From Chloroflexota bacterium (GTDB lineage Bacteria; Chloroflexota; UBA11872; VXOZ01): a stretch of 64,000 bases of DNA. Where the stretch lies: positions 1,120,001 through 1,184,000 of the forward strand of contig OZ244922.1 of NCBI GenBank assembly GCA_965221905.1. The letters are read 5' to 3'. The notes under the pieces were generated by a model. That model was not told the origin of the DNA, searched no databases, and saw nothing but the letters and a program-made list of their open reading frames with translations. The translations under genes were made by a program, and so were the position numbers. Of this stretch, positions 1 to 64,000 are shown piece by piece. Every line of letters begins with the position of its first letter. The first letter of the stretch is position 1.

Positions 1-219
1 TTCACCGATGCCGATCTATTGGGAATGCCGCTGCGCATCACTGTCAGCCGCCGTACGCTGAAGAATGAGTCGGTGGAACTGAAACTCCGCACCGACAAAG
101 ACTTTATGCTCGTTCCGCTGGCAGAGGCGGTGGCGCATGCGCAGGCGCAGATCGGCGCGCTGCAGGCGGCAATCTACGCGCGGGTGGTAGAGGAAGAGTT
201 CGTGGTGAGCGACGGGTAG
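1..219 (+). CDS. proS: Proline--tRNA ligase, C-terminal anticodon-binding end (partial, begins before the window)
   Basis: Frame +1 reads FTDADLLGMPLRITVSRRTLKNESVELKLR, matching the F-x-DADL-x-G-x-P-x-RI motif of the ProRS anticodon domain; TAG at 217-219. Confidence 0.8.
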   Translation, partial: FTDADLLGMPLRITVSRRTLKNESVELKLRTDKDFMLVPLAEAVAHAQAQIGALQAAIYARVVEEEFVVSDG

Positions 220-276
220 TTTTCCGTTCAGCAACCGCATGGCCGCGGGCCGTACGCGGGAACGACCGACCAAAGT

Positions 277-660
277 GCCGTGTATTTCACAAAGCATTTG
301 GTGCACTGCTTCGAGTGACCACGGCAACGCAGCCCCTTCATGCCATTCGTACTGAGCTTGTCGAAGTATGAGTTGTGTATGTTTCAAAGCATTTGGTGCA
401 CAGCCTCGAGAGACCACGGCAACGCAGCCCCTTCATGCCGTTCGTACTGAGCTTGTCGAAGTATGAGCTGTGTATGTTTCAATGCATTTGGTGCACAGCC
501 TCGAGTGACCACGGCAACGCAGCCCCTTCATGCCGTTCGTACTGAGCTTGTCGAAGTATGAGCCGTGTATGTTTCAAAGCATTTGGTGCACAGCCTCGAG
601 TGACCACGGCAGCGCAGCCCCTTCATGCCGTTCGTGCTGAGCTTGTCGAAGCATGAACGG
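277..660. repeat. Tandem array of four ~95-bp units, each carrying a CCGTTCG..CTGAGCTTGTCGAAG..GAACGG-type palindromic element
   Basis: AA(A/T)GCATTTGGTGCAC recurs at 291, 386, 481 and 576 (period 95); units are near-identical with no unique spacers. Confidence 0.95.
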
Positions 661-711
661 AAAAGAGCCACCCAGCGGAATGCCCCATACTCCTAGGTGG
701 ATATTTCCGCT

Positions 712-1617
712 TCACTCAAACGACCGCGGCGAGTGCACTTCGAGCTCAATCCGCAGGTCGAGAGTCCAGCGCGCCTCCACGAGGTACGTTGCGAAGTCCT
801 TGGGCTGGAAGCCAATCGTCTCCTCCATCGCCGCTACATTTGCGGTGAAACCCTCTTTCCACAGCCAGTCGTAGTACGCCGCGTAATCGTCGCCCATGTG
901 TTCGGCAACCCACTCCGGCGGGAGCGGATAGAATTCCACGGTACGGCCAATTGCCGCGCCAATGTCTTGGGCAATCTCCTCCCACGTGCGTTCGTCGCCG
1001 GCGAGGTCAAGGGTCTTGCCTGCCCAGACATCCGGCGCGGCCAGAACTGTGGCGGCGGCGCGTCCGACGTCGTCCACGGCCACAAGTTGCGTTGCGACGT
1101 GGGGCGGCATGGGAGCATGCAGCCGACCGGCCAGCAGGTTGCCCGCCAGCGCTTCCGCGCCAAAGTTGTCCATGAAGAACACCGGACGCAGAATCGTCCA
1201 GGGAATGCCGCTTGCTTGGAGATACTGCTCGGCGCGAAACTTCTGCGCGTAGTGCGGTACGTCGGCCAGGTCATTTGCGCGCTGCACCGAGGAGTAGACG
1301 ATGTGTTGTAGGTCAGCGTTCTGCGCCGCGTCGATGCAGGTTTGAAGCTGTTGCCACTCCGCCTCCGGGCCGCCCGAATAAGGCGTGCCCATGAGAAATG
1401 CGGTGCCTACGCCTTGGAAGGCCCGCTTCATCTGCTGCGGATCGGTCATGTCGCCCACTATTACGCGCGCGCCGTCGGCAATGAGCGTTTCGGCACGGGC
1501 AAGGTCACGCGTGAGCGCCCGAACCGTTTGGCCCTCTGCCAATAGAGCGCGTGCCACGGCGCCGCCTTGCTGGCCGGTGGCTCCGGTGACGAGTGTTACT
1601 CCGATAGACACCGGCAA
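712..1617 (-). CDS. NmrA/HSCARG family NAD(P)-binding protein (atypical SDR)
   Basis: LVTGATGQQGGAV Rossmann motif, HIVYSSV, PHYAQK, WTILRPVFFMDN. Confidence 0.9.
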   Translation of the reverse strand: MPVSIGVTLVTGATGQQGGAVARALLAEGQTVRALTRDLARAETLIADGARVIVGDMTDPQQMKRAFQGVGTAFLMGTPYSGGPEAEWQQLQTCIDAAQNADLQHIVYSSVQRANDLADVPHYAQKFRAEQYLQASGIPWTILRPVFFMDNFGAEALAGNLLAGRLHAPMPPHVATQLVAVDDVGRAAATVLAAPDVWAGKTLDLAGDERTWEEIAQDIGAAIGRTVEFYPLPPEWVAEHMGDDYAAYYDWLWKEGFTANVAAMEETIGFQPKDFATYLVEARWTLDLRIELEVHSPRSFE

Positions 1618-1694
1618 TCTCTCTCCATATTTTCTGGTCCACGCTGCTGAATGGTATCACGCTCAGTGGTATAGTGAGAAAAGGAGATGATTCA

Positions 1695-2135
1695 ATGGAG
1701 AACTACAAGCAAACAAATGCGGACGACTATGCGGCTTTCAGCCGCCGCTTTGTCCGTCAGGCTCAGGAAGAATTCGATAAAGGCGACCGGCTACAGGCCT
1801 CGGAAAAAGCCTGGGGCGCAGCCGCGCATGCCGTGAAAGCAGTCGCTGCGAGCAGAGGCTGGAACCATAACTCGCATAGACTGCTCTTCGACGTTGTAAC
1901 CCAACTTTCCCGCGACACGGGAAATTCTCTATTGAGCGCCTGCTTCAGAGAGGCAAGCTCCTTGCATCAGAACTTCTATGAGAATTGGCAGCCGGACGGT
2001 TCGGTGCAGGAAGGCATAGACAAAGTGAAGCAGTTTGTCGACATGCTGGAGGAGATCCGCGTACAGCCCGTGCAGCCGTCGGTTGTGATTGACCCAAAGC
2101 AATGGGAGCGTCTTACGCGGTCGCCTGCTGACTAG
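1695..2135 (+). CDS. PaREP1-family (HEPN-like) protein
   Basis: GDRLQASEKAWGAAAHAVKA...SH..L...LHQNFYE signature; AGGAG RBS at 1682 before ATG 1695. Confidence 0.8.
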   Translation: MENYKQTNADDYAAFSRRFVRQAQEEFDKGDRLQASEKAWGAAAHAVKAVAASRGWNHNSHRLLFDVVTQLSRDTGNSLLSACFREASSLHQNFYENWQPDGSVQEGIDKVKQFVDMLEEIRVQPVQPSVVIDPKQWERLTRSPAD

Positions 2136-2157
2136 GCGTAATCATCGAGCCAGTCTT

Positions 2158-3060
2158 TCATTTCCTGCTTTTTGAGCTTGGAACGGGAATACCGGTGGTG
2201 TTTAGGCGAATACGGTAGAGGCTCGTCCTGGCCGTGACGTAGAGCGTGCGCCAGTCCTTGTCGCCCCACGCAAGATTGGCGGGCTGCTCGTCGCCAATGA
2301 TTCTTCCCAGCACGTGACCTGCCGGATTCATCACCCAAATGCCGCCCGGCCCGGTGCAGAAGACATTTCCGTTGCAGTCTACCTTCATACCGTCCGGACT
2401 GCCGTCGTCAGCGCAGTTCATATCGGTCCACAGGCGGCTTTCGGTCAGCGTGCCATCGCTATTCACCGTAAACGCGCGGATGTGCCGCCGCCGACTATCG
2501 TCAATGTAGAGTGTCTTCTCGTCGGGGGAAAAGGCGAGACCGTTCGGCCGGTCGAAGTCGGCCGTCAAGAGGTGCAGCGCGCCGTCGGTAGTAATCATGT
2601 ACACGCCGCGGAAGCCCAGGTCCGGTTCAAGACCCAGGTCTTCGACGCCGTACGGCGGGTCGGTGAAATAGAGAGTGCCGTCGGAACGAACGACCACGTC
2701 GTTTGGGCTGTTGAGGTTTTTCCCCTGGTAGCTGTCGGCGAGGGAGCTGTACGAACCGTCGGCCTCTTGGCGGCTCACGCGCCGCGTGGAGTGTTCGCAC
2801 GAAATGAGACGCCCCTCGCCATCCAGGGTCAGGCCGTTCGCATTGCCCGAAGGCGTGCGATAGGTGCTCACGGAAAAACCTTCAGGCGATTCGCGCCAGC
2901 AAACGGTGCGGCTGTTGCGTATATCGCTAAACAGCAAACTGTTGTCCCGCCAAACAGGCCCCTCGGTGAATGCAAAGCCGCCCGCCACGCGCTCCAACGC
3001 CGCGGCTTGCGGTACGAGATCGAAGAACGCCGGGTTGCGAACGTCAAATCTGGTTGCCAT
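2158..3060 (-). CDS. SMP-30/gluconolactonase/LRE family protein
   Basis: FTEGPVW, NGLTLD, LNSPND, FTDPPYG, PNGLAFSPD and PDGMKVD motifs. Confidence 0.93.
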   Translation of the reverse strand: MATRFDVRNPAFFDLVPQAAALERVAGGFAFTEGPVWRDNSLLFSDIRNSRTVCWRESPEGFSVSTYRTPSGNANGLTLDGEGRLISCEHSTRRVSRQEADGSYSSLADSYQGKNLNSPNDVVVRSDGTLYFTDPPYGVEDLGLEPDLGFRGVYMITTDGALHLLTADFDRPNGLAFSPDEKTLYIDDSRRRHIRAFTVNSDGTLTESRLWTDMNCADDGSPDGMKVDCNGNVFCTGPGGIWVMNPAGHVLGRIIGDEQPANLAWGDKDWRTLYVTARTSLYRIRLNTTGIPVPSSKSRK

Positions 3061-3119
3061 GGTTCATTTCTCCAAGCTGGCGTATGCGAGCCAAGTTCTT
3101 CACAGCAGGTTCTTTGGGG

Positions 3120-4541
3120 TTAGCGTCGTCGAAACACGTGTACGGCGCGGCCGTCTACATCCCAGGAGGCCTCCATGATCGCCTCCGCAAGTGTGGGATG
3201 GGGATGGATATTGAGGCCGACCTCCAGAGGTGTTGCTTCCAGCATTTGTGCCAATCCCATTTCGGCGACAATGTCTGTGGCGTTGGGCCCGATGACGTGT
3301 GTGCCCAGAATTTCATCGGTCTTGGCGTCGCAGACCATCTTTACAAAGCCTTCGGTTTGCCCTTTTATGAGCGCTTTACCCAGCGCGGCAAAGGGGAACC
3401 GGCCTACTTTCACTTCCCTTCCCTGCTCGACGGCCTCTTCTTCCAAGAGACCGATGCTCGCGATCTCAGGACGGCAGTACGTGGCGCGTGGCACGCGCAA
3501 GGGGTCTAACGGGTGGGGCTCCTCACCGGCGAGGTGTTCGACGGCGACGTGCCCTTCGGCCGTGGCTTTGTGGGCGAGCAAGAAGCCGCCTGCAACGTCG
3601 CCGACGGCGTAGACGTGCGGTACGTTCGTGCGGCCATAACCGTCAACCGGGATGACGCCGCGCTCTGTATTTACGCCGATCGATTCAAGACCGATATCCT
3701 CAGTATTGCCGGTGCGACCGACGGCTACCAGCAGCACGTCAGCTTCCAGGGACTCCCTCTTGCCTGAAACCTCGATGTCCACTGATACGGAATTCTTGCC
3801 GGAATTCACGCTATCCACAATTAGCTTGGCGTTGGTCTTGACGGTGATGCCGCGCCGGTTAAACGAGCGGCCAAGCTCCTTGCCAATGTCCTCATCCTCC
3901 AGAGGAACCAATGTGGGCATGACCTCTACAACGGTCACCGCCACACCGAAGTCGTGGAAGAGACTCGCCCACTCAACGCCAACGGCCCCAGCGCCGAGAA
4001 TGATGACGGATTTTGGCAGCGTCGAGAGTTCAAGCGCGTGGTCGCTGCTAATCACGGTCTTGCCGTCAAGCTCCAGTCCCGGCAGGCTGCGCGGGCGTGA
4101 GCCGGTCGCGATGATGACGTTCGCCGCCCGCAGGTCTTGGGCGCCGGCGCTGCCCTCCACGCGCACCAGTTGGGGCGACGTGAGCGTTCCGGTCCCATAG
4201 AATACGTCAACCTTGTTTCTTTGCAGCAGACCCTGTACGCCTTTATGGAGTTGGGCTACCACCTGGGATTTGCGTGCAAGCACTTTGGCATAGTCAAAAG
4301 AAACGTCGGTGGCGACGACACCGAAGGCACCGCTCTCATTACGAGCGTGGTGCAGGTGCTCCGCGGACTCCAGCAGAGCCTTGGTAGGGATGCAGCCTTT
4401 GTGGAGGCAAATCCCGCCGACTTTCTCCTTTTCAACCACCGCGACCTTGAGCCCAAGCTGCGCGCCGCGAATAGCGGCCGGGTAGCCCCCCGGCCCGCCG
4501 CCGATAATTACAACGTCATATGTATTTTCTGCCATAGCCAC
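3120..4541 (-). CDS. lpdA: Dihydrolipoyl dehydrogenase (E3)
   Basis: GGGPGGY, GGICLHKGCIPTK redox disulfide, HPHPTLAE; downstream of E1/E2 genes. Alternative start ATG 4535. Confidence 0.96.
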   Translation of the reverse strand: MAMAENTYDVVIIGGGPGGYPAAIRGAQLGLKVAVVEKEKVGGICLHKGCIPTKALLESAEHLHHARNESGAFGVVATDVSFDYAKVLARKSQVVAQLHKGVQGLLQRNKVDVFYGTGTLTSPQLVRVEGSAGAQDLRAANVIIATGSRPRSLPGLELDGKTVISSDHALELSTLPKSVIILGAGAVGVEWASLFHDFGVAVTVVEVMPTLVPLEDEDIGKELGRSFNRRGITVKTNAKLIVDSVNSGKNSVSVDIEVSGKRESLEADVLLVAVGRTGNTEDIGLESIGVNTERGVIPVDGYGRTNVPHVYAVGDVAGGFLLAHKATAEGHVAVEHLAGEEPHPLDPLRVPRATYCRPEIASIGLLEEEAVEQGREVKVGRFPFAALGKALIKGQTEGFVKMVCDAKTDEILGTHVIGPNATDIVAEMGLAQMLEATPLEVGLNIHPHPTLAEAIMEASWDVDGRAVHVFRRR

Positions 4542-4657
4542 TTTCTTTCACGTGCTTCCGCCTGCCTGCGGGCGGTGCTCGCACCTTTAGCGATCAATAG
4601 GGTGTAACGTAATGCACACTGACTCCATCTTGCCGAAAGCACGGCCTGGGATTCAAA

Positions 4658-4683
4658 TAGGGCGAACCCTCAGTTCGCCCTAC
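4658..4683. repeat. GTAG-type REP-like hairpin between pdhC and lpdA
   Basis: TAGGGCGAAC-CCTCA-GTTCGCCCTAC inverted repeat ending in CTAC. Confidence 0.65.
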
Positions 4684-4715
4684 GCATTGGCGAAGGAAGT
4701 GAAGCGGCAAGCTTC

Positions 4716-5954
4716 TTAGCCCAGTAAGTTGTACGGATTTTCCAAGAGATCCTTCAAGTCGCGCAGAAACTCAGCGGCGGGGGCACCGTAGAGGATGCGG
4801 TGATCGGCGGAGATGCTTAGGTTCATCATGTCGCGCACTACGATTTCTCCTTCGCGCACGACGGGCCGCGGCTCAATCGTGCCGACGGCAATTATGCCGG
4901 CCTGGGGCGGATTCACGATGGCATAGAAGTCGCGCACGCCAAACATGCCCAGATTCGAGACCGTAAAAGTGCCGCCCTCTAAGTCGCCGGGCCGGTTCTT
5001 GCCTTCGCGGGTGCGCTCAACCAGCACTTTCGCTTCCGCAGCCAGCCGGCGGAGAGGCTTGGTGTCGCAGTTCTTGAGCACGGGAACTAGCAAGCCATTG
5101 GGTACGGCAACGGCAATGCCAATATTCGCCTCATCATGATAGACAAAACCGCCATCTCGGTAGGAGCCGTTTGCATCCGGATGCCGCATGAGAGCGAGCG
5201 CGGTGGCTCTGATGATGATGTCGTTGAAGCTAATCCGTTCTTCCTTGCTCCAGGCGGAATTGACCTGCGCGCGCATTTCTTTGGCGGCGCCCATGTCGAT
5301 TTCCAGCGTTAGGTAGAAGTGCGGCACTGTGGTCTTGCTCTCAAGCATTCGCCGGACAATTGTGGACTGCATGCGTGAGAGCGATGCCACTTCAGAGGAA
5401 CTTGGTTCGGCGGCGGGGTCGTCAGCCACTGCGGCATTGCGTACCGCGTTCTCAACGTCTTCCTTGACAATGCGGCCGCTGGGGCCGGTGCCTTTGACCT
5501 GCAGTAGGTCGATTCCCTCTTCGGCGGCAATGCGGCGCGCGAGCGGTGACGCCTTGATGCGGCCGGATGCCTCTTTCGCGTTCGAACCGTCTGCGGGCCG
5601 CGAAGCGGGCGCAGGCTTTGTTTGGGTACTGCCGTCTGACCCGGCAACGCTTGGCTGTACAGTTTCTGTCGCCGGCGCGTTCTGTGGCGGAACGGCAATC
5701 TGCTTGCCCAACTCGCTTTCATCGCCCACCAGCGCAATAGGAGCGCCCAAGGGGGCCGCGCCGCCCTCAGCAACGAGAAGTTCGAGCAGCGTACCTTCCT
5801 CAACCGACTCGAGTTCCATCACGGCTTTATCGGTCTCGATTTCGGCCAGTAACTCGCCCTTCTTTACGCTGTCACCCACCTGCTTGTACCACTGCAGGAC
5901 TCTTCCCTCTTCCATCGTATCGCTCAGGCGGGGCATAGGGATCTCGCGTACCAT
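4716..5954 (-). CDS. pdhC: Pyruvate dehydrogenase E2, dihydrolipoamide acetyltransferase (one lipoyl domain)
   Basis: Lipoyl ETDKA, E3-binding ASPLARRIA..GTGPSGRIVKED, catalytic DHRILYG. Confidence 0.93.
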   Translation of the reverse strand: MVREIPMPRLSDTMEEGRVLQWYKQVGDSVKKGELLAEIETDKAVMELESVEEGTLLELLVAEGGAAPLGAPIALVGDESELGKQIAVPPQNAPATETVQPSVAGSDGSTQTKPAPASRPADGSNAKEASGRIKASPLARRIAAEEGIDLLQVKGTGPSGRIVKEDVENAVRNAAVADDPAAEPSSSEVASLSRMQSTIVRRMLESKTTVPHFYLTLEIDMGAAKEMRAQVNSAWSKEERISFNDIIIRATALALMRHPDANGSYRDGGFVYHDEANIGIAVAVPNGLLVPVLKNCDTKPLRRLAAEAKVLVERTREGKNRPGDLEGGTFTVSNLGMFGVRDFYAIVNPPQAGIIAVGTIEPRPVVREGEIVVRDMMNLSISADHRILYGAPAAEFLRDLKDLLENPYNLLG

Positions 5955-5981
5955 ACTTGGGTAGTTCCTCCTACTGCCGGC

Positions 5982-6959
5982 CTAGTGGTTAAGGGTTCTC
6001 TTGACGGCGTCTGCAATCTTTTCCGGACTGGGGATCACGGCTTGCTCCAATGGTTTGGAGTAAGGCATCGGCACCTCAACGCCGCCAACGCGCTCGATGG
6101 GGGCGTCCAAGTAGTCGAAGGCTTCCTCGTAGATGGTCGCGGCCACCTCGGCATTCACGCCAAAGGAGCGGTGCTCTTCTTCCGCAATGACGCACCGGTT
6201 GGTCTTTTGCACGGAGTGAACAAGGGTCTCTGCGTCCAGCGGACGTATGCTCCGCAAGTCGATGACTTCCACGCTGATATCTTCTTCGCCCAGTTGGGCC
6301 GCGGCTTGCAATGCATAGAGGACCATCCGCGAGTGCGCGATCAAGGTCACGTCAGTGCCGATACGCTTCACGTCCGCCTCGCCAAAGGGCACCGTATGCT
6401 CTCCTTCCGGCACCACGCCCTTGGTGTTGTAGAGCGCGAGATGTTCCAAGAACATTACCGGATTATCGTCTCGGATGGCAGTCTTGAGCAAACCTTTGGC
6501 GTCGGCAGGCACGGCCGGCGCCACTACCTTCAAGCCGGGTATATACGCGAACCACACGTCAAGGCTGTGCGAGTGCTGCGCCGTGAGCTGCTGACCGCCG
6601 CCACCGGGAGCGCGAATCACCATGGGGCACTTGAGTCTGCCGCCGAACATGTAGCTAATCTTGGCGGCATGGTTGGCGATCTGGTCCATCGCCACCATCC
6701 CGAAATTGATCGTCATCAATTCGACTACGGGGCGCAAACCCGTCATCGCTGCACCCGTGCCGATACCGATAAAGCCTTCCTCGGCGATCGGTGTGTCAAC
6801 GACCCGCTTTTCGCCGAAGCGGTCCAGCAGGCCCTCAGTGACTTTGTACGCGCCCTGAAAGACGCCGACCTCTTCACCCATGATGAAGACATTCGGGTCT
6901 TGGTCCATCTCTTCGATGAGGGCATCGCGGAGGGCTTCACGGTACGTCATTTCGGTCAT
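5982..6959 (-). CDS. pdhB: Pyruvate dehydrogenase E1 beta subunit
   Basis: TYREALRDAL, DTPIAEEG, AQHS, VIDLRSIRPLD. Confidence 0.94.
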   Translation of the reverse strand: MTEMTYREALRDALIEEMDQDPNVFIMGEEVGVFQGAYKVTEGLLDRFGEKRVVDTPIAEEGFIGIGTGAAMTGLRPVVELMTINFGMVAMDQIANHAAKISYMFGGRLKCPMVIRAPGGGGQQLTAQHSHSLDVWFAYIPGLKVVAPAVPADAKGLLKTAIRDDNPVMFLEHLALYNTKGVVPEGEHTVPFGEADVKRIGTDVTLIAHSRMVLYALQAAAQLGEEDISVEVIDLRSIRPLDAETLVHSVQKTNRCVIAEEEHRSFGVNAEVAATIYEEAFDYLDAPIERVGGVEVPMPYSKPLEQAVIPSPEKIADAVKRTLNH

Positions 6960-6961
6960 GC

Positions 6962-8011
6962 CTAGGAATCCTCTGCGTACACGAATTGGTGCAGGTCGGC
7001 CACGTCAGGGAAGGGACTCTCTTCGGCAAAATCCACCGCTGCTTGCACCTTGGCAAGCACTTCCTCCTCAATGGCGTCGGCGACCTTTTGGTCGAATATC
7101 TCGCCCTCGAGCAGGCGCATACGGAAGTTCTCCACCGGGTCGCGTTCGCGCCACTCCTCAACTTCCTCTTTGCTACGATAGTTCTTGCCCGCGTCGGCCA
7201 TGGAGTGGCCGCGATAGCGATAGGTGACGCACTCGACGAAGATCGGCTCGCTCGTGCGGCGCACTTCCTCTACGAGCTTCTTTGTGAGCTGATAGACAGC
7301 AAGCACGTCCATGCCGTTTACTTTATAGCCGGGAATGTCGTAGGCCACGCCTTTCTTCCACAGCTCGGTCACCGCAGAGGCGCGCGCAACGCTGGTGCCC
7401 ATGCCGTATTGGTTGTTCGTGCAGATGAAGAGGTTCGGCAGTTTCCACAGCGAGGCCATGTTGAGCGCCTCGTGAAAAGCCCCGATGTTGGTGGCGCCGT
7501 CGCCGAAGACCGACATAACGACTTCGTTGCTTTCCCGGTACTTGATCGCGAACGCGACTCCGGTGGATAGGGGTATACTGCCACCGACGATGCCGTATCC
7601 GCCCATGAAGCGGCGATCGGGATCTACCAGGTGCATCGAGCCGCCGCGGCCTCGCGCGCAACCGTCACGTTTGCCGAATAACTCAGCCATGACGGCGCCG
7701 GCGGGTACATCACGGACGATAGCAAAGCCGTGTTCGCGATAGCTGCCGAAGAAATAGTCGTCATCTCTAAGGGCCTTGAGCGTGCCGACGACGGTGGCTT
7801 CTTCGCCGATGTTGAGATGACAGTAGCCGCCGATTTTGGCACGCAGGTACATTTCGGCCACGCGCTCTTCAAAGCGCCGCACGAATAGCATGCTTGCATA
7901 GAAATCAATGAGTTGGTCGTTGTCGTAGTTTGAAAGATCGCCAGGGTCTCGTACCGGAAGCTCCGCGTCGGTAACCTGGTCTCTTGGTTCCTGGCTTTGA
8001 TCCATTCCCAT
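6962..8011 (-). CDS. pdhA: Pyruvate dehydrogenase E1 alpha subunit
   Basis: KIGGYCHLNIGEEA, GRGGSMH, TPP motif GDGATNIGAFHEALN, YRYRGHSMAD; GGAGGT RBS. Confidence 0.95.
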   Translation of the reverse strand: MGMDQSQEPRDQVTDAELPVRDPGDLSNYDNDQLIDFYASMLFVRRFEERVAEMYLRAKIGGYCHLNIGEEATVVGTLKALRDDDYFFGSYREHGFAIVRDVPAGAVMAELFGKRDGCARGRGGSMHLVDPDRRFMGGYGIVGGSIPLSTGVAFAIKYRESNEVVMSVFGDGATNIGAFHEALNMASLWKLPNLFICTNNQYGMGTSVARASAVTELWKKGVAYDIPGYKVNGMDVLAVYQLTKKLVEEVRRTSEPIFVECVTYRYRGHSMADAGKNYRSKEEVEEWRERDPVENFRMRLLEGEIFDQKVADAIEEEVLAKVQAAVDFAEESPFPDVADLHQFVYAEDS

Positions 8012-8353
8012 GTTACCTCCTTTGGCACTGCAGGCCGGAAGCCTTACTCTAACTAATCACGTAACACACAAAAGACACCGCTTGCCACGTATCCTACTAG
8101 GGACACGTCACGCTGTGCCTCAGTTTGCTACACGATGTCAGCACATCTTTGTGCACTCTAGCGAGCGTTATGCTTCTCGATAGGCGCGTTAGCAGCACCC
8201 AACCGAACCGCACATACCACCCTTGGTATGCTACGCTCTACAATTCCCATTATACCGCAGGGAGACGAACATAGCAGGACAGGGGCTCGAAAGCCACATG
8301 CTATACTGTGCAAAAGCCCCGTCACTGCGAGATTTCCCCTATAGGGTACCCAC

Positions 8354-8833
8354 ATGTTGGCTGTGGTGCAACGCGTCAGTGAAGCGCGCGTACAAGTCGG
8401 TGAGAAGTTGATCGGAAGCATCGACCGCGGCCTGGTTGCGCTCGTTGCGGTGAAGTCAGGCGATACTGACGAGGCAGCGGCCTATATTGCGGCAAAACTT
8501 GCCACGTTACGCATCTTTGGCGATGACGTCGGTGAAGACGGCGGCAAGATGAATCTCTCCGTGCAGGACGTGGGTGGCGCTGTGCTCGTGGTCTCTCAGT
8601 TCACGCTGTACGGAGAGACGCGCAAGGGGCGCCGACCCAGTTTTACCCGATCCGCCCCGCCCGCGGAGGCTGAACCTCTGATCGAACAGGTTGCCGGCAG
8701 CTTGCGCAACCAGGGAATCCCCGTCGCTTGCGGCGAGTTCGGAGCGATGATGCAGCTATCGCTTGTCAACGACGGGCCGGTAACCATCATCCTCGATTCG
8801 GACGACCGAAACACTCCCCGCAGACAGCGATAG
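8354..8833 (+). CDS. dtd: D-aminoacyl-tRNA deacylase
   Basis: AVVQRV, VSQFTL, GRRPSF, FGAMM, NDGPVT motifs. Confidence 0.96.
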   Translation: MLAVVQRVSEARVQVGEKLIGSIDRGLVALVAVKSGDTDEAAAYIAAKLATLRIFGDDVGEDGGKMNLSVQDVGGAVLVVSQFTLYGETRKGRRPSFTRSAPPAEAEPLIEQVAGSLRNQGIPVACGEFGAMMQLSLVNDGPVTIILDSDDRNTPRRQR

Positions 8834-8876
8834 CAGGTTTGCCGGAAAACTCGAGTCTCCGCGCAACGAATCACAA

Positions 8877-8925
8877 AGGGCGGGCGCATTCACCCAGGCT
8901 CTAAGCCGGTGAATGCGCCCGCCCT
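8877..8925. terminator. Hairpin between convergent dtd and rpoC (probable terminator)
   Basis: 18-bp perfect inverted repeat AGGGCGGGCGCATTCACC / GGTGAATGCGCCCGCCCT. Confidence 0.7.
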
Positions 8926-8972
8926 CTTAGCCTATTTTGGCAAACTATCTCCAGTGAGATCAGGCAGGCCGG

Positions 8973-11900
8973 CTAGACTGCGGGTTCTTCCGAGGAGCCC
9001 TCCGCTACGGGTTCGCTCGGAGCAGCCTCCGCTGCGGGCTCGCTCGGAGTAGCCTTCGCTACGGGTTCGCTCGGAGTAGCCTTCGCTACGGGTTCACTCG
9101 GAGTAGCCTTCGCTACGGGCTCGTCGCCATCGGTCCCCCCGAAGAATCGTGTGGCTTGTTCCTTCATCGTGGGGGCCGCCTTTGCCGAAGACGCGGCGAC
9201 TGCCTCCTGCCCAACTTCATCGGCGTCGCTCTCATCCGTAAAGAGGACTGCGGCAGCCTGCTCTGCAGCCTGACGTTTGCGCAACGCCGCGGCCTCTTCT
9301 CGAGCGCGAATGCCGGTGCCTGCCGGAATGAGCTTGCCGATAATGACATTTTCTTTGAGGCTCACCAAGCGGTCAACCGTGCCTTCCAGGGCGGCGTCGG
9401 TGAGGACGCGCGTGGTCTCCTGGAATGACGCTGCCGCCAGGAAGGAATCTGTTTGCAGGCTCGACTTTGTAATGCCCAGCAGCATCTGTTCAGCCGTGAC
9501 TGCCTCGCCGCCTTCCGCCAGAACGCGCTCGTTGGCCTCCTCGAACTTGAGGCGGTCCACGAGTTCCCCAGGCAGGAAGTCGGTATCGCCGGCATGTTCG
9601 ATGCGGACGCGCCGCAGCATCTGCCGTACGATAACCTCTATGTGCTTATCGTTGATGTAGACGCCCTGCGAGCGGTAGACTTTCTGCACTTCGTCCACGA
9701 GATTGCGTTGAACGGCCTCGCGTCCCAGAATGCGGAGAACGTCTTGTGGGTTCTTTGAACCCTCCGTCAGTTGATCGCCGGCACGAATCGTCTCGCCCGA
9801 TTTGACCTGCAGGTACGCAGTCAGCGGGACGCCGTACTCACGCTCTTCGGTCTCCTCGAAGTTGACGGTAACGAAGCCATCCTCAAGGCTAACCCGACCG
9901 GCCACGTGGGAGAAAAGTTCGCGCTCGACAATCTCGGCGCTATCCTTGGTGGTTTCAATTGCCTCACTCTCATCATCTGTCTCTTGGCGGGCGAGTACGT
10001 GGCCGTAGGCCACTTCATCGCCCGCCGCAACAACCAGCGTGAAGCCGTCCGGCACAGCGATACGCTCGGCAAAAGTCTGTACCGACGTGACGGTGACTTT
10101 CAAGTGATCGTCGGCCCGTTCGAGGGACACCACGCCGTCTATGTCGCTGACGGTGGCGACGCCCTTTGGCGTGCGCGCCTCGAAGAGTTCCTCTACGCGG
10201 GGCAAACCGCGGGTGATGTCCTCGGTGGCCACGCCGCCGGTGTGGAAGGTGCGCATGGTAAGCTGCGTGCCCGGCTCGCCGATGGACTGGGCAGCGATAA
10301 TGCCCACGGCAGCACCCTCCGCGACCACAGCGTTGCGGGCGAGGTCCCGCCCGTAGCACTTGGCGCAGACTCCAATCCGCGCCTGGCACGTCACGGGGCT
10401 GCGCACTTGCACGCTGTCCAATCCGGCTTCACCAATCGCTATGGCCTCTTCGTCGTCGATGAATTGACCGGCGTCCACGATGATCTCGCCGGTAACGGGG
10501 TGGATGATGGGATGAAGGGCGAAACGTCCGCTCACACGTTCGCCGAGCGAATCGGCAACGTCGCGGTCCTGCGGAGCGTGCGTTGTGATGCCAATGGCTG
10601 CGCCGCAGTCATCCTCACGAATAATCACGTCTTGTGCCACGTCTATAAGACGCCGGGTCAAGTATCCCGAGTCAGCCGTACGCAAGGCGGTATCGGCCAA
10701 GCCCTTGCGCGCGCCGTGGGTTGATATGAAATACTCCAGCACGCTCAAGCCTTCCCGGAGATTCGAGCGCACGGGCAGCGGAATGACGCGGCCTTGCGGG
10801 TCGGCCATTAGTCCGCGCATGCCCGCCAACTGCCGCACTTGCTCAAATCCGCCTTTGGCTGCGCCGGATACCGACATCATGTAGATGTTCCCGCCTTCGC
10901 TCAGGTTTACCTTCACCGCGTCGGTGACGTCGTCCTGCGCCTGTTTCCAGGTGCGAATCACCAGGTCGCGCTGCTCTTGTTCCGTGATGATCCCCCGGCG
11001 GTACTGCTGCTCGATGAGTGAGACGCGTTTTTCGGCATCGGCGAGAATCCCCATCTTCTCCTTCGGCATCTCGATGTCTGACATCGCGATTGTTGAACCG
11101 GAAATAGTGGCAAAGTGGAAACCAATCTCCTTAATGTCATCCACAAGCGTGATTGCTTGCTCCGAACCGGCCCTGCGCAAGGCGGTGTCTACCACGTCCT
11201 TCAAATTGCCCTTGTCCATGACTTCGTGTCGGAATCGGAGAGTGTGTGGCAGGATGCGGTTGAAAAGCACCTGTCCCGGCGTGGCATCATAGAGGTCGCC
11301 GTACTGGAACGGGTTATCGGGATTTTCGCTGCTATCCGGTACATCGATGGGATTGGCGCGAATCTTGATGAGCTCGCGCAGACCGACCATTCCCAATTCA
11401 TGTGCGAGCATGACTTCATCGAAGTCATTGAATACGCGCACCTTGGCATCTACGGACTCCAAATTGCCGTTACCTGCGCCGTTGGCCTGTTTCTCCACAC
11501 TAGTGAGGTAGTAGCATCCTAGGACCATGTCCTTCGTTGGGCTGACAACGGGCGAGCCGTCGGCGGGCAAGAGCAAGTTACGGGACGAGAGCATGAGGTC
11601 GTAGGCCTCTTCTCGCGCTTTACGAGAGAGGGGTACGTGCACTGCCATCTGATCGCCGTCGAAGTCGGCATTGAAGGCCTGGCAGACGAGCGGATGAAGC
11701 TGTACCGCGTTGCCTTCCACCAGCACGACCTCGAACGCCTGGATACCAAGGCGGTGCAGGGTCGGCGCGCGATTAAGCAGCACCGGATGGTTCGTGGTCA
11801 CTTCTTCCAGCGCGTCCCACACCTCGGACGCCCCGCGCTCCACCATGCGCTTTGCCATCTTTACGGTGGCGGCGTGGCCGCCATCGACCAGGGAGCGCAT

Positions 11901-13544
11901 GACGAACGGCTTGAAGAGTTCCAGCGCCATGCGCTTGGGCAGGCCGCACTGGTGCAACCGGAGGTCCGGCCCGACAACGATGACGGATCGACCGGAGTAG
12001 TCCACGCGCTTACCGAGAAGATTCTGGCGGAAGCGCCCTTGCTTACCGCGCAACAGGTCCGAGAGGCTCTTCAGCTTGTGGCCGGTGGAGCCCGCTACGG
12101 CGCGCCCGCGCCGGCCGTTGTCCACCAAGGCGTCGACTGCTTCTTGAAGCATGCGCTTCTCGTTGCGGATGATGATTTCCGGCGCGCCGAGGTCGAGCAG
12201 CTTCTTCAACCGGTTGTTGCGGTTGATAACGCGGCGGTAGAGGTCGTTGAGATCGCTGGTGGCGAAGCGTCCGCCGTCGAGCTGCACCATAGGGCGCAGG
12301 TCGGGCGGGAGCACCGGGAGTGCGGAGAGGATCATCCACTCCGGGCGGTTGCCGGAACGTCGGAACGACTCCACGATGCGCATCCGTTTGATGGCCTTTT
12401 TGCGCTTCTGGCTGGAGGTGGAGCGCACCTCGTCCCGCAGATGACTTGCCAACGCATCGAGGTCGAGGTCGCGCAAGATGTCTAGCAGTCCTTCGGCGCC
12501 CATAGCCGCCGCGAACATGCCTTCACACGTCTGTGTGAGGCGTTGGTATTGGTTCTCATCGAGGATAAGCAGCGGCTGTAGCAGCTTGAGGTCTTCCGCC
12601 TTTTGCTCTAAGAATTCCGGCAGCGCGGCAAGTTCCTTTTCCATCTGCTCCTGCGCATTGGCGATTTCGCCGTCTGTTTGCTCGCGCAGGGCCACTTGAC
12701 TCGCGGGTAAGGCAGCTTTGAGTTGATCCTGCTCGCCCTGGACGCGCTCGGCGATGCCATTAAGGTATTCGTCGCTGGCCTTTTCAAAGGTGCTCAGGTG
12801 CTTCTTCTCGACCACTTCCTCTTCGGCGACGAATGGGTCCTCCTGCCAGGGCACGATGAGATCATATTCGGCGGCGGTGGCGATCCAGTCGGCAAGCTGA
12901 TCGCGAATCTCAGTGACGTGATGCTCTTCCGCAACCGTGGCCTGCTCGATCAACTCATCTAGCTGATCATCGTCATTGGCGATAGCGTCTTCAAGGCTCT
13001 GCAGATCTACGACCAGTTTCTCTTCGACTTCTTGGATACGCTCTTGGGTGCGAGCTTCTAGCTGCGTGCGACGGTCCTTTGCTTCTTCGTCGAGGTTCTC
13101 GAGGGAGTCTTGAACGGCCTCTGCCTCAACTTTGCTAATGATGTACGCAGCAAAGTACAGTACGCGCTCGAGGTTGCGCGGCGAAATATCAAGCAACTGG
13201 CCCAGTCGGCTGGGCGTGCCTTTGAAATACCAGATGTGGCTCACTGAAGCGGCGAGCTCGATGTGCCCCATCCGCTCGCGCCGTACGCGTGAACGGGCAA
13301 CTTCCACGCCGCACTTATCGCAGATGATGCCCTTGTAGCGATAGCGCTTATACTTGCCGCAATAGCACTCGTAGTCCTTCGTCGGCCCAAAAATGCGTTC
13401 GCAAAAGAGACCGTCTCGCTCCGGCTTGAGCGTACGGTAGTTGATAGTTTCCGGTTTGGTTACCTCGCCATAGGACCAGTTTCGGATTTGCTCCGGTGAC
13501 GCTAGGCCGATGCGTAGGGCGTTGAACTCGTTAACGTCGAGCAT
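8973..13544 (-). CDS. rpoC: DNA-directed RNA polymerase subunit beta'
   Basis: KPETINYRT, Zn ribbon CYCGKYK..CDKC, catalytic [26 protein letters not shown]. Confidence 0.99.
8997..9123 (-). repeat. 27-bp coding tandem repeat in the rpoC 3' end (EPVAKATPS-like, ~4.5 units)
   Basis: T(C/T)CGCT(A/G)CGG recurs at 9001, 9028, 9055, 9082 and 9109. Confidence 0.9.
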
Positions 13545-13634
13545 AGAAAAATACGCCTCCTCATGCTGTGCTGGGATAGAAATCCGCTGGCAGCGGCGGT
13601 CTGCCGTCTGTTGGGAACAGGTTTCAGGCCTGTG

Positions 13635-16600
13635 CTACTCGTGATGCTCGCGACCTTGCAAGTTGATGCCACCCAGATCGGGTAGACCGTCCGAGTCGCC
13701 TTCTTCGGGGAATCGGATTTCTTCTTCGTTCTCATTCAAAACGTCAACTGCCAGGGCAAGACTCTGCAATTCCTTGACAAGCACCTTGAACGACTCCGGG
13801 ATGCCTGGCTGGAGCACTTCCTCCCCTTTGACGATAGCTTCGTATGTTTTGACACGGCCATGCACGTCATCAGACTTTACCGTGAGCATTTCTTGCAATG
13901 TATACGCGGCGCCGTAGGCTTCCAACGCCCACACTTCCATCTCTCCGAACCGCTGACCGCCAAACTGGGCCTTGCCGCCCAGGGGTTGTTGCGTGATCAG
14001 TGAGTAGGGGCCGGTAGAGCGCGCATGCACCTTATTCTCAACGAGATGGGCGAGCTTGAGCATGTATATCCAGCCGACCGTTACTGCTTGGTCGAAGGAT
14101 TCGCCCGTGCGCCCGTCGTAGAGCGTGGCCTTGCCGCTTTTGGGTAGGCCCGCTGTTTCTAACGCGCTTTCGATCTCGGTCTCGCTTGCGCTGTCGAAGA
14201 CCGGAACGACCGCTTGGAAGCCGAGCTCGTGGGCTGCCCAACCCAGGTGCGCTTCGAGTATTTGACCGAGGTTCATGCGCGAAGGCGCGCCCAGCGGACT
14301 AAGGACGATGTCCACCGGCGTGCCGTCGGCGAGATGCGGCATATCCTCAACGGCCATGATGCGCGCCACCACGCCTTTGTTGCCGTGGCGCCCCGCCATC
14401 TTGTCGCCCGCCATGAGCTTGCGCTTGGAGGCAACGGAGACCCGCACCATCTCATTTACGCCACTGGACAGCTCGTCGCCCATGTCCTTTGTGAAGATGT
14501 GCACGTCTACCACTTTGCCGTGCTCACCGGCCGGCATGCGCTTCGACGTGTCTTTCACGTCGCGGGCGTCCTTGCCGAAAATGGCGCGCAAGAGTCTATC
14601 CTCGCCGGTCAGGTCCGTTTCGCCCTTTGGCGTGACTTTGCCCACCAAAATGTCATCTGGGTGGACTTCCGCGCCGACGTAGATGACGCCGTTCTCGTCC
14701 ATGTTGCGCAAGGCTTCTTCGGCAACGTTGGGAATATCGCGCGTAATCTCTTCGGGTCCCAGCTTCGTGTCGCGCGCTTCGCACTCATATTTCTCCACGT
14801 GAACGGACGTGAAAAGGTCGTCTTGCACCACGCGATCGCTAAGGATGATTGCGTCCTCGTAGTTGCTCCCTTCCCAGAACATGAAGGCACAGAGCACGTT
14901 CTGCCCCAGCGCCAATTGCCCGTTGTCCGTTGAAGAACTATCCGCAAGCGGTTGACCCGCTGTTACGCGCTCGCCTTTGCGCACAATGGCGCGCTGGTTG
15001 TAGCACGTTGCCGCATTTGTCCGTTCGAACTTCTTAAGGGGATAGACGTGCTCTTGGCCGTCATCACCCAGCAGGCGGACCTCGCGGGCCGTGGCGCCGC
15101 TGATAATGCCGTCCACGTCAGCACAGAGCACTTGACCGGAGTCTTCCGCCGCTTTCCACTCCATACCGGTTGCAACCAGCGGCGCTTCCGGCTTCAGAAG
15201 CGGTACCGCTTGCCGCTGCATGTTAGCGCCCATCAAGGCGCGGTTGGCGTCGTCATGCTCCAAGAAGGGAATGAGCGAGGTGGGCACACTTACGATCTGC
15301 TTAGGCGAAACGTCCATGAAGTGGATGCGATCGGGGGCTTCTTGCAGGAACTGACCGCCGGCACGAACCGCTACGCGGTCTTCGGCGAATTCGCCCACGT
15401 CGTTTACCCGGGCATTGGCCTGAGAAACGATGTACAGATCTTCCTCATCTGCGGAGAGGTACTTCACACCGTCCGCATCAATGCTGGCAAAGGGACGCAA
15501 GGGAATCTCCGTCCCCACCAGTCCGGCTTCCTTGAGAGCCGCTGCGTCCTTCTTGGTTATCACGGTATCGGACGGAATCACAACGGTATCGCCGCTGGTA
15601 ACGTCTGCGGTCACCGTGTGGCCGATCAGGTCCGCACCGTCGCCATTGAACGTGAGGGACTTGTAGACCTGCCGGTAGGGCGTTTCAATGAAGCCGTAGT
15701 CGTTGACGCGCCCATAGCTGGCCAGGCTGCCGATCAGGCCGATGTTCGGGCCTTCAGGCGTCTCGATGGGACAAATCCGTCCGTAGTGCGAGTGGTGCAC
15801 GTCACGCACGTCGAAGCCCGCGCGGTCACGGGAGAGACCGCCCGGTCCCATCGCAGAGAGGCGGCGCTTGTGCCCCAGCTCGGAGAGCGGGTTGGTCTGG
15901 TCCATAAACTGCGAAAGCTGACTGCCGCCAAAGAACTCGCGCACGGCGGCAACCACCGGACGCGTGTTAATGAGTGCAGCCGGCGTTACCGTTGCCGGAT
16001 CTTGGAGAGTCATGCGTTCTTTAATGACACGCTCCATGCGCAGCAGGCCGATACGAAATTGGTTCTGCAGGAGTTCGCCAACCGCGCGTACCCTTCGGTT
16101 TCCCAGATGGTCGATGTCATCCGGCGGGTTTTGCGAATTGTTCAACTCGATGAGCCGCCGCACGATGTAGACGAGGTCTTCCGGCGTGAGCGTGCGTACT
16201 TCCGGCGGAGTCGGCATCTGGAGCCGCTTGTTGAGCTTGTAGCGTCCCACGCGGCCGAGGTCGTAGCGACGTCCGTTGAAGAACGTAGACTCAATGAGGT
16301 TCTTGGCGTTGTCGAGCGTTACCGGATCGCCGGGGCGGATGCGCTTGTAGACTTCGCGCAACCCGGTCTCGTGAGTGTTTGACGGGTCGCGCCGTTGCGC
16401 ACCGTCCTGTCCGCCGATGGTGGTGGTTATGTACGAGTGATCGGGATTGGTGTCAACCTCGCGGAAGAGTTCGTGTATCTCGGTGTCCGACCCGTAGCCG
16501 ACGGCGCGCAGGAGCGCCGTAACGGGAATAGTGCGTCGCTTATCTACCTTGACAGTCAGGATGTCCTTTGCGCTGGTTTCGAATTCCAGCCAGGCCCCGC

Positions 16601-17096
16601 GATTCGGAATCAGCTTGGCGCTGTAGAGAAAGCGGCTGCCGGAAGGGTCTTCCCTTCGGGTATAGTACACACCCGGCGAACGGACCAATTGGCTGACTAC
16701 CACGCGCTCCGTGCCGTTATAGATGAATGTGCCGGACGTGCTCATGAGCGGAAAGTCGCCCATGAAGACCGTCATCTCTTTGATCTCGCCGGTCTGCTTG
16801 ATGAGAAGCTTCGCCCGCACCCGGAGCGGCGATTGATACGTCAGATCACGTTTGCGACATTCAGTCTCGTCGTAGGGAGGTCTGTCGAATGGGTTTTCCG
16901 GCACCTCGAAACTTAGTTCGAAGTTCCTGCCGGTGAAGTCTTCGATGGGGGAAATCTCATTGAAGACCTCGCGCAGCCCATTGGTCTGGAACCAGCGGAA
17001 GGACCGCATCTGCAGTTCTATAAGGTCAGGTAGCGGTAATATCTCCGGCAACTTGCCATAATTGATCTGTTGCAATGCGTTACCGCTTATGGCCAT
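13635..17096 (-). CDS. rpoB: DNA-directed RNA polymerase subunit beta
   Basis: [43 protein letters not shown]. Confidence 0.99.
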
Positions 17097-17357
17097 AGTT
17101 TCTTTCCTCTCTCGACATTAGGGAGTCTGCCCACGGCGACTATTGCGCCAAGGTACAGTATTTCCATAGTAACAGCTTGTGTCTGCGGGAACAACATTAC
17201 GGTAGGGGCCTTAGATGCTCGCAATATGGTGGGTAAAGAAAACATGATCCTACCCGTCACTCCGCGTATGAGGAAATCCCTCTACTTTTCTTTCCAAGTC
17301 GCCCGCTGCCGCGGCTGTGGCAAGACTTGTGGTCATTGCCTATTATCCAATTGTACA

Positions 17358-17519
17358 ATGCCGTACCCATTCGGCATCCTGACCGGCTCTCTTGTTTTTC
17401 TCCATGATCTGTAATCTCGGTCAAAGTCGATGCCGCCCAGTTGCCGTTGAGGGCGGACTGAAGTCCTAGATTTCTCGCTGCGCCCGGAGTTACAAGATCG
17501 AGCAACAGTAAAACGGCAT
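17358..17519. ncRNA. Candidate structured RNA upstream of rpoB (strand unresolved)
   Basis: Nested complementary segments: ATGCCGT/ACGGCAT, GATCTGTAATCTCGG/CCGGAGTTACAAGATC, CCGCCC/GGGCGG. Confidence 0.3.
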
Positions 17520-17582
17520 GAGATGGGCAATTGATGAATGCGGTCCTGTGAGCACGTGCGCATTGGCGGCAGCGCTTTCCAG

Positions 17583-19172
17583 TTACCGTTCTCGGAGGAT
17601 TTCCATTGCCGCATTGTGGCCGGGGGCGCCGGTAACGCCGCCGCCGGGGTGGGTGCCGGCGCCGCAGAGATACAGGTTGCGGATGGGGGTGGCGTAGCGT
17701 GCCCAGCCCAGCGCGGGGCGTAGGAAGTAAAGCTGATCGAGGCTGAGCTCTCCATGAAAGATGTTGCCCCCGGTGAGCCCGTATTCTTGCTCCAGGTCCA
17801 GCGGGGAAAGGGCGTGCACGTGCTCGATTGCGCGCGGCAGATTGGGCGCATAGGCGGCGAGGGTGTCGATGATGCGCTGTACGAAGCGCTCTTTTTCCTC
17901 CGGCCAGCTACTCTCCCGCAGGTTGTAAGGGGCAAATTGCACGAAAACCCCCATAATGTGTTTTCCAGGGGGCGCAAGGGACGAATCATAGGCCGTTGGA
18001 ATCGTGATCTCCAGCAGCGGATGTGTGGAAGGCTTCCCATACTTGGCATCGTCCCAAGCGCGTTCCAAGTAGTCCATGGTGGGGCAAATGTGGGTTGTGC
18101 CCCTATGCTGCGGGCCGAGGGTAGTGCCGGGAAAGGCAGTATAGTCCGGCAACTCGCCCAAAGCCAGATTGAGCTTGAACGACGACCCTTCGCACTGATA
18201 CGACTCGATCTGCGCCACGAACTCATCCGGTAGGTCACTCCGCTCCACGAGGTGGAGAAACGTGCGTTTGGGGTCAGCATTGGAAATAACGACCTTTGCC
18301 TGGTACTCCGTACCGTCTGCGAGCACTACACCCGTGGCAGCATCATTGCGTGTGAGCACTTTGGCCACCGCCGCGTCTGTTTCAATTACGGCGCCGTGGG
18401 CTTGGGCCGAGGCCGCGAGCGCCTGGGTGATTGCGCCCATGCCGCCCTCGACAAATCCCCATAGGCCTCGTACGCCGCCAACACCGCCCATCACGTGGTG
18501 TAGCAGCACGTAAGCGGTGCCGGGTGTGCGCGGGCCGCCGTTCGTGCCGATCACGCCGTCGGTAGCCAGCGCTACTCTTAGGGCTTCCGATTCGAACCAC
18601 TCGTCCAGGATGGATTGCACGCTGCGCGTCATGAGTTTGGCAACGTCAGCCATCTGGGTGTGGGATAGGCCCAGCAGTGTGCGCCCTGCGCGCAGCGGCT
18701 CCAGCCAATCGCTCAAGCGTTGGGGCGGAAACTGGGGCGGCGGCTGTAAGAAAAGCGGTTCGATGAGACGCGCGACGCGCTCGACAAACGCTTCGTAGGC
18801 GGGATAGCGTACCGCGTCTTGCGTGGAGAACTTGGCTATCTCCTGACACGTGCGCGCCATATCTTGGTACATGAAGAGATGGCGGCCATCGGGATACGGC
18901 GCGAAATAGGCGGGGTTCTTGGGGAAGACCTTATAGCCGTAACGGGGAAGTTCCAGCTCGCGCACCACCTTGGCTTGGAGCAAGCTTACAAGATAGGAAG
19001 CGGTGGATACGCGGTAGCCGGGGAATACTTCCTCCGTGACACAGGCTCCGCCCACAATGGGCCGGCGCTCCAAGACCAGCACCTTCCAGCCGGCGCGCGC
19101 GAGATACCCGGCGGTGACGAGTCCATTGTGGCCCGCACCGATAATGATGGCGTCGTATGTAGAACTCGTCAT
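17583..19172 (-). CDS. Phytoene-desaturase-like (PYROXD2-type) FAD-dependent oxidoreductase
   Basis: GAGHNGLVTAGYLA, LERRPIVGGAC, GGMGAIT, GNIFHG, LYLCGAGTHPGGGVTGAPGHNAA; ATGA overlap with the upstream gene. Confidence 0.9.
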   Translation of the reverse strand: MTSSTYDAIIIGAGHNGLVTAGYLARAGWKVLVLERRPIVGGACVTEEVFPGYRVSTASYLVSLLQAKVVRELELPRYGYKVFPKNPAYFAPYPDGRHLFMYQDMARTCQEIAKFSTQDAVRYPAYEAFVERVARLIEPLFLQPPPQFPPQRLSDWLEPLRAGRTLLGLSHTQMADVAKLMTRSVQSILDEWFESEALRVALATDGVIGTNGGPRTPGTAYVLLHHVMGGVGGVRGLWGFVEGGMGAITQALAASAQAHGAVIETDAAVAKVLTRNDAATGVVLADGTEYQAKVVISNADPKRTFLHLVERSDLPDEFVAQIESYQCEGSSFKLNLALGELPDYTAFPGTTLGPQHRGTTHICPTMDYLERAWDDAKYGKPSTHPLLEITIPTAYDSSLAPPGKHIMGVFVQFAPYNLRESSWPEEKERFVQRIIDTLAAYAPNLPRAIEHVHALSPLDLEQEYGLTGGNIFHGELSLDQLYFLRPALGWARYATPIRNLYLCGAGTHPGGGVTGAPGHNAAMEILRER

Positions 19173-19960
19173 CCGTCAATCGCAAAGACGCGCATGGCGT
19201 TTGTGCTCAGGATGGCCTCCTGTTGCGCGGCGGTGAGTTTGCGGCAGTGGCGTTGGATGAGTTGCGGGCCGAACTCGATGGGCATGTGGGGCGCGTTGGT
19301 GGCGTTGAGCACACGCTCGGCACCGACGGCGTCCACCAGGTTCTGTACGATGATTGGGCGCAGCACCCCCGCAAGGTCAACCACCGTGTTCTCGGCCCTT
19401 TGCATGAAAGGAATCACTTCGTGCAGGAATCCAGGCACGCCGGCGTGGGCGATGATGAAGGTGATCTGAGGGAAGTCGAGGGCGAGGTTGGCGACGAGCG
19501 CCGGTGTACAGGTGTGACCGTGCTCCTCGCCGGTATGGATCATGACCGGCACCCGGAGCGTCGTGATGGCTTCCAAGACCGGCCCCATCAAGGCGCGGTC
19601 GGCGAGATTGTAATGTGCGTCGATTGTGTTAAATTTAACTGCGTGAAAGCCGCGTTCCCGCAGCCAGTAGCGCATCTCGTCGATGGCGATCGTGCCGCGC
19701 GGCGGTTTGACCCGCGCAAAGCCATAGATGCGGTCCGGGTAGTCGGCGATTGCCTGCGCGATGCGCTCGTGGTCGGCCGCGAAATCGTCGGCAGTGCCGA
19801 CACCGGGAGGCGCGCAGAGCACGCGATCCACGCCGCCCCGGTCCATGTAGGCAATCATATCTTTGCCCTGCATGGTGGCAGGCATGTCCTGGGCTTCCCA
19901 GATGGGATTCCGCCCCAAGTAACAGTGCGCGTCGATAATCACAAATAGCTCTCCAGCCAC
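19169..19960 (-). CDS. Amidohydrolase_2-family protein with atypical metal ligands
   Basis: IIDAHCY, PDRIYGF, PVMIHTG, FPQITFIIAHAG, GAERVL..TN.P, ILSTNA.RVF. Confidence 0.8.
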   Translation of the reverse strand: MAGELFVIIDAHCYLGRNPIWEAQDMPATMQGKDMIAYMDRGGVDRVLCAPPGVGTADDFAADHERIAQAIADYPDRIYGFARVKPPRGTIAIDEMRYWLRERGFHAVKFNTIDAHYNLADRALMGPVLEAITTLRVPVMIHTGEEHGHTCTPALVANLALDFPQITFIIAHAGVPGFLHEVIPFMQRAENTVVDLAGVLRPIIVQNLVDAVGAERVLNATNAPHMPIEFGPQLIQRHCRKLTAAQQEAILSTNAMRVFAIDG

Positions 19961-19986
19961 GCGTGCCCGGCGTTGCCGATGCGCAT

Positions 19987-22617
19987 TTAGCGCCCGTGGC
20001 AGCGCTTATACTTTATGCCGCTGCCGCACCAACAGGGCGCGTTGCGACCGAGCTTGCGCCCGCCTTCCTTCTGGCGCGAGCGCGCCTGCGGCTGGGTGGC
20101 GCCTTTCTCGCCGCGGTTTGTGACCATTGCCTGGGCCGGCTGCGGTTGGGTCTCCGGCGCGGCTTGGACGCGGTAGATGATCTGGGCGGCCTGGCGCTGG
20201 ATGAGCTCCGTGAGTTCCTGGAACATGCGGTAGGCTTCTGACTTGTACTCTGAGAGCGGATTGCGCTGGCCGACGGCGCGCAAGCCGATGCCTGTCCGCA
20301 GGTCTTCCATGGCAGTGAGGTGCTCGGTCCAAAGCGCGTCAATGGTGCGCAGCAGCACCCAACGCTCCACACTGTGCATGATTTCCGGCGTCATTGCATC
20401 CGCGCGCTCGGCGTAGATCTCGTCCGCCCACGCAGTGAAACGATCGGTAATCCCTTCAGGGGAGAGCCCCGCCAACTCTTCAGCCGGTGGTGATGAAGGC
20501 TGATTTATTAACTGGCGGCAGGCCTCTACCAACGCTTCAACGTCCCAATCCTCTTGGGGCGCGGCCGTGTGCGCAGTTACAATCTGCGCGAGCTCACCGT
20601 GGACCATGTGCTGGATCTGTCCCGTAATCTGCTCCAGCTCCAACACTTTGCGCCGTTCGCCGTAAATGGTGTTGCGCTGCGTGTTTAGCACGTCGTCGTA
20701 ATCGACGGTGTGTTTGCGCAGGTCGAAGTTGTACGCTTCGATTTTGGTCTGGGCCTGTTCCAGCGCTTTGCTGATGAGGTTGTGCTCTATCGGCGCGTCG
20801 TCATCCATGCCGAGACGGTCCATAATGCCGGCAATGCGGTCGCTCCCGGCGCGCTTGAGAAGCTCATCTTCGAGTGACACGTAGAAGCGCGAGTAGCCAA
20901 GATCGCCCTGGCGGCCGGAACGACCGCGAAGCTGGTTGTCGATGCGGCGGGATTCGTGGCGCTCTGTGCCGACCACGTGCAGCCCGCCGGCGGCGCGGAC
21001 GGCTGCCGCTCCTGCCGCTTCGGGCGGATTGCCGCCCAGCACGATGTCTGTGCCGCGACCGGCCATGTTCGTGGCGATCGTAACGGCGCCTGGTCCGCCG
21101 GCTTGGGAGATGATCTGCGCTTCTTGTTCGTGGTACTTCGCGTTGAGTACTTGGTGCGGGATGCCGCGCCGCTTAAGCAGCATGCTCAGCGCTTCGGAGG
21201 TTTCAATGGAAGTTGTACCCGCCAGCACCGGTGCGCCTTGCCGATGCCATTCCTCGATAGTTTCTGCAACCGCATTGAACTTTCCGCGCTCCGTGCGGTA
21301 GACAAGATCGGGCTCGTCTTGACGCACCATCGGCACGTTGGTGGGAACCTCCACCACATCCAGCCCGTAGATCTTGCGGAATTCGTCTGCTTCCGTGGCC
21401 GCTGTACCAGTCATGCCCGCCAACTTGCCGTACATGCGGAAGTAGTTCTGGAACGTAATGGTTGCCAGCGTCTTACTCTCACGCTGGATCTTTACACCTT
21501 CCTTGGCCTCGATTGCCTGGTGCAAGCCTTCGCTGTAGCGCCGTCCGGTCATGAGGCGGCCGGTGAATTCGTCGACGATCACGACCTCGGCGTTGGGATC
21601 GTGGTGATCGATGACGCGGCCTTCTTTCATGAGCACGTAGTCGCGTCCGCGTTGGTAGAGCGCCTGCGCGCGCAGGGCTTGCTCCATGTAGTGAACGAGC
21701 TCGAAGGCGCCTTCCTCGTAGAGGTTGCCGACTCCCAGCCATTTCTCCATCTTCCCTATGCCTTCTTCGGAGATACTCACCGCGCGCAGCTTGTGGTCGA
21801 TGGTGTAGTCCTGCTCTTCGCGGAGCCGGGGCACGAGGCGCGTGAAATTGCCGAACGTCTCGCCGGGAGCATCGGCTTGGCCGGAGATTATGAGCGGTGT
21901 GCGCGCTTCATCGACGAGAATGTTGTCCACCTCGTCGATGATGGCGTACTGGTGTTCGCCCTGGACCATATCGTTGCGGTCAACGACCATGTTGTCCCGG
22001 AGATAATCAAAGCCGAATTCGTTATTGGTGCCGTACGTTATATCCGCGCCATAGGCCTCCTTACGCTGTACCGACCGCAACTCCTCGCCGCTGCCGTGGT
22101 GCGAATCGCGGTCTTCTTCTTTGGGCGAAAAAAGGTACGCCGTGTCATTGTTCAAGCAGGCCACGGAAAGCCCGAGCGAGTGGTACACCGGCCCCAGCCA
22201 CTCGGTGTCGCGGCGAGAGAGGTAGTCGTTTACGGTAACAACGTGAACGCCTTTTCCATCGAGCGCGTTGAGGTAGGCGCTAAGCGCGGCGACGTAGGTC
22301 TTGCCTTCGCCGGTCTTCATCTCGGCTATCTGGCCGGTGTGGAGTACTATGCCGCCGTGCATCTGCACGTCGAAGAGACGGTGACCGATGCTGCGCTTGA
22401 TGGCTTCACGGATAGTAGCGAACGCTTCCGGCAGCAGAGCATCGAGCGTTTCTCCGGCCTGCAGGCGGCGGCGGTATGCGGCAGTCTTGTCTGCGAGCTC
22501 TGCGGCGGAGAGTGCTTCAAATGCAATCTCCAACTCCGCAATCTGTTCCACATCCGGCCGCCGGCGGGAGATTTCGCGTTCCGAATGATCGAAGAAGCGT
22601 TGGAGTACGCCAAACAT
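19987..22617 (-). CDS. secA: Preprotein translocase ATPase SecA
   Basis: EMKTGEGKT, VTVNDYL, TIATNMAGRGTDI, QLRGRSGRQGD, C-terminal SEC-C zinc motif CWCGSGIKYKRCH. Confidence 0.99.
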   Translation of the reverse strand: MFGVLQRFFDHSEREISRRRPDVEQIAELEIAFEALSAAELADKTAAYRRRLQAGETLDALLPEAFATIREAIKRSIGHRLFDVQMHGGIVLHTGQIAEMKTGEGKTYVAALSAYLNALDGKGVHVVTVNDYLSRRDTEWLGPVYHSLGLSVACLNNDTAYLFSPKEEDRDSHHGSGEELRSVQRKEAYGADITYGTNNEFGFDYLRDNMVVDRNDMVQGEHQYAIIDEVDNILVDEARTPLIISGQADAPGETFGNFTRLVPRLREEQDYTIDHKLRAVSISEEGIGKMEKWLGVGNLYEEGAFELVHYMEQALRAQALYQRGRDYVLMKEGRVIDHHDPNAEVVIVDEFTGRLMTGRRYSEGLHQAIEAKEGVKIQRESKTLATITFQNYFRMYGKLAGMTGTAATEADEFRKIYGLDVVEVPTNVPMVRQDEPDLVYRTERGKFNAVAETIEEWHRQGAPVLAGTTSIETSEALSMLLKRRGIPHQVLNAKYHEQEAQIISQAGGPGAVTIATNMAGRGTDIVLGGNPPEAAGAAAVRAAGGLHVVGTERHESRRIDNQLRGRSGRQGDLGYSRFYVSLEDELLKRAGSDRIAGIMDRLGMDDDAPIEHNLISKALEQAQTKIEAYNFDLRKHTVDYDDVLNTQRNTIYGERRKVLELEQITGQIQHMVHGELAQIVTAHTAAPQEDWDVEALVEACRQLINQPSSPPAEELAGLSPEGITDRFTAWADEIYAERADAMTPEIMHSVERWVLLRTIDALWTEHLTAMEDLRTGIGLRAVGQRNPLSEYKSEAYRMFQELTELIQRQAAQIIYRVQAAPETQPQPAQAMVTNRGEKGATQPQARSRQKEGGRKLGRNAPCWCGSGIKYKRCHGR

Positions 22618-22849
22618 AGGTAATCTTTAGTCTGCGTGAAGTCAGGAATGGTGCGGTTTCAGTTACTCTTCCTGCCTTCAGTCTACGTGGCGTAAATGGG
22701 GGAAGTCAATGAAGTGGACGGCGGTGGGCTTGTCCTCAAGCCGCTGGACGCAATTGGATGAATGGCGCTCAAGACCAAGATGGGCACGTTACCGCAAGCT
22801 TGTTGCTTAGCCAATCAGAGGGGAGTGCGCTGTGGACTGCAGAGGCGAC

Positions 22850-22878
22850 TTTACCACTGCATTCGAACGTGATATACT
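22850..22878 (+). promoter_or_regulatory. Sigma70-type promoter upstream of rpsO
   Basis: TTTACC (22850-22855), 17 nt, TATACT (22873-22878), with an extended -10 TG at 22870-22871. Confidence 0.7.
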
Positions 22879-22892
22879 GTCTACGTTTGGCT

Positions 22893-23038
22893 GCAGGTTC
22901 GTCATTGTTCATGCAGCACCCTTGCAACATTCCCCTCGGATTGCCTCAGCGTTTCGCAGTCTTAATCTACTCTATCGTCCTTGTTAAGTCATGTCCGGCG
23001 AACCTGCCGCTGAACGTCTGAGCAATCTAGCTGCATGA
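22893..23038 (+). ncRNA. Candidate pseudoknotted or switching RNA in the long rpsO leader
   Basis: Pairings 22893-22903/22997-23007, 22909-22917/23030-23038 and 22939-22953/23013-23027, directly downstream of the promoter. Confidence 0.45.
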
Positions 23039-23172
23039 TTTCGCGCCCTTTCCGGTTGGTTTTTCATTTCGAATCTTCCTCCTCTATAGTTGCGCCCAAA
23101 GAGCGAACGTGCGACTATAGGAAGGCAGATATTTGCCAGTGGGGTGTACATTCAATACGAGGTAAGAACGGC

Positions 23173-23439
23173 GTGCTGACGACAGAACAGAAGCAGAGCA
23201 TCATTTCCAAGTTTGGGGAGAGTGCGAACGACTCCGGGTCATCAGCGGTGCAGATAGCGCTGCTGACAAGTCGGATCCAGCAAATCTCGGCCCATATGGG
23301 CGAAAACAAGCACGATAAACACTCTGAAATGGGCTTACTCAAGCTCGTGGGGAAAAGGCGGCGGCTCTTGCGCTATCTCCACCGCCGCGAGCCGGAGCGT
23401 TACCGCGCGGTAATCGAAGAACTTGGATTGCGCGGCTAG
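23173..23439 (+). CDS. rpsO: 30S ribosomal protein S15
   Basis: DSGSSAVQIALLT..RI..HDKHS..GLLKLVGKRRRLLRYL..LGLR; 88 aa from GTG 23173, GAGGT RBS. Confidence 0.97.
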   Translation: MLTTEQKQSIISKFGESANDSGSSAVQIALLTSRIQQISAHMGENKHDKHSEMGLLKLVGKRRRLLRYLHRREPERYRAVIEELGLRG

Positions 23440-23452
23440 ACGGCACCATTTG

Positions 23453-23502
23453 AAAAAATAAAGCGCTGCGACCACATTGACGGTCGTGGCGCTTTTGTTT
23501 TT
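23453..23502. terminator. Bidirectional intrinsic terminator after rpsO
   Basis: A-tract, AAAGCGCTGCGACC-loop-GGTCGTGGCGCTTT, T-tract; lies between convergent genes. Confidence 0.85.
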
Positions 23503-23603
23503 CTCCTAAACCTGGTCCGGGTTGCGCGGCCGGAGCCGACGTGCACACGCTACGGCAGTTCTCAACCGACCGTCGTCGGTATTCAATCGGCCCTGGTCGA
23601 CAC

Positions 23604-24977
23604 TCAGCCGCCGTTCGTTACGGTACTCCACTCTACACGCAGCTCATAGAACTTATCCGCCATTCCTCCAAGCGCCTCGCGCGGCGAAATCTGGCGCAGA
23701 AGCACGCGTTGAATTTCACGCTGGGAAAAGTGTTCCCATTCTTGGAACCAGGGCACTTCACGACCCTCGTGCGTACGGGCCACCTGTCGCTGCTGAAGGT
23801 AGGCGCTCAGGTCTCCCAAGCCCCGCTCTGTTGCCAGGGCCTTCACCTGAGGTTCAGCGTAGAGCGAATCGTATGCGCTCCCCAGCGAGCGATTCACGAA
23901 CCAAAAGAGTGGTGTAAAGTAGCGACTCTCGCGATCTAGGCCGCCCAAATACTGCAAGAGTTCCCAGGCGGCCCCCTTGTTTCGGCTCGCTCTTGGAATC
24001 GCATACAGCCGCGTCCACATTACTGAGCCGCTCTGGGTGGGGACGTTCCCGGGAAAGAGTGCAAGCCGACGGGATCCCGGTTCTTTTTCCCCTTCCTCTT
24101 CCCCCTCTCTCTGGTTGAAGAGGAAGTTGTGCCCGGGCTGGATGCAAAACGCGGTTGGGTTTTGCAATGCCGCTTCATAGCTGCTGCCGAGGATATCGGC
24201 GTGGATGATTTCAGTGCTATAGATGCCGTCCAAGAGCCAGTCGAGCGTCTGTTCCGCGGCGGATCCAGGGAGGTGGAAGACGGGATTTAGTACGTCGTCG
24301 AAGAAATTCCCGCCGCGTGCATAGACCATTGACCACCAGTCAATATTGGTGCTGCTGTGAAAGCGGTAGGTGAGCCGTATTGGGTAGTCGACCAGGCCGA
24401 GCCGTTTGATCTCTCGCGCTTGCTGGGTTACTTCCTCCCAGGTGGCGGGCGGCAGCCCGATGCCGGCATTCCGGAGAATTACTTCGTCGTAAACCCACAG
24501 CGCGCACTCCGTATAGTACGGCAGGCCGTAGCTCACCCCTTTGTACTGGATTCCCTCAGCCGCTTGCGGGATCATGGATTCACGATACTGTTCGAAACCA
24601 GCGTAGTCGTCGAGCGGTTCGAGCCACTCGGCTTCTGCCCATGCCGCGAGATCGGTCTCACGCACGTATACAGTGTCAATGGGCTGGCCCTCATTGAGGC
24701 GGCGACTGACAGTCTGGAAGTAATCGGGGCTAACGACCTCGGGCTCCACACGCAATCCGGGGTACTGCGTGGAAAACCGATCGAGATTCCAACGGAGAAG
24801 CTCCGGCTCGTAGCCCCAATAGACCAAGCGCAGGGCAAGCGGATCCTGCTCATTGCCGAATGTCTCGCTACGGTTGCAGGCTGCAGCTAGCAGGGCAGTG
24901 GAGATAAGGAAGTTGCGGCGGGATAGGGAAATGCCCGAAGATTGAGGTGCTTGTGGTCTGCTCACTATTGACTCCAC
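23604..24977 (-). CDS. ABC sugar-type extracellular solute-binding lipoprotein (Tat signal)
   Basis: SRRNFL + LAAAC lipobox; YGLPYY, PPATWEE, AAWELLQYL family motifs. Confidence 0.85.
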   Translation of the reverse strand: MESIVSRPQAPQSSGISLSRRNFLISTALLAAACNRSETFGNEQDPLALRLVYWGYEPELLRWNLDRFSTQYPGLRVEPEVVSPDYFQTVSRRLNEGQPIDTVYVRETDLAAWAEAEWLEPLDDYAGFEQYRESMIPQAAEGIQYKGVSYGLPYYTECALWVYDEVILRNAGIGLPPATWEEVTQQAREIKRLGLVDYPIRLTYRFHSSTNIDWWSMVYARGGNFFDDVLNPVFHLPGSAAEQTLDWLLDGIYSTEIIHADILGSSYEAALQNPTAFCIQPGHNFLFNQREGEEEGEKEPGSRRLALFPGNVPTQSGSVMWTRLYAIPRASRNKGAAWELLQYLGGLDRESRYFTPLFWFVNRSLGSAYDSLYAEPQVKALATERGLGDLSAYLQQRQVARTHEGREVPWFQEWEHFSQREIQRVLLRQISPREALGGMADKFYELRVEWSTVTNGG

Positions 24978-25169
24978 GCCATGGGGTTACCTTGAAACGG
25001 TACCATTGGCGAGGCGCTCTTGTCAACGACAGCGTGAGAGGCGCTAGCTGAATCGATTGCCGTGCGCGAGACGATTAACAGGCGGCGCAGCGAGGTCAGA
25101 ACACGCAATGTACCCCTAGACCGGGTCAGGGCAGGAGCGCGAAATCTCGGACGAAAGCGAGTGATTTCC

Positions 25170-25448
25170 ATGTCGGAAAGAATCATGACATTGCATCCAG
25201 CGGGTAAGACCGGCGTGAACATCGATAGGCAGAAGTACGATGTTGTGCGGGAGGCGATTCTGGAGGCAGTGCGAACTAATGGCGCGATTACGTTTGGTGA
25301 TTTAGCAGCCGAAGTGCGCAGCAAGCTGGAAGCTACATTTGCCGAATCGATCTCCTGGTATGTGACCACAGTTAAGCTAGACTTGGAGGCGCGCGGCGAG
25401 ATTGTGCGCCTGCAGAAGAGCGGCCCCCAGCGGCTAACGTTACCTTGA
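25170..25448 (+). CDS. Small conserved hypothetical, winged-helix-like (DUF6958-like)
   Basis: HPAGKTGVNIDRQKY...SISWYVTTVKLDLEARG recognised from memory as a conserved small family; ATG 25170. Confidence 0.65.
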   Translation: MSERIMTLHPAGKTGVNIDRQKYDVVREAILEAVRTNGAITFGDLAAEVRSKLEATFAESISWYVTTVKLDLEARGEIVRLQKSGPQRLTLP

Positions 25449-25581
25449 AGCCCCGTGTTGGGAACCGCTCCAAGCTTTAGCCTGATCGAAGGGAGATGTG
25501 TGATCTTTCACCGTGATTCTCATTTGAGGGCGTGGAGCTAGTTGGTTCGCAGTTGGTATCTTGCGCTTCACGTGTCGCCAA

Positions 25582-25625
25582 AAAGAGAACGGTCTCGGAT
25601 CCATGGATCCGAGACCGTTCTCTTT
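25582..25625. terminator. 44-bp perfect palindrome, probable bidirectional terminator
   Basis: AAAGAGAACGGTCTCGGATCCA|TGGATCCGAGACCGTTCTCTTT between convergent genes. Confidence 0.75.
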
Positions 25626-25689
25626 GTCGTCCTGCCCCTCAAACCAGTGTGTCATCCGGTAGGTGCAGGGACTTCATGCCGTAACCGGT

Positions 25690-27135
25690 CTACGGCCAGG
25701 AACCGAGCTTCTCGCGGATGACCTTGAGACCGTCGTCCACGATTGCCTGCATGGTCGGCTGGATTTCCTTGAGGAATGTCGCCGAGTCCTGGTTGCCGGT
25801 CCAGAGCTGCTTATCGCCAAGGTCGTTGAGCAGCGTCGTAACCTGGCCGCCCGTGGGCAACGAGCCGACGTTCCACTGCGGAACGGCCGTGGCGAGAGCA
25901 TCCTGCGCCACCGAGATGCGCGGGTTGCTATAGCCTTGGAACGCTTCGTCGATGAACGGCTCAATCTCGGGGATCCACGCCGGAATACGGCGCACGAACT
26001 TGCCCAAGCGCCCTTTGTCGAGGAGGAAGACCATGTAGTCGAAGGCCGCTTCACGTTTCTCACTGCCGTAAACCAAGCCGAGCTTGTGCTGGTTGGCGTC
26101 CGGCGTGGACCTTTCCACGCGCGGCATGGGCGCCATCACGAAGTCTACGCCCTGGTCGAGCGCCTTGTCGGCATACGTGAGGGGCAGGCTGCGCGGAGCG
26201 GAAATCATCAAGGGCACCTGACCGCTCAAGAAGGGATTCTGGCCGCCGAAATAGGTGTTGTTGCGATCGGCCTGTGGCGGAATTACCTTATGCTTGTGCA
26301 CCAGGTCGAAGAAACTCGTGTAGCAGTCGATCATTTCTTCCGAATCGCAGGTTGCCGTTGTCAGGTCCTGCGATACCCAGCTACAATTGTCGCCCCAGAG
26401 CAGTTGCCAGGAGCACCAGTCGTGGGCGTGGTTGCCCATCGCCCACTGGCTCACCTTGTCGCCCTCGAATTCGCGCAGCTTGACCATCACATCCAGCCAC
26501 TCGTCCCACGTCCACGAGTTTGCCACGTCAGCCGAAGGATAGTCGAGACCCGCTGCCTCAAAGAAGTTGGGGTTGATCATGACGACGTGGGCGTTGCCGC
26601 CGTGGCCCATGGGCAGCAAGTACACTTGCCCCTGGAACATGGCGTCGCGCTCCAGGAGGTTCGGGTTGTAGACACTCAGGTCGAGACCCCGTGCCTTAAC
26701 CAGATCGTCCATGTTCTGGGCGAGGTCCTGCATCACCTGCGCGAACGCGCGGCGCGGGAACTCGGAAAGATCCGGCGGGATGCCGCCGGCCTGCATGGTC
26801 TTGATCTTGGCGACGCGGTCGGCCGTACCGCCGACCTGAGAGACCAACTCGATGGTCGTCCCTTCATTCTCGGCAATGTACGGTTCGGCCATGTTCTGCA
26901 TGAACTCTTGTTCGAGTTCCGTGGGCACCTTCAGGAAGGCGACGATGTTTACACTCTCGGCTTCTTGGGCCGGTGCCGCTTCCTTCTGCTCCGGCACAGC
27001 AGGCTTGGCTTCCTCCATTGAGTCGGAGCCCGACGGCGCTGCGCCTCCGCAGGCCGCAAATACGACAGACGTTGCCCCCAGCATGGCTGATCCAGCCAGT
27101 AGGCGACGTCGGGATAGGGACTTGCTATCGAGCAT
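25690..27135 (-). CDS. ABC extracellular solute-binding lipoprotein (Tat signal)
   Basis: SRRRLL + FAAC, Ala/Glu/Pro linker, NPNFFEAAGLDYP..WTWDEW motif. Confidence 0.88.
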   Translation of the reverse strand: MLDSKSLSRRRLLAGSAMLGATSVVFAACGGAAPSGSDSMEEAKPAVPEQKEAAPAQEAESVNIVAFLKVPTELEQEFMQNMAEPYIAENEGTTIELVSQVGGTADRVAKIKTMQAGGIPPDLSEFPRRAFAQVMQDLAQNMDDLVKARGLDLSVYNPNLLERDAMFQGQVYLLPMGHGGNAHVVMINPNFFEAAGLDYPSADVANSWTWDEWLDVMVKLREFEGDKVSQWAMGNHAHDWCSWQLLWGDNCSWVSQDLTTATCDSEEMIDCYTSFFDLVHKHKVIPPQADRNNTYFGGQNPFLSGQVPLMISAPRSLPLTYADKALDQGVDFVMAPMPRVERSTPDANQHKLGLVYGSEKREAAFDYMVFLLDKGRLGKFVRRIPAWIPEIEPFIDEAFQGYSNPRISVAQDALATAVPQWNVGSLPTGGQVTTLLNDLGDKQLWTGNQDSATFLKEIQPTMQAIVDDGLKVIREKLGSWP

Positions 27136-27613
27136 TGCGCTACCTCCTTAACCATTGACAATACAAACTTCTGGCAGCAATTCTGCGCCAGTGCCACCCC
27201 TGATAGCATAGCAATTTTAAAGCGGTCTCCTGCGTCTGTCAAATGTAAGGGGCTCAAGGCAAAACCGAGGACGAATTCGGCGGCGCTCGGTGCATGACTT
27301 CGCAACGAGCATTGGCTGCATGACTCTTGGGGTTTATATGGTTGACAAATGCTCCGATACGTGCTTAACTGCTTGCAGAATTCACCGGCACGGTGGACGG
27401 ACGATTTGCACGCTGAAGTGTCACTACAGGAGGGAGTTGCATTCAAGACGCTCAGCAACCAGCCACGTACCTGCTTTTCAGAGCGGCGCTTGGAGTGTGC
27501 CGGCAAAGAGGCAGGGTCGTTTGAACTGGAGTTTGATCAGTTAGAGGTTGGCAAGACACGAGCTCTTCATCCGCGGACTTGCAGCAGAGAGACAGCACTC
27601 AAGGAGCATATTC

Positions 27614-29002
27614 ATGCGTAGAGAGCTAACACGACGGACATTTCTTGGCGGCAGTGCGGCAGCCGGTACCGGCCTGCTGCTTGCGGCCTGCGGGCAGATA
27701 GCAACTGCGCCCGCAGAGGGTGAAGCTCCGGCGGCTAAGGAAGAGGCCAAGCCGGCTGAGCAGCCCAAGCCTGCGGAGCAGAAGACGGTGCGCTACCTCC
27801 ATTACACCACCACGCAGGCGGTGTGGGATGAAAGCTTCGGCGGGCTTTTCGATACGTTCCGGGCGCAGAACCCCGACGTCAACCTTGAGGTGGACCCGGT
27901 TACCGGCGGTTTCAGCGTGCTTATCGAAAAGGCCGTGGCGTCGTTTGCCGGCGGCATCGTCTTCGATGTCTATTACGGCCACTTTTCCTACATCAGCCAG
28001 TTCGCGACGGCGGAGATGATTCAGTCGCTGGAGCCGTTCTTGTCGGCAGACCCCGAGGTCAGCAAGGACGACTACCACGTCTGGGCCACCGAGCGCATCA
28101 AGGGCCAGGTGTACAGTATTGCCTGGTTCACGAACGGCAAAGAGTATTGGTACAACGCCGATCTTTACGTCGAGGCCGGCCTCAAGACCCCCAAGGAGCA
28201 TGAAGCTGAGGGCACGTGGACCTGGGAGACGGCGCTGGAAGGCGCGAAGAAGCTGACGAAGGTAGAGGGCAAGAACGTCACGCAATGGGGCTTCTGGACG
28301 CCCTCCTATTCCTTCGGCTGGCACTGGATCCACCTGATGGCGTATGGCGCAAGTTGGTGGAACGAAGACTTTTCCGCCCCGGCCATGCTCACACAGGAGT
28401 TTGCCGAGGGCACGCAATTTGCCGCGGACTTGGTGACCAAGCACCGCGTCATGCGTAGTCGCAGCAACCCGAGTGAGGACGACGTGGCCGCTGACTATAC
28501 CACTGAACTCTTGGCGGCCCGCACTTGGGGTTCGTATGGCACCCGCACGATCCAAGAGAAGATCATGTCGCAGGACGACCCCTTCAAGGTGGAAATGGAA
28601 ATGCTGCCGAACGGCCCTGCCGGGCGACAGATCGTGCAGTCCATCAACGCGAATTGGATCTCCAGTTCGTCGGAGCATCCGGACAGCGCCTGGGACTTCT
28701 ACAAGTTCTGGCTGGGCCAGGAAGGCCAGAGCTTCATCGTGCCGCTGGGCGGCGGGCGCTACGTAGCGAACAAGAACTTCGAGGGCTTCACAGTCTACGA
28801 CTACGAAGACCCCGCAGTCTACGCGCACGCTGCCGAGATCAGCGTCGAGCAGCGACAGGTTGTGCAGCAGTCTGACGTCAACAATGCATGGGCCGAGAAC
28901 TGGGCAGCTTTGGAGCAAGGGACCAAGACGGTCCAGGAGGTCCAGGAAGAGATGCAGCAGGTTGCCGAGAACGCCCTCCGCGAGGGTGGCTGCCTCTGCT
29001 AG
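27614..29002 (+). CDS. ABC solute-binding lipoprotein, paralog 1 (ends EGGCLC)
   Basis: TRRTFL + LLAAC; YNADLY.EAGLKTP..WTWE; AAGGAG RBS. Confidence 0.9.
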   Translation: MRRELTRRTFLGGSAAAGTGLLLAACGQIATAPAEGEAPAAKEEAKPAEQPKPAEQKTVRYLHYTTTQAVWDESFGGLFDTFRAQNPDVNLEVDPVTGGFSVLIEKAVASFAGGIVFDVYYGHFSYISQFATAEMIQSLEPFLSADPEVSKDDYHVWATERIKGQVYSIAWFTNGKEYWYNADLYVEAGLKTPKEHEAEGTWTWETALEGAKKLTKVEGKNVTQWGFWTPSYSFGWHWIHLMAYGASWWNEDFSAPAMLTQEFAEGTQFAADLVTKHRVMRSRSNPSEDDVAADYTTELLAARTWGSYGTRTIQEKIMSQDDPFKVEMEMLPNGPAGRQIVQSINANWISSSSEHPDSAWDFYKFWLGQEGQSFIVPLGGGRYVANKNFEGFTVYDYEDPAVYAHAAEISVEQRQVVQQSDVNNAWAENWAALEQGTKTVQEVQEEMQQVAENALREGGCLC

Positions 29003-29090
29003 CGTTCTTGCCTATCGTCATCACTCGCTGACCGGCGTTCGGCGGCCAGGAAGATTTCAGATAGGCGCGCAGATGGTTTAGGCGCATACC

Positions 29091-29118
29091 GTAGGGGCAC
29101 GACATGTCGTGCCCCTAC
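29091..29118. repeat. GTAG-family REP, perfect 28-bp palindrome
   Basis: GTAGGGGCACGACATGTCGTGCCCCTAC; identical copies at 30804, 33157 and 37765. Confidence 0.92.
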
Positions 29119-29354
29119 GTTGTATCATGGACACGGTGAAAAAGCAGTACGCTGAGGAGTCACTAAGGGAGGGGGGTTTCAATAAGGAGGCTCAGCAGAT
29201 AAGGGCCCTCTCGTTTTTGTGGGCAGCAGTTGTAAGGTGAAGACAAGATTGCGAGAGGGTGTTGGTTGGTTTGCGATTTCAATTAGAGGTATAGCCTAAG
29301 GGTGTACCACCCGCGGGTTAGCTAAGAAGAGATAGCATTTTGAGGAGAAAAATC

Positions 29355-30749
29355 ATGCGCGCAGATATAACACGTCGCACTTTTTTGGGTGGCAGCGCGG
29401 CGGCCGGTACCGGCTTGCTGCTAGCGGCCTGCGGGCAGATAGCGCCTGCGCCCGCCGGCGATGCGCCTTCATCTAGTGACGCGCCTAAAGAAGAGAAAAC
29501 TACCGAGGCACCGGCACCTGCCGAGCAGAAGCTGGTCAAATATTTGCACGTCACTACGAATCAAGCGGTGTGGGAGGAGTCGTTCGGCGCGTTCTTCGAG
29601 GCCTTCGGAGAGCGGTATCCGGAATACGACCTGCAGGTCGACCCGACGGTCTGCTGCTTCTCGGAGACCATCGATAAGGCCTTAGCGTCGTTTGCCGGCG
29701 GCATTTCCTACGACGTCTACTACGGCCACTTTTCCTACATCAGCCAGTTCGCGACGGCGGAGATGATCCAGTCTCTGGAGCCGTTCTTGTCGGCAGACCC
29801 CGAGGTCAGCAAGGACGACTACCACGTCTGGGCTACGGAGCGCATCCAGGGCCAGGTGTACAGTATTGCTTGGGTCACCAACGGCAAAGAGTATTGGTAC
29901 AACGCCGATCTCTACGCCGAGGCGGGCCTCAAGACGCCCAAGGAGCATGAAGCCGAGGGCACGTGGACCTGGGAGACTGCTTTGGAAGGCGCGAAGAAGC
30001 TGACGAAGACAGAGGGCAAGAACATCACACAGTGGGGATTCTGGACGCCCTCCTACTCATTCGGCTGGCACTGGATCCACCTGATGGCGTATGGCGCAAC
30101 GTGGTGGAACGATGACTTTTCCGCGCCTGCCATGCTCACACAGGAGTTCGCCGAAGGCACGCAATTTGCCGCGGACTTGGTGACCAAGCACCGCGTCATG
30201 CGTAGTCGCAGCAACCCGAGTGAGGACGACGTGGCGGCCGACTTTAACACGCAACTGTTGGCGGCCCGCACCTGGGGTTCGTATGGCACGCGTACGATCC
30301 AAGAGCAGATCATGTCCCAGGATGAGCCGTTCACGGTGGAGATGGAAATGCTGCCGAATGGCCCTGCCGGTCGCCAGATCGTGCAGTCCATCAACGCGAA
30401 CTGGATTTCCAGCTCTTCTGAGAATCCTGACGGCGCCTGGGACTTCTACAAGTTCTGGCTGGGCCAGGAAGGCCAGAACTTCTTCGCGCCGCTGGGCGCC
30501 GGACGCTATGTATCGAACAAGAACTTCCAGGGCTTCACGGTCTACGACTACGAAGACCCCGCAGTATACGCGCGCTCTGCCGAGATTAGCGTGGAGCAGC
30601 GCCAGGTGGTGAAGCAGTCTGACGTCAACGCTGCGTGGTCCGAAAACTGGGAAGCCTTGGAGCAAGAGACCAAGACGGTCCAAGAGGTCCAGGAAGAGAT
30701 GCAGCAGGTTGCCGAGAACGCCCTCCGCGAGGGTGGCTGCCTCTGCTAA
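29355..30749 (+). CDS. ABC solute-binding lipoprotein, paralog 2 (ends EGGCLC)
   Basis: Tandem duplicate of 27614-29002, near-identical after ~residue 110; GAGGAG RBS. Confidence 0.9.
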   Translation: MRADITRRTFLGGSAAAGTGLLLAACGQIAPAPAGDAPSSSDAPKEEKTTEAPAPAEQKLVKYLHVTTNQAVWEESFGAFFEAFGERYPEYDLQVDPTVCCFSETIDKALASFAGGISYDVYYGHFSYISQFATAEMIQSLEPFLSADPEVSKDDYHVWATERIQGQVYSIAWVTNGKEYWYNADLYAEAGLKTPKEHEAEGTWTWETALEGAKKLTKTEGKNITQWGFWTPSYSFGWHWIHLMAYGATWWNDDFSAPAMLTQEFAEGTQFAADLVTKHRVMRSRSNPSEDDVAADFNTQLLAARTWGSYGTRTIQEQIMSQDEPFTVEMEMLPNGPAGRQIVQSINANWISSSSENPDGAWDFYKFWLGQEGQNFFAPLGAGRYVSNKNFQGFTVYDYEDPAVYARSAEISVEQRQVVKQSDVNAAWSENWEALEQETKTVQEVQEEMQQVAENALREGGCLC

Positions 30750-30803
30750 CCTAAGACCTTGCCGGCTCCGGTCGGCGGCTAAGATGGTTGCAGAATAGCC
30801 AAT

Positions 30804-30831
30804 GTAGGGGCACGACATGTCGTGCCCCTAC
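30804..30831. repeat. GTAG-family REP, perfect 28-bp palindrome
   Basis: Identical to 29091-29118. Confidence 0.92.
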
Positions 30832-30912
30832 GCAGTAGTATGGACATTACACGAGAGCGGTGGCGGATTGAGCGGAAGCTTTCTTAGTTTGCATAAGTAG
30901 TGCAGAGGGAGG

Positions 30913-31737
30913 ATGACTGTGGCAACCGAAACGACGGTAGCGTTACGCGTGTTGGGCACGCATTGGTCAACGCCAAGTCTACACGATGCCGGTTGGGTTG
31001 AGGAGGCATTCGATCTCAACCCGGCAGAGACGGGCTTCGTAGCGCTGCATCTATGGAACATGGGCGACGTGAGTGGTCCCGCTGTGCCGGACGGCTATTT
31101 CGTGGACATGGGTACACTGGAGGGCCAAGGAGAGTCGGTACGGATTGCCGACAATTTCATACGCCCGGCCATTGCTGCGGCCCGCGCCGCAGGCATGCAG
31201 ATCTTCCACGTGGAACCGGGGAACATCGCCATGAAGTACGACTCGGTCAACTACATGTTGGAAGAAGAAGATTCGAACCCGCCGCCAGGCCCGGCTCGCC
31301 CACCGGAAGCCAATCCGGGTTGGAACTTGGAGCGGGCAGATCGCTCGCACGGCGCGGGCTACCGTGACTGGGAGGGCTGGCAGCAGATGCGCATCATTCA
31401 GTCGTGCGATGCCGAGCCCGGCGACCAGGTGATCCTCACCAGTGCGCAGTTTGATCGCATTTGCCGCAGCAAGGGCATCAAGAATCTCATCTACACGGGC
31501 TTTGCGACCAACATGTGCATCTTAGGCTCCGCCGGCGCTACGCAACCCATGCTTGGCTATGGCTACAGAGTCTTTCTCATCCGCGAGGCGACGCTGGCAG
31601 TGGAGTACCCGGATACCTTTCCCGAGCGGCTCATGACCCGCTCAGCGCTCAAGTATTTCCAGCAGGCAGTTGGCGATACGGTCGCGTACGATCAATTCAT
31701 CGAGGCGTGCCAAGCGGTCGCGGCAGCCCGTCGGTAG
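30913..31737 (+). CDS. Isochorismatase/cysteine-hydrolase family protein (atypical)
   Basis: LNPAETGFV, AARAAGMQIFHV, GIKNLIYTGFATNMC, GYRVFLIREAT. Confidence 0.8.
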   Translation: MTVATETTVALRVLGTHWSTPSLHDAGWVEEAFDLNPAETGFVALHLWNMGDVSGPAVPDGYFVDMGTLEGQGESVRIADNFIRPAIAAARAAGMQIFHVEPGNIAMKYDSVNYMLEEEDSNPPPGPARPPEANPGWNLERADRSHGAGYRDWEGWQQMRIIQSCDAEPGDQVILTSAQFDRICRSKGIKNLIYTGFATNMCILGSAGATQPMLGYGYRVFLIREATLAVEYPDTFPERLMTRSALKYFQQAVGDTVAYDQFIEACQAVAAARR

Positions 31738-32028
31738 ACTCTTGCCGCGGCGGGCCGCACTGACAGGCACGCTTGCGATAGTGGGATTCCTTGTGGGGGC
31801 GCTAACGGACTCACGCGAACCGCATACTAGGGTTTCAGCAGAACGCGGGAGCCGAAGCATAGTAAGACTTGACGCAGTCTGGCGCACAGTGGGCACGCTG
31901 CGCGCATCTCTCTCGGTGCTTGGTTGCTCCGGCCTTAAGCTTCGTACCGGGGCGATGACGACTGCGCCGAACGGTGCCCATGGCTTCGTCAGCCGTGCAA
32001 TTGGATGTAAAGACACAGGAGAGCAATC

Positions 32029-32946
32029 ATGTATCCGAACGGCGCAAAGTTCTGCTTGAGCCTGACCTACGACGTGGAGATGTGCACCAACTTCCCGTAC
32101 TGGACCTCGGTGTGGGACCATCGCAAGGGCGCGATAGATGCGGATAGCAAGCAGTACATCCTCAAGCTAAACGCAGTGGCGGAGAAATACGGCGTTAAGC
32201 TGCATTACTTTATAGTGGGCAGCGCGCTGGAGGACCCCGACCTCGACTACTTGAAAGCAACTGTGGATGCCGGGCACGCGCTCGGCAATCACACCTACAC
32301 CCACGTCAACGTACGGGCCCAGGACATTCCGCAGCTTCAGGTGACCTACGCGGCTGCGCCGTGGCGCGCGCACGGACGCTCTGCGCTGACGTGCATCCGC
32401 GACGAACTGCAGCAAACCAGCAGCGCCATGCGGGAGACGCTAGGTGTGGACCCGGTGGGCTTTCGCACGCCCGGCGGGTTTGTAAACGGCCTGGACGACA
32501 TGCCTGCGGTGCAAGACCTGTTGAAAGATGAGGGGTTTGGCTACGTCAACTCGCACTACCGCTTTCCGGTTGATCCGACTCGCAAGCGGCCGCCGCGTGA
32601 GCGACTGGAATCAGCCATGCGCGAGAGTATCGACAGCTTGCAGCCGTACCGCTATGCCAACGGTCTGCCGGAAATCCCGCTCCCGGGAATTACCGATATT
32701 TGGGGATTCCGGAACCTTGATCTGGATCGCTGGGAGTTCATTAACCTGCTCAAGACCGGCATCGACCACGCCCACGACAACGGGCAGGTGTTGACGATGG
32801 CATTCCATCCACCGTGTCTGGTTGCCAGAGACCCGCATTGCGACATGCTGGAAACGGTCTTATCCTACGCGCAGCAAAAGCCCGGCGGGTGCTGGTTCGC
32901 GACGAACGATGAGATAAACGACTACGTGGTGCCGAATATCGCGTAG
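32029..32946 (+). CDS. Polysaccharide deacetylase (CE4/NodB) family protein
   Basis: LSLTYDVE, GHALGNHTYTH, GFRTPGG, LTMAFHP. Confidence 0.88.
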   Translation: MYPNGAKFCLSLTYDVEMCTNFPYWTSVWDHRKGAIDADSKQYILKLNAVAEKYGVKLHYFIVGSALEDPDLDYLKATVDAGHALGNHTYTHVNVRAQDIPQLQVTYAAAPWRAHGRSALTCIRDELQQTSSAMRETLGVDPVGFRTPGGFVNGLDDMPAVQDLLKDEGFGYVNSHYRFPVDPTRKRPPRERLESAMRESIDSLQPYRYANGLPEIPLPGITDIWGFRNLDLDRWEFINLLKTGIDHAHDNGQVLTMAFHPPCLVARDPHCDMLETVLSYAQQKPGGCWFATNDEINDYVVPNIA

Positions 32947-33156
32947 TCATCACGGCGCAAGGGGGCCCATTGCAGCCGTCATTCGGCGTATCAGTATTGA
33001 TGATACAGTAGAGTGAGGGTTTGTCCCCGCAATGAGCCTTTGGAAACAATCGTGAAAGGCAGCGAAGAGTCCTATTCCTAAACGGAGGGGTTTGCGTGAG
33101 GAGGAGTCCCTTTTCCGAGGGAAAGGGCGACGCCCTTCTACCGGAAGCGCAAAGGT

Positions 33157-33184
33157 GTAGGGGCACGACATGTCGTGCCCCTAC
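33157..33184. repeat. GTAG-family REP, perfect 28-bp palindrome
   Basis: Identical to 29091-29118. Confidence 0.92.
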
Positions 33185-33274
33185 TAGGGTGCAGGCCCGG
33201 CGGGAGGGTGAACTCCATGCAATGTTGCCTAAACGGGAAATCCAAAAATACGAGCACTTTAAGGAGGAAACCTC

Positions 33275-34483
33275 GTGAAACGGACGATTGAGGAATTGGG
33301 CGTAACCTTTGACACGGAATTCGAGGCGGCCGCGGCTGAAGACGTGTCCTTGGACGAAGACGGCACCGCACATCTCTACACGCGCGTTGATCCCAAGCCC
33401 ACGGGCTTCGATGAGCACTTCAAAGGCGTGCCCACGCAGTACCGCTACAGCGTGCGTATTACGGCGCATCGGGATACTCCCGCGCTGCGCATCCACGTCC
33501 ACACGAGTAGAGAGTTGGGCGGTTGGTACATTCAATTCGGCGGCTTCGTCAAGCGTGGCGGAGAATGGGCGCCGATACCGTTGGAGCATGCCACCAACGT
33601 GCCGGAGACCAGCGACGTGCTCGTCACGCTCTCGTTGCGGGAAGGAGAATCCGTGCTGCTCGGCAGCATGCCGTTCATTGCACCCTCGGAGTTGGAGACG
33701 CAAATCGCGGCTTTGGAGAGAACCGAGAGTCATAACTGGTCGACTCGGGTCTTGGGAGAAACGGCGAAAGGACGGAAGATCTGGGCTCTTGAAACCGCGC
33801 CGCGGGCCAAGCGCATCGTGATGGCGGGCACGTCTCAGGGGGCGGAACCGGTGGCGGAACGGTTGGTGGAGCTGGCGCGGCGGCTCACGGTTGATCTGAC
33901 GGATTCCCGCTGGCTCCTCGATAACTACCAGGTCTGCCTGGTGCCGATGATCAATCCCGACGGCGCGGCGGAGGGGCATAGCCTCCTCAACGGCAATGGC
34001 GAGGTGGTTGCCGGCGGCTACAAGGCGGCGGTGAGCGGCGAACCGTGTCCGGTCGAGAGTAAGGCCTTGGCGGACTACGTCGGGCTCGCGCCCACGCAGG
34101 CCTATCTGGAATTCCACGCCCACTATCGCACGATCCCGCCGGGGGAAGAAGACCACCTGGGGGTGCGCAAGCAGCACTTGCTCAATCCCGGCATGGCGGA
34201 TATCTACCCGCCTGAAACGGACCCCGATTACGTCGAGCGTTTCAATGCGGTCATGCGCCAGCGGCTCGGCACGCACAACGACCACCGACCCATCGGCACA
34301 TGGTGGAAACCGGCAGCGTTCTTTACGACCAACCTCGCGCGGCTCCACCCCAACTGCATGTTCTACGCCGTGCAGTCGTGGAACTACGATCTTCAATCCA
34401 CTACAGCCTGGGCGGAGCGCTACCTCTACGCCGCGGCAGAAGGAATCGCCACCGCCAGCGGCGAGCCCTCGTGGCGGGACTGA
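33275..34483 (+). CDS. M14 zinc-carboxypeptidase-like protein (degenerate Zn site)
   Basis: LGETAKGRKI, VPMINPDG, PVESKAL, LEFH; the HxxE position reads QGAE; AAGGAGG RBS before GTG. Confidence 0.75.
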   Translation: MKRTIEELGVTFDTEFEAAAAEDVSLDEDGTAHLYTRVDPKPTGFDEHFKGVPTQYRYSVRITAHRDTPALRIHVHTSRELGGWYIQFGGFVKRGGEWAPIPLEHATNVPETSDVLVTLSLREGESVLLGSMPFIAPSELETQIAALERTESHNWSTRVLGETAKGRKIWALETAPRAKRIVMAGTSQGAEPVAERLVELARRLTVDLTDSRWLLDNYQVCLVPMINPDGAAEGHSLLNGNGEVVAGGYKAAVSGEPCPVESKALADYVGLAPTQAYLEFHAHYRTIPPGEEDHLGVRKQHLLNPGMADIYPPETDPDYVERFNAVMRQRLGTHNDHRPIGTWWKPAAFFTTNLARLHPNCMFYAVQSWNYDLQSTTAWAERYLYAAAEGIATASGEPSWRD

Positions 34484-34605
34484 AACCGAATTGCTGGCTC
34501 TCCCATCAAAGCAACCAGGAGTGGAGCAATGGTGGGTAGGGCAAATGGCGGCACAGATTATCCGTGTTGCTGTTGTGCACGAAGCTAGGGCGGATCAGGA
34601 GGCAG

Positions 34606-35763
34606 TCACCGAGTAGCTTCCATCGCCAGCGATTTCACTAGGTCGTAGTGACTATCGGTTATGCCGCCGCGCAGTTCCGGATGAGCAAGCAGCTCTGGAA
34701 GAGCATTTACATTGGACACTAGCACCTCAAAGAGAGTAGCCAGTATCCCACTGTCTCTGAAAGTTATGGAATCGAGGAAGGGCATTCCCACGAGTTGCAA
34801 CGCTAAGTACGCGTCATTTTGGCTTATTTGGCTGAGTCGTACAATCGACTGAGTCTCCCATCTTTCCAATTCGTCTTGAAGCCAGGGCTTGCCTACCAAA
34901 GCCAACGCCGCGTCCTGAGTTTCCTCAGCAATTGTCGCCAAAGATATTACTACCCACTCCTCCTGAGTCTTTGGGTCTGCTCGGTCAACAGACTGATAGT
35001 TGAAGGGAGCCCTGCCAACTCCGTCTTGCACCCACGGCAAGGACTGTATCGCTGCCGCTGCTTCCGCGCGTGTTTCTCCTAGCACGAGCAACACAAAGGT
35101 TGCGACATGGTCGTCCGTAATGCCGCCATCTAGCTCAGAGTGAGATAGGATTCGGTGCAGGGCGGCTAGGTCTGACCTCGCCAGATCGATCGCATAACGG
35201 ATCACAATAAAATCAGACCCTTGGCCGCGGGTGCGCATGAACGGCATCCGCATGAGTTGCAGAGTGACTTCCTTATTAAGTCGGGCTAAGTTCAGAACCA
35301 TCCGGACCTCGATACTGCTTAGCGATTTGTCTCCGGCTCGTTCCAAAAAGGCCAGGAAAACAGGCGATGATATCTGCCCGATTTGGCGCAAGTCTTCGAC
35401 AGGGGTCGGATCTCTGGGGTTGTGCGGGAGCGCCGCAATCATGTTTTCCACCTCCCAGTCGAAGCGCTCGGTGTTTAGGCGTTGCTCTAGTCCGTTCGGG
35501 CCGTTGATCCAGGTGCGGTAGCCGTCGGTGAAGGCGGTCCAGTTGTCGGCTTTGCGCCAGACCAGCAGGCCGCCGGTGGTCTGCTGCAAGCTGTCGCCGT
35601 TGGCTTCGTAGTGCTCGATTTCCAAGCACTCGCCGACGATCTCATGGCCGATGAGATCGCGCAGAGTCTGGAAGCCGAGAACGAACCGGCACTCCGCCGC
35701 CGAGACAGGAGTGGGCATGAGCAGGAATAGAGCGAAGCCGAGCAGTGCTACGAGTCTCTTCAC
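34606..35763 (-). CDS. Secreted hypothetical protein: conserved N-terminal module plus two helical repeats
   Basis: Signal peptide ending VSA-A; module CRFVLGF..VGECLE..GLLVWRKADNWTAFTDGYRTW; repeats MPF...H(S/P)EL.GGITD.H twice. Confidence 0.75.
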   Translation of the reverse strand: MKRLVALLGFALFLLMPTPVSAAECRFVLGFQTLRDLIGHEIVGECLEIEHYEANGDSLQQTTGGLLVWRKADNWTAFTDGYRTWINGPNGLEQRLNTERFDWEVENMIAALPHNPRDPTPVEDLRQIGQISSPVFLAFLERAGDKSLSSIEVRMVLNLARLNKEVTLQLMRMPFMRTRGQGSDFIVIRYAIDLARSDLAALHRILSHSELDGGITDDHVATFVLLVLGETRAEAAAAIQSLPWVQDGVGRAPFNYQSVDRADPKTQEEWVVISLATIAEETQDAALALVGKPWLQDELERWETQSIVRLSQISQNDAYLALQLVGMPFLDSITFRDSGILATLFEVLVSNVNALPELLAHPELRGGITDSHYDLVKSLAMEATR

Positions 35764-36177
35764 GGGTGCCCCTTTTGTACTTTCCCAATAAGGAAGTTAT
35801 TTACTTCTGTGGCTTGTACAGTATACATGCGCAAGATTTTAAACTGTGTTAACGCAATTGACTATTTTGGCAATACTGAACGACCCCTCGCACAGTTGGC
35901 ATGAGCCACAGTATCCCCATCGAGTCTGCGTCGGCTTGCGTATGGTCTACACGCTGGTATACTACTTTCAGCGACATACCCAATTGATCGGGCAACGAAC
36001 GGTGCGTTGATGGCGTTTGGTGCTAAGGCGTGTATTGAAGGAGAAGAGAAAGGAGAGTAGCCAGTCCCATTAGTGTGAAGTGGCAGCGTACGCACGTGCC
36101 CGTGAGCGCACCATCTACGCGGTGTGCATACTATTAACGGTGATGACTCTAGTTTGATGTACCCGGAGGAAGAGAAC

Positions 36178-37569
36178 GTGAAAGCGACAGTAACTCGACG
36201 AACTTTACTTGGCGGCAGCTTGGTGGCCGGAGCGGGCATGCTCATGGCCGCATGTGGGCAGGCCATGCCTGCGGCTATGCCGGAAGAGGGAGCAGCACCG
36301 GCGAAGGAAGAGGCCAAGCCGGCAGAGGAAACCAAGGTCATGGAGCCGAAGACGGTGCGCTATCTCCACTACACCACCACGCAGGCGGTGTGGGAGGACA
36401 ACTTCGGCCAGATTTTTGATAATTATCGGGCCAAGTTTCCCGAGGCTATCCTTGAGGTGGACCCGGTGACCGGCGGCTTTGCAGTGCTTATTGAGAAAGC
36501 CGTGAGCTCGTTTGCGGGCAACGTACCGATCGACATGTACTACGGCCACTTCTCCTACATCAGCCAGTTTGCCCAGAATGAGATGATCCAGCCGCTGGAT
36601 CCGTTCATTGCAAAAGACGCCGACGTGGCGCGGGACGATTTCTACGATCACGCGCTGGAGAAGATTGCCGGCCAGATTTATGGAATTGCCTGGTTCAACC
36701 AAGGCAAGGAGTTTTGGTACAACGCGGACCAGGTGACCGAGGCCGGTCTAACCTCGCCGAGCGAACTGGTGGCGGAGGGCAAGTGGACGTGGGACGCCGC
36801 ACTTGAGTTTGCGCAGAAGCTCACCAAGAAGGAAGGCCCGAATACGACGCGCTGGGGCTTCTACTATGCTTACTATTCCACCGGCTGGTTTGGGCATCAC
36901 CTACGCGCCTGGGGCGCTGACTGGTGGAACGCCGACATTAGTGCGCCGACGATGAATACTCCGGAATTCGCGGCTGCGGTGCAGGCCGCGCAGGACTTGG
37001 TCACTAAGCACGAGGTCTCGCCTCGTCGCAGCGCGCCGCGTGAGAACGATGCCAAGGCGTCCTTCGAAGAGGAGACCCTCTCCGCGCGCTTGGCGAGCGG
37101 CGCGAATACACGCAGCTTCCAAGCGACGATCATGACCAAGGACAAGCCCTTCAACATCGGGCACACCCTGCTGCCCGAGGGGCCGGGCGGGCGCAATACG
37201 ATCCAGGCGATCAATGCGAACTACATTAGTTCGTCGTCGCCGGAACCCGATCTGGCCTGGGAACTCTATAAAATTCTCATTGGGCCGGAGTCCGACCAGC
37301 AGATTGCCCGGCTCGGCGGCCGCCGCTACACGGCAAGCCGCAAGCAGAGCCCGGTGACCCTGTGGCCCTACGAGAATGCCGACGTATACGCCCAGATGGC
37401 GGAACTGAGCGAGCCGGCCAAGCAGATTGTGAAGCAATCTGAAGTCAGTGGGGCCTGGGGCGCGGGCTGGAACGACATGGAGGACGGCGCGCGCACCGTC
37501 CAAGAGGTACAGGACGAGTTGCAGCAAGTGGCTACGATTGCCCTGGAAGAGGGTGGCTGCATCTGCTAG
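36178..37569 (+). CDS. ABC solute-binding lipoprotein, paralog 3 (ends EGGCIC)
   Basis: TRRTLL + LMAAC; colinear with paralogs 1 and 2; GGAGG RBS before GTG 36178. Confidence 0.9.
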   Translation: MKATVTRRTLLGGSLVAGAGMLMAACGQAMPAAMPEEGAAPAKEEAKPAEETKVMEPKTVRYLHYTTTQAVWEDNFGQIFDNYRAKFPEAILEVDPVTGGFAVLIEKAVSSFAGNVPIDMYYGHFSYISQFAQNEMIQPLDPFIAKDADVARDDFYDHALEKIAGQIYGIAWFNQGKEFWYNADQVTEAGLTSPSELVAEGKWTWDAALEFAQKLTKKEGPNTTRWGFYYAYYSTGWFGHHLRAWGADWWNADISAPTMNTPEFAAAVQAAQDLVTKHEVSPRRSAPRENDAKASFEEETLSARLASGANTRSFQATIMTKDKPFNIGHTLLPEGPGGRNTIQAINANYISSSSPEPDLAWELYKILIGPESDQQIARLGGRRYTASRKQSPVTLWPYENADVYAQMAELSEPAKQIVKQSEVSGAWGAGWNDMEDGARTVQEVQDELQQVATIALEEGGCIC

Positions 37570-37600
37570 GGTGCGATTTGCGCTCTAGACCACTGTCAGG

Positions 37601-37792
37601 AAGAGAGGGGCACGGTTATCCGTGTCCCTCTTTGTTTGTAAGTTGATGGGCGCAGGCTGCAAACCTGCGCTACCCATTGACGGGGCTATGCTTTGCAAGG
37701 TACCCTTCCCCTGTTTGCCTTGTGGACACGCTAGAATACGCCCCCTTGGAGCGATAATTGAACTGTAGGGGCACGACATGTCGTGCCCCTAC
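37601..37792. repeat. Cluster of hairpins/REPs after SBP paralog 3
   Basis: Hairpin 37601-37633, GCGCAGG-CTGCAAA-CCTGCGCTAC at ~37650-37673, perfect GTAG palindrome at 37765-37792. Confidence 0.85.
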
Positions 37793-38019
37793 CCTTGTGA
37801 AAGGGCTAGAGATCGGACCAAGACTCGTCACGTTGTGGCGGTGACAGCGAGGGACCCGCCCCCGCGTTCCATGGCTCGGCTGAATGCTTCCATGCGCCGG
37901 AGCCACGCGTGCGGTACTATCTCATTCATGGATAGCTGCCGTGAAAAGGCGCTTCTCAATTTAAACGGGTAGAATTGCGTTCAGGAACTCCCGATATAAG
38001 GAAAGGATAGCGGAGCCCG

Positions 38020-39012
38020 ATGGCATACAGAGTTGGATTGGTGGGTGTGGAGCAGCATGTACCGCACGTATTTGCGGGTATTGATGAATCGGATGAGATT
38101 GAGCTTGTGGCGGTTGCCCAGGCGGGTGCGCGCGCCGATGAGCTAGAGGAAAAGTATGGCGCGCGAGTTTACGACGACCACACGGCCATGTTCGCGCAGG
38201 AGCAACTTGACGTGGCGGCAGTCTGTCTGATTCCCGCCGACCAGGGTCGGGTCGTGATCGATGCGCTTGAGGCCGGTTTGCACGTCACGGCGGACAAGCC
38301 GCTTGTGATTACGCAGGAAGAGCTTGATGCCATCGTGGCACTGGTGCGCCGGCAGCCGGACCGCAAGGTCGGGCAGATCTTTACCCTGCGGGGCACACCG
38401 GGTTATACGAAACTGCGCGAAATTGTGCAAAGCGGCGCCATTGGCGACGTGGCCCAAAGTTACGGCCTGCGTTCGGCGATGGAGAAGCGCGAGACCCGTG
38501 CGCCGTGGTTCTTCGACGAACGGCTCTCCGGCGGCCCAATTCCCGACTTGCTCATCCACGACATCGATGCGCTCCGCTGGATTACGGGACTTGAGTACAC
38601 CCACGTGGTAAGCCGGGAGACCAACTTCGCCCGGCCCGACGACCCCTACTACCGCAATGCCGGACAGCTCTTCTTCCTGCAGGAGCAGCATGCGACGGCC
38701 ATTATGGAGCATCACCGTCTGGTGAGCCCGGCATTTGCGGGCATGGACTGCCGCATGAAGATCGTGGGTACCGACGGACAGGTGGAGATCACCGCGAAGG
38801 GTGAGGTCTACCTTTATAACAGCAAGCATGCCGGGCAGGTGACACCGCTGGCCGCAGCACAGAATGTATTTGCCGATTTTGCGGTCAAGGCCTGTTCCGG
38901 CGAGGAGCCGTTGGTGGATACGGCCAGCGCGTTGCAATCAATGCAAGTGGCGCTCACCGCCAAGACAGCATCGGAGACCGAAGCACTGGTGCCGATCCCG
39001 CGAATTCTGTAG
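38020..39012 (+). CDS. Gfo/Idh/MocA family oxidoreductase
   Basis: ALEAGLHVTADKPL, GAIGDV, WFFD..SGG.IPDLLIHDIDALRW. Confidence 0.88.
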   Translation: MAYRVGLVGVEQHVPHVFAGIDESDEIELVAVAQAGARADELEEKYGARVYDDHTAMFAQEQLDVAAVCLIPADQGRVVIDALEAGLHVTADKPLVITQEELDAIVALVRRQPDRKVGQIFTLRGTPGYTKLREIVQSGAIGDVAQSYGLRSAMEKRETRAPWFFDERLSGGPIPDLLIHDIDALRWITGLEYTHVVSRETNFARPDDPYYRNAGQLFFLQEQHATAIMEHHRLVSPAFAGMDCRMKIVGTDGQVEITAKGEVYLYNSKHAGQVTPLAAAQNVFADFAVKACSGEEPLVDTASALQSMQVALTAKTASETEALVPIPRIL

Positions 39013-39112
39013 TGCAAATGGCTTGTGGGAGTGCGCGCGGTCCAGGACGTGTGGAACGGTCTCAGGGAACTTGCCAAGATTCCAGGGCTCTCAGTAACCA
39101 AATGAACGGGAT

Positions 39113-39319
39113 GGCCTTCGACAGGCTCAGGCCGAACGGTATACTGGGTCTCTCTGCTGGTTGTGCAAGTGTGCGAGGGGTTCGTGCAAATGGGGAGACT
39201 TAGTCTTTCCGTTGCTAGTCTAGGAGATTGAGATCGAAAAGGAGATGCGCGTCTTGACGTTTGTGTAGGAGAGACGGCTCTTGCCGTTCGTGGTGAGCCG
39301 GTCGAACCATGAACGGCAA
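39113..39319. repeat. Two oppositely oriented CTGAGCCTGTCGAAG-type REP-like elements
   Basis: GGCCTTCGACAGGCTCAGGCCGAACGGT (39113-39140) and TTGCCGTTCGTGGTGAGCCGGTCGAACCATGAACGGCAA (39281-39319). Confidence 0.8.
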
Positions 39320-39386
39320 GACCGGTAGTTTTCTTATGCGATTTCAGCGGAAACACACGAAGCGTCCTAGAATTGGCCTGGGGCGC

Positions 39387-39415
39387 GTGTCAATTGCCGC
39401 GCAACTGTGTATAAT
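39387..39415 (+). promoter_or_regulatory. Sigma70-type promoter for the aminotransferase
   Basis: GTGTCA-17 nt-TATAAT, ~30 nt upstream of ATG 39446. Confidence 0.55.
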
Positions 39416-39445
39416 CCCTAAATAAACTTTGGAAAGGAGTGTTTC

Positions 39446-40729
39446 ATGGCTATCAAGAGTCCTGCGGATGTAAGCCTAGCGGTCGATGGAGGTGCACCGG
39501 TACGGGGATCGGAGAATCCGCTGCCGCGAGTCTTTCCCCGCTACGTCCCGGACAGCGCCTACGACAACGTGCGTGAGGTGCTGGATGGCGGTGTTGCAAG
39601 CAACTTTCTCAGCCGGTTCGAGGATGCGTTTGCCGAGGCTACCGGCACGAAGTATTGCGTCTCCATTGCGAACTGCACGGCTGCGCTCCACTCCCTCTAT
39701 GCCGGACTGGGAGTCGGGCCCGGGGATGAAGTCGCCGTGAGTCCCATTACCGACTTCGGCACAATCGCTGGCATCATTGCCCAGGGCGCAATCCCGATCT
39801 TTCCCGATGTGGACGTGCGCACGGGCAACGTCACTGCCGAGACCATCGAAAAAGTGCTGTCGCCGCGCACGGCGGCCATCGTTGCCGTGCACTTCTACGG
39901 ATTGCTCTGCCCGATGGAAGAGATCGTGGCGCTGGGGAAGAGCAGAAACATCACAGTCGCAGAGGATGTCTGCCAAGCGCCGCTGGCGAACTATTCAGGA
40001 CAGAACGTGAAAGGCAAGGCGGGATCGCTGGGCGATGTCGGCGGCTTTTCGTTTGATGCGGAAAAGCATCTGACAGCAGACCACGGCGGCGCCGTTACCA
40101 CGGACGATAAGGACATCGCCGATAGGGTGAGGAGCTTTGCGCTCACGCGCGGCGCCGTTACGTACCCGAATTACGGGCGCAAGCACGAATCGTTCGGCCT
40201 GAATTATCGCTTCGGTCAGTTCCAAGCGGGGCTGGCGTTGGCCGAACTTGAGGTGCTCGAGGAGCAGAACGAGCGGCGCCGGCAGGGAGCCGCCCACCTG
40301 AACTCTCTGATTGATGAGATTGACGGTCTCACGCCGCCATACACTCCTCCGGGCAGCGACCATATTCACTGGCTCTACCACCTACGTCTCGATCTTGACC
40401 AGTTCCGCTGCTCGATCTGGGACTTTGCTAACGCACTGTTGGCGGAGGGCCTGACCCCTGGCGCCGGCCCGGCACCATACTATCTCGTGCCCGACAGCCA
40501 TAAATTCATGCAAGACAAGGCGCACGTGGCGGGTAGGTCCGGCTGGCCGTGGGACCATCCGATGAACGAGTTTGCCAAAGACATCGAATACAGCGCGGCA
40601 ATGTGCCCCCAGGGCAAGGAGCACCTGGACACCACCATCCGCTGGACGTGGACCGATAAGCACTCCGCCGAGGACATTGAGGACATGGCCACGATGTTCG
40701 CCAAAGTGGCGGACTTTTATCGCGTATAG
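39446..40729 (+). CDS. DegT/DnrJ/EryC1/StrS family PLP-dependent aminotransferase
   Basis: NCTAALH, GPGDEV, VHFYG, EDVCQA, FSFDAEKHLT (PLP Lys), GLNYR. Confidence 0.92.
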   Translation: MAIKSPADVSLAVDGGAPVRGSENPLPRVFPRYVPDSAYDNVREVLDGGVASNFLSRFEDAFAEATGTKYCVSIANCTAALHSLYAGLGVGPGDEVAVSPITDFGTIAGIIAQGAIPIFPDVDVRTGNVTAETIEKVLSPRTAAIVAVHFYGLLCPMEEIVALGKSRNITVAEDVCQAPLANYSGQNVKGKAGSLGDVGGFSFDAEKHLTADHGGAVTTDDKDIADRVRSFALTRGAVTYPNYGRKHESFGLNYRFGQFQAGLALAELEVLEEQNERRRQGAAHLNSLIDEIDGLTPPYTPPGSDHIHWLYHLRLDLDQFRCSIWDFANALLAEGLTPGAGPAPYYLVPDSHKFMQDKAHVAGRSGWPWDHPMNEFAKDIEYSAAMCPQGKEHLDTTIRWTWTDKHSAEDIEDMATMFAKVADFYRV

Positions 40730-41053
40730 CGCCGAATGGGGGCAACAGCGGAGTTGGGATGCGCGTGAAGTTGTGCTGCTTGGGATGCCGTGAGTCATGC
40801 CGTTAGGCTAATTGGCCGAAAAATAGAGCCATTGCAGGATCAGACAAGCGATCTTGCAGTGGCTCTTCTACAATCTTGAGAGCGCTCCTTGGTCCTCATG
40901 CCATCGTCTGCGATTATGGTCAGGTAAGTCGCCGTAGAGCGGCGCATCCACAGGTCAATTGCTGTCTGTTATACCTCGACGCAAGAACCCATGGGGAAGT
41001 GGCGGGCGTGACACTTCACCTCATCTCCAGCGTGGTCGCATTGAATTGGCCGA

Positions 41054-42646
41054 CTACGCATGGCTTTGGCGTCTGGGCAGCCGGTTGTCGGTGCGGATGA
41101 GTTCTTCCATGAGGCGCACCTTTAGGTCGCGTTTCAGGCCTTGGGCGGCGGGATCGTGCCAAAGGTTGTGGATCTGTCCGGGGTCTTGTTCCCTGTCGAA
41201 TAGCTCGCCGTACTCCTGCTCGCCGTCATCGCCAACGTACACGGTGAGTTGGTGGGTATCGGTGACGAGGGTGCGCAGGCGCAGCCCGATGTAGTCCTCG
41301 TCGTTCTCGATGATGATAGCGTCCTGTACGGAATCCGCCGCGCCGGTGAGCAGGGGCGTGAGCAACCGACCCGGCCATGACGCCATCTGCCGCTCAGCTT
41401 CCGGCTGCGGCACGCCCTGCATGAACGGCGGCCCGTACTCCGGCGCCGGTACGCCCGCCAAGTCGAGCAGCGTGGGTGGGATGTCCAAGTGCGACACCAG
41501 GCTCTGGGAGACTTTGCCCGCTGGGAACCGCGCCGGCCAGCGCCAGATTGAGGGAATGTTGAGCATGCCGTCGAAATGGAACGGTCCTTTGTTCAAGAGC
41601 CAGTGGTCGCCTAGCAAATCGCCGTGGTCTGCAGTGAAGACGACGACCGTATTATCGGCGAGGCCCAGTTCGTCGAGCTCATCCAGGATTCGTCCCACTT
41701 GCTCGTCGATGAATGAGACCATGCCGTAGGTAATGGCAGTAATCTCGCGCATCTGCTCGTCCGGCATCTTCGTGGCGAACCGGCGACCGGAGGTCCACTG
41801 GTCGGTTTCATACATCAGGCGCATGTGGGGAGCCAGATCATCGAGCTCATTGTCGCGCCGGGTCGGCGTGGGGATCGAGGCCCGGTCATACATGGAGAAC
41901 CAGGGATCCGGCGCGGCATACGGGTGGTGCGGATCGGGAAACGAGGCCCACAACATGAACGGCTGCTCCTGATCGGCTGCATCTTTCATATAGGCAATCG
42001 AGCGGTCGGCGATCCAGGTGTTGTAGTGCAACTCGGGCGGCACGTTGATGCGGTAGGACTGTTCCGCGCCGCTCGCGGCGGGGGTAGAGGCTTCACGGTT
42101 CCAGAAGGGGAGCACATCCGGATGCTCGCGCTCGAGCCAGTGGTAGTGTTCGCCCGGTAAGCCGGCGCCATGGCCGATGGTCAACTCGGTGCTCTCGAAA
42201 CCGTAGTAGGGCGAAGGTAACTTTGCAATCTTGCGGTTGTGCCACATCCAGCGGGTTTCCGGGAAGTCGAGGGGGTCGAGTGTTTCCGGGTCAAGACCCA
42301 AGGGCTCGCCCGCCACACGCACGTGGATCTTACCAATACTGTGGGTTCGATAGCCGACATTGGAAAGGGTGCCGGTAACTGTGGGGAAGGCGGGATCGAG
42401 GTCGATTCCGTTAGTGCGCACGTTGTGTCCGCGCGGCGTCAGGCCTGTGAGCAGCGTGGAGCGCGAGGGCATGCAGAGCGGATTGTTGACATAAGCACGA
42501 GTCAGCAGCGCACCGCCGGCCGCCAGCTTATCGAGATTGGGCGTCTGCAGCGGCGTATCGTCGCGCCAGTCGCGCCACGCGCAGGTCATGCAGTCGCCGC
42601 GCATCTGGTCGGTAAGGATGATGAGGAAATTCGGTCGCTCGTTCAT
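41054..42646 (-). CDS. Cys-type (formylglycine) sulfatase
   Basis: RPNFLIILTDQ, LCMPSRSTLLTG, GKIH, FPDPHHPY, FTADHGD; AAGGAG RBS before ATG 42646. Confidence 0.94.
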   Translation of the reverse strand: MNERPNFLIILTDQMRGDCMTCAWRDWRDDTPLQTPNLDKLAAGGALLTRAYVNNPLCMPSRSTLLTGLTPRGHNVRTNGIDLDPAFPTVTGTLSNVGYRTHSIGKIHVRVAGEPLGLDPETLDPLDFPETRWMWHNRKIAKLPSPYYGFESTELTIGHGAGLPGEHYHWLEREHPDVLPFWNREASTPAASGAEQSYRINVPPELHYNTWIADRSIAYMKDAADQEQPFMLWASFPDPHHPYAAPDPWFSMYDRASIPTPTRRDNELDDLAPHMRLMYETDQWTSGRRFATKMPDEQMREITAITYGMVSFIDEQVGRILDELDELGLADNTVVVFTADHGDLLGDHWLLNKGPFHFDGMLNIPSIWRWPARFPAGKVSQSLVSHLDIPPTLLDLAGVPAPEYGPPFMQGVPQPEAERQMASWPGRLLTPLLTGAADSVQDAIIIENDEDYIGLRLRTLVTDTHQLTVYVGDDGEQEYGELFDREQDPGQIHNLWHDPAAQGLKRDLKVRLMEELIRTDNRLPRRQSHA

Positions 42647-42867
42647 GTGGTGCTCCTTCGTCTCTAACTTTGATGTCACGCGTGCCCCGTTCTGGATGCG
42701 ATGGGAGGCGGCATCCTTCAGGTTGACGCCAGGCCGTGAATATAAGAGTTTACTTAGTACAGAGTATACCCGCTGCGTGTCGGCCTCCGTCCGCATTGTT
42801 TTGAGGAAAGGAAAAAACTGCGTATGCGTTCTCGATCTCTTGGAAGAGGCCGCGTGACGACGGAGCT

Positions 42868-42896
42868 CTGGATTCCGGCTTTCACCAGAATGACGG
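42868..42896. repeat. CGTC-family REP-like element
   Basis: CTGGATTCCGGCTTTCACCAGAATGACGG; relatives at ~44315-44340, 44405-44433, 54243-54271 and 59777-59804. Confidence 0.8.
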
Positions 42897-42954
42897 GCCG
42901 TTCTCTGTCCCTAAGTCCAGCCTCACGTAGGGCAGCTAGCTAAATTGCGCGTCA

Positions 42955-43079
42955 TTGATGCTCATTCCAAGTAGGAATATAATTGCCGTAATACACTTCT
43001 CGGCGTGGACTGGCAGCCAAAGACAGCCGCACCGCAATCTAGCTGCACCACGACCCAATGCAAGGAGCAAATTTCCCCC
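42955..43079 (+). promoter_or_regulatory. Sigma70 promoter plus conserved ~90-nt leader (copy 1)
   Basis: TTGATG-17-TATAAT (42955-42983); leader nearly identical to the one at 44616-44710. Confidence 0.8.
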
Positions 43080-44120
43080 ATGAGTACCGAGCGTCGGGCC
43101 AGACTTGCCTTCATCGGTTGTGGCTCCTTTGCTACTGCCTCGATATTTCCGCAGATTCCGCTGATTCCCGAGATCGATCTCGTCGCCGTCTGCGACATCG
43201 ATGAGGAGAAAGCGCAGCGCAACGCCCGCAACTTCGGCGCGCGACGCGTTTACACCGACATGGTAAAGATGCTTGATACGGAGGAACTTGATGGTGTGTT
43301 CACCATCGGACCGGCGCCGCAGCAGTACGAGCTAGCGCCGGTGGTGCTTAGTCGCGGTCTGCCGGTATACACCGAAAAGCCGTCTGCCAACACCTCGGCG
43401 GAAGCCAAGGAACTGGCCGAACTGGCCGAGGCCAACGGCACATGGGGACAGGTGGGATTCATGAAGCGGTTCGCCGATGTTTATCGGATTGCCAAGGAAG
43501 TTATCGCCCGTCCCGAATTTGGGGGTCTGCACGTGCTCAAGGTCAAGTTCGGGCAGGGGAAGTATCCGCAAATTTGGGGCATCGACTCCGCCAAACGGGC
43601 GTTTCTCATCGGCCAGTGCGTGCATATCTTCGACCTGGTGCGATTCTTTGGCGGCGACGTGCGCGCCGTGAATGCGCTTTACTACGAGGTGGGCCCGCAG
43701 AATTTCTCGTATCTCATCAACCTGGAGTTCGTGAACGGCACCGTGGGGCACATGGACATCAATACGCTTGATTCCAAGGTGGGGACCCGCGACATCATCG
43801 AGACGCTGGAACTCATCGGCATGGAGACCCACGTGGTCTGCGAAGACATGATGAAGGTCAAGTACCAGCCCCAAGAGGCGTGGTCGGCAGAGGCGCCGCG
43901 TCTCGGACGGTACAACTTCACCTTGGAGCCCTCGTGGACCGGCCTGGCGATCAGCAAGCGCAACTTCGGCTACACTGGCGAGGTGGAAAACTTCGCCCGC
44001 CGCTGCCTGGGCGAGGTGAGCACCGGCCCCGACCTCTGGGATAGCTACAAAGCGCTCACGTTCGGAGAAGCGGTCTACCAGAGCTCCCACGGCGGCGGCC
44101 GGGTGCTGGTGGAACAGTAG
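43080..44120 (+). CDS. Gfo/Idh/MocA family oxidoreductase (duplicate A)
   Basis: FIGCG, VAVCD, VYTEKP, QVGFMKRF, HIFDL; 346 aa. Confidence 0.92.
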   Translation: MSTERRARLAFIGCGSFATASIFPQIPLIPEIDLVAVCDIDEEKAQRNARNFGARRVYTDMVKMLDTEELDGVFTIGPAPQQYELAPVVLSRGLPVYTEKPSANTSAEAKELAELAEANGTWGQVGFMKRFADVYRIAKEVIARPEFGGLHVLKVKFGQGKYPQIWGIDSAKRAFLIGQCVHIFDLVRFFGGDVRAVNALYYEVGPQNFSYLINLEFVNGTVGHMDINTLDSKVGTRDIIETLELIGMETHVVCEDMMKVKYQPQEAWSAEAPRLGRYNFTLEPSWTGLAISKRNFGYTGEVENFARRCLGEVSTGPDLWDSYKALTFGEAVYQSSHGGGRVLVEQ

Positions 44121-44228
44121 GCGCCATCGCTCGACAAGGTGTTTTCCCGCGCAGGTGAATTCCTGGCATTGCAGAATCTGGATGGTTTCACTGTGCACTG
44201 AGCAAGCCGGCCTAGGATCGCGCAAGAG

Positions 44229-44539
44229 GCGGGGGACAAGCCCCCGCGCTACGGCAGGAAGTGCCGCACATTCCGTTATGCCCGCGATCTCTGTCCGTCA
44301 CTCGCGTCATCAATCCGTCATTCCCGCTCGCGCGGGAATTAATCTTCCCATTAGCGCAAGTAGCGCAAGTTTACGCACCCTTCTTGGCTAGAGCTTAGGA
44401 ATTCCTGGATTCCGGCTTGCACCGGAATTACGGGATGAGCGCATGAGTTAAGGAGCAGTCGGTGACACTTTAGACAAAGCAAGCCGAGGGCGATCGGAAA
44501 GCCCTCTACTGGGGGAGAGGGTTTGGGTGAGGGCGACTG
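44229..44539. repeat. Mixed REP cluster between the duplicated dehydrogenases
   Basis: GCGGGGGACAAGCCCCCGCGCTAC (44229-44252), CGTC-type elements (~44315-44340, 44405-44433), CCCTCT..GGGAGAGGGTTTGGGTGAGGG (44502-44539). Confidence 0.8.
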
Positions 44540-44586
44540 ATCGCTAATGCTGCCATGCCCGGGCAAATAAAAGGGACAGCCCGGCA

Positions 44587-44710
44587 TTGATGCTCGCGCA
44601 GCCTGGGAATATAATTGCCGTAATACACTTCTCGGCGTGGACTGGTAGCCAAAGACAGCCGCACCGCAAACTGGCTGCACTACGCCACAACGCTAGGAGC
44701 AAATTTCCCC
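44587..44710 (+). promoter_or_regulatory. Sigma70 promoter plus conserved leader (copy 2)
   Basis: TTGATG-17-TATAAT (44587-44615); spacer sequence diverged but the same length as in copy 1. Confidence 0.8.
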
Positions 44711-45751
44711 ATGAGTACTGAACGCCGAGCCAGACTTGCCTTCATCGGTTGTGGCTCATTTGCCACCGCCTCGATTTTTCCGCAGATCCCGCTCTTACCG
44801 GAGATAGATCTCGTTGCCGTGTGCGACATCGATGAGGAGAAAGCGCAGCGCAATGCCCGCAATTTTGGCGCGCGCCGCGTCTATACCGACATGAACAAAA
44901 TGCTCGATACCGAAGAGCTCGACGGCGTGTTCACCATCGGCCCGGCGCCGCAGCAATACCAACTCGCGCCGGTGGTGCTCAGTCGCGGCCTGCCGGTCTA
45001 CACGGAGAAGCCGTCGGCCAACACCTCTGCTGAGGCCAAGGAGCTGGCCGAATTAGCGGAGGCAAATAACACGTGGGGTCAGGTCGGTTTCATGAAGCGC
45101 TTTGCCGACGTGTACACCATCGCCAAGGAGATCGTGGCGCGGCCGGAGTTTGGCGGCCTGCACGTGCTCAAGGTGAAGTTCGGGCAGGGTAAGTACCCGC
45201 AGATTTGGGGCATCGATTCCGCCAAGCGGGCGTTCCTTATCGGCCAGTGCGTGCACATCTTCGATTTGGTGCGTTTCTTTGGCGGCGACGTGAGAGCCGT
45301 AAACGCGCTCTATTACGAGGTGGGCCCGCAAAATTTCTCCTACCTCATCAACCTGGAATTCACCAACGGTACCGTGGGACACATGGACATCAATACGCTC
45401 GATTCAAAGGTGGCGTTCCGCGACATCATCGAGACGCTGGAGCTTATTGGGTTTGAGAACCACGTGGTGTGCGAGGACATGATGAAGGTCACGTACCAGC
45501 CGCATGAGGAGTGGACGAACGAGACGCCGCGCTTTGGCCGCTACAATTACACGGTTGACCCCTCTTGGACCGGACTAGGGCGCAGCCAGATGAACTGGGG
45601 TTATACCGGCGAGGTGCGCAACTTCGCCCGCCGCTGCTTGGGGCTGGAGACCACCGGCCCCGACCTGTGGGACAGCTACAAGGCGCTCACGTTCGGCGAG
45701 GCGGTCTACAAGAGTTCCCACGGCGGCGGCCGGGTGCTGGTGGAGCAGTAG
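44711..45751 (+). CDS. Gfo/Idh/MocA family oxidoreductase (duplicate B)
   Basis: Same length and motifs as duplicate A; differences concentrate in the C-terminal third. Confidence 0.92.
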   Translation: MSTERRARLAFIGCGSFATASIFPQIPLLPEIDLVAVCDIDEEKAQRNARNFGARRVYTDMNKMLDTEELDGVFTIGPAPQQYQLAPVVLSRGLPVYTEKPSANTSAEAKELAELAEANNTWGQVGFMKRFADVYTIAKEIVARPEFGGLHVLKVKFGQGKYPQIWGIDSAKRAFLIGQCVHIFDLVRFFGGDVRAVNALYYEVGPQNFSYLINLEFTNGTVGHMDINTLDSKVAFRDIIETLELIGFENHVVCEDMMKVTYQPHEEWTNETPRFGRYNYTVDPSWTGLGRSQMNWGYTGEVRNFARRCLGLETTGPDLWDSYKALTFGEAVYKSSHGGGRVLVEQ

Positions 45752-45860
45752 ACAATCGCTGCGCCACACAAAGAAATGTGCAATTCAGTTAGCGGGTATG
45801 TCCTATTGTCTGTTGGGCTTGCGGGAGCGCCCTGAGAGTGGAGGGCCTGGTTGCCCAACA

Positions 45861-45983
45861 GGCGGGGGACAAGCCCCCGCGCTACGATACTGTCTGCTGC
45901 AACATTGGAGGTCATGGAGTACGTGGTATGGCTATAGGTACCTGGTAGCGCAGGTTCGCACGGGTCGTGCGCGTAACCTGCGC
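45861..45983. repeat. Two GTAG-type REP-like elements
   Basis: GGCGGGGGACAAGCCCCCGCGCTAC (45861-45885, matches 44229) and GTAGCGCAGGTT...AACCTGCGC (45945-45983). Confidence 0.75.
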
Positions 45984-46068
45984 CTGCCTGGCGGAAAAGA
46001 TTGTATAATAACCGGAGATGTGTTTGTCTTCGACGATTCTTGGCAAGACTTGAGAAGGAGAGAGCCTG

Positions 46069-46848
46069 ATGGCGACCGCGCAACTGGTGACACTGGCGCC
46101 GGAGCAGAAGCAGTTCTTCGATGATAACGGCTATCTGGTGATGGAGGGCTTGTATGACGCCGCTGAGATGGCGGTCATGCGGCGGGAGTTTCACGACCTG
46201 ATCACGAATACCGATGACCGTCCTGAAGTCCTGCGCTACAACTTCATGGAGCAGGTGGAGGGGTATCCCATCGACCCCTATAACCCCAAGAACGTGCAGG
46301 GCATCATGGACCAGCCGCTGGCGAGCGATTACTGGTTCAACAACGTCACCGATCCTCGCATTGTAAACGTCTTCATCGATCTTTTTGGCCCGGACATCGA
46401 CTTTCACAACGGCAAGGTGCGCAACAATCCGCCCGGGTTCACCAACACCCAAGGCTGGCACCAGGACTGGCCCTACGAGCGTCACAGTACGTCGGACTTG
46501 GCCGCGGCGATTATCTACCTGGACGCGAACGACGTTGACCAGGGTTCGACCACGGTCCTGCCCGGCAGCCACTTGATGGGCGAGTGGGAGACGTCACATG
46601 GTCATACGGTGGCCGACGAGAAGGTGGAAGGCTACGACCCGGTGCCGATGATTGCCAAACCCGGCGACGTGCTCTTCATCCACGTGATGGTGCTGCACAC
46701 GGCAGGCAACAATTTTTCCCACACGTCGCGCCATAAGATTATTAACGAATATAAGTCCAAAGCGGCTATCGACAGGCATGGCAACCGCTGCGCACTTGCC
46801 GGTCTGCCCGTGGCGCGCAACGGCAGGCCCTGCGTGCCGCAGCTCTAG
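46069..46848 (+). CDS. Phytanoyl-CoA dioxygenase (PhyH) family Fe(II)/2OG oxygenase
   Basis: FFDDNGYL, WHQD (HxD), LPGSH, GDVLFIH..LHTAG.N...R. Confidence 0.93.
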   Translation: MATAQLVTLAPEQKQFFDDNGYLVMEGLYDAAEMAVMRREFHDLITNTDDRPEVLRYNFMEQVEGYPIDPYNPKNVQGIMDQPLASDYWFNNVTDPRIVNVFIDLFGPDIDFHNGKVRNNPPGFTNTQGWHQDWPYERHSTSDLAAAIIYLDANDVDQGSTTVLPGSHLMGEWETSHGHTVADEKVEGYDPVPMIAKPGDVLFIHVMVLHTAGNNFSHTSRHKIINEYKSKAAIDRHGNRCALAGLPVARNGRPCVPQL

Positions 46849-47016
46849 TATTGGGAGCCGCGCTACCCGGCAGGTAGTTCCGCGCCGGCTACTACTCGTT
46901 AATTGGAACTAAACTGAGTGCTACGCCTCGCTGGCACATAGCCAACGTTGCTGTGAAGGTTTGCTGCGAGTTTCAACATCGTAAACACTGGAATGACCGT
47001 GGGCTTGACCGAAAAT

Positions 47017-47054
47017 CCCTCTCCCGGGGGAGAGGGTTTGGGTGAGGGCGACTG
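47017..47054. repeat. CCCTCTCC/GGAGAGGG-type palindromic element
   Basis: CCCTCTCCCGGGGGAGAGGGTTTGGGTGAGGGCGACTG, near-identical to 44502-44539. Confidence 0.8.
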
Positions 47055-47108
47055 CCCATTGGACTCGCCCAGTCCTACCAACTCTGCTTAGTGACGCAAG
47101 GGCCTTTC

Positions 47109-49028
47109 ATGCCAAACAAACCGCCAACGCCGCGTCTCTTTGACAACACCTCCGATTGGTTCCCCATCAACCGCTCATGGCAATTCGAACCGCCGGCCGA
47201 TCTTCATGGGGCGATGTCGCCGCATGAGGTCGAAGCCGCCAGTGGACACACGTTCGTAGCCACGCTCATCTTGGGGCCGAAACTTACGCTGCCTACCGGC
47301 GCGCACATCACGCTGGAGGTACCGAGCACGTGGGAGTGTCACCTTGGGAACCCTTACCCGCGCGGTTTGAAGACCGTCGGCAGCCGCGAGCCCGGGCAGA
47401 TTCGCAAAGTAGGCTACGGGGCATTCACTGACGTGGAATGCTCGCGGCCTGACGTGATTCTAGCCCTTGCCGCATCTTGGGGACGGCACATGGACCTGGT
47501 GGACGTGGTGGTGCAGGAGGGAGAGCTCGAACCGGGAGACTCGGTGCGTATTATCCTGGGGCCGCCGGACGGCAATCTGGTGCAGGCGCAACGCTACGCG
47601 CAGGTGGCAATCTTCACGGTGGGCGTGGACCGCGAGGGCGATGGGACGTATCGCCGCGCCGCTGCGCACCCCACAGTGCGTGTGGTGGGCGCACACGCTG
47701 AACGCTTCAAGGTGTTCGCGCCTGCCGTCGTCCAACCCGGCGAGGATTTCTCGATTCGCGTGCTGCCGGTGGACGGTTACAGTTACAATGCGGCGACCGG
47801 TTATCGGGGAGAAGCGCAAACAATTGCCACTAATGGCCTTGACGTGCCGAACAGCGTGGCGCTTGACCAAGCGGCATCGCCCACGGGCGCTTCCATCTCC
47901 GCCCAAGCCACGCAAACAGGCATTCACCGCGTTACGGTAGTTGACCCCGCCACCGGCATCGCGGGCAAGAGCAACCCCATTGGCGCGGGGTTCTTTCCCG
48001 ACCGGTGCGTGTACTTTGGCGAGATGCACAGCCAGATGTGGCACAGCCAGGGGACCGGCACCACGGCAGAGTTCTTTCAGTGGGGGCGCGACGTGGCCGG
48101 TCTCGACTTCTGCGCACCGGCCAACCACTACAAGATGCGCTTCGAGATCGTCGACGACGTCTGGCAGGAAGTGGTGGATACCTCAAACGTTTTCAACGAT
48201 CCTCACCGGTTCGCCACGCTGGTAAGCCATGAGTGGGGCACGGGCAATCCCAACGGTCACAAGAACATCTACCACCGCGGCGATAGCGCCGAGTTCATTT
48301 GTTCGTTTGGCCCGGGCGGCATGACCCCGAATGAGCTTTGGGACATTTTACAAGGCCGTGATGCGCTGACCATTCCCCACCACACCAAGTTCGGCAACGT
48401 CACCAATTGGGAATACCGCAACGATACGCACCAGCGGTTGGTGGAGATTTGCTCAAGCTGGGGTATCTCTGAGACGGGCGGGCCGAAGAGTGTGCAGCGG
48501 GCGCTGGCTATGGGGCATCGCCTCGGCTTCATCGGCGGCACCGATTCTCATCACGGGTTGGCGAACCAGGGCAGCTTCTTCGTGGACGACGGCAACGGTC
48601 TTGCCTGCGTGATCGCACCCACTTTGACTCGTGATTCCATTTGGCAGGCTCTCTACAAGCGCCGGTGCTACGCCACCACCGGTGACCGCATTTTGTTGGA
48701 CTTCTCAATGAACAACGCGCCCATGGGTACCGACCTTGCGGTGGACTTGGCGGATTACGGCTCCCGCCATTTTGCCATGCGCGTCGCGGGCACTTACCGG
48801 ATTGACCGTATCGAATTGCTACGCAACAACGAGGTGGTTTTCAATACCTGTCCGAACAGCGACGTTTGGGAGGGCACATGGGCCGACGCCGAGCCCCTGG
48901 CGGCGCTTTCGCTCACGCCCACGTATTCGTACGACCGACCTTTTGTCTTTTACTACCTGCGGGTCACACAGGGAAACCGTCAGATGGCATGGGCAAGTCC
49001 GATCTGGCTGACTGGCCGGGAGAACTGA
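47109..49028 (+). CDS. DUF3604 / PHP-like metallohydrolase domain protein
   Basis: YFGEMHS, GLDF, HEW, GHKN, TIPHH, VEI.S.WG, GFIGGTDSH, CYATTG.RI, YYLRV.Q..AWASPIW. Confidence 0.8.
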   Translation: MPNKPPTPRLFDNTSDWFPINRSWQFEPPADLHGAMSPHEVEAASGHTFVATLILGPKLTLPTGAHITLEVPSTWECHLGNPYPRGLKTVGSREPGQIRKVGYGAFTDVECSRPDVILALAASWGRHMDLVDVVVQEGELEPGDSVRIILGPPDGNLVQAQRYAQVAIFTVGVDREGDGTYRRAAAHPTVRVVGAHAERFKVFAPAVVQPGEDFSIRVLPVDGYSYNAATGYRGEAQTIATNGLDVPNSVALDQAASPTGASISAQATQTGIHRVTVVDPATGIAGKSNPIGAGFFPDRCVYFGEMHSQMWHSQGTGTTAEFFQWGRDVAGLDFCAPANHYKMRFEIVDDVWQEVVDTSNVFNDPHRFATLVSHEWGTGNPNGHKNIYHRGDSAEFICSFGPGGMTPNELWDILQGRDALTIPHHTKFGNVTNWEYRNDTHQRLVEICSSWGISETGGPKSVQRALAMGHRLGFIGGTDSHHGLANQGSFFVDDGNGLACVIAPTLTRDSIWQALYKRRCYATTGDRILLDFSMNNAPMGTDLAVDLADYGSRHFAMRVAGTYRIDRIELLRNNEVVFNTCPNSDVWEGTWADAEPLAALSLTPTYSYDRPFVFYYLRVTQGNRQMAWASPIWLTGREN

Positions 49029-49119
49029 CTCCGCAGCCATAGCTGACGAAGCAGGCGGCATCGGTATATTCTGGAAGTAAGCGGCTTTCTCTAAACGGGA
49101 AATATCTTCCAGGAGAATC

Positions 49120-50724
49120 GTGTTGCGAGACCTGCGACCATTTAGCGGCAGTTCCCATTCCACGGTGATGCCTTGGCTTGGCCCAGGGATCGCACGGTGG
49201 GCGGCGGCATTCGTGCTGGCAGCCGTGAGCGCCCTATGGGTGCCGGTCGCGCCTATTCATGCTGCGGACGCCAGTCCCCAGGAGCAAGCGATCGCTCGCC
49301 TGAACGAATTGCGCGCGCACGCGCAATCGCCTCCCGTGCAGGTCGATTCTGCTCTGCAGCAGGCAGCGGAGGCGCACGCGGCATACTACGCGGTGAATGG
49401 GTTTACGGGGCACCAGCAGGATCCCTTGAAATCCGGCTTTACCGGCGCGACACCAGCCGACCGCATGCAAGCCGCCGGGTTTGCCGGAAAGTGTTCCGGC
49501 GAGTCCGCCTCCTCGATTGGTGATGATCCGGTCGCGGCAGTAGACGCCCTGGTGAATAGCGTTTATCATCGCACGGTCATGTTGCATCCGGCGTTGACTT
49601 TCGTGGGGTACGGGCAGAGCGCCGGCGGGAGCGTGTTCAACTTTGGCGGCTGTCTAGAGGGCGCGCAGGATGTTGATCGACTGTACATCTATCCCGGTGA
49701 AGGGCAAGCGGACGTACCGACCGGCTTCTTGCCGAAAACCGAGCAGCCGAACCCGCTGCCGGACAGCGCAGGCTTCGTTGGCAGTCCCATCAGCGTTGGC
49801 GTGTCGCCTTGGTTGGAAGAATCCCTTGCGATCACGAATGTGCAGATCGTCGATCAGGGCGGGGTAACCTTGCCATACCGCCGTGTTGACGACGGAAGCT
49901 GGGCCTACTTCATCACCGATCTTCCCTTGGGCGCCGGTCAGACATTCACGGTGAATATCACAGGAAATGCCGCGGAAAGTGAGGTAGGCGCCTTTGTCCG
50001 CACCTGGTCGTTCACGACCGAATCCGCTTACTTGCCGTATACAATCCGTCTGCGCTTTAGGGAAGGACCTCCGCGTCTGCTAACGGAATATGAAAACGAA
50101 GATTTTGCTTGCTACGGCCAGACCACAGGACAAACCCCCACGCTGGCTGATGCGGTGGTCACGTTGCCCTGTTACGACGTTGTGAATGACTCGGATTGGT
50201 ACGACGCAGTGCCGTTTCTCACCGAATTTCAACGGGTAGGAGGTGTCGGGGCGCTCGGCTATCCGCTCACTCGCGCCATAACCTTTGAAGGCAGGCCGAC
50301 GCAATTCTTTCAGAAGGGCATATTGCAATGGCAGCCGGCCGCCCAGTCCTTTACTTACCTCAACGTCTTCGACATTCTTAGCGAAAAGGGATTTGACCCG
50401 GTGCTCGCGGCCCAGCACCTCATTCCCCCGCCATTTGATACCTCAGTGGACGATGGGCTCAATTGGGACCAAGTGATGGCGCGGCACATTGCCATCATGG
50501 CTGAGGTACCCGCTATCGCCAGCCACGTCTTGGGAACGCCCAATTGGCTGGACCGCTACGGTCTGCCCATGAGCGTCCAGGACTACGGAGACGTGGTGGT
50601 TGTCCGAGCGCAGCGGGCGGCGTTTCAGTGGTGGCGGATCGATACGACCTTCGCCAAGGCAGGGGAGGTAACGGTCGTGAATAGTGGGGACATCGCCAAG
50701 GCGTTGGGGGCCTTTGTCCGATAG
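49120..50724 (+). CDS. Secreted CAP (SCP) domain protein with Ig-like and C-terminal GYP-repeat modules
   Basis: Signal peptide (IHA-A); LNELR..LQQAAEAHA..GH..GES..SVYHR; C-terminal GG...LGYPLT..QFFQK..LQW and YGLPMS..QRA. Confidence 0.8.
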   Translation: MLRDLRPFSGSSHSTVMPWLGPGIARWAAAFVLAAVSALWVPVAPIHAADASPQEQAIARLNELRAHAQSPPVQVDSALQQAAEAHAAYYAVNGFTGHQQDPLKSGFTGATPADRMQAAGFAGKCSGESASSIGDDPVAAVDALVNSVYHRTVMLHPALTFVGYGQSAGGSVFNFGGCLEGAQDVDRLYIYPGEGQADVPTGFLPKTEQPNPLPDSAGFVGSPISVGVSPWLEESLAITNVQIVDQGGVTLPYRRVDDGSWAYFITDLPLGAGQTFTVNITGNAAESEVGAFVRTWSFTTESAYLPYTIRLRFREGPPRLLTEYENEDFACYGQTTGQTPTLADAVVTLPCYDVVNDSDWYDAVPFLTEFQRVGGVGALGYPLTRAITFEGRPTQFFQKGILQWQPAAQSFTYLNVFDILSEKGFDPVLAAQHLIPPPFDTSVDDGLNWDQVMARHIAIMAEVPAIASHVLGTPNWLDRYGLPMSVQDYGDVVVVRAQRAAFQWWRIDTTFAKAGEVTVVNSGDIAKALGAFVR

Positions 50725-50822
50725 ACTTGGCGCATGGGGCAGTTTGTAGCCGCTCATGCCCGTTAGGTACACTGAATGTAGAAACCCAAGCAGGGCCATG
50801 CAGCGAAATAAATGATTAACCC

Positions 50823-51500
50823 ATGATTGTTGACTTTCATTCCCACACTTTTCTTAGTGACGGCGTGCTCTCACCGGCGGAGTTGGTGCAGCGCGCCGTT
50901 GCCGCCGGATACCGGGCTATAGCAATCACCGACCACGTGGGATATGCAAACTACCAATACGTCTGTGAAGCCCTGTTGCGTGAGTGTGAGGTCATTAATC
51001 GGGAGTTGCCCATCACGGCTCTCGCCGGAGTAGAGATTACGCACGTCGCCCCGCGCGCGCTTGGCGCGCTCGCAGAGCGCTGCAAAGCAGCAGGGGCGCA
51101 AGTGGTTGCGGTGCACGGCGAGACGATTTCGGAGCCCGTGCCACCGGGCACGAACGCGGCGGCGGCGGAGTGTACGGCGGTAGACCTCTTAGCTCATCCC
51201 GGATTGCTAACGGTGGATGATGCCTGCGTTGGGCGTGAGCGCGGCCTCGTGTTTGAGCTCTCCGCCCGCAAAGGACACAGTGCCGCAAACGGGCGGGTGG
51301 CGCGGGTCTGCCGGGAAGTCGGCGCTACCATGGTTGTAAACAGCGATTCTCATGCGCCGGGAGACCTGCTGACTGAGGCAGTTGTGGCAAATATTGTCGT
51401 CGGCGCCGGCCTGGACCGCGCGCAGATCGATTTGATACGGGAGGATAACCCTGCCGCTCTCCTGATGCGGTGTGGGTTTTCTACCGGAAAACTGAAATAG
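50823..51500 (+). CDS. PHP-family (histidinol-phosphatase-like) protein
   Basis: DFHSHTFLSDG, ITDH, GVEITH, VHGET, LAHPG, NSDSH. Confidence 0.9.
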   Translation: MIVDFHSHTFLSDGVLSPAELVQRAVAAGYRAIAITDHVGYANYQYVCEALLRECEVINRELPITALAGVEITHVAPRALGALAERCKAAGAQVVAVHGETISEPVPPGTNAAAAECTAVDLLAHPGLLTVDDACVGRERGLVFELSARKGHSAANGRVARVCREVGATMVVNSDSHAPGDLLTEAVVANIVVGAGLDRAQIDLIREDNPAALLMRCGFSTGKLK

Positions 51501-51526
51501 AAGAAACGGCAAAAGAGAGCAAACCA

Positions 51527-53998
51527 GTGGCAGAGAGAAAAAAGAAGCCGTCGGAAGGTCGCTCGAAATCGGGGTCTCCAGACGCCGCAAACGGTGACCC
51601 AGCCAAGAAGAAGCGGGCCCCGGTGCGTCGCGACCGTGAGGTCGACTTGATGGACGCAATGTTGAATCCGGTGGAACTGCCGGTACTGGCCATCCGCGAT
51701 CAGGTGGTCTTTCCCGGAATGACGGTGCCGCTCATCGTGGCGCGCGAGCGGTCTCTGGAGGCCGTGAGCAATGCCCTTGATGGCGACCGGAGACTCTTCG
51801 TAGTTACGCAGCGCGACCCTACCATTGACGACGTTAATCCTGAAGACTTCTACTTTGTCGGAGTCGAGGTCACGATTCGGCGCACGTTGAAGATGCCGGA
51901 CGGCAGCGTGAGCATCCTGGTGGAGGGACAACGCCGCTTGACGATCACGCACTTTATCCAGATGGACCCGCACATTCGCGTGCAGGCGATTGTTGTCGAA
52001 GCGCCCGCTGCGGAAGGCGAAGAGCTTACCCCGCAGATGCAGGCGATGCTGGCGCTCTTCAAGGAAGCGGTAGAACTCAGCAAGGACCTTCCCGACGAAG
52101 CGTACGTACAGGCGATCAACACGCACGATGCCGGCGCCCTCGCAGACTTGGTTGCATATACTATCGATCTAACCACGCCGGTGCAGCAAGAACTGTTGGA
52201 AGAACTTGACATAGACGCGCGGGCGGATCAGGTGATTGCCCACTTGCGGCGGGAGTTGGAGATTCTGGCGTTACAGCGCAAGATCGACGAGGATGCCGCG
52301 CCCACGTCCTCCGACGCCGAGGAGCACGAGCGCTTCCTGCGCGAGCAGCTCAAGCTCATCCACAAAGAATTGGGTGAGACCGATCAGGTGAGCAGCGACA
52401 TTGCCGCCTTGCGGGAGCGCGTGGAGGAGACGGCCCTACCGGAAGGCGTCAGGGAAAAAACCTATAAAGAACTCGACCGCTTGGAAGCAATGCCCACCGC
52501 CAGCCCGGAAGTGAGCGTTATCCAAACCTACCTCGATTGGCTGCTGGCGCTGCCATGGGGAGAGCCGAGCCCGGATGACCTGGAAATCGAGCACGCCAAG
52601 AAGGTGCTGGACACTAACCACTTCGGCCTGCCCAAGGTCAAAGAGCGCATTCTGGAATACATCGCGGTGCGCAAGCTGGCCCCCGACGTGCGCACGCCGA
52701 TTCTCTGCTTCGTGGGGCCGCCGGGGGTGGGAAAAACGTCGCTGGGCCTCTCCATTGCGCAAGCGCTCGGCCGGAAGTTCGTCCGCCTCTCACTGGGTGG
52801 AATTCGAGATGAGGCCGAGATTCGCGGTCACCGGCGCACTTACGTGGGGGCGTTGCCGGGACGTATTTTGCAGGCGATGCGCCAAGTGGGGACGGTGAAT
52901 CCGGTCTTCATGCTGGATGAAATCGAAAAGATGGGCGCTGACTTCCGGGGAGACCCGTCGGCGGCCTTGCTCGAGGTGCTGGACCCGGAGCAGAACTATG
53001 CCTTTTCGGACCACTACCTCGAGGTCCCTTATGATCTGTCCCACGTCATTTTCATCACGACCGGCAACACGATAGACACGCTGGCGGTGGCGTTGCGCGA
53101 TCGTATGGAAGTCATCGAGCTTCCCGGCTATACCGAGGAAGACAAGCTGCCGATTGCAACCCGCTATATCGTACCGAAGCAGCGCGCCGAGCACGGCCTC
53201 AAGAAGAGTAACGTGCGCTTCACCGAAGGTGCATTGCGGCGCATGGTGCGCCAATACACGCGCGAGGCGGGCGTGCGCAGTCTGGAACGACAGGTGGCGA
53301 CGGTCTGTCGCAAGGTTGCGCGCAAACACGCGGAAGGCGACGACGCGACGGTCTCGGTGAGCGTTCGAAATCTGAATTCGTACCTGGGCGCGCCCCAGTT
53401 TTTCCACGGCATGGCGGAAGAAGACGACCAGGTAGGCACGGCGACCGGCCTCGTGTGGACGGAATTCGGCGGCGACATTATCGCAGTGGAAGTTACCTTG
53501 GTGCCGGGGAAGGGCAAGCTCATTCTCACCGGCAAGCTGGGTGAAGTGATGAAGGAGTCCGGGCGCGCGGCATTGAGCTATGTGCGCGTGAACGCCGAGC
53601 GGCTTGGTTTGCAGGACTTCAATTGGGAGAAACTGGACGTGCACATCCATGTGCCTGCGGGCGGCGTACCGAAAGAAGGCCCAAGCGCCGGCATAACGCT
53701 CACCTCGGCGCTGATCTCGGCGTTAACCGAGCGGGCGGTGCGGCGCGACGTGGCCATGACGGGCGAAATGACGCTGCGGGGCCGTGTGCTGCCTATTGGG
53801 GGACTCAAAGAAAAGGTGCTCGCCGCGCATCGCGCCGGTATTCGCACGATCATCTTGCCGAAGGAGAACACCAAAGACCTGGTGGACATTCCGGAACACG
53901 TGCGCGACGAAATGACGTTCCATCCGGTAGAGAACGTGAGCGAAGCGCTGGCAATAGCGCTCCATCCCCAGAAGAAGCGGGTCAAGGCAACGGCGTAG
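51527..53998 (+). CDS. lon: ATP-dependent protease La (start uncertain, ORF open from 51470)
   Basis: N-domain LPVL..VVFPG, Walker [29 protein letters not shown] (Ser), GGLKEK (Lys). Confidence 0.97.
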
Positions 53999-54341
53999 GG
54001 CGTTCTTTATAAGTGTGTGCCAACCGTTCTGTTCGTTTCGCGATAGCGCTCCCGCATGAGATGAGCGGCCTTTCCCTTGCACGTGGGTATCCATCTGGTC
54101 CGCTCTATAGGATCGAGGTAGCGTGGGTTTCATGTCTGCGCTAGGCGAGTGTGAGACTTGCCCTTTTTGTCGCCTGTTCCTCCATCGCCAAGTCCCCGGC
54201 CTTCTTTCGTGCGAGATTCCGTTTGTAGTGCGTTCTCTTCCCCTGGACTCCGGCTTTCGCCGGAGAGACGGTCTGCGCTGGCGCGTTGAGCAACACGCGG
54301 TGCACCCGGTAGGTAACTGCTAGTCTCTTTAACGCGCTGTA

Positions 54342-55481
54342 TTACACATAGTGCAGCAGCGTATTCGTCACGCGTTTGAAGACTTGAATTGCCCGCTGTG
54401 CTCCCAAGTGCTTGCCCGCGGTGCCGTTGTTGATTTCGTAGAATGCGTGTGGCACTCCAAGGCGTTTGGCGAATTGGTAACAGAGCGTGTTGGGTTGGTG
54501 GATGCTGGCGCGCTCGTGGGTGGAGGGACCGTCGGTCTCCAGGCGCATCGTATCGCATAGTGCCGTGTAGAGCCGACGCTGGTCGGCGTTATCGTAGAGC
54601 GTGTAGTCTGCTACCTCGTACCAGCCGTCGTAGGGATACTCGCTGTTGAGCCGCCAGCCGGTAAAGCAGTGGAAATTCATCCAGAGCGCGGGCTTTTCCG
54701 TGGCTACCCAGTTCCAGAGTAGGCGGCTTTCGTGGGCCTCCGGTAGTGCGGCATCGGGATTGTCGCCAAAGGCCTGGTACATGTCGAACCCCTCGGCATT
54801 GAAAGCGTTGCGGCCCAGCACGTTGCCGTCCGGATTCACCATGGGCACGACGAACACCTCAAGCTCACTGCGGAGCGCCTCTGCCTCAGGCAACGCCGAA
54901 GAGATGAAGTCGGCAATGCCGAATACGCCCCATACGCCGGCGTGCTCGTGGGGATGCTGACCGGCCACGCAGAAGAGTTTCGGCTTGCCCGGCGTGCCTG
55001 CGCGCAGTCCGAGAATATCTCGTCCCTGTACGGTCGTGCCCACCGAAAAGAGCGAGCAGCGGTCGGCGCGCGCTGCCGCAAATTCGCGCAGGAGCGCGGC
55101 GACCTCGCTGTACGGCGCGACGTAGGTCATAGCGACGCGCACGTCCTGGTCTTCTTCCACGGGTACCGTGAAGGTTATGTGACCCTCACTACTGGCGGGC
55201 GGCGTGCCCGGCAAAGGCCGGTAGCGATGAAAGTCCACCGGCTTGAACCAAATCGTCGTGGGGAAGAGCGTGCGGAAGCCGGTGGGCTTTCCGAACTTTG
55301 CATCTTCCCAGAGCTCGATTGTCACGTCCGCGGCTGGCCCTTCGTTGATGATGTCGAAGCAGAAGTAGGCGCAGTAGCCGCTCTGCTTATCGCCGTCAAC
55401 TTGCAAGCGGAAGTGGGCCGGCCCCACTTGCTCGATTGCCTTGCCGTTGCCGCACTCGACCTTGCTTGTGATTCTAATCAT
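54342..55481 (-). CDS. M14 zinc-carboxypeptidase-like protein
   Basis: ECGN N-domain, GQHPHE (HxxE), VPMVNPDG, HESR, NFH, C-terminal FYE; AAGGAG RBS before ATG 55481. Confidence 0.82.
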   Translation of the reverse strand: MIRITSKVECGNGKAIEQVGPAHFRLQVDGDKQSGYCAYFCFDIINEGPAADVTIELWEDAKFGKPTGFRTLFPTTIWFKPVDFHRYRPLPGTPPASSEGHITFTVPVEEDQDVRVAMTYVAPYSEVAALLREFAAARADRCSLFSVGTTVQGRDILGLRAGTPGKPKLFCVAGQHPHEHAGVWGVFGIADFISSALPEAEALRSELEVFVVPMVNPDGNVLGRNAFNAEGFDMYQAFGDNPDAALPEAHESRLLWNWVATEKPALWMNFHCFTGWRLNSEYPYDGWYEVADYTLYDNADQRRLYTALCDTMRLETDGPSTHERASIHQPNTLCYQFAKRLGVPHAFYEINNGTAGKHLGAQRAIQVFKRVTNTLLHYV

Positions 55482-55826
55482 GTGATGCTCCTTGGCTTCA
55501 GGTGTTCTATGGCGCTTGTGCTTGCCTATTTCACGTCGGTGCTCATCAGTGTACGGCATACGGAGGGTAATCGACCATTGGTCGTTGAGGAATGGAAAGT
55601 GCTCGACGGAGCAAGACGCGCTTGGGAGGTCTTCCGAATTGGTCGCATCGTATCTTGCGATGTGGTTGCAGCCTGAGTAAGGTGGTAGTGACAAGCCCCG
55701 GAAATGCCATGTGCGAATGCGATGTCTTGCGGAGGCAGTTTGAGCGCTTCAGGGGCCAAACGGTCAGAATAGCGAAGAGTCTGGGCATTGGCATCGGCGC
55801 TCCGACCCAAAGACAGAGATCATCAA

Positions 55827-56483
55827 ATGTTGCGTATCGAACACATCCAGAACCCAAACAGGCTATGGGCGTTTCCGGTGATCGGCGGCGCCATCAAGCT
55901 CTTGATCGTGATTCCGGTGAGTATCTGGCTGTTGTTCGTAGATATCGCCGCAATTGTCCTCAGCATCATCAACGGGTTTGTTGTGCTCTTTACCGGCAAG
56001 TACTGGGAGCCTGCCTATGCTCTCGCCGTGGGTTCGATGCGGCTCACGGCCAAAGCCAACTGCTTCTTTCTCGGCCTCAGCGATGCGTACCCTGGATTTT
56101 CGCTCGAATCTAGCGACGAGATACGGCTTGAATTTGCGATGCCGACCCAGCCGAACCGCTTACTTGCGCTGCCATTGGTTGGTGGAATCTTCCGGTTTGC
56201 CGTACTCGTCCCCTTTTTCATCTTCCTATTTGTAATCGGACTTCTGGTCGTGCTCGTGTACTGGTTCACCTGGATTCCCGTGCTCCTCATAGGCCGGTAT
56301 CCTGAAGGTCTCTTCAATCTCATGGTATATTCGCAGCGGCTCCAACTTAGGCTTTCTGCCTTTACGTTCGGACTTTCGGACACCTATCCGCTGTTCGACG
56401 AAGAAGGACTTGGCCCGGATGAGTGGGGTCCTGGGAGGCATGATAGAGTTTACCGGCCTCTTGGGCCAGAGACCTTCCGGTAA
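55827..56483 (+). CDS. DUF4389 membrane protein (internally duplicated)
   Basis: Two repeats PNRL.A.P..GG...VL..G(K/R)Y.....GLSD.YP.F. Confidence 0.8.
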   Translation: MLRIEHIQNPNRLWAFPVIGGAIKLLIVIPVSIWLLFVDIAAIVLSIINGFVVLFTGKYWEPAYALAVGSMRLTAKANCFFLGLSDAYPGFSLESSDEIRLEFAMPTQPNRLLALPLVGGIFRFAVLVPFFIFLFVIGLLVVLVYWFTWIPVLLIGRYPEGLFNLMVYSQRLQLRLSAFTFGLSDTYPLFDEEGLGPDEWGPGRHDRVYRPLGPETFR

Positions 56484-56631
56484 TTTGCTTTTACGTTAGC
56501 TACTGTGGCTTAGAAGTCTTCTCACACCTCTACTAGCTGTAAGCGCGCCTACGCTCGTGCAAAGCCAATGCAAGTTGCACAGCGGCTGTTCCCTTTGCAT
56601 GCTATAGATTCAAGAATATTTTGTCTGAGCA

Positions 56632-56886
56632 GTGGCAATGAGAGACTCATTGGTGTTTGAATCCAGAATCTTTACTGGCGGTCGAACGACGCTGCCTAGG
56701 GCAGTGCGCGATGCCCTCGGCCTGCAGACTGGCGATCGGGTGCGCTATGTCGTCCTGGAAAGTGAAGTGCGGATCATCAAGGTCCGCTCAATCGGCCGTT
56801 TGTACGGCGTGCTGCAGCATCACGGCCCGGCCGTTACCCTGGAGGAGTTAGAATGTGCCATCAAAGCTAGGGCAATTGAGGCGTAG
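56632..56886 (+). CDS. AbrB/MazE/SpoVT-family DNA-binding protein (antitoxin-like)
   Basis: SRI..GRTTLPRAVRDALGLQTGDRVRY swapped-hairpin motif; C-terminal LYGVL..VTLEE as in VapB-type antitoxins. Confidence 0.8.
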   Translation: MAMRDSLVFESRIFTGGRTTLPRAVRDALGLQTGDRVRYVVLESEVRIIKVRSIGRLYGVLQHHGPAVTLEELECAIKARAIEA

Positions 56887-56949
56887 TCGCTCTATGTGCA
56901 GTCAGCTCGCCTGTTACTGTTTGACATGGCTTTGGCGGAGTGCAATGTA

Positions 56950-58215
56950 ATGCTTGCTCTCGACAAGTTGGACGGTGCGGAGATTGGGCGTTATCTGGCG
57001 TCGCAGGGCGTGCTGCGAATTGATGCTCAACTGACAGTTGAAGCGCTGGGCGGCGGTGTCTCGAATATTGTGCTCAAAGTCACGACACCGACACAGTGTT
57101 TGGTGCTCAAGCAGGCGCTGCCTGAACTGCGGGTGGCGGCGTATTGGCCGTCCCGCATTGACCGCGCGGTGCGTGAGGCTGAGGCGCTGCGTGTCGTATC
57201 AGGGCACTTACCGTCCGGGGCCGTGCCGACGGTCCATTTCATCGATGAGGAGAATTACATCTACGGCATGTCGTGCGCGCCTGATTCGGCGACGCTCTGG
57301 AAGGAAGATCTGCTCGCGGGAGAGGTGGAATTGCCGGTGGCAGCGGCGGCGGGCCGCATGCTGGCACAGATGCACGCCATACAGGATCCGGCGGTGCGGG
57401 AGCGGTTCATCAATGACGAAGTCTTCTGGCAGTTGCGGGTCGATCCGTACTACAACACCATTGCGGAGAAGTATCCGTCGGTGAAGCCGGTGGTTGCGCG
57501 GGCAATCGCGCAAATGAAGGCGCGGAAGCTGGCGCTGGTGCACGGGGACTATAGTCCGAAGAATATGTTTGTATTACGCGAGAAGATGGATTCCCGCGCA
57601 AGCGGGAATGACGGACAGAGAAGGTCGGCGGAATGCAGCACTATTTCGAGTACGGGGCAAGCGTTACGTGAGAGTGACGGAAAAGGAGCCGCGGTAGATA
57701 CCCACTCGCGCGGAAACACGGCGGGCCAGACAACACCGCGGGAGACAACAAGGGCAGTGACTCCTAGCGCAGGTTGCAAACCTACGCTACCGGAAGAGAC
57801 CGCCTCACTGCCCAGCAGTGACGGCAGCCATGCGGGATCTATCCTCCTGCTCGACTTCGAGGTGGTGCACTGGGGCGATCCGGCGTTTGACCTGGCCTTT
57901 TGCGTCAATCACCTGCTCATCAAGTCAATCGTCAATGCGCATGTTCAAACGGCGTACTTCCAGGCAGTTACGGCAATGCTGGAAGCATATTGTAACGAAC
58001 TGCCGGCAATAGACTGGGCAGAGTTGCTGGCGGAGACACGGCTCCAGCTTGGCTGTCTTATGCTGGCGCGCATCGATGGCAAGTCACCCGTCGAGTACAT
58101 TACGGACGAACCGACCAAAGAAACCGTGCGGCGCGTGAGCCGTTTCATTCTGCACGAACAGTCTGCAACGATTTCCGACATATACGCGTGTATTGCGCGG
58201 GAGGCGGCGCACTAA
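56950..58215 (+). CDS. APH/methylthioribose-kinase-like phosphotransferase with a large internal insertion
   Basis: [55 protein letters not shown] open from 56896; GGAG RBS favours ATG 56950. Confidence 0.85.
57574..57840 (+). repeat. In-frame REP-derived insertion within the kinase gene
   Basis: TGGATTCCCGCGCAAGCGGGAATGACGG (57587-57614) and CTAGCGCAGGTTGCAAACCTACGCTACC (57764-57791), plus degenerate copies. Confidence 0.85.
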
Positions 58216-59624
58216 TGCGATCCAGGCAGATGGATTCCCGTTTTCATGGGAATGACAGAACTAAACGCGGGAATGACAAAGCTAAACCCTCGGCGACGAT
58301 TAGGCGCGTGCACGCCAGAGAGGTGCTTGACTCGCGGGGCGTGCCGACGGTGGAAGTGGACGTAACGCTCTCGAGCGGCGCGCGCGGTCGTACTATCGTG
58401 CCCTCCGGCGCTTCCACCGGACGACACGAGGCTCTGGAGTTTCGTGACGGCGATTCTGCCCGCTATCAAGGTAAAGGTGTGCGCCACGCCGTGCGCCACG
58501 TGAACGAGGTGCTCGGCCCAGCAGTGTTTGGAATGGACGCTATACGTCAGCACGAGGTCGACGCTCTGCTCCTGGATACGGACGGCACCCTCAACCTGCG
58601 CCGTTTGGGGGGCAATGCAATTCTTGGTGTTTCGTTGGCAACGGCCCACGCGGCGGCAGAGAGCCTCGGTCTCCCACTCTACCGCTATCTGGGTGGCAGC
58701 CTGGCACGTGAGTTGCCGGTGCCTATGGTGAACATCCTCAGCGGCGGACTGCACGCGAGGGGCATCGTTGACTTTCAGGATTTTCTCCTAATTCCCGTGG
58801 GCGCCCAGAGCTTCAGCGACGCGCTGGTGATGGTGCGCAACGTCTACTACGCCATGGGTGAAATCCTGGCGGATCGCGGCGCAAGCACATTGGTCGCTGA
58901 CGAAGGCGGATACGGCCCAGCCGTGGATACGGTTGAAGGCGCAGCCGGTGCAAATAATGCCGTGTTCGCTGCAAACGAGGCTGCAGTGCGGCTCTTGGTG
59001 CAAGCGATAGAAAGAGCCGGGTACCGTCCGGGGGAAGACGCGGCAATCGGTCTCGACGTGGCGGCGACCCATTTCTATAGCGACGGCCTGTATCACCTGC
59101 ACGCCGAGGATCGAAAACTCTCCAGCGAGGAGATGGTGTCGCTGCTCGCGCAGTGGGTCGATGACTACCCGATTATTTCGATTGAAGACGGTCTGGCGGA
59201 AGATGACTGGGACGGCTGGCAAGCACTAACGACGCGCTTAGGTGAGCGGGTCCAACTCATCGGCGACGATCTCTTTGTTACGAACGTGCAGCGTTTACAA
59301 GAGGGCATTGATAGGCGTGCGGCAAACGCCGTGCTCGTCAAGGTGAACCAAGTCGGCACGTTGACGGCTGCGGTAGCCACACTGCGCTTGGCCTGCGCAC
59401 ATGGGTATCTGGCTGTGGTGTCCGCCCGCTCGGGAGAGACCGAGGACGCGACCATCGCCGACCTAGCGGTGGGCACCAATGCTGGTCAGATCAAGATCGG
59501 CTCGATCACGCGCTCGGAGCGGCTGGCGAAGTACAACCAACTGCTGCGTATCGAGGAAGAACTGGGCGCGCAGGGCGTGTATCGCGGGCGCGACGTCTTT
59601 CGCCGGTTTCTTGGTGAGTCCTAA
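58215..59624 (+). CDS. eno: Enolase-family protein with variant active site
   Basis: [59 protein letters not shown]; start overlaps the kinase stop (TAATG). Confidence 0.85.
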
Positions 59625-59696
59625 CTTTCCCTGCCAACCGGCCTGCTCCTACGGGTTTTATGCCAGGCAGCAAACCATTAGGAGACCTTTGGGAAT

Positions 59697-59898
59697 CTCC
59701 TTCCCCCTTTGATGTGGGAGGGTTGAGACGGGGGTGATTGAGTCTCTTGGGCAAGTCACAACGCACTACCCCTCCCCTGGATTCCGGCTTTCGCCGGAAT
59801 GACGAATCTAGGCAACGGTTTCCTAGGGGAGAGAGCGACTATAAATTTCATTTTTCTTCTACCGTTCGCCTTGAGCCTGTCGAAAGGTGAACGGTAGA
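59697..59898. repeat. Mixed REP cluster between convergent genes
   Basis: Degenerate CCCTCC-type element, CTGGATTCCGGCTTTCGCCGGAATGACG (59777-59804), TCTACCGTTCGCCTTGAGCCTGTCGAAAGGTGAACGGTAGA (59858-59898). Confidence 0.8.
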
Positions 59899-59938
59899 CT
59901 TATTCAAAGTAAGAACTACAATTCACTTGAGCTACGAT

Positions 59939-61894
59939 CTATTGGTCTTGGATAACCCATATGGGGCTTGACCAGGCCTGTGCCACACGGCCCGCCACAG
60001 GATCTTTCTGCCACAGCCGCACATAGTAGAGCGCGTTAGCAACCGGCTGCGGATCGTCCCAGGTGAACGCGCACTCAGCCGCTTGCGGCTCTTGGCGGTA
60101 GACCACCTCGAAGCGCTGAGCGTCCAGATCGCCGCGCAGGATTTCGATCCAGGCGATCTCGTCCGTGCCGACAGCCCAAACGCGTACCGTCACGCCATTG
60201 CCGCTGGCGGTCTCTTGCCCCATGAACGTATCGTTCACCCACACTTTGAGTAGAATGCGCGCCCCGGTAGTGCCGTAGGTCTGGCGGTTGTGGATGCTAT
60301 CAAAGATGCTGCTGCGCGTAAGCGCGGGCGCCCAGACTGCCGCGAGACCGGTCTGCCGCTTACCCGGCTGCGCTTGATGATTGTCCGATGAACAGATCGT
60401 GCCCATGCGCTGTCCCGCGAGCCAGCCGTCTTGCGCGTAATGGGGGCCCCGGGCAGAGTCATTGAGCGAGAAGTCGCAATGTTGGTACGCCAAGGGATGA
60501 TCCGGATCGTAGTACTCGCAGAGGCCGTGGCCGGAGTACACCTCGACGACCCGGCGGAAGGCGTCGTTGGCGTACTGCCAATCAATGTTCGGGCCGGTGC
60601 CGCCGGGCAGGTTGCTCGCCTTTGGTGAAAAGCGCACGCCGGTGTGATGAGGTATCGTCATTGCCTCTCCGGGTACCAGTTGCCGCCACAAGTCTTGCAC
60701 TGTGCCGTTGTGCGCGCCGATGCGCACATCGCCGTCTTCGCGGAAATACACGTCATGGTGCGCCCACGGCGACTGGAAGGTGGCTTCATAGCCGAGAATT
60801 GTGGCAAATCGTCCTGGATCGTACCAATCGTGAGTCGCGAGCCGGATCTCCTCCCACATCTCGTCTGACAATTGCTCCACGTGGTCGGTGAGGGCGTAGA
60901 AGTCGAGGCGCGCCACGTCCCGCGCGTAGTGGAAGGGCAGGTCGCCGGTAGCATCGAAGCTGCGTCGCGCGTGGGAATGGAGATCTCCCCAGAAGACGCG
61001 CTCTTCAGGCAGGTCAGCAGCGCAGAGGGCCGGGTTCGACTGCGCTCCAAATGCTTTTTTACCGTTCGCCCTGAGCCTGTCGAAGGGTGCCTGTGACTCT
61101 GCGATGGCGGTGAACTCTAAACGCAGAACGCCGGGTGCAGTTGGCGTAAACGGCACCACACACCGGCCTGTGTCCGGATTAAGCGAGACGGTCTCGGGGC
61201 AGTCCGCGTGGCCTTCTGCGACTGTTACCGCAAACGTGAGACGCACAGAGGTGGCGGCATTCTGCCAGGAATCCAGCGCGATGACGTGGCACGCTGCTTC
61301 ATGGCCGACGCGGGCATGAGAGGGGGCATATGCCACGATCTCCGCCGGTGCCGCTGCCTGGGTTACGAGGAGGGGACTTTCCACTTCAGGGAACACGTCC
61401 TTTCCCCCACCAATTTCAGCGGAAAGCAAGGCGATGCGGACGGGTTCCGGGCCGTTGGGATGCAGCGCGGCGGTGAAGCCGGGGCTGCCGCCACTGGTAT
61501 CGCCGTATGCGATATCTATCCAGTCGCCGGCCCGCAGTACGCCTTTAGTCACCGTCACCTCAGTATGGTACGCGCACCGGTTGGGAGGCCCGGCTAGAGC
61601 ATCCCGCGTACGCTTCTCGTACTCCTCGGTCGAGCCCTCGGGTACGGTGCAGCGGATTTCCACGTTGTTGCGGGAGGCGCGGGCGGAGACGTAGTTGGGG
61701 CTCGCGGGATCAAGGCTGTGCACGCCTTTTGCCGAGTTGCGCAGCCAGGCGTGCCAGGTGTTGGGTAATGCCACGGCAATCGTGTCACCGGAACCGAGTT
61801 CTCCCTCGGCAATAGTGCACCGCACGACCCAGGTGCCGTACTCGCCGGCCGTGCCTACCGATGGTGTCACTGAAACGCGTATGCGTGGAGTCAT
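59939..61894 (-). CDS. DUF3604 / PHP-like metallohydrolase domain protein
   Basis: FWGDLHSH, LDFYALTDH, GYE, TIPHH, VEVYSGHG, SSDNH, TYGTTGARI, YYVRL.Q..AWSSPIW. Confidence 0.85.
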   Translation of the reverse strand: MTPRIRVSVTPSVGTAGEYGTWVVRCTIAEGELGSGDTIAVALPNTWHAWLRNSAKGVHSLDPASPNYVSARASRNNVEIRCTVPEGSTEEYEKRTRDALAGPPNRCAYHTEVTVTKGVLRAGDWIDIAYGDTSGGSPGFTAALHPNGPEPVRIALLSAEIGGGKDVFPEVESPLLVTQAAAPAEIVAYAPSHARVGHEAACHVIALDSWQNAATSVRLTFAVTVAEGHADCPETVSLNPDTGRCVVPFTPTAPGVLRLEFTAIAESQAPFDRLRANGKKAFGAQSNPALCAADLPEERVFWGDLHSHARRSFDATGDLPFHYARDVARLDFYALTDHVEQLSDEMWEEIRLATHDWYDPGRFATILGYEATFQSPWAHHDVYFREDGDVRIGAHNGTVQDLWRQLVPGEAMTIPHHTGVRFSPKASNLPGGTGPNIDWQYANDAFRRVVEVYSGHGLCEYYDPDHPLAYQHCDFSLNDSARGPHYAQDGWLAGQRMGTICSSDNHQAQPGKRQTGLAAVWAPALTRSSIFDSIHNRQTYGTTGARILLKVWVNDTFMGQETASGNGVTVRVWAVGTDEIAWIEILRGDLDAQRFEVVYRQEPQAAECAFTWDDPQPVANALYYVRLWQKDPVAGRVAQAWSSPIWVIQDQ

Positions 61895-61971
61895 AGTAGT
61901 AACCTTAATTCAGATTTGAACACTGTGATTATAGCGACATGTGATAGTGCGGGGCGAGAATGGTTACTCCG

Positions 61972-62017
61972 GTAGCGCAGGCCCTTCGACAGGCTCAGGA
62001 CACGTTTGCAACCTGCG
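61972..62017. repeat. Nested REP: one family inserted in the loop of another
   Basis: GTAGCGCAGG-[CCCTTCGACAGGCTCAGGACACG]-TTTGCAACCTGCG. Confidence 0.75.
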
Positions 62018-62364
62018 TTCGATGGCGGGCGCCATTGAGCACAGTTGCAATCGGAGATTAGCTTGATCCGTAATGCCTATGACCAGGGGACACTTGGCCT
62101 GCGGTAAATTGCTTGCCTGATAGGCTGTAGTGCGGCATCCTGCACAGTGGGGTGGTATCCTTCTACCATATAGTTGCAAGTCGCTGTGAGGCCCATTACG
62201 TGTTAGCAGCCCGTCCTTGCTGAGATACGTTGTACTATTGGGATAGATTTCAGAGATTTCCGATCGCGCATGCCGGCAGACTGTCCCCGTTTCCAACTCT
62301 TTTGGGAATTGGAAACAGTCTTGTACTGAGCGCTACACAGTCCAAAAAGAGGAGAGCGAGACCA

Positions 62365-64000
62365 ATGAGTGACGATGCGAACGTGGACGTCAAACGGTTT
62401 AGCAAAGACATAACTGTAGGGCCGAAAAGCGCGCCCGCGCGATCTATGTTTCACGCTATGGGATTCAGCAGCGAGGATCTGGCGAAGCCCCTCATCGGCG
62501 TCGCGAGCACGTGGAATGAGGTCACGCCCTGCAACTACCACTTGGATCGCCTGGCCCAGAAGGTGAAGGAAGGTGTCCGCGCAGCCGGAGGCACGCCGAT
62601 TGAGTTCGTTGCGATCACCGTAAGCGACGGCATTGCCATGGGCACGGAGGGTATGCGCACAAGCCTGGTGACGCGCGAGATCATAGCGGATTCGATTGAG
62701 GCGGTGGCAATTGGCGAGCGGTTGGATGGTGTGGTTTGCATTGCCGGCTGCGATAAGAGCTTGCCGGGCTGCGCGATGGCCATGGCACGTCTCAACATCC
62801 CCAGCGTCTTCGTGTACGGCGGCAGCATCATGCCGGGGCGCTGGCAGGGCAAGGACGTAACCATCCAGGACGTCTTCGAGGCCGTGGGTGCCCACGCCGC
62901 CGGAAACTTGAGCGAAGACGAACTGACCGACCTTGAGTTGCACGCCTGCCCCGGCCCGGGCTCGTGCGGCGGTATGTACACGGCAAATACCATGTCGAGC
63001 GCGCTGGAAGCTATGGGGCTCTCGGTACCCGGCAGTGCTTCACCCCCGGCAATGGACGAACGCCGCGATCAGGTGTGCGTGGATGCCGGACATCTGGTGA
63101 TGGATTGCGTGCGAAACAACCGTCGCCCGTCTGACATCATTACAAAAGAGTCGTTAGAGAATGCCGTTTCCGTCGCGCTCGCTGCCGGTGGCTCCACCAA
63201 CGCAGCGCTCCACTTGCCCGCCATCGCCTGGGAAGCGGACATTCCGTTCGATCTCGACGACATTGACCGCGTGAGCAAGCGCGTGCCCCACATCGCTGAC
63301 ATGCGTCCCGGCGGCAGATACGTGATGGCCGACTTGGACAGGGTGGGCGGCGTGCCGCTCATCATGCAGAACCTGCTGCGGGCCGGACTGCTGCACGGCG
63401 ATTGCCTCACGGTCACGGGAAATACGCTCGCAACCGACGTGGCAGGCGCGCAAGTCAACGCGAACGGTCAGGACATCGTGCGGTCGGTGGACGATCCGAT
63501 CTATGCTGGCGGCACCATGGTCATTTTGCGCGGGAACCTAGCGCCGGAGGGCGCGGTGGTAAAGGTAGCGGGAGTGGCCAATCGCGTGCATTCCGGCCCG
63601 GCGCGGGTGTACGAAATCGAGGACGACGCCTTCAATGCCGTAGTGAAAGGCCACATCAACCCGGGCGACGTGATCGTGATTCGAAATGAGGGCCCGAAAG
63701 GCGGGCCGGGCATGCGCGAGATGCTGGCCGTGACCGGCGCGGTCTTTGGCTGCGGCCTGGGCGATTCCGTGGGTCTCATCACCGATGGACGTTTCTCCGG
63801 CGCGACCCACGGCATGATGGTGGGCCACGTCGCGCCCGAGGCCGCCATGGGCGGCCCCATCGGCCTGATCCAGGAAGGCGACAAGATTACGATAGACGGC
63901 GACAACCAAGAATTGACGCTGCACGTTGACGATGCCGAGTTGGCAGAACGCCGCAAGCACTGGCAGCCCCTCGAACCGCGCTACAAGAGAGGCGTGCTAG
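62365..64000 (+). CDS. ilvD: Dihydroxy-acid dehydratase (partial, runs off the window; absent from the ORF track)
   Basis: Own translation from ATG 62365 (AGAGGAG RBS): [61 protein letters not shown]. Confidence 0.96.

Follow-up and report, generated by a model that had tools for sequence, protein, structure and literature searches.

Two adjacent genes in the window (the whole 64,000-nucleotide stretch of Chloroflexota DNA analysed here) encode a small-molecule kinase of the APH fold and a paralogue of enolase, and across many bacterial phyla these genes are conserved as neighbours, co-inherited, co-lost and repeatedly fused. The evidence from linkage, co-presence, distribution among Chloroflexota and gene fusion therefore strongly supports functional coupling, and kinase and paralogue are treated here as one functional unit. 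On balance, we favour the view that an MtnK/APH-fold kinase and a non-glycolytic enolase paralogue act in succession, phosphorylating and then dehydrating an acid other than 2-phosphoglycerate (2-PG).

Locus organization

The pair and its immediate surroundings comprise the following features:

56632–56886, + strand: AbrB/MazE-like gene of 84 amino acids directly upstream of the kinase (PF04014, E 6e-7)
56950–58215, + strand: MtnK-like APH-fold small-molecule kinase, 421 amino acids from the ATG (PF01636)
58213–58217, + strand: TAATG stop/start overlap of kinase and enolase paralogue, read from the sequence
58215–59624, + strand: enolase-family paralogue of the kinase-linked "SARSGE" clade, 469 amino acids (TIGR01060; variant side of the branch)

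The TAATG overlap reported in the initial annotation is present, formed by the kinase stop codon TAA (58213–58215) and the enolase ATG (58215–58217), with GGGAGG about 10 nt 5' of the latter. The kinase reading frame is open from a GTG at 56896, and the ATG at 56950, already chosen as the start in that annotation, is the one conserved among relatives (MLALDK...). A start of the enolase at GTG 58308 (V32) would put only three residues ahead of the conserved REVLDSRG strand, and was rejected for that reason.

A T(A/G)ATG junction is kept in 10 of the 13 close Chloroflexota relatives with a measurable junction (14 such loci in all), and among close relatives the first conserved enolase motif lies 80 to 462 nt from the kinase stop. 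Family-wide, genes overlap or are separated by 20 nt or less at 39 of 82 measurable junctions. Translational coupling, as originally read from the overlap, is tight in only part of the family. The window enolase begins with a repeat-derived N-terminal extension (58215–58292) and the kinase carries an insert; the stop/start overlap is therefore confined to the Chloroflexota lineage of the source. The AbrB/MazE-like gene lies directly 5' of the kinase in 9 of the 14 close Chloroflexota loci and was found in none of the other loci searched; it is possibly a lineage-specific regulator outside the conserved pair. A promoter and terminator scan of 56300–60000 gave nothing above chance.

The kinase

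The conserved motifs of the kinase and its lineage-specific elements are located as follows:

57049–57066, + strand: motif GGGVSN, from the alignment of relatives
57103–57120, + strand: motif VLKQAL, from the same alignment
57541–57564, + strand: catalytic-loop motif HGDYSPKN, from the same alignment
57577–57840, + strand: in-frame low-complexity insert of about 85 residues between the catalytic loop and the DFE metal-binding motif, from the alignment
57590–57609, no strand assigned: REP-like hairpin ATTCCCGC-GCAA-GCGGGAAT within the insert, from the genome motif count
57847–57891 and 58066–58098, + strand: two further catalytic motifs, from the alignment of relatives

The protein, encoded by a single-copy gene in the genome, matches PF01636 with an E-value of 6e-16 (59 bits, cut-off 23) and so belongs to the APH family. 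Its closest solved relatives by profile are the MTR kinases 2olc and 2pyw (E 1e-19 and 4e-18), but the match to the MtnK model TIGR01767 covers the N-lobe only and reaches 50 bits against a cut-off of 275, which places it outside MtnK. The nearest profile relatives also include 4-hydroxytryptamine kinase and the ACAD10/11-type kinase domain, and weaker ones include aminoglycoside, macrolide and corramycin phosphotransferases. There is no Pfam match to the glycerate 2-kinase families (PF02595; MOFRL, PF05161/PF13660), and a search of the ESM Atlas returned only generic names of the type "phosphotransferase family protein". The family is large, with 1404 representative clusters matching at an E-value of 1e-30 or lower. 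The G-loop, Lys, Glu, HGD..N and DxE elements are invariant in 23 sequences from several phyla, as are several Arg/Lys residues; the LLDFE Mg-site motif is present in the window kinase and its key positions are likewise invariant in the 23 relatives. The motifs HGDYSPKN, DFEVxHxGDPxFD and ARxDGxSPxEY are invariant features of the family's own.

The insert is found in the window kinase and in all 14 close Chloroflexota relatives, at differing lengths, and is absent, in the same alignment, from kinases of Acidobacteriota, an Opitutales MAG and more distant Chloroflexota/Anaerolineae; it is thus lineage-specific and length-variable. The ATTCCCG..CGGGAAT motif of the hairpin occurs 44 times in the 3.52-Mb genome, and the flank ATGGATTCCCG is present 26 and 35 times on the two strands, where about 0.85 would be expected on each.

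The enolase paralogue

The signature of the paralogue, with residues numbered as in yeast enolase, is distributed as follows:

58215–58292, + strand: repeat-derived N-terminal extension of 26 residues; homology to other enolases starts at residue 27
58734–58787, + strand: ILSGGLHA (58734–58757) and FQDFL (58773–58787), with N155S, E168D and M170L; H159 and Q167 kept
58896–58913, + strand: ADEGGY, with G209A; E211 kept
58920–58967, + strand: 16-residue stretch holding a 14-residue insertion relative to solved enolase (14-residue gap against PDB 4yws)
59046–59072, + strand: IGLDVAATH, metal ligand D246 kept, with E251H
59337–59351, + strand: VKVNQ, catalytic base K345 kept
59418–59438, + strand: VSARSGE, with H373A; R374 and S375 kept
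59484–59501, + strand: GQIKIG, K396 kept, with T397I

The window enolase scores about 582 bits (581.9) against TIGR01060, well over the cut-off of 300, and matches PF03952 (E 1.6e-54) and PF00113 (E 3e-103). All of the metal ligands (D246/E295/D320), K345, E211, Q167/K396 and R374/S375/S39/H159 are present, whereas the canonical E168, H373, N155 and T397 are replaced by D, A, S and I. The motifs SARSGE, QDFL, ILSGG and ADEGG, together with the catalytic residues in VKVNQ and DEGG, read as first described, and the canonical counterparts then quoted (SHRSGE, FQEFM, NGG, GDEGG) occur in the second enolase of the genome and in all 34 canonical sequences compared.

These changes characterize the entire group. 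Among 141 variant and 34 canonical enolases, position 168 is D in 141/141 against E in 34/34, position 373 is A in 140 variants and G in one against H in 34/34, and position 155 is S in 136/141 against N in 34/34; at position 397 the variants have V (74) or I (67), where 32 of 34 canonical sequences have T. Alanine occupies position 209 in 126 variants, and position 251, E in every canonical sequence, is H in 106, Q in 19 and E in 9. H159, Q167, E211, D246, K345, R374, S375 and K396 are kept in all 141; S39 is kept in 139, and the remaining metal, catalytic, carboxylate and phosphate residues in every one. Two of the clade-wide changes (N155S and T397V/I) and the frequent E251H add to those in the initial annotation. 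The 14-residue insertion after ADEGGY was considered as a further mark of the clade and rejected: the spacing from E211 to D246 is 51 in 10 variants and 37 in 106 variants and the 30 canonical sequences measured, which makes the insertion lineage-specific.

A canonical eno, for which the initial annotation had advised a search, lies elsewhere in the genome and is the better of its two TIGR01060 matches (650 bits, against 580–582 for the window enolase). The same two-copy pattern recurs in 5 of 5 other cassette genomes tested, and all 11 cassette genomes in which enolases were sought have a canonical gene in addition to the variant. The suggestion that SARSGE/QD enolases form a clade is borne out by the tree, in which the 141 variant and 34 canonical sequences (the latter mostly from Chloroflexota) separate at a single branch with FastTree support of 100; the split is reproduced with 36 and 14 representatives (IQ-TREE SH-aLRT 100). 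The variant set is not a blind sample of enolases, because it was gathered by motif or kinase linkage. It spans 13 named phyla, and the nearest relatives of the window enolase, at 92–94% identity, have the same gene layout. With a higher-scoring eno in the genome and a position on the other side of the branch, the window enolase is not orthologous to the housekeeping glycolytic gene; it bears S-A-R-S-G-E, Q-D, S-G-G and I-K-(V/I)-G beside an adjacent kinase and is a member of the kinase-linked SARSGE clade.

Linkage of the two genes

When the search was started from the kinase, an enolase homologue was located just downstream in 65 of 73 loci, and the 59 best HSPs that reached the motif read SARSGET in 58 cases, SGRSGET in one and SHRSGE in none. 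When it was started from the enolase motif, 120 loci were recovered, 31 of them with too little flank; of the 89 assessable loci, 75 have the kinase immediately upstream, 3 have it at another position in the locus, and 11 lack it despite at least 1.3 kb of upstream sequence. These 11 of 89 non-adjacent cases count against coupling. The genomes of unlinked variant enolases nevertheless encode the kinase elsewhere (5/5 tested), and those of unlinked kinases encode the variant enolase (5/5 tested, including the unpublished genomes G134 and G135). ORFs directly upstream of the unlinked enolases in three loci (L176, L183, L202) look spurious and have no Pfam match. Across 121 Chloroflexota genomes, both genes are present and adjacent in 14 and both missing from 105; one has the kinase only (G036 carries a kinase without a variant enolase), and in one the variant enolase is accompanied only by a kinase remnant. 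Furthermore, 10 of 12 long relatives of the kinase are kinase–enolase fusions and P0065 and P0150 add to these, making 12 fusion clusters, and the fused enolases bear the variant signature. The proposed co-occurrence with this kinase family is thus upheld by neighbouring genes, by partners encoded elsewhere in the genome where the two are unlinked, and by fusion proteins. A complex prediction for an Acidobacteriota enolase and kinase gave a score of 0.00, which carries no weight either way.

Genomic neighbourhood

Neighbourhood clustering of 73 and 80 loci, together with the same-strand flanks of 193 loci, did not reveal any further gene that accompanies the pair from phylum to phylum, and the gene context therefore does not point to a particular substrate. 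What recurs beside the pair is varied and tied to particular lineages. The pair is adjoined by a D-2-hydroxyacid dehydrogenase in 5 Actinomycetota loci, by PanE/ApbA in 3 Pseudomonadota loci, and in 2 loci by an Ldh_2 protein that matches the L-sulfolactate dehydrogenase model below its cut-off; MR/MLE proteins recur in 5 loci and SDR proteins in 6. Sugar-acid genes (MR/MLE, IlvD/Edd, FAH, ALDH) are close to the pair in some loci, with IlvD/Edd in 3 loci of Nanopelagicaceae, and an ilvD gene begins at 62434 in the window. In one locus (L249) the pair's kinase is fused to an FGGY kinase, a homologue of which adjoins an IlvD/Edd gene in another (L250); neither the FGGY domain nor the PEP-hydrolase-like domain to which the kinase is fused elsewhere has a homologue in the source genome or the other loci searched. 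The pair is chromosomal, widespread and stands alone, outside any mobile or resistance context.

Proposed function and alternatives

The paralogue retains every residue required to bind two Mg2+ ions, the carboxylate and the C2 phosphate, to remove the C2 proton (K345) and to aid the leaving group (E211). The fixed changes E168D, H373A, N155S and T397V/I, and usually G209A and E251H, would, by comparison with yeast enolase structures, lie on the C3/leaving-group side. In the mechanism that we favour, the kinase would phosphorylate the 2-hydroxyl of a glycerate-like acid bearing something other than a plain CH2OH at C3, candidates being 2,3-dihydroxy acids whose C3 substituent is larger or more hydrophobic and 2-hydroxy acids substituted at C3. 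An enolase-type β-elimination by the paralogue would then yield PEP or an analogous enol phosphate, whose phosphate could either return to ADP or be removed by hydrolysis. Overall, a 2,3-dihydroxy acid would be dehydrated to a 2-oxo-3-deoxy acid in an ATP-primed reaction that needs no iron–sulfur cluster and runs alongside, and separately from, glycolysis. We infer from the sequences the order of the reactions, a substrate class other than 2-PG and, with the initial annotation, dehydration of a longer or branched 2-phospho-acid in an enlarged C3 pocket. A bolder and rather doubtful version of this idea would make the pair an Fe–S-free, ATP-primed stand-in for IlvD/Edd, with phosphorylation of the 2-hydroxyl, dehydration by the paralogue and release of the 2-oxo acid by pyruvate kinase or a phosphatase; the substrate might then be a precursor of the branched-chain type, for instance 2,3-dihydroxyisovalerate, or else a tetronate or a deoxy- or phospho-aldonate.

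Because E211, the acid for the leaving hydroxyl, is kept, the paralogue could still dehydrate 2-PG. The kinase would then represent a third class of D-glycerate 2-kinase, one with the APH fold, and the paralogue an enolase isozyme converting 2-PG to PEP; together they would process glycerate or hydroxypyruvate, derived from the breakdown of serine, glyoxylate or sugar acids, in a lower branch of their own. Retention of all catalytic, metal, phosphate and carboxylate residues and 582 bits on the enolase equivalog model speak for this arrangement, as do the 2-oxoacid reductases of three unrelated families that adjoin the pair in different phyla, for which hydroxypyruvate to D-glycerate fits as well as anything else, and the MR/MLE, IlvD/Edd, FAH and ALDH genes near some loci. 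We nevertheless regard it as unlikely. E168D (141/141) and H373A (140/141) replace residues invariant in canonical enolases, and changes at E168 of the yeast enzyme reportedly cost about five orders of magnitude, those at H373 also being damaging; moreover, 2-PG as sole substrate leaves a distinct, conserved pocket unexplained. Plain glycerate handling is further disfavoured by the canonical eno kept in 11/11 cassette genomes searched and by a MOFRL glycerate 2-kinase homologue that the source genome encodes as a separate gene (C1:1106383).

Less probable still is a different leaving group, in which a 2-hydroxy acid whose C3 carries a group other than hydroxyl (3-sulfolactate, or 3-phosphoglycerate by way of 2,3-bisphosphoglycerate) would lose sulfite or phosphate to give PEP. 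The changed residues are those that in enolase surround the C3 hydroxyl together with its water, the frequent E251H brings in a group that could be cationic or act as an acid, and the Ldh_2-family dehydrogenase with the sub-cut-off sulfolactate dehydrogenase match points the same way, as does the APH kinase joined to an eliminating enzyme, a logic known from ACAD10/11 (PMC12440821, PMC11342911). However, genes for sulfite export or oxidation, sulfonate transport or related functions do not recur near the pair in the loci clustered, T397V/I, M170L and H373A make the pocket more hydrophobic and ill-suited to an anionic leaving group, and conversion of 3-PG through 2,3-BPG to PEP would waste ATP beside an intact glycolysis. 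Finally, the APH fold is the classic fold of antibiotic kinases, antibiotic phosphotransferases are among the weak relatives, and natural enolase inhibitors exist; the kinase might therefore inactivate or sense a small molecule such as an antibiotic, the enolase copy being a drug-insensitive or non-catalytic regulatory version. We consider this very improbable, given that the nearest relatives of the kinase are metabolite kinases, that the paralogue has a complete catalytic residue set, that mobile or resistance context is absent around this widespread chromosomal pair, and that single-polypeptide fusion fits consecutive enzymes better.

Implications

To our knowledge, enolase proper is treated as a family with one function, and annotation pipelines name every member "phosphopyruvate hydratase"; the variant passes that model at 582 bits despite its different pocket. 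Yet it belongs to a sharply defined clade with an obligate kinase partner, spread across many soil and freshwater phyla. Full-text searches of part of the literature yielded no description of an enolase paralogue with a linked APH/MtnK-like kinase, nor of a sulfolactate kinase/enolase route or phosphoenolbutyrate-type products. The pair probably performs a phosphorylate-then-dehydrate step not yet described, on an acid other than the glycolytic one. Should it indeed use another acid, thousands of genomes would each contain a wrongly annotated enolase and a route, so far unrecognised, by which a hydroxy acid becomes a high-energy enol phosphate; if the IlvD/Edd-substitute reading were true, this would be the first second reaction specificity within the enolase family proper, in at least 13 phyla. 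The fixed residue changes offer a ready sequence rule for re-annotation, and cultured carriers (Singulisphaera sp. GP187, Actinomycetospora sp. CA-101289, Cohnella phaseoli CECT 7287) make the substrate question directly testable.

Comparison with known systems

Glycolytic enolase (EC 4.2.1.11; TIGR01060), for example that of Chloroflexus aurantiacus (PDB 4yws), belongs to the same two-domain family (E 1e-149) and shares with the variant the metal ligands, K345, E211, K396, Q167, R374, S375, S39 and H159; the variant differs as a separate clade with E168D, H373A, N155S and T397V/I fixed, as a second copy in 11/11 genomes and in its tie to a kinase. PhpH, the carboxyphosphonoenolpyruvate synthase of phosphinothricin tripeptide biosynthesis, is reportedly an enolase homologue that acts on a 2-substituted glycerate other than 2-PG; the change is said to be in the group on O2 rather than at C3 and the gene to lie within an antibiotic cluster.

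MtnK (2olc, 2pyw; TIGR01767) has in common with the pair's kinase the N-lobe pattern of G-loop, KQALP and WP...R and the HGD catalytic loop, but the latter neighbours an enolase paralogue instead of methionine-salvage genes and has invariant motifs of its own. Glycerate 2-kinase followed by enolase forms the lower branch of the non-phosphorylative Entner–Doudoroff, serine-cycle and tartrate/glyoxylate routes. Whether the kinase is of type GK-I (PF02595) or GK-II (MOFRL, PF05161), the proposed logic is the same, phosphorylation of the 2-hydroxyl leading to an enol phosphate; the pair's kinase, however, is in neither family and its partner has an altered C3 pocket. The IlvD/Edd dehydratases accomplish the net change proposed for the pair, from 2,3-dihydroxy acid to 2-oxo-3-deoxy acid, but are of unrelated fold, depend on iron–sulfur and use no ATP, and their gene association with the pair is anecdotal.

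In ACAD10 and ACAD11 (PMC12440821, PMC11342911), an APH-type kinase domain is fused to an eliminating acyl-CoA dehydrogenase domain, so that an APH-fold kinase is likewise coupled to an enzyme that removes an α-proton and eliminates; among the weak relatives of the pair's kinase is the related APH domain 3dxp (E 2.5e-7). In ACAD10 and ACAD11 the phosphate is the leaving group and the substrate an acyl-CoA, whereas the conserved enolase phosphate site suggests that in the variant enolase the phosphate stays on C2.

Gene organization

In the window an APH-fold kinase gene leads into an enolase-family gene, and a small AbrB/MazE-like gene precedes them:

56632-56886, plus strand: AbrB/MazE-like gene, 84 aa
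56950 (ATG)-58215, plus strand: APH-fold kinase, 421 aa, PF01636 match
58215-59624, plus strand: enolase-family gene, 469 aa, PF03952 and PF00113 matches

The kinase reading frame is open from a GTG at 56896, and the ATG at 56950 is the start common to its relatives in the alignment (MLALDK...). The kinase stop overlaps the enolase start (TAATG, 58213-58217), with a GGGAGG about 10 nt upstream of the latter. Re-reading of the ORFs and motifs confirmed in every detail the overlap and the variant enolase motifs described in the initial annotation; the enolase also carries the GQIKIG motif and scores 582 bits on TIGR01060 (cut-off 300).

The AbrB/MazE-like gene, separated from the kinase ATG by 63 nt, occupies this position in nine of the 14 close Chloroflexota relatives and adjoins no toxin gene; it may be an orphan antitoxin, or a regulator of the pair specific to this lineage. 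Upstream of the pair lie an M14 carboxypeptidase-like gene (54342-55694, minus strand) and a DUF4389 membrane protein gene (55788-56483, plus strand), syntenic among close relatives only and elsewhere without a link to the pair. On the other side, a minus-strand DUF3604/CehA-type metallohydrolase gene (59939-61894) separates the pair from ilvD, a canonical dihydroxy-acid dehydratase gene (62434-64000; 741 bits on TIGR00110) that starts 2.8 kb downstream and runs past the window end. A second, lower-scoring IlvD/Edd homologue is found at position 1307655 of the contig.

A second enolase beside canonical eno

The enolase-family gene had been read as encoding something other than the glycolytic enzyme, and the 3.52-Mb single-contig genome does contain a separate, canonical eno at C1:2720662-2721918 (650 bits), which reads SHRSGE, FQEFM, NILNGG and GDEGG; the window gene (580 bits in this genome-wide search) is the other of two TIGR01060 matches and not the sole enolase. 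All five other genomes with the cassette that were searched (from Acidobacteriota, an Opitutales MAG, an Anaerolineae MAG and an unclassified MAG) show this arrangement, the canonical copy scoring 637-692 bits and the linked one lower, at 431-582 bits. Across 121 Chloroflexota genomes of at least 90% completeness, canonical copies score 624-698 bits and the second copies form a distinct set at about 450-580 bits.

Linkage, decay and fusion

Searching with the kinase yielded 73 loci, 65 of which have an enolase homologue just downstream on the same strand; in three of the eight misses the sequence ends less than 520 nt downstream, and the other five have 5 kb there and no enolase. Among the 59 best matches that reach the motif, 58 read SARSGET, one SGRSGET and none SHRSGE. 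The reverse search, with a DNA pattern for SARSGETED....DLA, gave at least 120 stretches; among the matches listed, all 120 lie within enolase homologues. Of these, 75 have the kinase immediately upstream and three at another place in the locus; in 11 it is absent despite at least 1.3 kb of upstream sequence, and in 31 the flank is too short. Where the genes are unlinked, the kinase occurs elsewhere in five of five enolase genomes (342-387 bits), and the variant enolase, once partial, elsewhere in five of five kinase genomes, two of them (G134 and G135) unpublished. The proposed co-occurrence of the enolase with this kinase family is thus borne out both by adjacency and by the unlinked genomes.

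In the 121 Chloroflexota genomes, both genes are adjacent in 14 and neither is present in 105; one genome (G036) has only the kinase, and another (G079, locus L244 on contig G079:C39) has only the variant enolase with a 49-residue kinase remnant. Because these genomes are related, the counts are a description and not a statistical test. Two enolases among the 14 are damaged, that of G061 by an internal TAA (G061:C1:374652-376942) and that of G028 by a split into two frames (G028:C1:419592-421848). G079 and G061 share a genus, in which both partners therefore show decay.

Among 12 long kinase relatives (at least 663 aa, E 1e-20 or better), ten are kinase-enolase fusions and two are FGGY-kinase/kinase fusions. 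A search of representatives added P0038 as the third FGGY fusion, and two kinase-enolase protein clusters, P0065 and P0150, the latter seen with a cluster mate on six contigs. The variant signature is also present in the enolase parts of these fusions (SGRSGE/QDF/SGG in P0065, SARSGE/QDY in P0150). At a Ca. Acidiferrales locus, L249, a SARSGE enolase directly follows the FGGY-kinase fusion; at L250 an FGGY gene 63% identical is followed by an IlvD/Edd dehydratase instead. The search of representatives also gave a single 641-aa fusion, P0140, on one contig; here the partner of the kinase is a PEP-hydrolase-like TIM-barrel domain (PF09370), which is only suggestive of a link to an enol-phosphate product.

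When neighbourhoods were compared across phyla, no third conserved gene was found near the pair. The recurrent neighbours are:

D-2-hydroxyacid dehydrogenase: 5 Actinomycetota loci
PanE/ApbA reductase: 3 Pseudomonadota loci
Ldh_2 dehydrogenase: 2 loci
MR/MLE dehydratase, scoring as cis-3-hydroxy-L-proline dehydratase: 5 loci
SDR: 6 loci
IlvD/Edd, FAH and aldehyde dehydrogenase: Nanopelagicaceae loci

These lineage-level associations are compatible with some 2-oxo or 2,3-dihydroxy acid, without naming one.

The variant enolase clade

We compared 141 non-identical variant enolases, gathered through kinase-found loci or the SARSGE motif, with 34 canonical ones from the same genomes and Chloroflexota, a taxonomically narrow set. 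The suggestion that SARSGE/QDF enolases form a clade agrees with unrooted trees of this motif- and linkage-gathered collection, in which a single branch separates the two groups (FastTree local support 100, 175 rows; IQ-TREE SH-aLRT 100, 36 + 14 representatives). The variants span 13 named phyla: Acidobacteriota, Chloroflexota, Planctomycetota, Actinomycetota, Pseudomonadota, Verrucomicrobiota, Bacteroidota, Armatimonadota, Bacillota, Myxococcota, Rhodothermota, Thermomicrobiota and Ca. Sumerlaeota. A 14-residue insertion after ADEGGYGP in the window enolase is lineage-specific.

In yeast enolase numbering, H159, Q167, E211, D246, E295, D320, K345, R374, S375 and K396 are each present in all 141 variants, and S39 in 139. 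The substitutions E168D and T397V/I are found in all 141, H373A in 140 (G in one), N155S in 136 (G in five), G209A in 126, M170L/Q in 121 and E251H in 106 (Q in 19, E in nine); at the changed positions the canonical sequences have invariant N, E, G, E and H, and T in 32 of 34. By these column counts, full constraint acts on the machinery that binds two metals, a carboxylate and a C2 phosphate and removes the C2 proton, and one patch, presumably located at C3 and the leaving hydroxyl as in yeast enolase structures, has been fixed with different residues that are smaller and more hydrophobic.

One Chloroflexota genome, G042 (91% complete, 7% contamination), gave no canonical enolase match and holds four enolase-family genes that have diverged strongly (about 285-310 bits), one at locus L247 (contig G042:C86) and the others at three further places. 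Of these, the one examined retains D246, E295, D320 and K345, lacks H159, Q167, E211, H373, R374 and K396, and is another, different departure from enolase.

The kinase family

By profile, the nearest solved relatives of the kinase are the MTR kinases 2pyw (1e-19) and 2olc (4e-18), followed by 4-hydroxytryptamine kinase (4e-15) and 3dxp (2.5e-7), the APH domain of an ACAD10/11-type protein. The kinase is not itself an MtnK, reaching only 50 of the 275 bits set as the TIGR01767 cut-off. Among 1.84 billion representatives, its family accounts for 1404 representative clusters at E 1e-30 or better, and the members bear generic names only. In 23 kinases from several phyla, the G-loop (GGxS), ATP lysine, helix-C glutamate, HGD..PKN, DxE and ARxDGxSPxEY are invariant, as are several Arg/Lys residues. 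The protein is neither MtnK nor a known glycerate kinase.

Repeat insertions

In the window kinase, about 85 extra residues (57577-57840) lie between its catalytic loop and DFE motif. All 14 close relatives have this insert too; it differs in length and is in frame throughout, and in the same alignment the kinases of other lineages lack it. Within the insert, the hairpin ATTCCCGC-GCAA-GCGGGAAT (57590) belongs to a dispersed repeat, whose REP-like core, ATTCCCGC-GNRA-GCGGGAAT, has 44 copies genome-wide and whose flank, ATGGATTCCCG, has 61 on both strands against about 1.7 expected. A degenerate copy forms the 26-residue N-terminal extension of the enolase (58215-58292); this extension varies in length, yet 10 of the 13 relatives measured retain the T(A/G)ATG overlap. 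The repeat is translated in frame in both places, the peptides reading KMDSR..GNDG. The window has another copy of the hairpin core, ATTCCCGCTCGCGCGGGAAT, at 44320. Palindromic elements that insert into coding genes of other bacteria are comparable.

Possible function and relation to known systems

The two genes are co-inherited and sometimes fused. One encodes a small-molecule kinase that looks competent, the other an enolase paralogue whose catalytic core is intact and whose pocket is altered. That the two form a functional pair distinct from the glycolytic enzyme is very probable. We lean towards the order proposed in the initial annotation, phosphorylation followed by elimination, on a substrate other than 2-phospho-D-glycerate (2-PG). 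The kinase would produce a 2-O-phospho acid unlike 2-PG at C3; K345 of the paralogue would take the C2 proton and E211 would eliminate the C3 group, giving an enol phosphate whose phosphate would then be recovered or hydrolysed. Any single substrate that might be named would be an unlikely choice.

Plain handling of D-glycerate by the pair seems doubtful; the window genome has a MOFRL glycerate 2-kinase homologue, and a search of that genome found no PF02595 kinase. The patch presumed to lie at the leaving hydroxyl might alternatively accommodate a different leaving group, e.g. sulfite or phosphate, which we regard as improbable, and, for proteins that retain their catalytic motifs, a non-metabolic role is very hard to credit.

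No paper on the kinase-enolase pair was found in the literature searched. The window enolase probably works like glycolytic enolase; it lacks two of the latter's defining features, the invariant E168/H373 set and orthology, and is therefore not to be filed as eno. In its logic the pair resembles glycerate 2-kinase plus enolase. The likeness to ACAD10/11, in which one protein combines an eliminating domain with an APH kinase domain, is distant. What looks, by analogy, like an unfused bacterial counterpart of that arrangement lies at L249 (2384-4820, minus strand), where an acyl-CoA dehydrogenase gene and a separate APH kinase gene sit side by side upstream of the variant enolase and the FGGY-kinase fusion.
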